A stretch of 64,000 bases of DNA, from assembly GCA_038087875.1 (NCBI GenBank), contig CM075993.1:1242001-1306000 (forward strand). Reading direction: 5' to 3'. This DNA is from Malacoraja senta. Lineage: Eukaryota. Shown here in pieces: positions 1-64,000 of the stretch. How positions within the stretch are numbered: position 1 is the stretch's first letter; the number at the start of each line of letters is the position of its first letter. The notes under the pieces were generated by a model. The model had not been told where the DNA came from. It saw only the letters and a program-made list of their open reading frames with translations, and did no database searches. The translations under genes and the position numbers were made by a program.

Positions 1-1459
1 CAGTGGGAAAATGTTCTACTGTCTACTCCTCCTATCCCTCACAAGGTCTTACAAACATCTCCATCGGGTCTCTTCCCACCCTCTGACGCTCCAGAGAAAG
101 CAATTCAAACCTGTCCAACCTTTCCTGATAATTAATACTCTTTAATCCAGGCAACTTCTTGGTGAACCCCTCCCTTCCCCCCCCCCCCCCCTCCCTTCCA
201 AAGCCTCCACATCCTGTCTATAATGCAACAACCAGAAAGGCACACAGGTCTCCAAATGATAACCAAAGTTATCATCGAGTCACACAACACTTCCCAAGAT
301 GCTTCCATATAATGTGAAAGTCCTACCCTGGTTTGACTTCCTAAAATGCAACACCTCACACTGTATCTGAATTAAACTCCATTTGTCATTCCTCAGCCCA
401 CTTATCCATCCCTCTGTGATTCCTGATAACGGTACCTCTGTAGTGTATGTAATAATGTATATAATGGTAACTATAATTTAAAGAAGTGAGTAGCAGGATG
501 GTGTGATTTGTGTCATGTGATATATTCATTATCTTGTCAGTCCCATGAATATGTATGAACATGCGCAGTGTACTTTTATAAAATAAAGAAGACCCACACT
601 GGCAACAGCGTGGACTGAAAACCTGTGCTTTGTTTTCTATCTACATGCTGCTGCCGTAATATCTTACAACCACCTATTTTAGTGACATCTGCAAAAGGCA
701 TCAGTCACGTAACTATACCTATATGCCCCATGTTTAGTCCAGATAATGAAAAAGCAAGAATAAGACATCTACATGACTGGCAAGATGGATTTTGACCTCG
801 GATACCATTTGCAGCAAAGCTAGCCAAACATCAATCAAACATCAAACAATGATTGTGGAACAAGCTACCAGAGGAAGTCGTTGAGGCAGGGACTATCCCA
901 ATGTTTAAGAAACAGTTATAGACAGGCACATGGATAAGACAGATTTGGAGAGATATGGGCCAAATGCAGGCAGGTGGAACTAGTGTAGCTGGGACACGTT
1001 TCCACACTGTATCACTCTAAGTAGTAAATGCAATTGATCAGTTTGTCCTAGCAGAGGGCACAAACTAACTGTGGAACCCTGTTGAACACCATTGAAGCCA
1101 GCTGCAATAACACAAAAGAATGCTTGGAGTTTTAAATAAATACTACATGTGGAATAAAGAACATGACAAATTCCTATAAAATATTACAAGAGCAGACAGC
1201 AATTTGAGCAATCTAATTTTCACATTCCTTTCAAAGACAGACAGACCAAGGACCAGGAAATTAAAGACAGCAATTTCATTCAGGTCAATGAAAATTTAGC
1301 CTCCTGTTGAAAATGAAATTTATCATAATTGTTGTTATAATGAAACAAATGTAGATATTATATTTCTTTTAATCAGTTATATTTCTATTAAACATTTCAA
1401 CATTTAATATTGCCACCACAGAAAAGCTGATTATGAAGTCATGTTTCCCATTCACAGAA

Positions 1460-1653
1460 GATAAGACACAGAATGCTGGAGTAACTAAGCGGGACAGGCA
1501 GCATTTCTGGAGAGAAGAAATGGGTGACGTTTCGGGTCGAGACCCTTCTTCAGACTTCATCTCTCCAGAGATGCTGCCTGTCCCAAATGAGTTCCTCCAG
1601 CATTTTGTGTCTATCTTCGGTTTAAACCAGCATCTGCAGTTCCTTCCTACACA
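1460..1653. mobile_element. Fold-back PLE terminal-repeat insertion
   Basis: Inverted arms; 16-bp TSD TTTCCCATTCACAGAA (1444-1459 and 1654-1669). Confidence 0.9.
1526..1553 (-). ncRNA. Minimal type I hammerhead ribozyme core (PLE-associated)
   Basis: Minus strand CTGAAGA-A-GGGTC-TC-GACCC-GAAAC-GTC: CUGANGA box, stem II, GAAA box and GUC triplet. Confidence 0.75.
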
Positions 1654-1709
1654 TTTCCCATTCACAGAATACGCAACATTGTAGTCCATTCTACTGTATT
1701 TTATGTTAC

Positions 1710-1799
1710 CTCAGATAATTTATAGGGTAGGATAAGTCTTTCTCCAACTGTCACAGTCTTCCGGGTGGTCAGTGCATCAAAAAGTGTCTCCTCTTTAAC
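1710..1799 (-). CDS. MYO9A: Myosin IXa coding exon (exon 9); gene continues past window start
   Basis: 90 nt; VKEETLFDALTTRKTVTVGERLILPYKLSE; aactag|GTT ... GAG|gtaaca. Confidence 0.95.
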
Positions 1800-1960
1800 C
1801 TAGTTTAAGAACAGTGTTTATCAAAGTGAGTAGCATAATGTAGACTTCACTATTGGCAGCAATCATGGCACTCGAGCTATTAATACACATTTGAGTCCTC
1901 TTCTGTAATGTGTTTACTTTATATTTATGATGTTACTTGATCAAGATGTATTTGACATGG

Positions 1961-2090
1961 TAATCTTTCTCCCAACTTCAGAGGTAAACCTCATCTCTAA
2001 TTAAACTTAATGTTGTCTTTCCTATAGCAGGGATTAGCATATTTTACAGCATTAATCTTTCTTCCAACTTCAGAGGTAAACCTCGTCTCT
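1961..2090. repeat. 38-bp direct repeat, two copies 92 bp apart
   Basis: TAATCTTTCT(C/T)CCAACTTCAGAGGTAAACCTC(A/G)TCTCT at 1961-1998 and 2053-2090. Confidence 0.9.
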
Positions 2091-2314
2091 CTATTTGTAA
2101 TCCCTGTTCGGAGGTTTTTATTTTCTTCTGCAGGGTTACAAATAAGAAACTCAGATGCAAACTATCCTAGATGCGATTGTCTAGAATTGGCTTTTTGTAC
2201 ATCCCAATTGAAACCAATTCAACAATGAATGTCATGCCGTCAGTAGCAAAGACTCAAACATCTAGAATTCCTTTCTCTTCTACCTATTCACCATCTTCCA
2301 AATCATTCCATACA

Positions 2315-2848
2315 GGTTTTTGAAGGTTTATAGGACTTTGGTTGGGCTATTTGGATTATTGCATGCAGTTGTGGTCACCACATTACTGGAAGGATGTGGA
2401 GGATTTGGAAAGGTTGCAGAAGCTTGCCAGAATTATGTCTTGGCGAGAGGGAGAGACTTGGATTGTTCTTTTTCCAAGAACATTGGAGGTTGCGGGGAGA
2501 CCTGACAGCGGTACTTACAATTATGAGAGGCATAGATAGGTTAGAGAGTCCTAACCTTTTACCCCAAGATGGGAAAATCAAATACCAGAAGGCATAGTTT
2601 TACAGGGAGGGTGGCAATTTTAAGGAGATGTGCCAGGCAAGTTTTGTTTACACAGAAGATGGCGAGTGCCTGGAACATGCTGCCAGGGGTGGTGGTTCAG
2701 GAAGATATGATAGAGACATTTAGGAGACTTTTAGGGAATGGGAGACATGGATTAAATGCAGGTAGATAGGAATTAGTCTTGGCATCATGTTCAGCATGGA
2801 CATTGTGAGCTGAAAGTTCCTCTGCTGTACTGTTCTATATTCCGTATC
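2315..2848 (+). mobile_element. Older degenerate CR1 3' fragment
   Basis: Frameshifted LDYCMQLWSPHYWKDV and SAWNMLPG motifs; CR1-like tail. Confidence 0.8.
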
Positions 2849-3209
2849 TAACATCACCACGTGCAGCTTGGTGTTAAATAGTGTTTACTTTCCCTTCTGT
2901 GAAATACTTTGGAATATTTCATTACATTGGAAACACTAAATAAACACAAACTGCTCTTCTTGTATTTGATGATTACCTTCCACTATTTTCACCCATTGCC
3001 AGTAATGAGGACGTACACATTTTAGTGGGCAAGAAAAACTGCTCAGAAGCCAAACAATGGGCAAATCAGAGAGCATTTCTGCAAAAGTTTCAAAGAACCT
3101 CAAATGAACTTGCACCACATTTTAAATAGGAATTAATTCATCAAAAGAACAAAATTGCCCTCAAATTCTACACAGTAAAATTAGTAGAATTGTTGACTGG
3201 ATTCACTAC

Positions 3210-3336
3210 CTCCAGAAGTTCTGAGACAATGGGTAACACCTCTGGATTACAGATGTCAATGGAATCGTCACGATAGGACTTCTTTTTGTATTTTATATTC
3301 CCAACGTGCAATATTGCAGATAGAAGAGAAAAAATT
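3210..3336 (-). CDS. MYO9A: Myosin IXa coding exon (exon 8)
   Basis: 127 nt; IFSLLSAILHVGNIKYKKKSYRDDSIDICNPEVLPIVSELLE; ttacag|A ... GAG|gtagtg. Confidence 0.96.
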
Positions 3337-3781
3337 CTGTAAATAAAACATAAATAAAATAAAATCATATTCAGGATACATTTCTGTCTTAGAATTCAAA
3401 AGAATAGTAGGTCCTGGACTCAAAGCACATAAATCACCCCCTGGATTTCACCAATGTTGCTCTGCATCATTTTCAAGAGAATGACAGCAGGTTACTGGAA
3501 CATTTGAGCTCACACACACACACACTTCTCTCTGCCGAAGTAACTTGACTTTCCCCAACCCGGGGTAACATCGTCATCGATGTAAACGATATGCAACTCA
3601 GTGGAGATCACCTAATACAACATGGTACAAGACTGAGGCTTTGAGAAATCATGAAAAATAGACATGGTCTCCAGCATATAAATGCTCCAGTTAAAACCAC
3701 AATCTCAAGTTATTTTTAAATATTTAATATCTGCCTCGACAATACATAATCAAGTTGTGTATTTCCGGCCAATCAACTCAC

Positions 3782-3879
3782 CGATTCCGTGTTTTAGGCA
3801 GAAATCCAACCATCTCCATTGCCAGCTGTAAGCGCTCAAAGTCGTGTTTCAGATCCTCCCCCTCAACTATAAAACTGTC
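3782..3879 (-). CDS. MYO9A: Myosin IXa coding exon (exon 7)
   Basis: 98 nt; [32 protein letters not shown](R); cagcag|GAC ... CG|gtgagt. Confidence 0.95.
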
Positions 3880-4395
3880 CTGCTGAATTTAGATCAAACA
3901 ATTTCCAGTTAGACAATATTATATACAAGTGCTACAATCAATTGTCACCCCTCCTCCTAGAAGTCACTGGCTCCTTCCTGGAGTATCGTTTCACATATAT
4001 TAGTTGCCATCACTTGAAATTGGCTATTACTTAGGTAAGAGCCTTGACGTTGAGCCTGATACATTGTCTGACTGCAAAGAACAATATTATTATCATCCAT
4101 TATAGATATTTGCAGAAAATCAGAAATAGAAGCAACACTGATTGTGGACCCCCTCCAATTGCCCCAACACACCAGTCTTCAAACTTTATGCCATAAATTC
4201 ACAGCTCTCAGTGTATAGATCAAGAACTGTACTTGTCTAAAAAAAACAGTTTTGATTGTTATTTGCCCGAATACTTTCAGAAATCAATAGGATCTCAGCC
4301 TATCAACAAAAGGCCCCAAATCCAACAGGAGCCAGTATCTGAAGTTTACTTAACTACTCATACAAAGAGATTGAATTTCACAAACGGTCATCTTA

Positions 4396-4704
4396 AAGCC
4401 CTGTCCCACTGTACGAGTTCATTCAAAGAGTTCTCCCGAGTTTGCCCTGATTCGAACTCGGAGATTTACGGTAATGGCCGCTCGTCGGTACTCGGGGTTC
4501 TCGTGGACATTTTTCAACATGTTGAAAAATCTTCAGGAGTCTTCCCGAACTTACCGAGTACCTGCCGTTAGCGTTACGAGCCGCTAAGAGACGTCCCCGA
4601 GCTCCGACGTACCCGCTACGTTCATTCTACGTGCTTCCCACGAGTTTTTTTTAAATTTTACTCGGGAGAGCACTTGAATGAACTCGTACAGTTGGACTGG
4701 GCCA
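4396..4704. mobile_element. MITE with ~45-50 bp terminal inverted repeats, probably PIF/Harbinger-type
   Basis: Left GCCCTGTCCCACTGTACGAGTTCATTCAA..TCTCCCGAGT matches the reverse complement of the right end; flanked by TTA/TTA; CpG-rich interior. Confidence 0.8.
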
Positions 4705-5280
4705 TTAAGATTCGTCCAGGTCCATCAACAAATGTTTGATGCACTGAGAGCAAATTAGAGCAGTAATGTAAAATTTGGATTACAGAGCATTAGCTATAAC
4801 ATGCTAGAAGAACATGCTGCCAGGAATGATGGTGGAGGCAAATATGAAAGGAGCATTTAAGAGGCACTTAGATAAGCACATGAGTAGGCACAAAATGGAG
4901 GGATATGGATTACGTGTAGGCAGAAGAGATTAACTTGGTATCATGATCGGCACAAACATTGTGAGCCGAAACTGTGCTGGACTGCTTTATGTTCTATGCA
5001 TCCAAGGGAGGACTTTTGGAAGTTAATTCATGCACCATAATTATTCCTATCTAATCAGTGCCCAATATAAAGGAGCTGAAACAGCATGCTCTAAACATAC
5101 ACCTGGAATTCTGTCTGCTCAAAACCAAAGTGATTAAGCTGTTGAGAGGGCAGAAAAGATTCAGAAGGATGTTTCTGGGATTGGAGTTATGACAAGAGAA
5201 TGGATAGGCTGGGACTATTTTCTGTGGAGTAAAGGCGGCTGAGGTTTATGAAATCATGAGTGGCATAGATACCGTGGATG

Positions 5281-5449
5281 TTTAAGAAGGAACTGCAGAT
5301 GCTGGAAAATCAAAGGTACACAAAAATGCTGGAGAAACTCAGCGGGTGAGGCAGTCTGAAGAAGGGTCTCAACCCGAAACGTTGCCTATTTCCTTTGCTC
5401 CATAGATGCTGCCTCACCCGCTGAGTTTCTCCAGCATTTTTGTCTCCCT
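5281..5449. mobile_element. Fold-back PLE terminal-repeat insertion nested in an old CR1 fragment
   Basis: 15-bp TSD TAGATACCGTG(G/A)ATG (5266-5280 and 5450-5464); hammerhead core at 5356-5383. Confidence 0.88.
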
Positions 5450-5777
5450 TAGATACCGTGAATGATCACAGGCTTTTTTCTACTGTAGGGGAGTTTAGGT
5501 TTAAGATGAGAGGGAAAAGATTTAAAGGGGACGTAAGTGGGCAATGTTTTTCAACAAAGGTGATGGATATATGCATTTAATGTGATAGAGGCAGGTACAA
5601 TTATAATGTTTAAAAGGCATTTTGAGAGGTTCATGAAAAACAAAAGTTTAGAGAGTTGTGGATCAAATATTTGCAACTACAACTGGCTCTGGAAGGCATG
5701 TACGAGTTGGAACGAAATTCTTATTTCTGTGTAAATGACTCTATTTGCGGTATATGAGGCAACTACCCTTGGACAAA

Positions 5778-7086
5778 TCATTGGACAAAGTCAGCATGGA
5801 TTTACGAAAGGTAAATCATGTCTGATGAATCTTATAGAATTTTTCGAGGATGTAACTAGTAGCGTGGATAGGGGAGAACCAGTGGATGTGGTGTATCTGG
5901 ACTTCCAGAAGGCTTTCGACAAGGTCCCACATAAGAGATTAGTATACAAACTTAAAGCACATGGCATTGGGGGTTCAGTATTGATGTGGATAGAGAACTG
6001 GCTGGCAAACAGGAAGCAAAGAGTAGGAGTAAACGGGTCCTTTTCACAATGGCAGGCAGTGACTAGTGGGGTACCGCAAGGCTCAGTGCTGGGACCCCAG
6101 CTATTTACAATATATATTAATGATCTGGATGAGGGAATTGAAGGCAATATCTCCAAGTTTGCGGATGACACTAAGCTGGGGGGCAGTGTTAGCTGTGAGG
6201 AGGATGCTAGGAGACTGCAAGGTGACTTGGATAGGCTGGGTGAGTGGGCAAATGTTTGGCAGATGCAGTATAATGTGGATAAATGTGAGGTTATCCATTT
6301 TGGTGGCAAAAACAGGAAAACAGACTGTTATCTAAATGGTGGCCGACTAGGAAAAGGGGAGATGCAGCGAGACCTGGGTGTCATGGAACACCAGTCATTG
6401 AAAGTAGGCATGCAGGTGCAGCAGGCAGTGAAGAAAGCGAATGGTATGTTAGCTTTCATAGCAAAAGGATTTGAGTATAGGAGCAGGGTGGTTCTACTGC
6501 AGTTGTACAGGGTCTTGGTGAGACTACACCTGGAGTATTGCGTACAGTTTTGGTCTCCAAATCTGAGGAAGGACATTATTGCCATAGAGGGAGTGCAGAG
6601 AGGGTTCACCAGACTGATTCCTGGGATGTCAGGACTGTCTTATGAAGAAAGACTGGATAGACTTGGTTTATACTCTCTAGAATTTAGGAGATTGAGAGGG
6701 GATCTTATAGAAACTTACAAAATTCTTAAGGGGTTGGACAGGCTAGATGCAGGAAGATTGCTCCCGATGTTGGGGAAGTCCAGGACAAGGGGTCACAGCT
6801 TAAGGATAAGGGGGAAATCCTTTAAAACCGAGATGAGAAGAACTTTTTTCACACAGAGAGTGGTGAATCTCTGGAACTCTCTGCCACAGAGGGTAGTCGA
6901 GGCCAGTTCATTGGCTATATTTAAGAGGGAGTTAGATGTGGCCCTTGTGGCTAAAGGGATCAGAGGGTATGGAGAGAAGGCACGTACGGGATACTGAGTT
7001 GGATGATCAGCCATGATCATATTGAATGGCGGTGCAAGCTCGAAGGGCCGAATGGCCTACTCCTGCACCTAATTTCTATGTTTCTA
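5778..7086 (+). mobile_element. CR1-clade LINE, 5'-truncated young copy with uninterrupted reverse transcriptase C-terminal ORF
   Basis: QHGFTKGKSC..VYLDFQKAFDKVPH..GVPQGSVLGP..KFADDTKL, open to stop at 6997; short 3'UTR ending in a TTCTATG-type tail. Confidence 0.95.
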
Positions 7087-7327
7087 CACAAGATTTACGT
7101 ATGAGTCAGTAAATAAAGCAATTGCAAGGATTCATAAGGCTATTTTGGGATAGGGAAATAAGTGGAAGTAAGGGAGCGGTTCTGCTGTTACTACAATATT
7201 GGGATATAACTACTATTTTAATCAATGAGAAAAATTCCAGTGCTTGTGTAGCTTTGTTTTAATTCCATATGCTGTTGATCTTTTACAGTTAAATGTGGAT
7301 TGCCCTCATACTAAATGATAAATCTTA

Positions 7328-7725
7328 GGTAGACAAAAATGCTGGAGAAACTCATCGGGTGAGGCAGCATCTATGGAGAGAAGGAATAGGCGCATTTCGG
7401 GTCGAGACCATTCTTCAGTGACGTTGGGGGGGGCGTGAAAAAGAAAGGAAGAGGCGGAGACAGTAGGCTTGTGGCAAAGCTGGGAAGGGGGATGGGGTGG
7501 GGAAGGATGGAGAAAGCAAGGACTATCTGAAATTGGAGAAGTCAATGTTCATACCGCTGGGGTGTAAACTACCCAAGTGAAATATGAGGTGTTGTTCCTC
7601 CAATTTGGGCTGGACCTCACTCTGGCAATGGAGGAGGCCCAGGACAGAAAGGTCAGATTCAGAATGGGAGGGGGAGTTGAAGTGCTGAGCCAGCGGGAGA
7701 TCAGGTTGGTTATTGCGAACTGAGT
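7328..7725 (-). mobile_element. Penelope-like element 3' fragment
   Basis: SVRNNQPDLPLAQHFNSPSHSESDLSVLGL..KLEEQHLIFHLGSLHPSGMNIDFSNF plus terminal repeat. Confidence 0.88.
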
Positions 7726-9282
7726 CAGTTCGCAATCTTCAAAATCAAAATCAAAGTAATCAAAATCTTGATTAATGATGGCTAAACATATTCCTGTAAT
7801 ATGGTGACAAAGAGGAACTGTTAGATAATTCTGGGCAAACCACAAAGAACAAATCCACAAAAACAGCGAGGGAAAGCCATGCACACCTGCATTTGTTACA
7901 GTAGCATACATTTATGTATAAAGAAGCGTCTGAAGAAGGGTCTCGACCCAAAACGTCACTTATTCCTTTTCTCCTGTGATGCTCTCTGACCCACTGAGTT
8001 ACTCCAGCTTTTTGTGTCTATCTTGGGTTTAATCCAGCATCTGCAGTTCCTTCTTACACAATTATGTTCCGGATGTTAGCCCAGTATTTGAGGGGCTGCA
8101 CAAGTACTGAGCTCTCAGCTAAATGATGAAACAGTTCGCTTGATGTCATCAACTACGAGTACTTCCTTTTGGGTCAACTTAAAGGTATTAAATTGGCAGT
8201 GCATGAGGGGGTAGTTCATGGTGGGAGCTCAAACAGACAAATAGATCTAATGAGCCCCTCTATGCAGACAGAGAGAGAGTCGGACAAAGAGTTTTCTCAG
8301 GTAGGCAGACAAAGATGACCATAAGGAAACAAGGCAAACCAGAGTGAGGGGCAACAAGATTAGCAGGAAGGCAGTTTGGATGTGGGTGTGCAAGAAGGAA
8401 ATGCGGATGCTGGTTTAAACCAAAGATAGACACAAAAAGCTGGAATAACTCGGCGGGACAGGCAGCATGTCTGGAGAGAAGGAATGGGTGACGTTTTGGG
8501 TCGAGACCCTTCTTCAGACTGAATGTGGATTGGATCTTCAGGTTGGACCCGAAACATCACCCATTCCATCTCTCTAGAGATGCTGCCTGTCGTGCTGAGT
8601 TACTCAAGCATATTGTGTCTATATTCAGGTTGGATGTGGGTACAGCCAAGCAAGCAGTTCCATGCTGCAATTTGAATACATTGTATAGCGATTCATTTAA
8701 TTGCAGAGTTAAGCTCATTCTACAAAGTTAGAGGTACTGTGCTTCAGAGGGGTTTAATTAAAGATAAAATAAAATGACAGGATTAGTATTGTGGAAGGAT
8801 GAGACCAAACAAGCCTTCTTAATTACAAGTGATCATGTGGTATCTCATTAAATGATACCAACTGGAGATTTAACATCAATGATCAAAGCTCATAAAAGGC
8901 TTGACAGAAAGATCTTCAAATAGATACACTGCACCACTGTCAAATGTGATTTTCCTCATGTAATCATTTATTCATGGTGATTTTGCTTTTTGCAAAAGAT
9001 GGGATGAAGAAATGTGCTGAATTTATAAACTGACTTGCATGGTTGCGCATGTTGGCTGTGGAGGGGAGAGGGAGGGGGCTTTTTATAATACTAGATTCGT
9101 AATGATTAAATTCATAAAGATAACCACAGCTTTGAAAAGATGACAGCACATATATTACATCGGGTCAGACATCTGACTTGCTAGGCTTGTTAAATGATAT
9201 AAACTATTCCTGAGATCAGTCACTGGACAAAATGGATCGCCACAAAAATGTCTGAATTTACACACACTTTACAAATTCACAG

Positions 9283-9912
9283 GCGACGCCACCATTGTGG
9301 GCCAGACATCAAATAACGCTGAGTGGAAGTACAGGAAGGAGATTGAGAACCTCGGGTCCTAGTGTCGAGACAACAACCTTTCTCTCAATGTCAGCAAGAC
9401 AAAGGAGATAGTGGTCCATCCAGGACTGCAAGAAATTGCAGCGAATTGTGGAAGCAGCCCAGACCATCACACAAACCAATCTCCCTTCCATTGACTCCAT
9501 TTATACCTCATGCTGCCTCAGCAAGGCCAGCAGCATAATCAAGGACAAATTGCACCCTGGCCACTTCCTCTTCTCTCCTCTCCCATCGGGCAAAAGATAT
9601 AGAGGTGTGAAAATGCACACCTCCAGATTGAGGGACAGTTTCTTCCCAGCTGTTATCAGGCAACTGAACTAACCTACCGCAACCAGAGAACAGTCCTGAA
9701 CTACGATCTACCTCATCAGGGACCCTCGAAATATCTTTGATTGGACTTTACTTGCTTTACTTTGCACTATACGTTATTCCCTTATCATGTATCTGTACAC
9801 TTGAATGGCTCGATTGTAATCATGTATTGTCTTTCTGCTGACTGGTTTGAACGCAACAAAAGCTTTTCACTGTACCTCCGTACACGTGACAATAAACTGA
9901 CCTGAAACTGAA
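9283..9912 (+). mobile_element. Rex/Babar-like LINE 3' fragment with internal deletion near 9413
   Basis: LSLNVSKTKEIV joined to LQRIVEAAQTI..HPGHFLFSPLPSGKRYR..RLRDSFFP; ACTGAA-type tail. Confidence 0.85.
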
Positions 9913-10757
9913 ATACTTTGTTTCAAAAGACTTCATGCCTCAAAAGACTTAATGCAAACTCATTGCTTTTACAATGTTGCTAATTACATAAGACAGTCTT
10001 CATACATTAAGAACACACAAACAGTTAAAAGATTTTGAGAAAACATTTCTACAAATAGAGCCATATATCTATCAGTATTCATAGAGACGAGCTGAATTTA
10101 ACACTTTATAAATAACACACCCCCATTTGGTATGCAATTGTTAAAAACTGCCAAGATGACACACCTAAGCTTGGGGCTTAAACAATCTTCTGAAACAAGC
10201 ACAAAGAATAAACAAACTGCAATCTACCTTCCCCACGCAAAAACATGAATGGAATCACCAATATCCAATATTCACCAATGTCACCCATTCATTCTCTCCA
10301 GAGATGCTGCCTGTTACTCCAGCATTTTGTGTCTACCACCAATATCCAATATCTGCCTTAATCATTCCAATGCTTATATGTTCTCATAGTTGACTTAAAC
10401 TCAAATTATAGCATGTTTATTGTGGAAAGAAAGCAGAATATCCTTTTCTGAGGAACAATAAGTTAAACTTAATCGTTTTTACTCCAGATGAGTTATCTCA
10501 ATTTTAAGTGATTCTTTGATACTCATCATTTTAACTGTACAAATTATTCGGTGTTGTGATGGAATTCTGATCAAAGATCAGTTACCTGAAACACTGATTG
10601 CTTCAGCCACCACAGATAGTCTATTGCAATAATCATTTTATTGAAATATTCAATGAACCAACTGGCATATTTTGACAATTATCCGAGTGCATAACTTGAG
10701 GATGAATAGTGGTGAACTAGTATCTCACCACTGGCACGGCAAAATTTGAATACTAAC

Positions 10758-10814
10758 CGGCTCTGAATCACAGTAATAATCATCCCAATTCTGTCTGACC
10801 GGTTTCTTTGTCAT
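10758..10814 (-). CDS. MYO9A: Myosin IXa small frame-preserving exon (exon 6)
   Basis: 57 nt, phase 0-0; MTKKPVRQNWDDYYCDSEP; ttcttag|ATG ... CCG|gttagt. Confidence 0.9.
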
Positions 10815-10984
10815 CTAAGAAAACAAGGAACATTATGTTACTGCTCTAGGTACTTACAAAGCCAAGTTAGTTCAGTAATAATTGATAGAACATCAAGATC
10901 TTTGCCCTGAATGTAATATATTCTGTCTTCAATGGAACACCTGCCAAAAGTGTGGAATGCAAACAATCTGCTTTTGGAGCTGAC

Positions 10985-11084
10985 CTGGTTCAAATAGTGG
11001 TATTCCTCAGGCTTTAGCAGATGGAAACTCTTTTTCTCTTCTTCACTGGCACCTGCCAGCAGGTAGTAGAATACGTGATAGTTC
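10985..11084 (-). CDS. MYO9A: Myosin IXa coding exon (exon 5)
   Basis: 100 nt; [33 protein letters not shown]; tttcag|G ... CAG|gtcagc. Confidence 0.96.
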
Positions 11085-12588
11085 CTGAAATGGCATTACA
11101 TAAAATATTATATTTCGTAAATATTATACTCAACAGCAGAGGGGCAGAACAACAGCAGTTTAAAAGATCACGTGCAGGTATTTCACGTCTAACAGTGTTC
11201 ACAACAAATAAAATTTAGTCAAATTTATAAAATTACAAGAGGCATAGATAGGGTAGACAGTCAGAACATTTTTCTCCCAGGGTGGAAATCTCAAGTACAG
11301 GAGGGGAAAGCTTTAAGGTAAGAGAGCAACGGTTTAAACGTGGGGCAACATTTCCCCCCAGACAGAAAGTGGTTGGTGTTGCCAGGGCTGGGGGTGGAAG
11401 CAGATATAGTGGCATTTAAGAGGACTTTAGATAGGCAAAAGAATACGCATGGAATGATAAGGATCATGTACAGGCATAAGGGATTTAATTTGGCATCATG
11501 TTCGGCGTAGATATCATGGGTTATGTTTAAATGATTATAGGACACCAAGGGTAAAGGGTTAACTAAAATCAACAATACAAAGCCAGATTATTGTGCAGTA
11601 TTATATTAGAATAAACATTTTATGATATGATGATAGCCATGATATTTTATTATTTTCATTCAGTTTTCGATATTGATTATTTTAATCTCGATATTGACCC
11701 TTGCACATCAAATTCATGGGGCAGTATCTGAATCGAATCAAAGTCATTTTGCTGTAGGATTGGCACAGATCTTCAATTCTAGAGATTATCATCAATTAAT
11801 ACGTTATGGGTGGTTGGGGAGGAGAAAATTTCGATTGGTTACCACTTAAAATCCTTCAAATAAGCAGAGCTCTCAGTCATCTGAGGGATATATGATTCTA
11901 CTATTCAAAAAGCACTCAAGCAATTCAAATCTTAATTAATATACAAATAGGCAATGGCATTTTGGCACATGAACAAACATTTATTTCTGGATCTGCATCA
12001 GCTGCAGTAATAGATCGTGAAACAATTTTGCAACTCCGTCCACGGCATCACTGTTGTACCATTAAGCAAAAAATTGTGAAATGTGTAGATATTGTAATTA
12101 GAGACCAATTTTGTTCAATAACAAGTGGATTGAGACTCAGTACTCGATGTCCAAAACAGTACTAATATTACCGTTGAAATATAACGTCTACCCAAACAGA
12201 AGTTAATGCCAACCAGCTGTTCCATCAATATGAATGAAAAGAGAATCGTGGAAACTGAGGCTCGCAAAAAAGGATAATGGCATACGACCTTACAAATGCA
12301 ACTAAAACATCAATTTCACAAGACACACTTGCCTCAAGAGTTCTTCTTTAGCACCATATTAAAGGAACATGTTTAACATGAGGACAGCCACATAAAGCTT
12401 TTGTTTTAAATATTTGATTTCAGATTAATACTCGAACTTAGGTCATCGTGCAATCTTAACACAGATATATTTCTAGTCACGTGTAGGGTCATATATCTGT
12501 GTCAGAAAGATTAATACCCACTGTTCCGTGCTACTTATAAAGATCTTAGTGTTACATTGTTTCTTTAAAAGTTCTGCATGCCTCTTAC

Positions 12589-12651
12589 CGTTCATTATGT
12601 TCCTGGTAGACCAGCCTTGACTTTTCCAACAGATACTTTTCAACATAAGCT
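12589..12651 (-). CDS. MYO9A: Myosin IXa coding exon (exon 4)
   Basis: 63 nt; AYVEKYLLEKSRLVYQEHNE(R); tttcag|A ... CG|gtaaga. Confidence 0.96.
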
Positions 12652-14719
12652 CTGAAAAAACAAATTGGTGCTCCTGGTTTAATCAGAAAAATCCACAGAA
12701 ATACAACAGTCACTGTTTAAATAAATGACATACATTCATTGAAAATATAACATCAAAATTTCTACCATAGATTTGGTATAAAGATAGTGCAATAAAGTAT
12801 CATCAGACTGGTTCCTGGGATGGCTGACTTATCGTACAAGGAGTGATCGATTAGCCGAGGTTTCAATTGTTCAGAGTTAAAAAATGAAAGGTTACCTCGT
12901 TGAAACATAGAAAATTATTAGAGGACTCAACAATATAGATATAACCCAGATGGTTGCCCTGACTGCGGAGTATATCAATGAATGTTTCATTTTCAAATTA
13001 AAAGGCTGACCATTTAGGGTAAACATGAAGATAAATTTATTCAAAGGGTAGTGATTTGTTGGAATTCCCTATCCTAGGAGGCTGTGGAATCTCAGTCATC
13101 AAATTCATTTGAAACAGAAACACTAAAATTGGTGATAGATATTGTGTTGAGGCAAAAGATCAGCCATGATCTTAATAAAAGGCAGAGCAGGTTTAGGAGC
13201 CAAAAGATTTACACCTATTTTCTTATATTTGCATAAACAACCACCAAGTCACAGTTCAAAGAAATGAAAGTGGGGAAGCACACATAACCACAGACTGATG
13301 CTTAATTTGGAAGCTGATGTTTTATTAAAAAAGGCTGAGTGGGTAACAAATTCTATGTATTGTTAATCGTGAAAATCATCAGTTTGTGCTATGTCTGTCA
13401 TCATTGGCCCTTGAACAACATCCTGAGTGTATACTTCTGTCATATATAAATATATACACACACACACATTTATCTATCTCTAGTCAAAGTGGTAGAGGAG
13501 GGAAAAAGATGATTAATGAAGTGTAATACAACTAGAAAGCATTATTACTGTGTAAAAAAAAGACACAAAGTACTGGAATAACTCAGCGGGTTAGGTGGCA
13601 TCTCTGAAAATATGGGTAGGTGACGTTTCGGGCCGGGCGTCTTCTTCAGACTATTGACATTTCAGGTTGGGACCCTTCTTCATACTATTACGCCTGGTTA
13701 GGCATAAATTAACTGTAACATCACTTATTCAGGAAAAATAAAAACATCACATATACTACACAATCAAGTAGTAGTATGGAACTTTATAACTGAAGAAGTG
13801 GGTGAGGTAAATATGTTAAAGAAAAATCAAATGCTGGAAACTTCAGCGTTTAAGTTCAAACAGCTGGAGGTACCTTCGGCACATGGTCCACAAAGACACA
13901 TGAAGTGCCCTAAATCTCACACTTGACGGTGTTATTACAAGCAACAGGTCTCAGCAATCCACCCAGGATCCCCAAAAAAACATGGTTGTTTTTATTATGC
14001 TAATAACTTTTTATCCCGTTCCTCTTCCTTTTTATGTAATCTATAACCCCCCGCAAGTCTGTGTAAAATGTTTTTATTCGAGGGCATCATCTCCTTCTGC
14101 GCTGGAGCAAATTCCCATTTTGGCTACTGTTTGGCACATTGTTTAATTCTGGACTCACATTGAACTTGAGAAGATTCACAATCTCCTCTAATTCAGTAAT
14201 ACACAGAGCATGGCCATATATCAACATTGTTCACAATCACCTGCAATCTTCATGATCAGTCTTTCAACATATCCATGTGTGCTCATAATCAGAGAGACTA
14301 AGATCATTAAAAGGAGCAACCATGCCAGATTTTATTGCCCTTCCACTCCAGGACATACCTGCAACCCTCAACTGCTATCAAAGCTAAAATCAGTTAAATC
14401 AACACAGCCGGGATGAAATCTCTGATCTCTTCATTTGTTTGGTTCTACATATTTAATAATTGAACTTCAGGATAATCTGAAACATGAATACAGAAATAGA
14501 CCATTAAGCCCCACAACTGGTTCTGTTATTCAACGAAAGGATGGCTAAATCATGACATATATACTATATTCAATTGTGCCAAATGGTCAGAGAGAGAAAG
14601 TGAATTGGGGAAGGTGGGTACTGAAAAGTAGTTGGGGGGAAACAGAGGATGGGGAGAATGAGAAGTGGAGAACTGGAGTGGAGGAATTACTTATCATGTC
14701 AGATTCACACATTACTCAC

Positions 14720-14814
14720 CCTCGCACCGTGCCTGATTCCTGGTAGTTGACTTGAATGAATTTACCAAATCGGCTGGAATTGTTATTGTGAGCAGTCTTT
14801 GCATTCCCAAAAGC
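14720..14814 (-). CDS. MYO9A: Myosin IXa coding exon (exon 3), switch I region
   Basis: 95 nt; [31 protein letters not shown](G); aaacag|GCT ... GG|gtgagt; phase consistent with neighbours. Confidence 0.96.
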
Positions 14815-17109
14815 CTGTTTATAAAACAAAAATCAAGTGTCTAAAAATTGGAACATTGACTCTACTCATAATCAATTTCATCCCCGCATTTCTGTTAACA
14901 CAGAGAATTTAAACCAAGAATCTGTTTTAAAATATAGAACATTTTTAAAGAATGCACAATAATATAAAATACTACAAAGCATGAATGGTTTCCAATTATA
15001 CATCTATTTTATATTCAAATCAGGGCAAATTAACGTAGAAATGAAGAGTAGGAAGTGTGGACCACTCAGCCCCTTGAGCCTGCTCACCATTTAATCTGAA
15101 GAAGGGTCTCGACCCAAAACGTCACCTATTCCTTCTCTCCATAGATGCTGCCTCACCCGCTGAGTTTCTCCAGCATTTTTGTCTACCTTCGATTATTCCA
15201 GCATCTGCAGTTCTTTCTTAAACATTTAATACCTTCATGGTGGTTCTGATTATAACCTCAACTGTGCTTTTCCATCTAAACTTGATAACCTTTCACCTAC
15301 TTGCTCATAAACCATCCAACTCTGCTACCTTTGGGGAAGAGTTCCAAAGACTCAAGGTTCTCTGAGGATAAGAAATTCTGTCTCATCTGCCTTTAATGGA
15401 CTAGCACTTAGTTGTAAATAATGACCTCTAGTTTAAGATTTCCCACAACATCTCTGCACCCACACTGTTAGGTCTTCTCAGCAATTGTGCAGATATCAGT
15501 CAAGTTACCTCTAACTCTTCAAAGTTCAAGTGGATATAGATTTCAATTACCCAACTTTTCCTTATAATACATACTCATCAGAGGTATTAGTTAAGAAAAA
15601 TTAAATTGCTTTAATTACACTTACATCTTCCCTTAAATAAGGAGATCAGTACCCTATAGAGTACTCCAGATGTCGTCTCATCAATGCTTTACATATCTGA
15701 AACGTAACCTCCCAACTTTTCTATTCCATTTTTTATCAATAAGTAACATTGCTAGTTTTCCATATTACATGTTGAAGCTGCAACTGGCCTTTTGTGAATC
15801 CAAGCACAAGACCCAGGTACTACAGTCCATGTGTTAGATCTTTGACTAGTCATTTAACCGATCTACATTTCTTTATAGTATGTCATCTCACCACAGGTAG
15901 ATTACCATAAATACTACTCCTACCAGATCTGCTTTGTCTCATGTTTAACTGCACTTAACTGTGAGAGACATAACTGTGATTTAGGTAAGCGTCCAATTAT
16001 TGTGTATGTTCCCAGTTTACTCTTCCCAAAGTGCTTCTCCTCACATGTATAGGTTTAAATTCCACTTTGCATCATACCAGCTAATCTACATCATCCTGTA
16101 GTCAGCTATTTTCCTCACTATTAAAAAACCACCAAGTTTGCATAATCTGCAAACTTACTACTCATTGCTCACACATCTACATCCTGGTAATGTTTATAAC
16201 AAATTGTAAAGGTCGCCGCAGTGACCCCTGTGGTATACCACTGGTCACAAGGCATCTAATCACAAAAACAGAGCTCCATTTCTGTCTCTTATTAACAACC
16301 CAAATTTGGATCCTTGGATCCCATGGGGTCAAACCATTCAGACCAGCCCCCCATGTTGGACCTTGTCAAAGGCCATACTTAAGTCTGTAAGCTACATCAG
16401 TCACACTCCACTCATTCATATATTTTGCTACCACTTCAACAGGATGTATGACTTTTCCTGTGGGGTTTTTCAGTAATAATACTAAAACGTGCAAAAAGGA
16501 GTTGGAGGCTTTATTTTAATATAATTATTCATTATGCGAAAATGGAAAAAGACTGCAGTCGAATTGCTTCCACCCAATCATCACCAAACAGAATTAAAGA
16601 GTGTGCAAACACAAAACTCTAAATGTAAGACCAGTTTCTTGGAACTAATCCATTCTGAGAAAAAACTAACAGCTTGCGTCAGAGTGCGCACTCACAACGG
16701 ACATTGGTTTGATTTATCGTTATTGTGGCTCCTTGCTTGCATTATACTCGCCAATCCTTCATTTATACTAACACCACATTTCAGCTGCACTTGGACAACT
16801 TCAAAGCTTTCTTGCTTTTATTTGCAGCACAAGCAATTTCCTGCTTTAATTATTTGCCTGAAAGATTACACAACATTACATTTGCTTCACATTTTCATTA
16901 TTCACAGAAGAACATACAGATGTGAAATGTAAATGACTGAAACACAAGGCAAGAAAGCAGCATAAATCTTAAACTCCAAATTAATACTTTCAAAACAGGG
17001 GGATTACTTTGTTATTAAAGTGTATCACATACACACACATGCACAAGTTTCAATGCCAAGATCATAAGTTCTGCTATTTATAATTCTGAACCCAAGATCA
17101 ACCTTTTGT

Positions 17110-17570
17110 CATAGGTCATAAATGATAGGAGAAGAATTAGGCCATACGGCCCATCAAGTCTACTCTGCCATTCAATCTCTCCTTCCTAACCCCATTCTCC
17201 TGCCTTCTCCCCATAACCCCTGATATCCGTAGGGTGTCTATCTATCTATCTCTGTTAAAAAAAATATCCATTGACTTGGCCTCCACAGCCTTCTGTGGCA
17301 AAGAATTCCACAGATTCACCACATCTGACTAAAGAAATTCCTTCTCATCTCCTTCCTCAAGGAACGTCCTTTAATTCTGAGGCAATGCCCTCGTCCTAGA
17401 CTCTCCCACTAGGGGAAACATCCTCTCTACATCCACTTTATCCGAGCCTTTCACTAATCAGTACATATCAATGAGGTCCCCCCTCATTTTTCTAAACCCC
17501 AGCGAGTACAGGACCAATGCCGTCAAATGCTCATCATAAGTTAACCCTGCCATTCCTGGGATCATTCTTG
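17110..17570 (-). mobile_element. CR1 LINE 3' fragment
   Basis: Reverse complement of the same CR1 end (gaattccacagattcaccac, aggagaagaattaggcc) with a tatgacc-type tail. Confidence 0.85.
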
Positions 17571-17677
17571 TTGGTTGCGGAGAGAAAGGAGGGATGGGAG
17601 TTCAAGGGGGAGGAATGATTGCAAAATGTAAGCCTCAAATAACTCTTGTTGTCAGTAATGAAGCGATGGTATTTACT

Positions 17678-17824
17678 ATTTGTAGGAAAGAACTGCAGAT
17701 GCTGGTTTAAATCGAAGGTAGATACAAAATGCTGGAGTAACTTATCGGTACAGGCAGCATCTCCTTCTCTCCAGAGATGCTGCCTATCCCGCTGAGTAAC
17801 TCCAGCATTTTGTGTCTACCTTCA
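17678..17824. mobile_element. Fold-back PLE terminal-repeat insertion
   Basis: 12-bp TSD ATGGTATTTACT (17666-17677 and 17825-17836); inverted arms. Confidence 0.88.
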
Positions 17825-18353
17825 ATGGTATTTACTGCTGACTTGGATTGTAATGATCTGTCATTATCTCTGGCATGAATTCCTTACATTGGTTATCAGG
17901 TGACAGGTGACAGACCATGGATGACTGGTCTTCATTTAACAACAGTAACACCATCAGGTAGACAAGCAAGTCAATCACAATGAGGAATTCTCACTGACCA
18001 GGAACTCTTAACTTCATAATTTTACAGAGAAAAGTAGGGATTGAAGCATTCACTATATTATGGTGGAAGATAACGTCTCAAAAGGGTTATAACTGAAATA
18101 ATATTACAATGGGCTAGTATTTTGAAATAAAGGACTCCAAGTGCTGGATCATTGAGTCAGGCAGCATCTCTGGAGGACATGGATAGGTGACGTTTCAGGT
18201 CGGGACCCTTCTTCTGAGTTACTAAACGCACTGCGTCTTTTTTTGTAAACCAGCATCTGTAGTTCCATGCATCTGTAGAATTTTGAAATATTTACCAATG
18301 GGAATGAATACCAACAAAATAACTAGACCAGGCAAGTTGTCCAGCAGTATTTA

Positions 18354-18640
18354 GAAATTGGAGGAACAGCACCTCATATTTTGCTTGGGCAGCTTACACC
18401 CCAGCGGTATGAACATTGACTTCTCTAACTTCAAATAGCCCTTGCTTTCCCTCTCTCTCCACCCCTCCCCCTTCCCAGTTCTCCCACCAGTCTTACTGTC
18501 TTCGACTACATTCTATCTCTGTTCAGGCCACTCCCCTGACATCAGTCTGAAGAAGGGTCTCGACCCAAAACGTCACCGATTCCTTCTCTCCAGAAATGCT
18601 GCCAGTCCCGCTGAGTTACCCCAGCATTTTGTATCTACCT
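18354..18640 (+). mobile_element. Penelope-like element 3' fragment
   Basis: KLEEQHLIFCLGSLHPSGMNIDFSNF*, pyrimidine-rich UTR and terminal repeat with CTGAAGA core. Confidence 0.88.
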
Positions 18641-19659
18641 TTTCTAGCAGTTATTATGCCTGAGTAAACAATTAGAATCTCATACAATCATCTTTGATGG
18701 CTCATGTATCTGCTGTACTAAAAGTACAGTGCTCTAAACATTACGCTGCATTCCACAGAGAATTCTGGATGGCAACAACTGAGGGGGCAGAAGTTGATGA
18801 ATACGTCACAGGGATGGTTTTGTAATTGTCAATTATTGAAAGCATCAGAATCAATACCATGGCAGTTTCTCAAACCTAACCTGTGATCAAAACTTCAGAA
18901 TGTTCTAAGTTATACTGTTTCTCCAGCAATGATTTCTGATTTGTGTACACTAACTATGCATACCAATGGAATTAATTATGTCAAAATCCAGTCACCAAGT
19001 GATATTTAATCTGCCTTTAACTTGTTTTCCATTGTTTAACTCAAGTACAATGCCTCGACTTGTTTAAACAAATATTTGAATTTCTGATGTCAGTCCCACG
19101 CCCATCCTGCTCAAAGTAGTTCAGCTCGTTGCCACAGAAATCAAGTACTGAAGAAAGCAGTATTCATCAATCTGATATACCCACTCATCACATGCCACGT
19201 TCCTTTGCTGCAAGTGCTGGAGACAATTTAGCATTTCCCATATGGAAGCAGTGACTGATAAACCTATGGCCAAAAAGAGTGTCTCTCCAGTTGCAGAACA
19301 GTAAGCCAACGCAATGTCAATTGCCTTATTTGTTGTTGAGAGCCAAGCAGGGTACATTTGCTGAAGAACAGATGAAGTGATGGTGGTAGTTTACATATTT
19401 TTTTTCTCTTCAATTCTTCAAGATCTGACTAGCATGCAAAGGTGAGCATTTATCAGCCATTACTAAATCGCTGCAAAGGTGGTGGTGAGCACCTTCCTGA
19501 ACCACCGCTGTTGGGTCCATGACAATGAAGACTAACATGCAGATGCACCAAGCAATTAAAACAGCAAGTGATATGTTGACCTTATTCCCAAAAGATTTGA
19601 GCACAAAGGTAAAGATGTCAGTGCACTCATTTAGGACCTTGATAAGAAGATGGAAGTTG

Positions 19660-20200
19660 TGCGTGTAATGTACTCGGAAACTGATTTGGACCAGCTCGTG
19701 GGAGTATTTTTGAACATCTTTAACTTCCCCCTCCTCCAATCTGGTTCCCAAATGCTTTAAGAAGACCTTTATCTTTCTAATGCCAACAAAAAACAAAGTA
19801 GCATGCTTTAACTTCAGACAGACGGTTCTGACATCCGCCATCATGAAGTGCTTCGAGAGACTGGTCATGGCGCACATTAACTCCAGCCTCCAACAGCCCT
19901 CATCCACTGTAATTTGCCAACTGCCACAACTGGTCCAAACTCGACACCATTTCCCTGGCCCTACACTCATCCGTGGAACACCTAGATAACAAGGACACCT
20001 ACGTCCTGTTTCTTGACTATCATCCTGTCTTCAACACCATAGTTCCCTACAAAACCAAATCCAACCTCCTGGACCTAGAACTCAGCACCCCCTCTGTAAA
20101 TGGATGGTTCACTTCCTGACCCACAGATTGCAGTCAGTGAGGAAGGGCGACAAAGCATCCTCCACAATAATTCTCAACACGAGTGCCCCATAAGGATATA
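19660..20200 (+). mobile_element. Degenerate Rex/Babar-like RT fragment, followed by an old CR1 tail to ~20580
   Basis: LTSAIMKCFERLVMAHINSSL motif and downstream FNTI / WMVHFLT remnants. Confidence 0.75.
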
Positions 20201-21383
20201 TACACATGAAGAACGTATGCTCTGTTGAGATAAGAGGGTGAGGTGATTTTACTGAAACACATGATACTCAGGGCGTATGGGATAACATTTCCCCAGTTGA
20301 GTTATCAAGAACCTGGGGCACAGGTTCAGAAAAAGAGGCGAACCATTTAAGATGGAGATGACGAGAGGGACTTCCTTCTCTCAAGTTGCAAATCTTTGGA
20401 ATTCTCTTTGACAGTCGCGGAGGTGAAGTCATTGAATATATTGACAGACATTTAAAAGACAAGTAAGTCAAAGGTATGATGAGAGGGCAGCAGAATGGCT
20501 AGGTAGGCCAAGGCTAGGTAGGCCATGACCTGACTGAATAACAGCGTAGGCTGCTCTTCCTCCTGATTATGATGTTCTTAAATTCTGACCAAAATCTTCA
20601 TCTATTTCCGAAAAATATACAACACGCTAGAAAATCCACTGAGGATAAGATCAGAACAGCTTTTCCCTGCCGGGTTGTGAATTTGATATATTGCAATGAG
20701 GTAGCCCACACCAGCACATTATTTTTGGTCAGCCTAAACTGGATTGTGCACATTCTATTCTGTTCTTCATGTGAATGATGCATACCAAAGCATGTGAGGA
20801 ATGCTGATACTGCTTGCTAATTTATGTTCATCATTTCCCTTCATAATATATGGAGCTAAAATGGTATCTGACATGCACCCTCTCCACCTCAGGTGTAAAA
20901 AGTAACTGGTTAAGGCTGCTTCTACAAACTACATTGATTTATTGAAATTAATTGTTTTCTGCCGAATCTTTTAAAAGTCCTGCATCAATTATATTTCATA
21001 AGAAATAGCTAACACTTGCTTTATCAGTACTTCAACATTTAGCTAGAATACTCTTTCAAACTGTGCAACTGTGAAATAATTTAATCGATGACCCATAGGT
21101 GCAAATATGAGCAATTTATTGAAATCACAAGGAAAATATTGATATTGGTTTATTATTGTCACAAACAGAAAGATGCAATTAAAAGATCTGTTTGCATGCT
21201 ACCCAGTCAAATCACACTATACAATAGCACATTCAAGCCATACGCATGTACAATAGCTATGCAAAGAGAAAAATACCAGAGTGCAGAATGTAGTGTTATT
21301 GCATTATAGTGGTACAGATATTAAAAAGAGCAAGGTCCACAATGAGTTGACTGCAATCTAACTTATGGAAGGGTTGTTCAGTA

Positions 21384-22350
21384 ATAATAATAATAATAAT
21401 AACTTTTATTTATGGGCGCCTTATACCAAAGTCTCAAGGACACCTTACAGAGTTTAACAAATAAGAAACATATAATCGGAGTAAAATAAATTATAAAGAC
21501 ATCACCAATACACAAATTAAAGACAGAATTCGATCCAAAGACACAAAAAAAAAAAATCAGAAACACAATGTGAAGAGAGAGCAGCGGCAGCCAAACCGCG
21601 CCAGCGTCCACTCTCCCTTCCGACCGCCATCTTGGACACAGACTAAAAATAGACACTACATACAAAAATCATCCCCCCACAATGGTTACCACTGTGGGGG
21701 AAGGCACAATGTCCAGTCCCCATCCCCAGATCTCCCATAGTCAGGCCTATTGAGGCCTCCGCTATTGCCTCCACGGAGGCCCGATGTTCCTGGCCGTTCT
21801 CGCCGGGTGCTGTTGCCCTGGCGTCAGGAGAGTCTTCTCAGCGGCTGGGCCACCTGGAACGGCCGCTTCCATTGCCGTAGACCACAACTTCCGAAGCCGA
21901 CAAGGCCGCGCCGGTTAGGAGCTCTCAGGCTCCCGATGTTGGAGTCGGTGCCGCCTGCTCCGCAGACCCGCAGCCCGGAGGTGTTAAGCTCAGCGGTCAC
22001 AGCTCACCGGAGCTCCAGCGCGTCGATCCAACACCGCGACCCAGGCAAGGCATCGCCTGCTCCGCTCCGCGATAGCGCTCCAGCGCTGTGCCGCCACCGA
22101 AGCTGAAGGTGCTGGGCAGTCCCCGCCAGGAAACGGCGCTCCACGCCCGCTGGTAGGCCACGAGGACGGGTCAGCCCGGAGAAAAAGCTGCCTCACCGAC
22201 CAGGTAGGGACCTAGAAATATGGTTATCCCCTTGCCCCTACATTAAAAGTCTAGTTCTCCTACAGACAGCACACAAGACTAACTAAAACTACAAAAAAAA
22301 AGTGAATTAAACCGGACGGCTGCTGATCACCAAGATGGCTCCTCCTCCTC
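21384..22350 (-). mobile_element. ~1 kb non-autonomous retroelement with L2-type (TAT)n tail, copy 1; nested in a Rex-like LINE end (~21140-22680)
   Basis: Homologous over its full length to 28810-29837; tail gtgtccttgagac..ggcgcccataaataaaa..(tat)n. Confidence 0.85.
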
Positions 22351-23057
22351 TGATACAATACAGTAGTCTGATACAAGCTGGGAAGAAGCTATTACTGAAT
22401 CTGGTGGTACATGCTTTCAAGCTTTTGTAACTTCTGCTTTACAGGAGAGGGAAGATGAGAGCATGACTGGGGTGAAAATGGTCTTTGATTATGTTGGCTG
22501 CTTTTGAGGTAGCACAAAATGTAGATGGAGTCGACAGTGGGAAGAAGGTTTGGGTAATAGAATGGGATACATCCACGACTCTGCAACTTCTTGCAATCTT
22601 GTGAAGAGCTGTGCCAAACCAAGGTGTAATGCATCCCCATAAACTGTTTTTTATGGTGCATCTGTGGAAGGATTTTGGCCAAAGATTGACATGCTGCAGG
22701 TACTACAATATATTGCATCTTCAAGTTCAGATCTTCTTGAACATCATCTTACATCATTTGATCTATTACATTTGCACTTAACATACAATCATTTAAAATG
22801 TGTGAATATTGCATAAGTTGGAACATGTAATTCTTCTTCTTTCGCTCAGAAGTTCTCAAAACTTTAAGATAAGGAAGGCACCGGGTTCAATTTCTTTGTG
22901 TGAAGTTAGGATTGGGACTATGGTAAAGGTCTTGGTGCCCAACAGTTTGATTTTCTTTACTGTTAAATACTGCAAATTCTCAAATGTGGACAGTGAACGA
23001 GAATAAAAATGGCTACAATATCTCCAACAACTGATTACACTGCTCTGTGGGTTACAG

Positions 23058-23660
23058 GCAATAGACAATAGGTGCAGGAGTAGGGCATTCGGCCCTTCAA
23101 GCCAGCACTGCCATTTACAGTGATCATGGCTGATCATCCACAATCAGTACCTCGTTCCTGCCTTCTCCCCATATCCATTGACTCCGCTATCTTTAAGAGC
23201 TCTATCTAACTCTCTCTTGAAAGCATTCAGAGAATCAGCCTCCACTGCCTTCTGAGGCAGAGAATTCCACAGATTCACAACTCTCTGGGTGAAAAAGTTT
23301 TTCCTCATCTCTGTTCTAAATGGCCTACCCTTTATTCTTAAACTGTGGCCCCTGGTTCTGCACTCCCCCAACATCGGGAACGTGTTTCCTGCCTCTAGCT
23401 TGTCCAATCCCTTAATAATCTTATATGTTTCAATAAGATCCCCTCTCATCCTTCTAAATTCCAGTGTACACAAGCCCAGTCGCTCCTTTCTTTCAACATA
23501 TGACAGTCCAGCCATCCCGGGAATAAACCTCGTGAACCTGCGCTGCACTCCCTCAATAGCAAGAATGTCCTTCCTCAAATTTGGAGACCAAAACTGCACA
23601 CAATACTCCAGGTGTGGTCTCGCCATGACCCTGTACAACTACAGAACGACCTCTTTGCTC
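23058..23660 (-). mobile_element. CR1 LINE 3' fragment
   Basis: ORF 23144-23638 (RPHLEYCVQFWSP...FFTQRVVNLWNSLP) similar to the 5778-7086 copy; CTATTGT-type tail. Confidence 0.93.
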
Positions 23661-24354
23661 CCAAGAACAATATTGTGATATTGTGTAGCTGACCATGGCA
23701 GTCTTGTATGAGTAGTTTAAAATGGTACTCTAGAATGAAATAGAATGCCAAAGTTTGTTAGTCTGAAGGGGGAACATAGCAGTTTAGAAAGTCCTGAAAG
23801 AATGAACTTTGGCATTTCCAATGTGGTAAGATGCTGTGGCATGCCCAGCATTGAGTATTATATGCAACATCTAACTATGAAGGTGCCATCAGGATTAAAG
23901 AGATGCAAGGGAGATAACCAATACCTCAGATTGTGTGAGTGTAGAAACCAGGCTGGAAGATTATGCCACCAGGTACAAAAATAACAGAGGGAAGGAGATG
24001 GTAGCTTCTGGAGATGATCCTTGGAGTTGATGACATTAAGATTTTCATTTAAAGCTACTCTTAATCAAAGTCCATGTTGTATTTCATCCTCTGACCTTAA
24101 GAAAGGTTCCCATGATTGCAGCCAAGTAGAGACTGAATGGTTGCCACTAAAATGAGAGCTGTCCACTTCTGAGTCCATTCAAATTTCCAGATTTACATTA
24201 ATTAGTGTTAATGTAATTATACTAAGTTCACACTGGTGGGAGAATCAACCGGCGTTAAGTAAAAGCATGATCAGCATTATGCAAAAGTGATTAACAGAAT
24301 TTTTTTGGAACTGCACTTTGCAACCAATTTCAAATGTACTCAAATTGAGCAACC

Positions 24355-24635
24355 CAATAGCGCAGCCATAGAGCTGCTGCTTTACAGCGCCAGAGACTCG
24401 GGTTCGATCCTCACTAAGGGTGCTGTCTATATGGAGTTTGTAAGTTCCCATGTGGCCACGTGAATTTTCTCAATGTGTTGGGGTTTCTTCCCACATTCCA
24501 AAGATGTGCAGGTTAGTAGGTTAATTGGCTTCTGTAAATTGCACTCAATGTGGAGGATAGATCTAGTGTAATGGTGATCATTGGTCGGGGCAGGCTGAGT
24601 GGGCCGAAGGACCTGTATCCACACTGTAGCTCTAT
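24355..24635 (+). mobile_element. tRNA-derived SINE (resembles the shark HE1/V-SINE type) with CR1-like 3' end
   Basis: Pol III B box GGTTCGATCC, central gtgcaggttagtaggttaattggc segment, gggccgaaggacctgt tail. Confidence 0.8.
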
Positions 24636-27600
24636 TTCTAAATACAATGGTACATTGTCACACATAATGAAAATTATTTTTTACATATAGTTCAGCAACA
24701 ATCTAACTTTACATTAGGCACAATCATATGTAAGCGCAAAAGTTTAAAATAGTAGATTACGCTGAGGCAGTATATAAGAGACACCACATTTCTGCCGTCT
24801 GCTTGTACCTTTCAAGTTCAGAGCTGTTAAAAATACTCATAACATTGAACACTTAAACCAACTTTATTTTTCTTCAGTATAATTTTCTTATAAATGTTCA
24901 CCCCTTTGATTTTAGCATCTTCTTCCATTTAATGAACAAATTTATAACAGTGAAACCTCAACCCTTCCCCGAGCATTTGGTCTTGGATAATGCTGTCACT
25001 GTAACCACTTTCATGTCAGTCATAAGACTGGTAACAGATCAGAGCACACTTTACTGTTCTTAACTAAGATGTTCTCAGAGTTTCCTTTTTTTGTAACGGA
25101 TGGTCTCATCTTTCTTTTCTGATTCAGTATCAGTTTTATGTCTCTCTGTATTTGTAGTGGATTGTTTGGCACGTACTGTTTTCCAAAAAACTACGGAAGA
25201 CTAAAATTAGCATTAAAAGTGTTGAGGATGTTTTCACAATCAGTATGTTGAGGAATCAACAAAGAAACTGATCTGGAATTTTTGGAATTCTCGTGGAAGG
25301 TTTCATGATGATGTTTTTCTTTGGGAGAATGCTCCAGTGATCCTCAGTAGTAAACAAAGTGTACTATATAAGAACTTTTGGTCCTTCAGACCTTCACTCT
25401 TCCCATGACAATCGATAAGATTGTGGCTGATCGTTTACCTTGAGTACTATCCAACACTAACCCAATAGTCTTTGATTCCTGATTCCTGTCTTGGATACAC
25501 TCAATGAAGGAACTCAAAAAATAAACTACTGTAAGAATCCAGCAGTTCAAACTGCATCTGTGGTGGCTATGGTGTAGTTGATGTTTCAGGTTGAGGCCCT
25601 GCATCACAACTGAACATGGAGGGAAGATAGTCCGTATATAGAAGTGAGAGGGAGGGGTCATCAGAAGGAAGTAGGTGACACGTAGCTGTGGTCATGCATT
25701 TTGGTACGGACATTGTTGAAGATCAGAAGGAACAGAGGAACGAGAACAATAAGAGAAGAACTTAAAAGAAATCCGAAAGAGGAGAGTTTCATCAAAGTCC
25801 GTCTGGTCGGGAGAGCACTAGGGGTGGGAGAGAGATCCTGCAAGGAACAGGCAGAAGATAAGATAGTGGCAGGACGTTGAAGATAAGCTCACATCTCCCT
25901 TTATTTTAGGCAGGATCTTGGCATTTCTTCCTACCTGCTGTGCATCAGGTGGAGTGTGTTGAGGAATATGCCAAGGCCAAAGCACCCCTTCAGAGTCTTG
26001 AATCCTCTGGCTCTCAACTTATTGCAATGTGCTTTTATTAGCATCTTCATGTTTACCCTGCTCTTGAACAAAAGCTGCCTGAAGGTGATGGAATGCTCCA
26101 ACTGCATTCTTCTTAGGTAATTTGTGTGGTTTATATATTCTACTGCCTCTCTTCTCCCCCCCCCCCCCCTTTTTTTATTTCCCTGGTGCCAAACACAAAC
26201 TAATGTACAGCTGTTAAGCAGCAACTTTAAAAACGATAGAATTTTATTAAAAGGTTTTGGATAGATGGAAATATAATTTCCAGCCATAGTAACACAGTGT
26301 GGGGGTTAGCTAATGTAATGGCGGTTACTGCCCCCTGCTAACTACGGCATGTGTAAATGTACCCCAATACTATGTCAAAGATATTTCTTATCTGCTGAGA
26401 GACTACATAATGTTTGATCAAATACAGGAATACCTAACTTAACGCCACCATGCATTGCATTAGCACGCTTTAATTTTGGAGTATTATTTTTCCAGTCTGC
26501 ACCTTGGCTTTGATGAATGCTGGGGGCTTAATAATAGCATCATGTAGCTTTTGAAAGTACTGATACAGTGAAGGTGTAATTATCTTTTGAACCCGGAGTG
26601 TCAGGTGTGCTGAGATGTTGAAAGGGCTGCTGTGGCTGAACATGTGGGGTTGCAGGCTCCTTCTGCCGGTTGCGTACGAGTGAAGAGTGATTTTTCCTGG
26701 CAACAGGAGACCGGAGGAGTGCATGGGATTGCATTTGCTGGCTTCTGCAGGACTGGACACGCCTTCTACCGGGTAAGTATAGGTGAGTTACCCTGGCTAA
26801 CGGGTGACTGGAAAAGTGCAATGGGTTGGATTTGCTAGCTTCTGCATTACTGGAGGCATCTTCTACTGAGTGCATATGTGCGATTTTCCGGCGCAATTGT
26901 GGCACAGGATCGTGCAGTAGGCAGGATTTGCCAGCTCCTACAGGTCTCCAGGCACCGTCTAAAGTGTGCTTGCAATGCATTTAGCCACTAAGGTTCAGGT
27001 GGGCATCTTTCACGCTTCACCGGGTTCGTTTTTTGGCATTAGGTTTGTAGCTAGGTGCAGGCTGGTATGTTCCAGGACTTCCCTGGATTATGGTCCCGTT
27101 AGGGTTAGGTTGAAGACACAAAGAACAGCAGTGCTGGAGTTCCTCAGCAGAACATTCAGTATCTCTGGAGAACATGGAGGGGTGATGTTTTGTTTCAGGA
27201 CCCTTCTTCAGAGCTGTGATGTACAGTCATGCGATGGAGTACTTCCAGTCTGGAACCAATCTGTATGAAAATTACCTTCCTGTAATGTGATAACCAGAAC
27301 TGCACATATTACTCCAAAGCTAGCCTACCCAAAGTTAGCTTCCGACAACACGACTTCTCAAATTTAATAATCAATGGCCCGCCATATGGAGGAATGCGGC
27401 CACTTTGAGGAAGCTATGGATTTAGACCCCAAGATCCCTCTCTACTGTTCATGGTCCTGCCATCAACAGCATACTTTCTCCTTACATTTGACCTCCCAAA
27501 GTGCCACACATCGCACTTGCCCAGATTAACTCCATCTATCTTTTCTTAGTCCACATCAGTAACTGATCTTTATCCTGCTATTCTTGAACAGATTTCTTCA

Positions 27601-28809
27601 CTGTCCTCAATCCAATCAATCTTTGTGTTTTCTACAAATTTACTCATCAACTCTTCTAAATTTTGGGTCCTCTTCTAAACATCAGGTCCTAGCACAAATC
27701 ATTGTGCAACTTGAGACCTCCAGTCACATTGTTTTCTTTGATCAAGCCTATTTAGTATCCCAGTTACCAACTTATTGAGGATAACGACTTAATCTTCTGA
27801 ATCAGCTTACCACGAAGGACATTGTCAAATACTTTACTAAAGTCCATGCAGAAAATATCAATTTTTGATCCATCATCTTCATAATCTCTTCAAAAAACTA
27901 TGGCTACATCATGTTCCCAGGAAATTCCAACACTTCCCAAACCATGACCTGTACCATCAAACAGGACAAAAGCAGGAGGCACAGGAACCTGCAGGTTCTC
28001 ATCGAAGTCACTTTCATACTTTGAAAATAAAAACTAAGATCATACACACAAGTGTTTTGTTTCAATTCAATATTTTCAGTATTCTAAGTGGGCTAATTTG
28101 CACTACTCTCATATTGCCAATTGTTTACAGCACTAACGCTCAACCCTACAAAACAGATTTAAACAATTCTGTTGCATGTATAAACATGCTGTCAAGAAAA
28201 TTGCAGCAGCAATAATTCATACATCAGAAGCACGAGTCCCAGCATACAGAGATCTATCCTGGCTGACAGAACAATACAAGCACACATTCAATACCATTCC
28301 CTATCCTACCATTGTGCAGAGAAAAACAAACATGAAACACTGTTATGGGGATGTGGCCATTCCAGAATCTAAGGAATTCCAAAAAAAAATTAAGACCATT
28401 AATTTAGACCTTGTGATTTAAAAATGATTCCTAGCCCACATTTTACAAACATGACAATGTTTAAAATGAACAGTCTACAAGTCAGTTTATCATTGTGTTT
28501 GATGATTGTTGTTTTCCTTTGTTTTCATTTGCAAGATCATTTCAATGCAAATTTCCTGCTGCTCTGAGCAATCAACCAATACTTCAATTGGAACAGGCTT
28601 CCATGCTTGGATCGTATAATTAATGTGTCACAATTTAGCTGTCAAAAAAGACATTCGTATGCTGGCAAGAAATCATTCCTGAAATTAACAGAAAATGCTG
28701 GCAGTATTCATCAGGGCAAACAACATGTGGAGAGAGAAGCAATCGGCGTTTCAGCTCTATGGCATTTCATTAGAACCAGCTCAGAAAGAAACCTTCGGTT
28801 TCTACAAAA

Positions 28810-29837
28810 GGAGGAGGAGCCATCTTGAGGAACGGCTGCAAAACAGCAGCCGTCCGTTAATTGTACTTTTTTACCACGTTTTTAGTTTTCTTTAAGTCTT
28901 TGTTTTTATTTATTTTGCCTTTTGATGTGGGGGGAACAAGGGGAAATCACTTCCCGGTCCCTACCTGGTCGGTGAGGCAGCCTTCTCTCCGGCTGCCCAT
29001 TCGACCCGTCCTCGCGGCCTACCAGCGTGCGTGGAGCGGCGTTTCCTGGCGGGAACCGCACAGCACCCTCAGCTTCGGTGGCGGCACGGCGCTGGAGCGC
29101 TACTGTGCAGCGGAGCGGGCGATGCCTTGCCTGGGTCACCGCGCTGGACCGACGCGCTGGAGCTCCGGTGAGCTGGACCGCCGAGCTCAACATCTCCGGG
29201 ACTAGAGCGACCATTCGCGGGCGGCGGCGCCGACTCCAACACCGGGAGCCTTGAGCTCCAAGTCGGCGCGGCCTTGTCGGCTTCAGGTGCTGCGGACGCC
29301 TGCGGGAAATCGGCCGTTCCAGCCGTAGTTGCGGCCTCCGGTGAGGGATGTGGCCGTTCCAGGTGGCCCAACCGCTAGAGGACTCTCCCGACGCCGGGGC
29401 TAAATCACCCGGCGAGAACGGCCAGGATCATCGGGCCTCCGTAGAGGCAATAGCGGGGGCTTCATTTGGCCTGACTTTTTTGGGTGAACTGGGGCTGGGG
29501 ACTGGACATTGTGCCTTCCCCCACAGTGGAAATCATTGTGGGGGGATGATTTTTGTATGTAATTGTTTGTAATTGTATTTGTTAGTCTGTGTTCAAGATG
29601 GAGGGGAGAGTGGACGCTGGCGTTAAATTGCCGCTGCTCTCTCCTCAAATTGTGCTTCTGATTTTCTTTTTTTGTGTGTTTTTGGAAGGAATTCTGTCCC
29701 TGATTTATGTATTGGTCTTTATAACCTATTTTTTTTTAATTCTGATTATATGTTTTCTATAAATCTCTGTATGGTGTCCTTGAGACCTCGGTATAAGGCG
29801 CCCGTAAATAAAATCCATTATTATTATTATTATTATT
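28810..29837 (+). mobile_element. ~1 kb non-autonomous retroelement with L2-type tail, copy 2
   Basis: Same 5' end GGAGGAGGAGCCATCTTG, GC-rich body and (TAT)n tail as copy 1. Confidence 0.85.
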
Positions 29838-32800
29838 CCTGACCTGCAATACTCTCCTAGTCTTTCCTGCCTTTGTCAGGTTATCCGCCTCTAATAATAT
29901 TAACTCAGATGTTCAAACTCATTAAAATACTTTACAAAAGATTTATAAATAATTGTATTATTCTAGCTCATATAGTATTATAATTAGCAATAAAAAAGAA
30001 CATTTTCCTCCATTGAAGACATTTTGCTTTTAAAGATTAGAGTAAAGATTAAAAATAACATCAAATCTTAATGAAGACATCTGGGAAAAACAAATAAGCA
30101 CATAGTGAACGGTGGAAAGTTGCATTATTAGCTAATATATTCAATTCCCTCACCTGCTAAATTGTTGGCATTCCATTCACCCAGTATCTACTCTTGCTTA
30201 CTTTCCAGTATTACAGTGGAGAGTGAATAGGAATCAGAACTCTGTGACAGTAATTTCAGTGGCCTCAGAGTACTCAAACTAAATGTAGCACTATTAATAT
30301 AATACAGACTGAGAATATTAGCCTTGAATACTCATGGTCCATCTAGCTTAGAAATGCAAACTAAACAATGCCTTAGCTACAGTCTGAAGCAGGGTCTCGA
30401 CCCAAAACGTCACCCATTCCTTCTCTCCACAGATGTTGCTGGCCGCTGAGTTACTCCAGCATTTTGTTTCTACCTTAGCAACAATTTCCGTGTTGAATTA
30501 GAAAAAACATAGAAACAAAGAAAAATAGGTGCAGGACATTCGGCCCTTCGAGCCAGCACTGCCATTCAATATGATCATGGATGATTATCTAAAATCAGTA
30601 CCCCATTCCTGCTTCCCCCCCCCCCCCCCCATATCCCTTGATCCATTCTAACCTGTGCAACAAGCTTTAGTTAATGTATCTATGGCATGCTAGGAAAGAG
30701 GTGAAAAGTTAGTGCCACATCTCTGGCAGATGTGTGGTCAATTGCTCTTAGAAACCGTGCAGTTGATGGAAATAGAAGAAAAAAAGCAAATCAGAGCGTT
30801 TCATAAGTGACCCACTGGAATGCTCAGAGTGGAAGATACGTCTAGAGGTGGCATCTCATTGAAGGTGATGAAAACTATGGAGGAGGATGCTGGTATGTTC
30901 AGGTGGGAGCAGGGCTGAGAGTATAAGTGCGGGAAATGGACCAGGCATGGTTAAGAATTATGAGAGCGTAACCCAAGTGGGAAATATCGTCAGACAAAGA
31001 GGAAGCCATCTCAGAAGCAGTATTTTTTTTGCCTAAACATGCAGAGCTGGCGAAATTGGGATAATTAACCAAACTGGAGTCAGACATTAAGCGATATAGC
31101 ATGGAAACAGCCCCGTTGGCCCAACTTGTCCATGCATACAAGTTGCTAAGCTGAGTTGATCCCACTGATCTGCACCCAGTCCATATCCCCCCCCCTCCCC
31201 CATCTCTGGAGAGAAGGAATGGGTGACGTTTCAGGTCCAGAGCCGCTACCTGTCCCACTGAGTTACTCCAGGTTTGTGTCTATCTTCAGTTTAAACCAGC
31301 ATCTGCAGTTCCTTCCTACACAGATAAATCTTGAAGTTCTATACAAGGGCAGGAACAATATAGTCATTCACGCTACAGATATGAAGGAGGGGTCCGAGTA
31401 AACCAAAGAAAGGTCTGTCCACATAACCCACAAAGAGCAAGGCACAGCTTGTAACCATGCAGGCTCCTGTGAATATGTGCATGCTGTGAAAATGTTCTCT
31501 AAACAGAACAAATACTCTATGCAAAGAGAATCAGAATCAACTATCACAAATGGAAACAGTCAAAAATCAAGTTTTCAGTTGTAGAAAAAGACTATTATAA
31601 AGGCTAGTGAATAACAAAGGCTCCAACTGAGGAGGCGTAAACTGAAGATAAATTATATCTATAATACCAGAGGAAAATAAATAAACGTTAAATGTTGATA
31701 GCATGAGATGCAGCAATAGAATGGCTGACTATCGTGATTTTTTTTTAATTCAATGCCGAGCCCTGAAGCACGTAACATGCCAAGTTGGAAGAGGAGATTT
31801 CTATCCTCAAGCTTGCATCGATATTTGTTGGAACAGTATTTCGAAATTAAAAACAGAGGTGGGAGTGGGATGGAAAGTTCAAGTGACAAGCAAGTTGAAT
31901 ATTCAAGGTCACCACTGCGGATAGAAAACAGTAATCTAGTTGGCTTTGTTTCCACAATGTAAAGACAACCACATGCAAATCAAGTATTTTAAGTTGAAAG
32001 TAACAAAGTAAATTGCTACTTCACTAAAAATGTTTTGCCCATTTGAAGAAATCAAACAGCTACTCTGGCACTTTTTCAGTTCATGATTTCATTTATTACA
32101 TTCACAGTTCATTTGGAAAATTAACACATCTGTATTGAATTGCTTCAGTTGTAGTGAAAAGGCTTCCTAGGGACATTTCACCACAATTATGATAATGTAG
32201 CACACACAAACCTGTGTTGTTAATAGTTGCATATGATCAGAAATATTTTGAACAGTCATCAAAAACATCTGAAAAATGATATCCAAGTTCCTGTTCATAT
32301 GTTCATGCAATGATTCAAAATTATTGGTATTAATGGAAAAGCAGAAACAATCAACTGCAGATGCTTATTTATACCAAAGATAGACGCACAGGGCTGGACT
32401 AACTCAGCAGGTCAGAGTAATTCAGTCTGCAGAAGGGTCTCGACCCGTAATGTCACCCATCCTTGTTCTCCAATGATGCTGCCTGACCTGCTGAGTTACT
32501 CCAGCACTGTCTATCTTTTATGCAATTTTTGTTGGAGTGAGAGTTGTGTTAACAGGATAGAATTAACAAGATTGCTGCAACTGATAACTATCCACTGATA
32601 CCCACTGTAAAATTTGAGTCTGTGTCAAATGAGATGCATCCGAAATGCGAAAATATGCCTCTCAGGAAGAAAATGAAAAATGAATTGCTCATTTCCAATT
32701 ACTTAATGCAGAGCACTACCTGACAATACCACTTCTGGAATGCCAATTATGGTATTTTTTAGACGGGATATTAAGGCACTTAAACTTCGCAAATATGCAT

Positions 32801-33514
32801 AAACCTCCAATTAAACCTGATAGCAAAGTGAACACCACACAAAGCCCAACAAATATGAACCCAGCTAGCAATACATTGACCTTCAGCACCGGACGGCTAA
32901 CCAAACATCCTTCAGGTTTGCACTTGAATTCTCCAATAATCAAGATTAATCAGTAACAGGCTGATAGCAAATCAGGTTACTCAAATAACCATTTGCAATG
33001 CACAACACTTCAACTGTTATTATAAACCCAACTAGTTTGAAATTAACTACCATGTTGAAAATGAATGACCTTCAATATTTAGCCAGCAGCACTTTAAACA
33101 AGAAATCGATCAAACTTACATTTGATCAGTTCAGATTGTTAGCCAACAGCACCGGACTTTTGCTCTGTAATTTTTTTCTACTAAAACATTTTCAAAATAA
33201 TGAAATTAAAAAAAACTGTTACAAACATTTCTGTTGCCACTGTTACACAATACAACAATGTAGTTCAGAAATAATAAGATAGTTCATTAGTTCTATGAGC
33301 AGAATTTGGCCATTCGGCCCATCAAGTGTACTCCGCCATTCACTCTATATATATTTAAAACAAAGCACTAAGTCAGCAAACCACACCAAAACCATTGGCT
33401 CAAGATATCATCCTCAGATCCCCAAAACAAGACTTCTCACTTTGCCCCATCCCTATTGAGGTTTTGATTGGATACAATTTACCTTCTTTGCAAGTTCAGC
33501 TTATTGTTTACGAG

Positions 33515-33855
33515 TATGTGCATGTGGAGAGCATGTTTCCATTAGTGGAAGAGTCTGGAACTAGAAGGCATACCCTCAGAATTAAAGGACGTTCTTTTAG
33601 GAAGGAGACGAGGAGGAATTTCTTTAGTCAGAGGGTGGTGAATCTGTGGAATTCTTTGCCACAGAAGGCTGTTGATGCCAAGTCAGTGGATATTTTTAAG
33701 GCAGATAGATAAATTCATGATTAGTACAGGTGTCAGAGGATATGGGGAGAAGGCAGGAGAATGGGGTTAGGAGGGGGAGATAGATCAGCCATGATTGAAT
33801 GGAGGAGTAGACTTGATGTGCCGAATGGCCTAATTCTACTTATGACCTCATGACT
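33515..33855 (+). mobile_element. CR1 LINE 3' fragment
   Basis: MFPLVEESGTRRHTLRIKG..FFSQRVVNLWNSLP plus CR1-type 3'UTR. Confidence 0.88.
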
Positions 33856-35768
33856 TTAGTATCGACAAGAGCCTGCAAGTTCACAAGGAGATAAAGGATT
33901 CAAGAGATTTTAAGAATGTTTTCAAAACTGAATAAAAATGACAAATAATAGAAGCAGGTTGAAGTGAGGGAAATTTTGCGGGGACTTAATTGGATAACAA
34001 ATTCAAATTTATCATGGACTAAAATAAGTTTTGGACTAGTTTGGAACAAGTCAATCACTCATCAGATTCAGATTAATTTGTCACTTGCTGCAGAGAAATT
34101 CCTTGTTCTCATGAAGCTAACAGAATAAAGAATATACATGGTAATGATAAATACACCCAATATACATAGAGTGTGCACAAGTAGAATGGTGCAAAGAGTT
34201 TAGTGTAATCTGAAATAGTGCCAAAACATACAAAAGTGCAATAAGCTCAGAGGAAGAGGCAGCACCTCCAGGAGAGTGTCCAAAAGAGGTAATTTGTTCA
34301 GTCGTCTGATGGTAGTGGGAGGAAACTGTTATTAATAATTCTGAACATCTGGGCTTTCAAACTCCATCATCTCCCAGAAGGTAGAAGAGAGGCAAGGAGA
34401 TGGCCAGGATGAAAAGCATCTTTGACAATACTTCCAGCCTTCCAGATGCATCACGCCATGAAGATGGATTGGATGGAAGAATGTAACCGGCCTGTGATGC
34501 ACCGGTGCATCATTCTGTACAAGTCGCAATCATTTTACTTCTGATTTATCAAGGGAGAATTGTGTTCACAAAATGTCCTAAAAATACAATGATTGTTCCT
34601 GGAATATTTACTATATTTAACAATTTAACAAAAGGAGGAAGACTGACTGACCTTTATTGCCTTCCATCACAGTGATCACTGTGGTGGATGTTTATGTTAA
34701 GTTCTATCATGTATTATGTTCTTTAATTGTATGGCTGTATGGTAACTCAAATATCACTGTGCCTTAATTGGTGCATGTGACAATAAATGTGAACTTGAAC
34801 TTGAATTTTCATTCACATTGCTAGAACTTCAGTATTCAAATTTAACTTGGGGAGCATGATTAAGTGGAACAAACTGCAGGCAATTAAGTTATATCATAAC
34901 CAGGAATTTAGTCTGTATTAGTGTATCGATGATGCACCTAAATGACCTTTGGAAGGGAAGGGATTGAAGGATATGGCAATTAAATTGACAATTGAGGGGA
35001 CTGGGCATTTCTAATGGAAGAAATAGACTCGACTCAGTTGGGATCTATTTTATGTTCAAAATGGAGGAAAGGGGCATTTTCTTCCTCATGCTGACATTAC
35101 TTCAGATTAAATCAAAATAAACCAAAGTCGCCTTTAAATAACCTGATTGAGATCTTGCAAAATGCTGTTTATTGCAATAAACAGCCACTTCCTGTTCTTA
35201 AAACATCTCAGATCGTCAATTAGTTTAGGCACATCCAATATAGGCACTTCTTAATAAATTCTATCTGAGATCTTTGAGAGAGGGGGAAGTGAAGAATACC
35301 TGATAGCTCTTGGTACATAAAGCTTTGAAGCACACAGCCTTAAAACCCCTCAAAATAATCTGTGTAATTTATAGATCCAATCCTAGGTCTTCAAATGAAA
35401 ATTTGGAGGACCAGCGTATATTCCTCGGTAGGTTATAATTGTGAAACTTGCTATTTTTATTCACCCTTTATAAAATAAAATGACAAGTGAGAGAGTTGGA
35501 CCATAAATTACATTTTCTGACATAGGGCACGGTAAAATAAGATTTGAGGAACCTCTAGGCACCTGGGATGCATATTTACATTGATTAGTCAGATTGAGTT
35601 TCAGATTTTTTAACACCAGATGCACTGGTACACTATGTCTCACAAACAGCATTACAGTACTTGCTTCATGGAGAATTTGCCGTAAAACAAAAATAAAGCA
35701 ATACATCTGTTTACTTTCAAGGATGGTTTTCTTTCAATTCCCGCAAGAGGAAATGTGATGTATCTTAC

Positions 35769-36611
35769 CTCTAGCACAGGTCCAGCTCCAAGAATAATCT
35801 GCTCCACTCCACTGGCAAATCCTTTCTGGCTCAAAGCAGTTAGATGATGGATCAGGAAGTTTGTACTTTGTGTCTTTCCTGAGCCACTCTCGCCCGAAAT
35901 AACTATACATTGGTTCTTCCTACGTTGTAACATGGCATGGTATGCCACATCAGCAATAGCATATACATGGGGCTCCAGTTTACCCAGTTGGTGATTATCA
36001 TACATTTTTACATACTTGGGGTTGTAAATAGGAAGAAATTTAAAAGGATTTATGGCAATTAAAATTGTTCCAACATAAGTGTAGATTTTCTCTTGTTTAA
36101 ACCTATTACGCAGGTTGTCCAGAAGTGTGTTTTCATTCAAGTCTGGTAGATTGCACAGATCATTATAGTCTTTTTGCTGTGGTTGAGGTAAAAAACCCCG
36201 TTCCATCATACTCCGCCGCTCCTCCGTCACCCTCAGCCATGACTGCAGATTGTTGTAATGAATAGAACCATCAAGGTTTTTCTCTCGAAGCAGGAAGCGA
36301 TAGTCCTCACTGCTGAAACTATTTTCCAGGGCAGTGCGTGGCCAAAGCATCATGCGTTGTACTGGACAGTCGGTTGGATTGAGTATCCATTCTTCCCCAC
36401 CAAATTCCTTCACTTCTGCCAAGACATAACATTTTGTCTTCTCTAGCTGTAATTTGTAAATAAGAATTTCAATAACTTCTGCTGCACTGGTGCTTTTCCT
36501 TGCAGCGACAGGGCAATAAATGGTGCCTTCTGCTATATTCCCTGGGTATACCCGTAACGTAAATTCATTGTCTTCACAGCGTCGTCTTCCACCAACATCA
36601 TGCACATTCAT
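35769..36611 (-). CDS. MYO9A: Myosin IXa, first coding exon (exon 2 by human numbering): Ras-association domain plus start of motor domain with P-loop
   Basis: Translation MNVHDVGGRRRCEDNEFTLRVYPG...ISGESGSGKTQSTNF...GAGPVLE (281 codons) resembles the MYO9A N-terminus. Donor GAG|gtaaga at 35769/35768. Acceptor ttttag|ATCTG puts the exon start at 36684 (73 nt of 5'UTR). Confidence 0.97.
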
Positions 36612-37356
36612 ATTGGATCAGTTGTGCCATCAGCACTAATAACACATCCATACAGAGGGCCAGTCCTTCTTCATGATATCAGATCTAAAATACAACAAAC
36701 AGAAGTAGAAATCACATTTCCAGCTGCACTTAAGAATGCAAAATGTTATCACGACAATCCAAAAACTTTAAAAGAGGCTCAATTAATAAATACCTTGGCA
36801 GATTCAATTATCTACGTTACCAAATAAAATTGCAACTCTAAAGAATCATGTGACTTTGCAGGGGTCTTCCCTGTCCTTTAGACGCCCCTTTAAAAGAATG
36901 AGCAGCTCAACTAGCAGCACAATTATATTTCCTAATTTTGCTTCGAAGCTTAACCCTAATGACCATATGCTTCGCATGTCTCTATCCCTTTGAAGCCTCT
37001 ATATCATCTTCTGTCCACAATTTCACCAAAGTTTGGAAGTTTGTAGTAGGCTAAACTTCATGATGCATTTGAATATATAATAAAAGGGAATGTTGTTAAT
37101 CTGCAGAAAGTGTTTCAATAACTAGGAGGCAAAAGAGGTTGTAACAAGGATAGAGCTCTCCCCAAATCCCTTCCACAAGCAGTTGTAATTTTGCTTCCAA
37201 TATTTCATAAATCATGCAAGAAAGATGAGTGCAAATATCTATGTATACAGTGTTTGGGACACTATTACAAATTGTCACGTAAAATTTCTGCTTGTTTTCA
37301 GCAATCAAGTTACTTATAAATTTCTACCTACACTCTGTTGCCGACAGAATATAGAT

Positions 37357-37525
37357 CAGTGCTTCTTAACCTTTTTGGCATACGTAGGCACAAAATACTG
37401 TATGTAGTATGTTCCCAAAAATGGGCTCAACAAATGGATATGTTATTTATGATCCCTTCATGTCCCCCAGTAAAGCCCCAAACGACTCCCCATGAGGGTC
37501 CCAATCCCCAGGTTAAGAACCACTG
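37357..37525. mobile_element. hAT(Charlie)-like MITE
   Basis: 16-bp TIR CAGTGCTTCTTAACCT / AGGTTAAGAACCACTG (1 mismatch); TSD not clean. Confidence 0.65.
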
Positions 37526-37883
37526 ACAGATGAATAGGCTAATTATTCCTCTTTGCATCCAGTGCCCCTCCCCTCCCTGTTCATCTGCAATGCCATTCCA
37601 GTTTTTCTATCCAAGTGGATGAACTCCCATGTTTCCACATGTTCCTCTGCCATGTCTTTGCCACTTCACTCAACATTTTTGGAAGTTTGAGTTTAGTGTA
37701 TCCTTCTGTCGTGGAGGTTTAGCGAGATGGGACTAAATGTAATGACCAATTTATGAAAAGTGGCCTACCAGTAATAGAATAATTCAAGCCACTAAAATGG
37801 CATACTTGGATAAAAGTGGAAAATACGTAGATTGGCTGATGTTTGAAACAAGTGTTTTCTATTATAAATTTTCTAGCTCTCGC

Positions 37884-37949
37884 CAGATTGCAATGGTTCT
37901 CAGCAATTGAGTTCAACTAAACTCAATTGCTGAGAACCACTGCAATCTG
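37884..37949. repeat. Near-perfect inverted repeat (30-bp arms, 6-nt loop)
   Basis: CAGATTGCAATGGTTCTCAGCAATTGAGTT-CAACTA-AACTCAATTGCTGAGAACCACTGCAATCTG. Confidence 0.95.
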
Positions 37950-38276
37950 ATGAGAATCAGAATATGAACTTAAGTTAATTTTACTTGAAGGGAAGAAGTA
38001 TTGTCTGCCCCATAAATCTTGATTTAACTGCAAATATGACTGTTTAATGTTGTATGGTAGCTGAATGAGGACAAGTGGTAAAAAATACAAATTAAAAATA
38101 CAGCAAGGTCAGATAAGTAAGCCTTAACTGAACAGCCAAGTAATTTTCTTTGGTTAGTTCCCATGACTGACTCCTTGCAGTCAGCACTTTATCCAGAAAT
38201 ATATAGAGGAGGGGAATAGAAACTAAAGATGGAAAAGTTTGCCCAAGTTTTTTCAGGACATAATCTTCAGGAGGTA

Positions 38277-38370
38277 CTAGACCAAGTGGGACCCATTGGG
38301 TCCCGTCCCCTCAACGCGGGGTTGCGGGGGGGGGGGGGGGGGGGGCGGCCTACGGCATCACATGAGCGGC
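38277..38370 (-). mobile_element. Helitron-like 3' terminus fragment with poly-G tract
   Basis: Minus strand: palindrome GGGACCCAATGGGTCCC, 7 nt, CTAG, then T. Confidence 0.5.
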
Positions 38371-40694
38371 TTAATAGTATAAACAGTCAGAACTTATTTC
38401 CCAGGATGGAAGAATCAAATACTAGAGGCATGGCTTTAAGGTGAGAGGAGAGTGAGAGATGTGCGGGACTTTTTTTTTTTTGCAGAGCGGGTGGCGAGTG
38501 CCTGGGATGCGCAACCAGGGGCAGGGTTAAGGCAGATGCGATAATGGCACTTAAAAGATTTTTGGATAGGCATATAGATATGCAGGGAATGGAGGGATAT
38601 GGTATTGTCAGACACAGACATTGTGGGCTGAAGGACCTGTTCCTGTGCTGTACTGCACTGTTCTATGTAGAGTGGCAAAATTCCTAACAATTAATACATA
38701 ATTTTTGTGATACATACATTATGGGAAATGTTTAGGAAAGAACTGCAGATGCTGCTTTAAATCGAAGGTAGACACAAAATGCTTAAGTAACGCGGCGGGA
38801 CAGGCATCATCTCTGGAGAGAAGGAATGGGTGATGTTTCGGGTCAAGACCCTTCTTCATACTGATGGGAAATAATTATTTACATCTAACTAAAGAGATTA
38901 ATTATAATTTGACTGAAAGATGAAATGCATAATATGTAAGAATCAGAAGTAGGTGGAGGCCATTTGGCCCTTCAAGCTTGCTCTATCATTTATCACGATC
39001 ATGGCCTTCATGAACGGCATCTCCAGAACCAGATTGGTGAATGTTTGCGACATTCCCTCTACGCTTTTAAGTAAGCAAATCAAAACTGAATATATTATTC
39101 TAGGCCCAGTCACAGCGAGTGGCAGCGAAAAGCAATAAACACGAGAACAAATAGTTTAGAAATTAATTTTAAAATGATATATAGATCACAATGGCCAATA
39201 TCAGCATTTCCACATCAATGTTAAAGAGCTCATTTTCTTTGAGAATGTTCCGTCTCCACATTTGGAAGCAATAGTTCAAGAAAATAAAGCATTTAAAACA
39301 AAGCAAATGCGCATCATCATGCATATTTCACTGGTAGAGTATTTCCTGCAGACACATACACGCGCGCACGCACACACACACACCTTTTCTTCTCCTGTAT
39401 CACCTCTCATTTAGTAACTTGACTAGATTGTCAGCCTTTATCAGAAATCAATGTCCTGAAACCCAATTACACAAACTGTTTTAAGCAACCGCCTAGTTAC
39501 AGCATATTGTGTTATTATTAAACCAATCACACAAACTGCAGTGAGCAAGGAGTCAGCATCTGCAAAGTGGAATGACATCACACAGAAACTCCACTCCCAT
39601 TGCAGCCAAAGCAGCAAGCCCAGACATTGCATTTCGCTCAGCTTCACCAAAGACTTCAACTCGTTAAACTAAAACATTCTTGCAGCTTAAAAACGCTTTA
39701 TCCTTTCTGCAAACCCTGCACCAAAACCTGCCAATCCTTTTGAATGCCAGATGTCACCAGAAATCATTTCAAAGCCTTCAGTGAATTAGAAAGCAGACTG
39801 TTCCTCTATAGGATCGAGGTCAGTGAATGAGAAAGAGATTTAACCACAAGAATAATACAATCTTTTTCTCTAAACTGGAATGAAGGAAACTTTTCACCAT
39901 GCAACAAAATGGATTAATTAGAAAACAAAACTGTAACCCCAATTCCTTAAAACATGCAACCTTAGTGCAGTCATTGCGATACATCACGGAAACTGACCCT
40001 TCAGCCCACTGACTTTGTACTGAGCAATTTCTACCCCTTTATACTAATCCTTTCTTTTTAAATCTCAATTCCCCATGATCTCCAACACTTACTACAAAAT
40101 AGTGGCAGTATTCAGGGGCCAATTAACCTACCAACCTTCATGTCTTTGAGAATTGGGAGGAAACCAGAACAAATGGAGGAAGCCATGCATTCACAGGAAC
40201 GTACAAACTATACGCAGATCAAGATTATAGCCAAGTCGCTGGCACTTCAAGGCATTAACTTTACTGGCTGCACCATTGCACCGCCCTGTAACAAGAGTCA
40301 CACAAACGCCAATATAACCATTCTATTTTAGAGTTGTTTTTGAAACAGTGCACAGACTTCTGCTGCTACAATATTATCAGTCGAGCTATGCGCATGTCAC
40401 ATAATTCACAATTATTTGTATGAAGTTACCCAATCTAAACACAACTAGTCTCCTCAATAAATCTGGCCAAGGGATTAAACAAAAATAAATCGGTCATTGT
40501 TCATTGCGTCATTTCCATTCGCCGAGTCATAATGAAAGAAAATGTAATTGGTGTTCGACAACTACTTACTTCCTGTCATTTGTTTTTAAACTAAAACAAG
40601 GGATCTGTAATTTTCAAAAGGAAATGTGAGAGATACTGTGGAATTTGTTCAACTGATATGTTCAAAATGTGAATTAGTTTTAATAAATTAAAAC

Positions 40695-41545
40695 ATCTGA
40701 GGCATGAATCACAAAAAGTCAGCAGGCAGGTCCAACAAGTGGTGAAGGAAGCAGCTGGCTTGTTGAGACTATTGCAAAAGGTTTTGGAATTCATGAATAA
40801 AGTGCAAGAAACAGGCTGCTAGAGGAACACAACAGGTTACGCAGCATCTGTAGAGGGAAGCGGACAGTCGACATTTCGGTTCAGGAGGTGGTCCATCCAT
40901 TTCCCTTTGCAAATGCTGCCTGACCCACAGAGTTCCTCCCACAGTGTTTTTTGCTCAAGATTCCAGCATCTGTAGTCTTTTCCTTTCTCTCGGAGGTGTT
41001 TTGTTACACTTTTACAAGATGTTGGTGTGGCCACACCCGGAATACTGTGCACAATATATCCCTAACCCATGAAAGGATATAGTTGTATTGGAATTAGCCC
41101 AAAGAAGATTCACCAGGCTAATTCCTGGATGAGAGAGAGATACTTAAGTTTGTGTCTGCATTCTTTGCAGTTTGGAAGAATGAGGAGTGACCTAATTCCA
41201 ATTTACTAGATCCTAAGGGGGTTACAAGTTGAGCTATTTTTGCATTTGAAAGTTACAAAGGGACATGCTGCAGACCAAGGAAACATTTAAAAATCAACGT
41301 GGATAGAAATTTCTTCCGAGAATAGTGAATATCTGCAATTCTCTGCCCCAAAGGGTGGTGGAGGTTAGATCATAGATATATTCATAGCAGGGATAAATAA
41401 ATGTGAGTCAAAAAAATTGAGGACCTTGAAAACTGGATCATGGAACTTAGACAAGCGTAGATCAGCCATGATCATTTTGAACAGTGGAGCAGGCTTGAGG
41501 AGCCAAGAGACTTCCCTCTTTTTCTGTTATCTTGTGTTCTGTATT
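40695..41545 (+). mobile_element. Old CR1 fragment interrupted by a PLE terminal-repeat insertion (~40800-40980)
   Basis: Degenerate CR1 C-terminal motifs (QVQQVVKEA, gaagattcaccagg, tctgcaattctctgccc) on both sides of a gcagcatctgt/ttccagcatctg repeat. Confidence 0.7.
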
Positions 41546-42783
41546 ACACACCTTAGTTTTTAGATGTACAGGTAAGGAGACAGAATAAAAATTCATCAAC
41601 TGTAACTGGCTCTAGCCGCCAGGGCAGTGAAAGGTTAAACAAAACCAACATCGGAATTCCACTCTTTTTTACTGTTAAATTATTATTCCAGGCAAAAGGA
41701 AAGGAAAGCATATCGAGCAAGTGCAATGCAAAAAGTGGAAAAGGAAACTTAAATTTACACAAACATGAGACGGAAATCCCATTACCCTCAAAGTGACTTT
41801 TGTAATTTTCCTTCAAATTCAGAACTGCATGATTAAGCATAACTATTTTCTATTCTTCATTACTCCCACAAATAAATCTAATAATCTGTGGACTGTCAGC
41901 AATTTAACTTTTACTTTAACAACTACCTGTACAAGGAGTGTCCAGCAAGGTACAGTAATAACTTGAAATTATTTCCAACCATTTAGTTATTTATTAAAAA
42001 AATTAAACAACTAAACTGCAGACAAGTGCTGACACTGGAATCTTGAACAAAGTGTTGGAGGAACTCAGCAGGTCAGGCAGCATGTGTGGAAGAAAATTGA
42101 CAGACAACATCCAGGGCTTGGATCTGACAACTGCCTCCAATAATATTGTTGCATTGTTCTTTGTATAAACGTTTCAAATAAAGGATTGCCCACTAAACCC
42201 CATAATCATTTAAAAAATGACACTGCCAATTGCACCACTTGCAGATGGTCTCACTGGACAAATCGATCTGTACTCTGCCCAATCTTGCGACTCGCCATGT
42301 CTTCAATTTTAAACTGATAATCTTTTTTTCCCAACAAATCTTTACAGTAGGTGCCATTGAAATCTCAACTTCAGACAAAAGATTACAGGCCAATGAGATT
42401 GGAAGAACCAGATACGGCCAACTCCAATTTCTACCCAGAGCCACCCACTCAAAGGCTAGCATAATTTTCAGCTTAGAACTTTCTATGACAGGGGTTTGGC
42501 AACCTTGTTCTGCGTATGGGCCAGGACCATGAGAGCAGATGGCGGGCTTGAGGACTGAGCGGATGGCGGGCCTCATCTATCGCCATAGTTAATAAATGGA
42601 GGTAATAATATTATATACTAACTAAACTTTGACATATTTATATATTTAAGCAATATTATGTCTACTGAACATAGCAGTTAGTTTGAAACACTGGTATTGA
42701 AACTACCCTCACCCCTCTCTGTCTGTCTCATAGCAGTTAGTGTGACACGGTGTTGTTTTTCGCTCGATAGTCTCTCAATATTA

Positions 42784-43878
42784 GGTTTAAGAAGGAACTG
42801 CAGATGCTGGAAAATCGAAGGTAGACAAAAATGCTGGAGAAACTCAGCGGGTGCGGCAGCATCTATGGAGCGAAGGAAATAGGCAACATTTCAGGCCGAA
42901 ACCTTTCTTCAGACTGATGTGAGAGGGAGGGGGGGGGGTGGCGGGAAGAAGAAAGGAAGAGGAGGAGTCAGTAGGCTGAGGGAGAGCTGAGAAGGGGAGG
43001 AGAAAGTAAGGACTACTGGAAATTAGAGAAGTCAATGTTCATACCGCTGGGGTGCAAACTGCCCAAGCGAAATATGAGGTGCTGCTCCTCCAATTTACGG
43101 TGGTCCTCACTCTGGCCATGGAGGAGGCCAGGGGCAGAAAGCTTGGATTCGGAATGGGAGGGGGAGTGTAAGTGCTGAGCCACCGGGGAGATCAGGTTGG
43201 TTATTGCAAACCGAGCGGAGGTGTTCGGCGAAGAGATCGCCAAGCCTACGCTTGGTCTCACCGATGTAGAGCAGCTGACATCTAGAGCAGCGGATGCAAA
43301 AGATGCTCCTCCAATTCCCCCCTTGACTCCATTCAAGGACCCAAGCAGTCTTTCCAGGTGTGGCAGAGGTTCACTTGCACCTCCTCCAACCTCATCTATT
43401 GCATCCACTGCTCTAGATGTTAGCTACTCTACATCGGTGAGACCAAGCGTAGGCTTGGCGATCGCTTCGCCAAACACCTCAGCTCGATTCGCAATAACCA
43501 ACCTGATCTCCCAGTGGCTCAGCACTTCAACTCCCCCTCCCATTCCGAATCCGACCTTTGTGTCCTGGGCCTCCTCCATGGCCAGAGTGAGGACCACCGT
43601 AAATTGGAGGAGCAGCACCTCATATTTCGCTTGGGCAGTTTGCACCCCAGCGGTACGAACATTGACTTCTCTAATTTTAGGTAGTCCTTACTTTCTCCGC
43701 CCCTTCTCAGCTCTCCCTCAGCCCACTGGCTCCACCTCTTCTTCCTTCTTCCCCCCCCCCCACCCCCACCCCCGCCCTCACATAGGTCTGAAGAAGGGTT
43801 TCAGCCCAAAACATTGCCTATTTCCTTCGCTCCATAGATGCTGCCTCACCCGCTGAGTTTCTCCAGCATTTTTGTCTA
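42784..43878. mobile_element. Penelope-like element 3' end inserted as a long inverted duplication
   Basis: GIY-YIG C-terminal coding sequence plus terminal repeat in both orientations; 12-bp TSD CTCTCAATATTA (42772-42783 and 43879-43890). Confidence 0.92.
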
Positions 43879-44655
43879 CTCTCAATATTAAGTGACAGGC
43901 TGGAAGAGGCCAGATGCAAGATGCCATCTAAATGGGCGTCGGTCGGTCGGAATTTACAAATTACTTATCGATCCACTCATGCAATAATAATGTCCACTTC
44001 TACATCCTCTAGAGAACTGGCACCCAAGTAATCCCATGAATCTGGAGTTCAAACTGATCTCACTAATGGTCATTAAAAAAAAAAAGACAAAATTGCTATA
44101 AAAACCCAACTGCTAAAGACCATCAAAAGAAAGAAATCTACTATAATTACTTGGTCAGAACAATATTTAACCCTAGACCTGCCAATGGTTTTTTTTCAAA
44201 GTGTAACTCAAGGATGAAGTGTGGATGTTTAGTTACTAATGACAGCAAAGGGAACATTTTGTCCTTATGGATTAAGATCATGGTATATTAAACTGTATCA
44301 TCCACTGAAGCTATTCATCTTAATATGACTTGTTTCCAGTTCATGGAAACAATTGTAACAAAGGAGACAGAAAATATATCTGTGATAGATACTGCCAACC
44401 TACCCTATTTAATCGAATGGTCCAATGAATTTTTATTAGTGAAATTCTTTTTGCATGCAGTTCATTAAATGTATCACTATACACAAGCACAACCCCAGAT
44501 TGAGTACAAAGTATATAGAAATAGCCCACCTACGTCAAGAGTCACAGGTGTGACGCCATTTTCACAGTCCAAGCAGCAGCTGCCCATAAAGGCCCATTGC
44601 AGCCACAGTAGCCTCTATCCAAATCATCCAGCAAACTAACGTCCCTGAAGTAGTC

Positions 44656-44958
44656 AATAATAATAATAATTAAAAAAATTATTTATGGGCGCCTTTCAAA
44701 AGTCTCAAGGACACCTTACAAAGTTTAACATGTAAGCGGAAATAAATAAATATTAAAGACATCACGAGTACACAAATTAAAGCCAGAATTCAATCCAAAA
44801 ACAAAAATCAAAAACACACTATGGAAGAGAGAGAGCAGCGGCTGCTAAAGCGCGCCAGCGTCCACTCTCCCTTCCGACCGCCATCTTGGACATAGACTAA
44901 CATAGACACTACACATTACACACAAAATCATCCCCCCACAATGATTACCACTGTGGGG
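44656..44958 (-). mobile_element. 5'-truncated copy 3 of the same L2-tailed element
   Basis: Matches the 3' ~300 bp of copies 1 and 2. Confidence 0.85.
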
Positions 44959-47900
44959 TAATCCCAGTATTTTTTCACATGCTAGATTTCAATGGGAGAA
45001 AAAATGCCTTGTTTGTAATATTCCCACAGCTCAAAAAAACTCAAGAATCATTATAAATAAAGCTCAAATTGTCCATGCACAGGACACAGTACAATGTATA
45101 AACATATTCATCCGACTTCTTGTTAAAAGTGTTGAACTGTCAATCTGACCATCTTTCACTCCAAGAGGAAATCGGGTCTTAATCAATCTGTTAAAAATAA
45201 ATGCATTGGCAAGATTCATTATTCTTTCAGAAGATATTGATACCAGGGAGGAGACAAACTGAGACCTGAATGCACAACACATTCTGCCCCAAAGACCACC
45301 AAATAAACAGGACGAATCTCACACCAGGGACTGTATCACAACACGGAGCAGCTGATACCAGTTTAATACAAGCTTCCACATCAAATTAAGTTAAAATACT
45401 AATGGTTGCATTATTTAAGAGTATCATTGTAATTGTTTGTTAAATTCAATGGCCACTCCAGTGAAACTGAGACTGTGTTCTTAAGTGACAATGGTATACA
45501 ATACTGTGGAGACTGGTTTTATCGCAAAAATATTTTTTCAAAAAACTTTTTTTTCCTGCTTGTCAATTTCCATAGGAACTTTTAAATGGTTCTCTAGTTC
45601 CAGCCTCTTGCATCTTCTGATCGATACTGCACTATATATGTATATAACCTATTTGGCCCACAATATATAAATAGTGTTTCCCAATTCATCAACATACATT
45701 AGAGCTGATTAATGATGTAAAAATTATTCATAGCAGACCAATTTGTACAACAAAACCATATTTCGCAATTACCAATTGCCTTGTGTTTATACATACACAC
45801 ACATGCCTATCTCGATCGGAGCAATTTTCTCTCAACTCCACCACAGCCTGTTCAGTCTGAAGAAGCGTCCTGACCTGAAACATCGTTTGTCCATTCCCGT
45901 TGTTTGACCCGAAAAAAAGTTCCTCCAACACTGTGGTTTTGCCTACCACGGCTTGTGGCTGCTCAACAGTTAAAATCTATCTTAAAAACACTGCAAGAGT
46001 TGCATACACACAGTAACTAACGAAAAGGGCGACGTGGGGGGACGTCTAACTGATATTTTCATTGCACTATACAGTAAATTTGTAAAGCAGCTTATATTTT
46101 GGAATAACAAAAAAGTTACTGAAAGGAACTGATCTTTATTTTTGACAGAGCTAGTCAGGAAACTATGATATAGACAGCCCCTTTGAACAAATGGTGTTCC
46201 GGATGCACCATATATAGCAGTCTAGTCCTTTCTCCTCGCCCTTTAGTACACTGGCTTCCTATCAACAATACAAATTACTAAAACAGAAACAATTGCAAAG
46301 GAAGCAAATATGTGAATCTATTGTTCAGTCCGGCTTCAGCAGCGTGACCTTTTATTTTCCTGATTTTTATTTCATTATTTATTTCCCATCCTAAGAAACC
46401 AAATTCAAAATGTCACCTATTCAAATATAGCGACCTTTGAATATACTTAAGAAATTGGTTTATCATTTGCAAACTGATAGAAAACAACCCCAGTCAAACA
46501 CGGCTGCTCTTTTAAGTGTTGTTTCATTTGCAAACCATTTTGTACACTAATATTTTAACTTGGGACCAACCCACTTTGGGATCCAACTTCTGAAATACAA
46601 CAATAGTATCCCAAACAACCAACAAAAAACACAAAAGCTGTTTCCAGTCAAGGACGTTTCACCAGAACTGGAATGATTAGAAAACAAATCAGTTTTAAGC
46701 TGCAAAGAGGGGGAGGGGTAGAGAACAGAATATCTGTGATAGGGCTCCGACAAAATTGGTTAAAACAGCAATGCATCAAAAAATGGCAGTTATAGAGAAA
46801 AGAAAAACTGATAACGGATATAGCTGACATCTGGTCATATAAAATTAAAATAATGTTAAAAGTCAGAGCCCTGGTAGCTGCAAAATGCCCAATGGAAGGC
46901 AAAGTGCTGTTCCTCACTCTTGTACGAGGCTACAGTAGAGCAATGAAGGAGGCTGAAAACAAAGAGTGGGACAGAAATGGAGAATTACATTGAAAGGCAA
47001 ATGCAAACTCAAGCTCCTCACTGCCAATGGAATAGAAGGATGACTGCAAAATGGTTATCAATCTGCATTTAGTGTCTCAAGTGTAGAGGAAGACAACAGT
47101 GAGAGCGCTGAATGCAGTACACTGAGTGGTAGGAAGTGTAAGTGAATAGCTAATACATTGGGAAGACTGGTTTATTGAATGATGGGAAAGGTAAAAAGGG
47201 TTTCATTTTCCACACTAACGTGGGAAGGCGCTGTGAGAATGGGAGATGAACATGGGAGAATCAATAATCACCAAGATTAAGATAACAGATAGGGCAGAAA
47301 ACAAGAAGACTAGTAGGCTGTCATGATACCACTTTTCTCATTGCCTCTTGAGATCTTGTCTCGGCACCCTAAAAGATGAATACAATCCTTATATCCTTTA
47401 CAAAATTCTCCAAATTCTCATGGCCCTAGTTACACTCACAGGACAAGTCATATGGTTCACATTTATTCTGAGTTTAATCATGAGAAGAGATTACAAGCTG
47501 ACAGGGGAAGAGATTCAAGTATGTGCTCAAAGCTTCAAACAAATCTCCAAAGCCTGCAGCAAACCTCTAGCCCTTGATCACTAAAATCAGATGAGCATTT
47601 AGGATGATATGGAGAAACTCCAAGTATCAGGATAATACAGCAGGCCTATGAAACACAGACATAGCACCATGGTCTCTCTCTGCCTATCCCATTGAACATC
47701 TCTTGCCCTATCTGTCAGTCTGCTGTTCCGACATTGGACTTGTGAGCCAAAAGCAGAGTGAAAACAAGGCGTATTTAGTCCTAAGTCTAGATTGGCAGTA
47801 AAGAGTAAATATGAATATGGTGATATGGGACATGGGCCCATCATGTTGAAAACAACCCTAAGCTGAAACACAATCCCAACACAGATAACAAACATCCCAT

Positions 47901-48028
47901 TCCAAATCCTTAATTGATTAATTTGTTGCTTCACAGACCTCAACATGCCAGACTATAATCGAAGGAAGGATATATACCAAAATTCTCTCCAAATTCATCG
48001 GTGTACTCATATAAACATAAATGGGGTG

Positions 48029-49172
48029 ATTCAAGATTCAAGAGTTTATTGTCATGTGTCCCAGATAGGACAATGAAATTCTTGCTTTTGCTTCAGCACA
48101 ACAGAATATTCTAGGCATAAATAAATACAGAACTGATCAGTGTGTCCATATACCATTGAATATACACACACACACACACACACGCATGTAAAGTACAATA
48201 AGCTATTAAAGTTCAGATTTTTGTTTGAGTCGAGTTTAATAGCCTGATGGCCGTGGGGAAGAAGCTCCTGAACTTGGATGTTGCAGATTTCAGGCTCCTG
48301 TACCTTCTACCTGAAAGCAGCGGAGAGATGAGTGTGTGGCCAGGATGGTGTGGGTCCTTGATGATGCTGCCAGCCTTTATGAGGCAGCGACTGTGGTAGA
48401 TCCCCTCGCTGGTAGGGAGGTCAGATCTGATGATGGACTGGGCAGTGTTTGCAGTCTTTTCCGCTCTGGGCGCACAAGTTGCCGAATCAAGCCACGATAC
48501 AACTGGTCAGCATGCTCTCTACTGTGCACCTGTAGAAGTTCGAGAGAGTCCTCCTTGACATACTGACTCTCCCTAATCTTCTCAGGAAGTAGAGGCGCTG
48601 GTGTGATTTTGTTATAATTGCATCAGTGTTCTGGAACCAGGAGAGATCTTTGGAAATATGCACGCCCAGGAATTTGAAGCTCTTGACCCTTTCCACCATC
48701 GACCCGTTGATATAAACGGGACTGTGGGTCCCCATCCTACCCCTTCCAAAGTCCACAATCAGTTCCTTGGTTTTGCTGGTGTTGAGAGCCAGGTTATTGT
48801 GCTGGCACCATTTGGTCAGTCAGTCGATCTCACTTCTATACTCTGACTCGTCTCCGTCAGTGATACATCCCACAACAGTGGTGTCGTCGGCGAACTTGAT
48901 GATGGAGTTTGCACTATGACCGGCTACGCAGTTATGAGTAGAGAGTGAGTACAGCAGGGGGCTGAGCACGCAGCCTTGAGGTGCTCCCATGCTGATTGTT
49001 CTCGGGGCCGACACATTTCCAGCAATACGAACAGACTTTGGTCTGTGGATAAGGAAGTCAAGGATCCAATTACAGAGGGATGCGCAGAGACCCAGTTCTG
49101 AGAGCTTGGTAACCAGTTCTGAGAGCTTGGTAACCAGCTTGGCGAGGATTGTATTAAATGCCGAACTAGTCA
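48029..49172 (-). mobile_element. Rex/Babar-like LINE 3' fragment (reverse transcriptase)
   Basis: [68 protein letters not shown]-type tail; frameshifted. Confidence 0.9.
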
Positions 49173-51592
49173 ATGTTTATGCGATGCCATATAATGGCTT
49201 GCAAAATACTCACAGAAGATATCAACCCAGGTTCAATACTGACTTTTGTTGCTGTCTGCTTTGAGTTTGCACATTCTCTCAATTACCACATTGGTTTCAT
49301 TAGGTTCCACCCCCTCCCACCTCACATCCTAAATACGTGCAGGTCGATAGTTTATTGCCACTCTAAACTGACCCAGGCGTGTAAGTGAGTGGTTGAATCT
49401 AGGGGAATTGATGGGAATGTGGGAGGAATAAAATGCGATCAGTGCAAACTGCTGCTTGATATCATTTTAGTGCGCATGTTTCAAATCATTTATGACTTAA
49501 TGATTCCATTTGTGTAGTATAAAGATCAATTCAGATACTGTAAGATATTATCCTTCCGTTCTTATAAGATCACTATGATTAAGCACTCAAATATTTTGCA
49601 GCAGTTTTAAGGAAAATGTCAGCACAACTAATTAGCTCCATGTGGGCACATTTTCATAGCTAATTGAGCTGAAACGTACTTGGTCATCAATTAACCCAAA
49701 ACACCAATAACCACCAAAACAAAACAAAAAATCCATAGCCGATTTATCAATGTATTGGATTTTCTTGCACCAATCTTAGGACTTATTATTGCTGATTATT
49801 CCTGAAAACATAGGTTATTTGTTGCACTGTTGCAATTGTGTAATAGAGAAAAGTGAAGCCATTGCTGGCAACCAAAACCATTGTTCCTAAACACAATATG
49901 CATCGGGTTCATGCATTTCTTAAACACTTGGGGCAAATTCATTACCAATTTTATTTAAGCTGAACATGAACTTCAAAGGAAGTTTTCAAAAATTCAAGAT
50001 CTTGATAGAAACGGACATATTTTGGGATCTGAATGAGAAGAAAGATACCAGATGAAACGTGTAGGCCATGCTTCCAAAATTTCTTTAACCTTTTTTTAAG
50101 ATCATGTTTTAAGCAGCAAAAAATGGCAACATAGAAATAAGCTACATGCACACAAGATCATTCTAAATCTGATAACAACTGAGTGACAATTAAGCTCATT
50201 TTGACCTCAGCGCAGGCGGCACCCTTAATGAGGTTCAGCTCCCAGAAATTTCTTCCTGATGACCAATCTTTGAAACTGCAAGGACTGGATGGAAAAACCC
50301 CTCAGAAAGAAGCAATGGTATTTGTCCACTAAAGATACTTAAATAATTATTTACTATTTGACAATGACGACAAAAGCTAATTCACATTTCAGGCAGCTTT
50401 TGTCTGACAATCAATAAAAATGAAATTGCAACAAAGGATGAATGTTCAGCAACAACCTCCAATTGTTTGCAGAGATACACACAACCCTTAACAAAATCAG
50501 ATTACCTTTAGTGATTATTTGCAGCCCATTTCACCAGAATTCGGGCACGAGGACATACTCATGCATGAGGAAGCAAAGCCTGGGGCTGTATATCACTGCA
50601 AAGCAAGATTCTCAGCTGAGGATCATCATATCCTACATCAATTCAAGCTACAACATACAACAGACATAAAAAGGCAAGTCATATCCCAAGCTATCAATTC
50701 TCAGCATAACTGCATGAAGTAAGAAGACAGTCATGGTTTAATAAACATTTTTTCACAAAAAAGGTGTTGCATGTTTGTAAAGTTTAACATGCTGGAGGAA
50801 GAAACATTAATCATCTCTGATGTGGCAATTACGGTGATTTTGCATTGTTAATATTTTGAAACAAAAATCAAATTGTTCCCTATGCAATTCTCTTGTTTGC
50901 TGTTTCAATGACCAGGTCAAATCTCATAAATGAGACATACGTTATGGTGCCTGACTGCAGAAATACTGTGACATTGGTCTTGAGCTCTAACAACTCTATA
51001 CTGGTCAATAAACTGTTCTCAGCAATTTCACTTTTTTTTCCAATGGGCCAGAGATCCAATCAAAAAAAAAAGAGAATTGAATCCAGACCGACAAAACAAA
51101 GGACAGCACAAGGTGGATCAATACCAGGAAATGGAAACAATGTGATAGTAAAAGAGAAAATAGGGTGGAAATAGGGATTAAGAAATAAAGCAACTTGAGC
51201 AAATTCATTGATAATTTTTTGTGTGCACAATGAGTGTACCAAAAAAAATCATGCTGACATTGAACTCATTATATAACAATGGCATTACAACCGGAGGTTT
51301 TCAGATATTTCTGGATGACCCTCGTAAATGCTGCTCACACTATAATTAGATCCTGTGTCGCAATCACACACCCATCCATGATAAAGAGCAATTTTCATTA
51401 TACACCAGTCTTCAGCGGATGCACCCTCAACAACATAAAAACTTAGTTCAAAAATCCATTCACCTGCAAAACTCCTTCCATTGATTGTACTCAGCTACAA
51501 AATACAAGCAAACACAAGAACATAGTAGGAGTGGACCTTCCAGCTCCATTGTTTAATAATCCTTATAAGATAATACCTATCTTTTACCTCAG

Positions 51593-51704
51593 GTAGACAA
51601 AAATGCTGGATAAACTCAGCGGGTGATGCTGCCTCACCCGCTGAGTTTCTCTAGCATCTTTGTCTACCTTCGATTTTCCAGCATCTGCAGTTCCTTCTTA
51701 AACA
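51593..51704. mobile_element. Fold-back PLE terminal-repeat insertion
   Basis: 15-bp TSD TATCTTTTA(C/T)CTCAG (51578-51592 and 51705-51719). Confidence 0.87.
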
Positions 51705-53917
51705 TATCTTTTATCTCAGTGCTGTTTCTCTGTATTAACCAAGATAGCTAAAATCTATTAATTCCTGTCTTGAACATAATCAGCAATTGAGCCGTCATCC
51801 CTCTTCGATACAATTCCAAAGGTGCACTGTCAACTGGGTGAAAAATAAAACTTTGCATTCGCAGAATGGCTGACTGCTTATTTTGAGACTGATCACTTAT
51901 TCTGGAAACCCTAGGCACAATAAACATGTACCTTGCCATGGGTAACTTGCCAAAAGATGTACCTTGCCAAGCCCCACAAGAATTTGGTACACTTGAGTAA
52001 GATTCAACCGTATTCTTCTGCGGGCTGCTTTGGAAGGTCCAGTGGGCTTATCTCTTGGGATGGCCTCACCCTATGTGTCAATCTGCTGAACCTTTGCCCC
52101 ACTGCCTAAAAAAACCTAATCATTCCTTTCCTTCCAAAGATATGGCCTGACCTACAGAGCTTGTTTTTTTTGCTTCAGATTCCAGCATCTGCAGTGGCCT
52201 GTGCTTTAGTACATGACAGTTGTGGATCTCGGTTGGATTGACCACTCTTTATCCTTTCTCCTGTCCTCCTTTCTTCACATTGTCTAACCCATCTGTAAAC
52301 TCTATCCATTTAGCTCCCAAACAACAACAGAAATGTTGTTGCAAAAAAAAACAATTTTAAAGGATTCAAGGAACCCATAAAGAAAGCTTCACTCGGCCTG
52401 TGTAGGAAGGAACTGCAGATGCTGGTATAACCGAAGATAGACACAAAATGCTGGAGTAACTCAGGGGACAGGCCGCATCTCTGGAGAGAAGGAATACATG
52501 ACATTTCAGGTCGAGAATGTGGCACCAGTGGAAGAAATCCTGCCTTAGTTTCAGCAATCCAAATTCAATCCTGACCTCTGGGGTTGTCGTATAATAATAA
52601 TAATAATAGATTTTATTTATATAGCGCTTTTCAGGACTCAAAGTCGCTTTAGTGTATGTACTCCTTGTAACCGTGCGGATTTGCTCGAAAAAATACTCCA
52701 GTTTCTTCCCACACCCCAAAGAGTTTGGATGGGATTAATTGAAATTGCCCATAGTAGACTCTGAAGAGAATTAATGGAATGTAAGTAGTATCAACTAGGT
52801 TGGATGCTTGATCAGTTGGCTCTTTCCATACTTTATAACTCTACAACATAGAATTGAGACACGGTCATATCATTTCACCACCCCTCTTCTCAATCATCTT
52901 TGTAGCGATATTGTGCTTTACCTCCAACAAGTTTCCTCCTGAAGTGGAATTAGCTTGCAGAACAAAAAGGAAACCGGTTCCTTTAGGAAAATGCTGCATT
53001 CCCTTCCTCTCTCCAAGCATTGACATGTGAAAATGAATAACGAAAATCTTGTAAATGCGGATCACTTTCCAAACTTCAGCGGACATCCTTCTAGGAAACA
53101 GACATCAATAACAAAATTCACCTCTAATGTATCTTTATCCAACAAAGGAAAAGTGTATTCAAAGACCAAGGGCTCCGCTCTTGTTCCAACTACCCACCAT
53201 CTCCTTCCCACCTGGTTCCATCTATTTTTGCCAGCTCATATCCTAACCTCCTTACACCGATGATTTCCCCCATACATTGTCAGTCCAAATGTAGGTTGTC
53301 AACCAGAAACAACTATGCCTCTGCATCCACAGATGCTGCCCGACCTGCTCAGTTGCTCCAAGAGTTTGTTTTTTTGGCTCCATATTTCACCATTTGCCCC
53401 ACTTTGAGGATAATTGTGTTTGGTTTTCTGAAGCAACGGCATACAGAGTAATTAAAAAAAAGAGACAGACTGCTCTACCACTCAGCTCATAGCACAATGA
53501 CCTGTGAATAAGTTTATCACATATATAACACTGAAATCCTGGATGTGTTGCCTATTCTATCATCTATTTATTGGTCAGACCTGGAGCTGAAGTGGCCTCC
53601 TTCCATGAAATGAAAATATTGTGTGATTCCCAAACCTGTTTTTTCTTCACTTATCTATGCAGGAAAGCTTGCCAATATGAAACTCAACAACAATTAATTG
53701 ACTTTATATAACACGTTTTGCAAGTAGAGAGATATCTTGGACAAGTACAGAATTGCAGTCAGCTATGATAAACATTAAAAGCTCAATCTTACAGTATTTT
53801 GCACTTAAGCTCACACAGGGAATGCTCACTTTGTCAAAGTACCATAGGATTTAATATTTGCAGACCCACACCAAATCGTGGCATGGAGGGTGTTGAAAAA
53901 CTAGTGCAGAAAAGCAA

Positions 53918-55423
53918 ATTCAAGACTATCTGTTCCAGACTCTTTGTAGGGTATGTTGAACAATCCCTGCTCCAGTAAATCTAAGGCGTAGCCATGGGCA
54001 TTTGTATGGGCCCCAGCTATGCCTGCCTCTTTGTGGGGTACTTAAAACAGTCCCTGTTCCAGGCGTACAATGGTCCTATCCCAGAACTCTATCTCCGCTA
54101 CATTGACAACTGCATTGGGGCTACCTCCTGCACCTATGCAGAACTCACGGACTTCATTAACTTCATTACTAATTTCCTTTCTGCTCTCAAATTCACTTGG
54201 ACCATCTCCAATATCTCCCTACCTTTTCTTGGTCTCACCATCTCCATCACAGGAGATAGACTTTCAACTAGCATCTATTATTAACCTACTGGCTCCCACA
54301 GCTATATCATTACACTTCTACCCACTCTGCCTCCTGCAAAGACTCTATCCCCTACTCTCAACTCCACTGTCTATGCCACATCTGCACCCAAGATGAGGTG
54401 TTCCATACCAGGATATCTGAGATGTCCTCATTCTTTGGGGAACAGATGTTCCCCTCTTCCATCATAGATGAGGCCCTCACAAGGGTCTCCTCGATATCTC
54501 GCAGCTCCGCTCTTGCTCTCCACTCTTGCTCTCTGCTCCCCAGTCGCAACAGGGAGAATCCCCCTAGTCCTCACCTTTCACCCCATCAGCCGTCGCATAC
54601 AGCATGTAATCTGCTGGCATTTTCGCCACCTCCAATGGGATCCCACCACTAGCCACATCTTCCCATCTCCACCCTTTCCACTTTCCACAGAGATTCGTCC
54701 CTTCCCACCCTTCCCCTATGACTGCAGAAGATACACATCTATCCCTGTTCCTCCCTCGACTCTCTCCAAGAACCCCAACAGTCTTTTCAAGTGAGGCAGA
54801 GGCTCACTTGCCCCTCCTCCAACCTCATCTACTGTATCCGCTGTTGCAGGTCTGGACTTCTATATATCGGCGAGACCAAGCGCAGGCCTGGCAATCGTTT
54901 TACCGAACACCTCCCTCAGTCTGCCTAAACCTACCTGATCTCACAGTTGCTGAACTTTAACTCTCCCTCCCATTCTGACCTTTCTGTCCTTCCCCTCCAC
55001 TGTCAGAGTGACGCCCAGCACAAATTGGAGGAACAGCATCTTATATTTCGCTTGGGCAGCTTACACCTCAGCAGTATGAATATTGACTTCTCTATTTCTT
55101 TTGCTTTCCTTTGCTTGCTTACCCTCTCTCTCCAACCCTCCCTCTTCCTCGTTCACCAACCAGTCTGACTGTCCCCTTGATTAAACTTTATCTCTGTATG
55201 CTTCATTGTCAGCTTCTCCTAGCTAACAATGATCTGTTCTACATTTTCCTTGATCTACATCCCCTTTGATGTCTTGTTCTCACATCTTACACTTCCTTAT
55301 CTCTGTGTCTCCCTCTCCGCTGACTGTCTGAAGAAGGGTCTCGACCCAAAACATCACTCATTCCTTCTATCCAGATAGGCTGCCTGATCTGCTGAGTTAC
55401 TCCAGTACTTTGTGTCTATCTTC
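53918..55423 (+). mobile_element. Penelope-like element, 5'-truncated: RT, GIY-YIG endonuclease remnants and terminal repeat
   Basis: GVAMGICMGPSYACLFVGY..YLRYIDNCIG (RT); NLIYCIRC..YIGETKR..KLEEQHLIFRLGSL (GIY-YIG); frameshifted; flanking direct repeat GCAGAAAAGCAA (53906-53917 and 55424-55435). Confidence 0.9.
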
Positions 55424-58400
55424 GCAGAAAAGCAATTGACAACTTTACCACAGGACAATCAAATCATTTCATCTACAATTCAACAGAGATTTATAATCAA
55501 ACCTAATAAGTTTCAAATCAGTACATGTATCAGGATTCAGAGGCCAAAGCCAACAACTATCAAAGTCGGTTTCTGAACTTCTTTGGAAATAGAAACATCT
55601 GCAATAGAAGAGTTTAGCAAAGAATACTGAGAGGGGTTATAGCTGCTTATCTCAGAATAAAGAGTTGAGAGGAGATTTGAATAAATTGTTAAAAATCATT
55701 AAGTCAAAGGTATAACTAAGGAAAGAACATCCCATTTGTCAATAGCTTGAGAGCCATACATTAAAGGTTGTTGGTAGATGAACCAAAAGGAAAAAAATCT
55801 AATCTGGATTAAAATAAAAATCTTTGTGCAACAAATAGCCATGAAGCAAGATAAATGTAAAACAAAGTGCAATATTGCGAGAATAGACACAAAAAGCTGG
55901 AGTAACTCAGCGGATCAGAGAGCATCTCTGGAGAAAAAGGAATAGATGGAACAGGAACAACCGATTCTTCCCATAAAATGCATCATGGGCTCAGAGAGCC
56001 AAATGGCTATCTTCTCTATAAAAGTTATAATTTTACATTGCCTTTTATGCAGCTCCACAGCTAACATAAATATTATTTTTGGCTTCTTTTCAAAAGAAGC
56101 TTTCAACATTATTTTTGAGCATTCAGTGAGATAATCAACAATCACTTGTTTATGCTGGAGCAACAATGATACAAGAAGATATGCTTACATAAAGATTTAA
56201 TCCATGATTAAATAAATGATCAACACACATGTAAGCACAAATCACAATGTCCACTTAAACCTTCAATCAGAAATAAATTTAATGATTGGATTCCCACACA
56301 ACAGAAATTAACATCTTCCAGAGAAGAGCAACTGGCTGATAAAACAGTTGAAACAAATAAACTTAAGAAGCAAGCAACAGAAATTGCTGAATACCCATTA
56401 TCTTATCTCAGAAAATCCTAACGGAGCTAATTTAGCATTTTAAAAAATTACTTCTGGACGATGAGTCATAGATTTACACTATTCTCAATCCAATAAATTG
56501 AGCAAATTGATCTTGCACTTCATAAAGCAAGTGGATTCTAATCTCTCACTAATGCATGGAATAATCAAGTAATGCCACCCATTTATCTTGAAGTTACGAC
56601 CACTCAACAAATGGATAAGACATTCATGTCGCAAATATCCAGAAATTATACTAAAAGCGTAGATAAAATGGGCATTAGCAATATATACTAATTGTCTAAA
56701 GTCATAGACCAAAATAACTGAAGCCTTCAAATTAGTCACCAGCTTGACCTCAACTGAGATTTTATTTGAGAAATATGGGCGCAGTGCAGACTAAAACTGA
56801 AATAAAAACAATAATGATTCAACAAATGAACAGAACAAAAGACCAGATTGAAAAAAAAAGGGAAACACCTCTTATACATATGGAATGCACAATAGGAAAA
56901 CACGCCATTTGGTTCAAATGATACACAGATATTAACACGATCTTTGCATTGTTAAGAAATTGCCATTACATTAAAATGTATCTAATTCCACCAAAATTAC
57001 CCTTAAACATATCACTTTTAAACTCGTATATTCCAAATCTTCTGATTAGTTTCCCGATTTCTTACTGGATTTATTAGTGACCTGAAGAAGGGTCTCGACC
57101 CGAAATGCGAGTCAGAAGGGTCTTGACCTGAAACGTCATCTAATCCTTCTCTCCATAGATACTGCCTCACCCGCTGAGTTATTCCATCATTTTTGTCTAC
57201 CTTCGATTTTTCCAGCATCTGCAGTTCTTTCTTAAATATTCAAAATGTTGTCGCTTACTAGTGGACTCTTCCATGATTGAAATATTTATGCTCACATTTT
57301 AATGATTTTCTTGGCTCTTAGGTCATTTATTTACATTTTAAAGTATCCCTTCCTTTTAGAACTCAGTCGAACGAAGCTAACCAGAAATAGAATCCAGTAC
57401 TATGACTTTGAACTTCCCAACAAAGTACTTTGAACTCACTACTGAAGAAAATTGCATAGTGGTTGCAGTAATCAGATGTCAGTCATCTGAAAGATTAAGT
57501 GTCTGACATTTGATAGATTGTGCAGTAATCAGAAAAAGCTCTTCAGGTAAATTTTGAGAGTGAAGCGGTACACTAAATATTCCGCCATAGAATACAAAAC
57601 ATTATTTTACACCAATTAGCCTGACACATGCAGTCCAAGTAATGGTATTGACGATACAGTTCCTTTCATACCAAATCTCAATGTTTTAGTTTACATATTT
57701 GGATTTAAAAATCCAATAATTTGTTTCATTCAATTCTAAAATTGCTGCACTCACTCTTGCTGTGATTCCTCCTGCTCTCCGACCACGTTTTAACCGGGAT
57801 TTGCATGTCTTCCATTCCGTTGCCCTGAGTACAATCGATATCTCTCGTTCTCCTTTCCCCCGACTCTCAGTCTGAAGAAGGGTCTCGACCCGAAATGTCA
57901 CCTATTCTTTTTCTCCACAGATGCTACCTGACCTGCTGAGTTACTCCTGCTTTTTGTGTCATTCAACATTACCACATCATTTACCTCCATTTCGTTCTTC
58001 ATTTTACTTATTTCTATGAATGAAATTAAACTAATGGCAGAAAATCCCACATTCAATACAATTTTCCACTGAGCTGGTATCAAAATCACATCAAAATTTC
58101 AATTCATCTTCTCAGCTCTCGTACACAAGCTTAAACATCAAGTTCCTCTTATAAGTATAACTTCATATCCTTCGCATCATAATTTGCCAGTCAAAATAAA
58201 ATCAAAACACAATCTGAACCCTTTGTCTCCAGATTTTGCTTATTCTACTGTGTTCCTCCAGTAAAATGGAGACTGTACAAGGAAATAGATGCTTCAATCA
58301 GTCTGAGAAAGGGCCATGACCTGAAACGTTGCCTATCCGTTCCCTCTACAGATGCTACCTGCTGAGTTACTCCAGCATTTTGTATTTTGCTCAAATTCCT

Positions 58401-58949
58401 CCCAAGATTGTTTTTTTGCTCCAGATTACATGACAACTTCACACTCCTTTGTTTTGCGATTAAGATACACGCGCTGTGCACAATCAACGGCAAAGGTCTA
58501 ATTACCATTTACTGTTTGATGTTATCCATTCAAGATGACAAGATATGAGAAAACCGAATGGCTCTTTTAACATCAGATATTTTCCAATTAAGTTTCAAAA
58601 ATATATAGACACAAAAAGCTGGAGTAACTCAGCGCGTCAGACAGCATCTGTGGAGAAAATAAATAGGTGACGCTTCGGGTCGAGACCTTTCTTCAGATAG
58701 TTCGGGATGTAGTTAAGCGCATCAACTTTCAGACTTAACAAATAACAAACCCCACCATAGCAAGAAAATGCCTTCCACCGTGACATTTCCTGCAGAACCC
58801 CACGGTAAATATGTAAACAAATGTTAATATATTTTGAGGGAAAAAGTCTGTGCTAAACAAACTGTGTTTGCCTCTGACAATTGGACAAGTGGGAGATTTT
58901 AACCGTTACCGCGACCGTCCTTGCCACTGAGGCACATCTATCTACACCT

Positions 58950-60180
58950 GTACCAACTGGACACCCATCAACCCCGTTGGCAACAGGAGGGTTTTGTGTG
59001 TGTATCCCAGGGTGGTCGGTGTTGAATAGCCCTGGTGGGGCGATACGGGACCATAGCTGGCACGGAGCAGAGTGCCACCGTGCCCGGACACTGCAACGTT
59101 GCGGATCCGTCCCGGTTTCTGTGTGACAGAGGGATACGGGCGCTGGAGATGTGTGGGGAGGTGGCCGGGGCCAGGCTCGGGAACGCGCGTCGGGGGGAGA
59201 AGGGGGGGGGGGGTCGCAGGCTCGGGAGCGCGCTTAGGGATGGGGTCTCGGGGCCCGTCCGGCGGCACAGATTTGAGGGGGAGGCGGACACTGACCGGCC
59301 CGACCCCGGGCGGGAGTCCGGCGCGGTCAGCACGGTGTCCGGAGCGGCCCGAAGGGACAGGACTTGCCGCCCCTCCTGTACTATCCCCTCCCCGACCTCC
59401 CTCCCTCCCACCGACCATTGCCGGTAACCGCACCGACCCGCCTGTTGGCGACTGCAGCCCGGGCCCCACCGTCAGCGCCGCTCCCTCAGCCCCGGCCGGC
59501 TGTCCGCTCCTCTCCTCTCCGGTCCGCTCTCTCTCTCGCGCTCCCGCCGCCGCCGCGCTTCCGTTGGGCACGAGCCGGTGCCCCGCGCATGCGCCACGCG
59601 GCCACGGTCGGGAGGGGGGGGGGTAAGGAGCGTGCTGACGCATGCGCCGTGCGGCATCTCTCCGCAGGCCGGGGCCGCAGCGCCACCTGCCGGCACCGGC
59701 GGGAAGCGGGTGAAGCAGCGGCGGCATGAAGCGGCGCTCTGCGCCATAACGTCGAGCGGAACCGGCTCTGGCCGTCAGGTAATGGTGCTCATTCGTTTCG
59801 GCCGTCACCGCCGTTGGTTTCTGAATAGCTGAGGCAAGGGGGGGAGGTGTATGTGTGTGTGGTGTGCGGGGGTGACGGTGGGGCCTAGTTGCCGGGGCCG
59901 CTCGCAGTTACCCCCGTAACCGGCAGGGCCCGGCGCTGTCGTCAGTCACCGGCTGAAGGCCGTGGGGCGGGGCATTGCGGCTGTCACTCACCCGCGACGT
60001 GGGCGGGGCAGGTGCAGGGGCGGGCAGTCGCGTGTTGGTGTCGATGACGTCACCCGCTCTCGGGGGCGGGTCTACGGCTGTCAATCACCGCCACTGGAGT
60101 GTGAGTCACGTGCCGGGGGCGGGGCCGCATTGCTGGCGCCTGGCTGTCAATCATGCCATAGAAGGCGGGGCTTTTCCTCA
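58950..60180. promoter_or_regulatory. CpG island, putative bidirectional MYO9A/SENP8 promoter containing non-coding first exons
   Basis: Abrupt GC- and CpG-rich stretch between divergent genes. NRF1-type GCGCATGCGC (59585-59594), ETS-like CGGAA cores, several GGGGCGGGG boxes, CRE TGACGTCA (60045-60052), GTCACGTG (60105-60112). Candidate + strand donor CAG|gtaatg at 59778/59779. Confidence 0.85.
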
Positions 60181-60949
60181 GGACTTCAGCAGTGTTATAG
60201 GTAACTCCACCATCTCTCCCTCCCCCTCCCCCCATACACCTCCTCCTCTCTTCCCTGTGCCCCACGCACCTCCCCCTCCACCTCCATTACTTCCTCCAGC
60301 TTCACAATTCAAAACTCTTCAGTCTTTTTGTCTCACACCTTTGTCATTTCATCTCCGACCTTCGTTCAGCCACCTACCTACAACAAAACCTTCCTCACCT
60401 GCATACCTGCCAGGAGTTGTTCTGCCTCTCCTCCCTTCTATCTTTCTTCCCCCCCCCCCACTAATACAATCAGTCTGAAGAAGGGTCCCGACCCAAAACG
60501 TCAACTATCCATGTTCTCCAGAGATGCTGCCTGACTCTATGAGTTACCCAGCACTTTATATGTTTTCTTCAGCAGTAAGTGGGTTTATTTATTGTCATAG
60601 TATTCACAGTATTAGGGTGGGTCTTGCTTCCAGCTGTCAGAAAACTGGAAACAGTCAACTCCCACATCTGTTGGATAGTGGAACATATAAGAATGTGTTT
60701 AAGAAGGAACTGCAGATGCTAGAAAATCAATGGTAGACAAAAATGCTGGAGAAACTCAACGGGTGAGGCAGCATCTATGGAGCGAAGGAATGGTGCCAAC
60801 TATGCTTGTGCCAACTATTCACAAGCTGTATCGACTCTCTGGCCAAGGGGACAAAAAGTAACGTTTCAATGTTTGTTTCATGATATGAGATTAAGTGGGA
60901 ATGTGAGCAGAAATGAGGACATAAAGAGGCTTAACGAGGATCTATTTGA

Positions 60950-61298
60950 GTGACAGAAGGACAAAAAGTGCTGGAGTAACTCAGTGGGTCAGGCAACATC
61001 TCTAGAGAACATGGATAGATGACCTTTTGGGCCAGGACCCTTCAAACACACTGATCGTGGCAGATGGAGGAAAATGTTTATCAAGAAGACAGGCACAAAA
61101 TGGCGGACTAACTCAGCGGGACAGGCAGCATCTCTGGAGAGAAGGAATGGATGACGTTTCAGGACGCGTCTGACGAAGGGTCTCAAGCCGAAATGTCACA
61201 CATTCCTTCTATCCAGAGATGCTGCCTGTCCCGCTGAGATACTCCAGCATTTTGTGTCTATCTTCGGTGTAAACCAGCCTCTGCAGTTTCTTCCTACA
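60950..61298. mobile_element. Cluster of PLE terminal repeats (one single copy plus one fold-back pair)
   Basis: Repeated ggagtaactcagcgggacaggcagcatctctggag and its reverse complement. Confidence 0.8.
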
Positions 61299-61689
61299 CG
61301 TGAGGTTTATCCACCTCAGTAGAAAGAAACATAGATACTGAGTATTTTTGAAATGTTGACATTGAATCCATGTCTCAGGAATTTATCATCCAATATCAAA
61401 TTGTACGATCAGATTACATGTTGAGTATTGTGTTAATTTGACATCTAGACATGTTAGGCATTGGAGGTCATCCATGCAGAAGCAAAGAGATGATCGCAGA
61501 TGGAAGGCCTGGGAACGTTTGAATCTTTTCAGCCATGGCAGGAATCAAACCAGAGATAATCTGAAAGATTATTGTAAAAGAATAGCTGGTTAGAATATGA
61601 AGTAAAATGCAGCATAAAGAAAATGATGTCACTTCAAATTAACAGGTATATTCTTAACTAGTATCACATAATTAAATGACCAAATGATT

Positions 61690-62078
61690 GAAAGATACAG
61701 CATAGAAACAGGCCCTTCAGCCCATCGAGTCCACACCGAATATCAATCACCCGTTCACACTAGTTCCATGTTATCCCACTTTCGCATCCACTCTCTATAC
61801 ACTGGGGGCAATTTACAGAGGGCCAATTAACCTACAAACCAAACAATTTTGGGATGTGGGAGGAAACCGGAGAACCTGGAGCACCCAGTCACAGGGAGAA
61901 CGTGCAAACTGCACAAAGACAGCACCCAAGGTCAGGATCAAACTGGGTCTCTGGAGATAGACACAAAATGCAGGAGTAACTCAGTGGGACAGTTGCATCT
62001 CTGGGGAGATGAAATGGGACGTTTTAGGTTGAGCTTCTCTGGAGCTGTGAGGCAGCAGCTCTACCCACTGCACAACTG
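61690..62078 (-). mobile_element. tRNA-derived SINE of the same family, interrupted by a short PLE repeat (~61955-62030)
   Basis: Reverse complement of the 24355-24635 SINE motifs. Confidence 0.75.
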
Positions 62079-62172
62079 AACAGTGCAATAGGACATTAGA
62101 ACCTTATCAGATAGATGAGCGACAATGACTGTATGGGTTTGTGTTCATATAGTGATGGTGATCTCTTATGTA

Positions 62173-62361
62173 GACAAAAATGCTGGAGAAACTCAGCGGG
62201 TGAGGCAGCATCTATGGAGCGAAGGAATAGGTGACATTACGGGTCTCGACCCGAAATGTCAGCTATTCCTTCGCTCCATAGATGCTGCCTCACCCGCTGA
62301 GTTTCTCCAGCATTTTCGTCTACCTTCGATTTTTCCAGCATCTACAGTTCTTTCTTAAACA
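62173..62361. mobile_element. Fold-back PLE terminal-repeat insertion upstream of the SENP8 acceptor
   Basis: 15-bp TSD GTGATCTCTTATGTA (62158-62172 and 62362-62376); ~75-bp arms centred on GGGTCTCGACCC. Confidence 0.9.
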
Positions 62362-62471
62362 GTGATCTCTTATGTAATCTGCCTGCCATCTCTGATATAA
62401 AATTACCTATGTGTGCCTGCAATAAATATGGACAAGAATGTAAAGTGCTTTTGTTGCTTTTCAGGAGCAGC

Positions 62472-63107
62472 ATGAATTCGGTGATCCTAAGCTACCATGA
62501 CAGCTTGATACGGCACTCAGACATGCTGCTGCTCAACCCACCCAACTGGCTGAATGACCACATCATTGGCTTTGCCTTTGAGTACTTTGCCACCGAGCAG
62601 TACAAGGAGCTGCTGGGCAAGGTGTGCTTCATCAGCCCTGAGGTGACCCAGTTTATCAAGTGTACGACCAGTCAGGAGGAGCTGGCCATCTTCCTGGAGC
62701 CGCTCGCCCTGAACCAGAAGAGCTTGGTCTTCCTGGCAGTCAACGATAACTCCGTGCAGGCGGCTGGCGGGTCTCACTGGAGCCTGCTCCACTACAGCAG
62801 GGACAAGGACTGTTTCAGCCACTTTGATTCCTGCAGCAGCATGAACGAAAGCCATGCCCGTCAGATTGCCAGGAAACTGCAGCACTTCTTGGGAACCAAA
62901 TCTGAAGTGCCTTTCTTAGAAGAGCTGGCGCCAGTCCAGAAAAACAGCTATGATTGTGGGATGTACGTTATCTGTAACACAGAGGTTCTTTGTGAGCAGT
63001 ACCTCAGGGGTGAGCAGAGGCCACTGATGATGGTCATCACACCATCTTACATCACCCAGAAGAGAGTTAGCTGGAAAAAGCTGATTGAGCGGTTGTCGAA
63101 GGAATAA
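62472..63107 (+). CDS. SENP8: Sentrin-specific protease 8 / NEDD8-specific protease (NEDP1/DEN1), 211 aa, single coding exon
   Basis: MNSVILSYHDSLIRHSD...WLNDHIIGFAFEYF...GGSHWSLL...HFDS...QKNSYDCGMYVICN, with a Ulp1-family His-Asp-Cys triad. Acceptor ttgcttttcag|GAGCAGCATG at 62464/62465, so the track's ATG at 62409 is intronic. Confidence 0.96.
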   Translation: MNSVILSYHDSLIRHSDMLLLNPPNWLNDHIIGFAFEYFATEQYKELLGKVCFISPEVTQFIKCTTSQEELAIFLEPLALNQKSLVFLAVNDNSVQAAGGSHWSLLHYSRDKDCFSHFDSCSSMNESHARQIARKLQHFLGTKSEVPFLEELAPVQKNSYDCGMYVICNTEVLCEQYLRGEQRPLMMVITPSYITQKRVSWKKLIERLSKE

Positions 63108-63912
63108 CTACTTCTTGCCAAAATGTCTACCTTGTTTTGTGGATGAGTCAGCTATATTTTTGTTTACAGTCGTCGTTACCTTTACAGAGTTGGGGAATGC
63201 TTCAATATAAAAAGGCTGTGGATTTTTGAATGTTGTGAAAGTTGCCCCTTTTAAGATGGCTGAGGAATCTTGTTCCTCCACATCCCCCAACTCTTAGCAA
63301 AGTAAGTTTCCAGTTGGCTACCTTCCTTGTAATATTGAGAGTGCACTATATTACAGGTATACAACGACTCTGTCATGTAATCTGACCTTGCACAAAACTA
63401 TTTCACCAAAAATTACACCGCTATTGGTCCACGGGGGAGAAAGAGTAATAGAACTGATGGTAACATGCCATTGCTGTACCTGTTAACCAACTGTGCCATT
63501 ATTTATCCACGTGTGATAGTGCTCCACAACACCTCATTCACCCGTGGCTGAATTATGTGCAAATGACATTTAATCTGATATTTCCTTGAGGTTTCTTTGT
63601 TTTATCTTGAATCTGAAAATTCTATGTGTCGATGCAGCATCAAAAACAGAATCACAAGGGACTTGCATTGCAGTACCCTTGTTTTTGAGATTATATCCTC
63701 AAGATTTACCTCGGGCTTTCTATCATTCAATCCCCCTGATATCCAACAATCCACAGGCTTTCGAAACATGGAACTTGTTGTCATTTGATAGTTTTATGAT
63801 TTAGCATCTTCTCTGTGTTGGTTCTTCCTATTTTTCAGTCATGACAGGGGTTGGTTCATTATGGTTGAGTTGTCATTTTAACTATTTGTTACATTAGGGT
63901 GGGGGAATTGGA

Positions 63913-63918
63913 ATTAAA
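63913..63918 (+). promoter_or_regulatory. Candidate SENP8 polyadenylation signal (ATTAAA)
   Basis: ATTAAA about 800 nt after the stop codon, with a TG/T-rich tract near 63970; motif evidence only. Confidence 0.3.
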
Positions 63919-64000
63919 AATATCATATTCACAAAATACATTTTAAACCAGCAACCTGTTATTTTCAGAGAATGTTTTGTGCTGTGCTTCATTATATTAC

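Follow-up and report, generated by a model that had tools for sequence, protein, structure and literature searches.

A minimal hammerhead motif in a MYO9A intron of Malacoraja senta is probably an inert relic of an abundant Penelope-like element

Does a hammerhead core that lies in sense orientation in an intron of a host gene cut the pre-mRNA of that gene, or is it a leftover of the element that carried it there? We addressed this question for a core at 1526-1553(-) in 64,000 nucleotides of Malacoraja senta DNA (contig CM075993.1, positions 1,242,001 to 1,306,000; this whole stretch is hereafter the window, and coordinates are counted from its first letter). The large exon at 36611-35766(-) is that of MYO9A, with 93% identity to Callorhinchus myosin IXA, and Myosin_head and RA domains were found in the gene. 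The exon upstream of the core (1710-1799, minus strand; donor GT at 1709-1708) was placed by exon mapping as the eighth coding exon, and its label as exon 9 assumes one preceding non-coding exon. A 57-nt MYO9A exon of the alternative type is present at 10814-10758(-); the Callorhinchus entry that we used is without it. The Peptidase_C48 exon at 62301-63107(+) fits SENP8, and fragments with long open frames at 5735-6997(+) and 23144-23638(-) presumably belong to CR1-type LINEs. Two copies of a 10,764-bp segment that includes three MYO9A exons, 100% identical to each other, lie on either side of a 200-N gap (window-relative -12388 to -1625 and -1424 to 9339). This is probably an assembly overlap, because of which the 1526 copy occurs twice in the assembly, and the duplicate segment was excluded from later counts.

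The preliminary description of this DNA had reported an intact core at 1526-1553(-), sense to MYO9A and about 155 nt past the exon 9 donor. This holds: the 28 letters match exactly and the distance is 156 nt. The order of parts is a 2-bp helix I, CUGAAGA, an extra A, a 4-bp helix II, GAAA, an ACGU palindrome, and GUC or GUU, so that CUGANGA, GAAA and NUH stand in type I order. The extra base lies between positions 9 and 10.1, and there are a G10.1-C11.1 pair and a palindromic helix III; an extra base, this same pair and a palindrome are the features by which Cervera and De la Pena 2014 (PMC4209133) define the minimal hammerheads of Penelope-like elements (PLEs). The earlier identification as a minimal type I hammerhead in a PLE terminal repeat thus agrees with the anatomy described there, and the remark that helix I is short is borne out by its 2 bp. 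In the 1526 copy the minimal core consists of CUGAAGA, the extra A, helix II (GGGU/ACCC with a CUCG loop), GAAA, ACGU and GUC, with the predicted cut between 1526 and 1525; including helix I, in which GU at 1555-1554 pairs with AC at 1525-1524, it spans 1524-1555(-). The insertion as a whole is a 194-bp fold-back stub, in which an inverted copy of the long tail (1557-1653, plus strand) is followed by a forward stub of the terminal repeat (pLTR) that runs from the modal 5' boundary, 31 bases before the cut site, to the short tail end at +66 (1460-1556, minus strand). Because of the inverted copy, RNA of the insertion folds back into a hairpin, and 16-bp target-site duplications flank it upstream (1654-1669, minus strand) and downstream (1444-1459, minus strand).

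This copy is one of very many. At up to 2, 4, 6 and 8 mismatches in the 28 bases, the window holds 11, 17, 24 and 27 core copies, respectively, including every example listed beforehand (that given as 58670(-) spans 58669-58696). The 264 kb around and including the window contain 102 core matches, 5 of them in the duplicated assembly segment, vs 0 in each of 5 base shuffles. Genome-wide, the exact 33-mer occurs 10,212 times and an intact core with paired helix II 58,086 times, with zero matches for the reversed-pattern controls and an even split of the hammerhead copies between the two strands. With such numbers of exact and core-intact copies, the 1526 copy is ordinary. Most copies had been said to be damaged at CpGs, in keeping with the loss of G12 or of the ACGT palindrome in 21 of the 27 window copies; G12 is the most often changed position (60 of 169 copies). 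All core bases are kept in 7 of the 27, and core bases together with helices I and II in 4: 1526(-), 5356(+), 42885(-) and 57872(+). The intact core at 5356-5383(+) is antisense to MYO9A, and that at 57872-57899(+) has intact catalytic bases and an AUGU palindrome. A core at 8490-8517(-), with the ACGU palindrome and without G12, is the nearest sense partner of the 1526 copy, 7 kb away, and the tandem pair at 57082-57137(+) has damaged cores. Three copies (60475, 61170 and 62233; 60475-62260, plus strand) lie upstream of the SENP8 coding exon, on whose side there is a fold-back at 62187-62305. Long hairpins were also seen at 37868-37965 and 51609-51651, and the latter touches a copy of the pLTR tail.

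The element that carries the repeat could be traced within the window and beyond it. As had been noted, the repeat terminates PLE coding fragments: the core follows GIY-YIG fragments at 7391(-), 18547(+), 42885(-), 43788(+) and 55328(+). The fragment at 7391-7760(-) comprises the GIY-YIG C-terminal part, the 3' UTR and a damaged core, whereas that at 42885-43420(-), sense to MYO9A, ends in a core with intact catalytic bases and an AUGU palindrome. It overlaps an opposite-strand GIY-YIG fragment with a G12-less core (43150-43815, plus strand). A decayed PLE at 53990-55425(+) retains reverse transcriptase (RT) motifs, GIY-YIG, 3' UTR, the damaged core at 55328 and the tail. Among 20 RT loci fetched, the core stands at the 3' end of the element in 17, and where the end of the ORF is intact it lies about 100-120 nt beyond the stop codon. 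The unit measures approximately 3.9-4.1 kb, encodes RT and GIY-YIG, and has the hammerhead at the junction of tandem units: locus L268 contains head-to-tail units spaced 3,891 bp apart at 99.7% identity, L269 has the layout pLTR-ORF-pLTR, and L270 includes an inverted 5' copy. RVT_1 (E 6e-6) and GIY-YIG (E 1e-3), both below the Pfam cut-offs, were found in a single frame of 968-1020 aa. An RT followed by a C-terminal GIY-YIG in one ORF, and tandem or partial-tandem units that form pLTRs next to inverted 5'-truncated copies, are as expected of an endonuclease-bearing (EN+) PLE. The CX4CxxC linker between RT and EN in L268 falls within the CX2-5CxxC form that is described as the mark of Neptune and also of Nematis (PMC8557442). 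Close relatives of the element were found in sharks and rays. Just beyond the long tail, at L268:6221-6230, the likely first ATG of the ORF sits within a strong donor-like AAG/GTATG, which may point to an intron close to the ORF start like that of Drosophila virilis Penelope. We conclude with confidence that the repeat is the pLTR end of an abundant PLE with a Neptune-type linker and a known minimal type I hammerhead, and that the solo copies in MYO9A introns, 1526 included, are very probably inert insertion fossils.

To what extent has the hammerhead been conserved? Six 3'-UTR groups comprising 59 copies were compared, and majority changes fall in loop II, at N17 and at two positions that face a U. 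In one small group (n=6) most copies have G12A; in each of the other five groups the majority sequence of the core is unaltered. For covariation we aligned 41 copies, taking up to 8 per 3'-UTR group, those closest to the reference, and 94.9% of the cells in these aligned copies are paired. In helix I, 9 of 33 rows have a U-A/U-G change on one side only. The covariation across helices I and II that the preliminary description had named as a test did not emerge: a single cell of 198 is changed on both sides, which is no more than in shuffles. The power of this comparison is low because the subfamilies are close (91% identity). A covariance-model search, also proposed at that stage, gave no support either, as none of the 17 Rfam matches in the window (E up to 5) is to a hammerhead family; those on fold-back copies are to hairpin-type miRNA models only. 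A seemingly compensated subfamily of 725 copies, in which both bases of pair 10.2-11.2 are altered, was rejected. Of 30 loci fetched from these pattern matches, 18 (L144, L146, L147, L150-L154, L159-L162, L164 and L168-L172) represent one and the same copy, a palindromic pLTR stub arranged head to head whose helix II has an A-A mismatch; it lies in another repeat and was amplified along with this host repeat. Because these 18 ride as passengers, the set is mute on selection. A young repeat (L278:1903 and L280-L299; 95-99% identity; 2,045 candidates) has a hammerhead-like core of another sequence, CUGAUGA...GAAACGUU, whose helix II is poor, and no usable covariation was obtained from this repeat. 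As judged from sequence, the hammerhead structure is compatible with selection on the source elements, of which covariation gives no proof.

We then considered the RNA of the 1526 copy. Folding models, which ignore tertiary contacts, Mg2+ and proteins, predict a hairpin of -112 kcal/mol in which helix II forms with a probability of 0.75-0.88, stabilised by the inverted arm. In the same prediction U4-G5-A6 pair with U16.1-C17-A1.1, helix I has a probability of at most 0.001, and adopting the hammerhead fold costs 4.8 kcal/mol. For the bare 32-mer, the double hammerhead (-4.1 kcal/mol) is predicted to be 7 kcal/mol less stable than two monomers (-11.0 kcal/mol). In five of six other copies folded, helix II is predicted not to form. 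The insertion has probably persisted, since the repeat is reached from both flanks in two other organisms: in the contigs of organisms D and F both flanks run into the repeat, extending 33 and 25 bases into it from one side and 20 from the opposite side, a reach that stops short of the core and of which only the 33-base one meets our bridging rule.

The preliminary description had further proposed that MYO9A and SENP8 pre-mRNAs carry many latent self-cleavage modules. The counts do not bear this out: MYO9A has 3 fully intact sense copies among 37, none of the three SENP8-side copies (60475, 61170 and 62233, plus strand) is fully intact, sense copies are not depleted in gene interiors, and the catalytic bases of 1526 are predicted to mispair. 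The gene interiors analyzed were 23, totalling 1,133,336 bases, and consisted of MYO9A and of stretches between ordered Pfam hits, with the strand inferred. In these, 138 of 264 copies are sense, as are 23 of the 40 fully intact ones (95% interval 0.41-0.73). A deficit of sense copies would be expected if cleavage harmed the pre-mRNA, and none was seen, which is modest evidence. Weak selection would escape this test, since CR1 copies, which served as the control, were not significantly biased either (45 of 101 sense). At odds with a plainly neutral picture, sense orientation is the commoner one among copies that keep every core base (61 of 97, p=0.014), and fewer sense copies have lost G12 by G-to-A change (32 of 136 vs 48 of 125 otherwise, p=0.011). 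A non-catalytic CpG in the loop has the same skew (17 of 138 sense vs 28 of 121, p=0.03), but the CpGs of helix III and the tail have little, so that mutational asymmetry is likely and not proven; a transcription-linked mutation bias is the likely cause of the skew between sense and antisense CpGs. One polyA RNA run from the related organism F, made from an unstranded, fragmented library, gave 11,591 reads of the family, whose ends do not pile up, and 0 reads on the MYO9A exon.

The ends of the copies are informative about the RNA from which they were made. In 566 copies from 1.25 Mb, 3' ends cluster at about +61 to +67 and +89 to +101 from the cut site, two clusters roughly 30 nt apart that correspond to an optional tail of 30-40 bp, and solo copies span the start of helix I to one of these two tail ends. 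For 5' ends, 499 copies were scored, and removal of 51 attached to the ORF side and of 16 with pyrimidine-rich flanks left 432. Of these, 156 begin at -34 to -27 vs 25 at -3 to +4, and the commonest single start is an A at -31 (41 copies). A genomic footprint of cleavage, that is, a pile-up of 5' ends at the cut site, is therefore absent from this set, and the pile-up at the start of helix I instead suggests that uncut RNA was copied. The simplest reading is that the stub boundary is the 5' end of the RNA, at an initiator-like TCAGTCT; this sequence, with its A at -31, fits the initiator consensus YYANWYY. The reading is in line with the internal promoter of Drosophila virilis Penelope (PMC2377424). 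An extra G that would derive from the cap is present in 5 of 14 copies. Among 179 boundary copies, 70 have an inverted arm, 74 have unique flanks and 7 a tandem flank; where flanks are shared, most of them consist of other variants of the 3' UTR. An upstream exon that would complete helix I by splicing was also considered and rejected, as the boundary copies have no upstream exon in common. We propose that reverse transcription would start inside the RNA at the two tail ends and run to its 5' end just before the core, after which the short product would insert, the template being uncut RNA. Judging from its relatives, any cleavage would take place in RNA of the element itself, in a dimer and with the help of protein, and not in host pre-mRNA.

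These observations allow the alternatives to be weighed against one another. It is quite possible, if not the reading that we favour, that the sharp 5' boundary reflects pausing or fold-back of the RT at the palindrome TCAG-N-CTGA, or a splice acceptor, with CAG/T following a stretch of pyrimidines. The inverted arm in 70 of the 179 boundary copies suits the former, and the pyrimidine-rich tract and CAG that precede the core suit the latter; against both stand the 74 unique flanks, the 3' UTR variants among the shared ones, the lack of a common upstream exon, and the match of TCAGTCT to the initiator consensus, with the A at -31 as the commonest boundary. For D. virilis, an intron that ends at helix I is described (PMC4209133). 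A different proposal, that the motif has ceased to act as a ribozyme in the element as well and is kept as a promoter or protein-binding sequence at the start of the RNA, seems to us unlikely. Several observations speak for it: the 2-bp helix I with a single two-sided change that shuffles match, helix II predicted to be unformed in most other copies folded, the inclusion of the uncut site in inserted copies, the unimpaired in vitro insertion of hammerhead mutants (PMC11167929), and the spread of Naiads, which lack hammerheads (PMC8557442). It has to contend with a core that is unchanged in the majority in five of six groups with differing UTRs and tails, with changes at tolerated positions, and with a relative in Anolis that cleaves on addition of protein (PMC11167929).

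Less probable still is that some intronic copies, possibly that at 1526, cleave host pre-mRNA, with the junction clamped by the inverted arm and helix III provided by another copy or by a chaperone. The core at 1526 is indeed intact, its arms close a very stable hairpin and its insertion probably persisted, yet the predicted pairing register mispairs the catalytic bases, helix III cannot close in a monomer, and the nearest sense partner, at a distance of 7 kb, has no G12. The sense lean of core-intact copies likewise has to be set against the undepleted sense strand among fully intact ones and, less forcefully given the library, against the missing read-end pile-up. Inversions can yield a perfect long helix I: in L236, where the inverted parts meet at the junction of helix I, this helix runs uninterrupted for 67 bp around an intact core and has a predicted probability of 0.77, the one such case in 25 loci examined among 2,037 pattern matches. 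For known systems, PMC4209133 describes minimal PLE hammerheads as inactive in monomers and of low activity in dimers, the dimer cleavage being cited also in a review (PMC6765202). According to Frangieh et al. 2024 (PMC11167929), the Anolis ribozyme, the one case studied in purified form, needs the protein of its element, is dispensable for in vitro insertion and has no RNA-seq ends at the cleavage site. It is thus most likely that the 1526 copy does not cut host RNA.

An extended version of the RNA-start reading is tentative, and we consider it unlikely to be right in full. According to it, the RNA starts three bases before the core at TCAGTCT, so that a 2-bp helix I is all that the primary transcript can form; the ribozyme would be a protein-gated switch that clips a capped 31-nt leader, the stubs would be strong-stop copies of uncut RNA, and a few fold-backs would build a perfect long helix I and with it new, possibly active intronic ribozymes. 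Were the intronic copies to cleave, about one intact core per 33 kb would amount to a large hidden load on splicing, and the evidence points away from this. The repeat is real, was rightly identified and is an ordinary member of the known class of PLE hammerheads; only the RNA start and the rare long-helix-I inversions are leads of interest. A known PLE hammerhead feature is now extended to cartilaginous fish at very high copy number, and with the stub ends the in vitro finding that uncut RNA serves as template gains a footprint left in vivo, which bears on the purpose of PLE hammerheads.

In the literature on PLE hammerheads and chondrichthyan PLEs that we searched, a scope that leaves aside subscription papers, Repbase and Dfam, no paper is devoted to the repeat family of the MYO9A intron, and the terms shark, skate, Leucoraja, Callorhinchus and Raja do not occur in the supplementary files of PMC4209133 other than file 1. 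Non-LTR retrozymes, which are likewise PLE-derived, hammerhead-bearing and often intronic, have been reported in one chondrichthyan genome (bioRxiv 10.64898/2026.07.22.740005). That class was considered and rejected: it needs tandem non-coding monomers of several hundred bases, whereas here there are solo or fold-back stubs of about 100-200 bp, with a tandem flank in 7 of 179. In anatomy the repeat is close to the metazoan PLE minimal hammerheads, among them those of fish Neptune, Poseidon and Xena, as described in PMC4209133, which are also of type I, lie in pLTRs, have one base between positions 9 and 10.1, a G10.1-C11.1 pair and a palindromic 15.2-16.2, and mostly occur as dispersed single motifs with some opposite-strand pairs. 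Compared with those of Schistosoma in the same paper, helix II has 4 bp here vs 7-8 there and helix I 2 bp vs 4-5. The D. virilis Penelope variant shares the 2-bp helix I and a helix III with a 2-nt palindromic insertion, and differs by a bulge in helix II (PMC4209133). The 58,086 copies counted here compare with about 4,000 in coelacanth and about 9,000 in Xenopus, which were obtained with another search method (PMC4209133). PAc, the Poseidon element of Anolis carolinensis (PMC11167929), resembles the present element in its tandem units, in the place of the hammerhead where units join, in a tail delimited by two 3' ends of copies and, as we infer here, in an uncut RNA template; its two internal RT starts and its tail of 30-40 nt are matched by our 3'-end clusters. 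The ORF of PAc starts in stem II, whereas here the likely start is about 160 nt past the core, and Poseidon is without the CX4CxxC linker that the present protein has. The EN+ PLEs Neptune and Nematis (Craig et al. 2021, PMC8557442) are alike in the C-terminal GIY-YIG, the CX2-5CxxC linker, partial tandems, inverted 5'-truncated copies and a tail of 30-40 bp, a likeness in domains, linker and copy structure.
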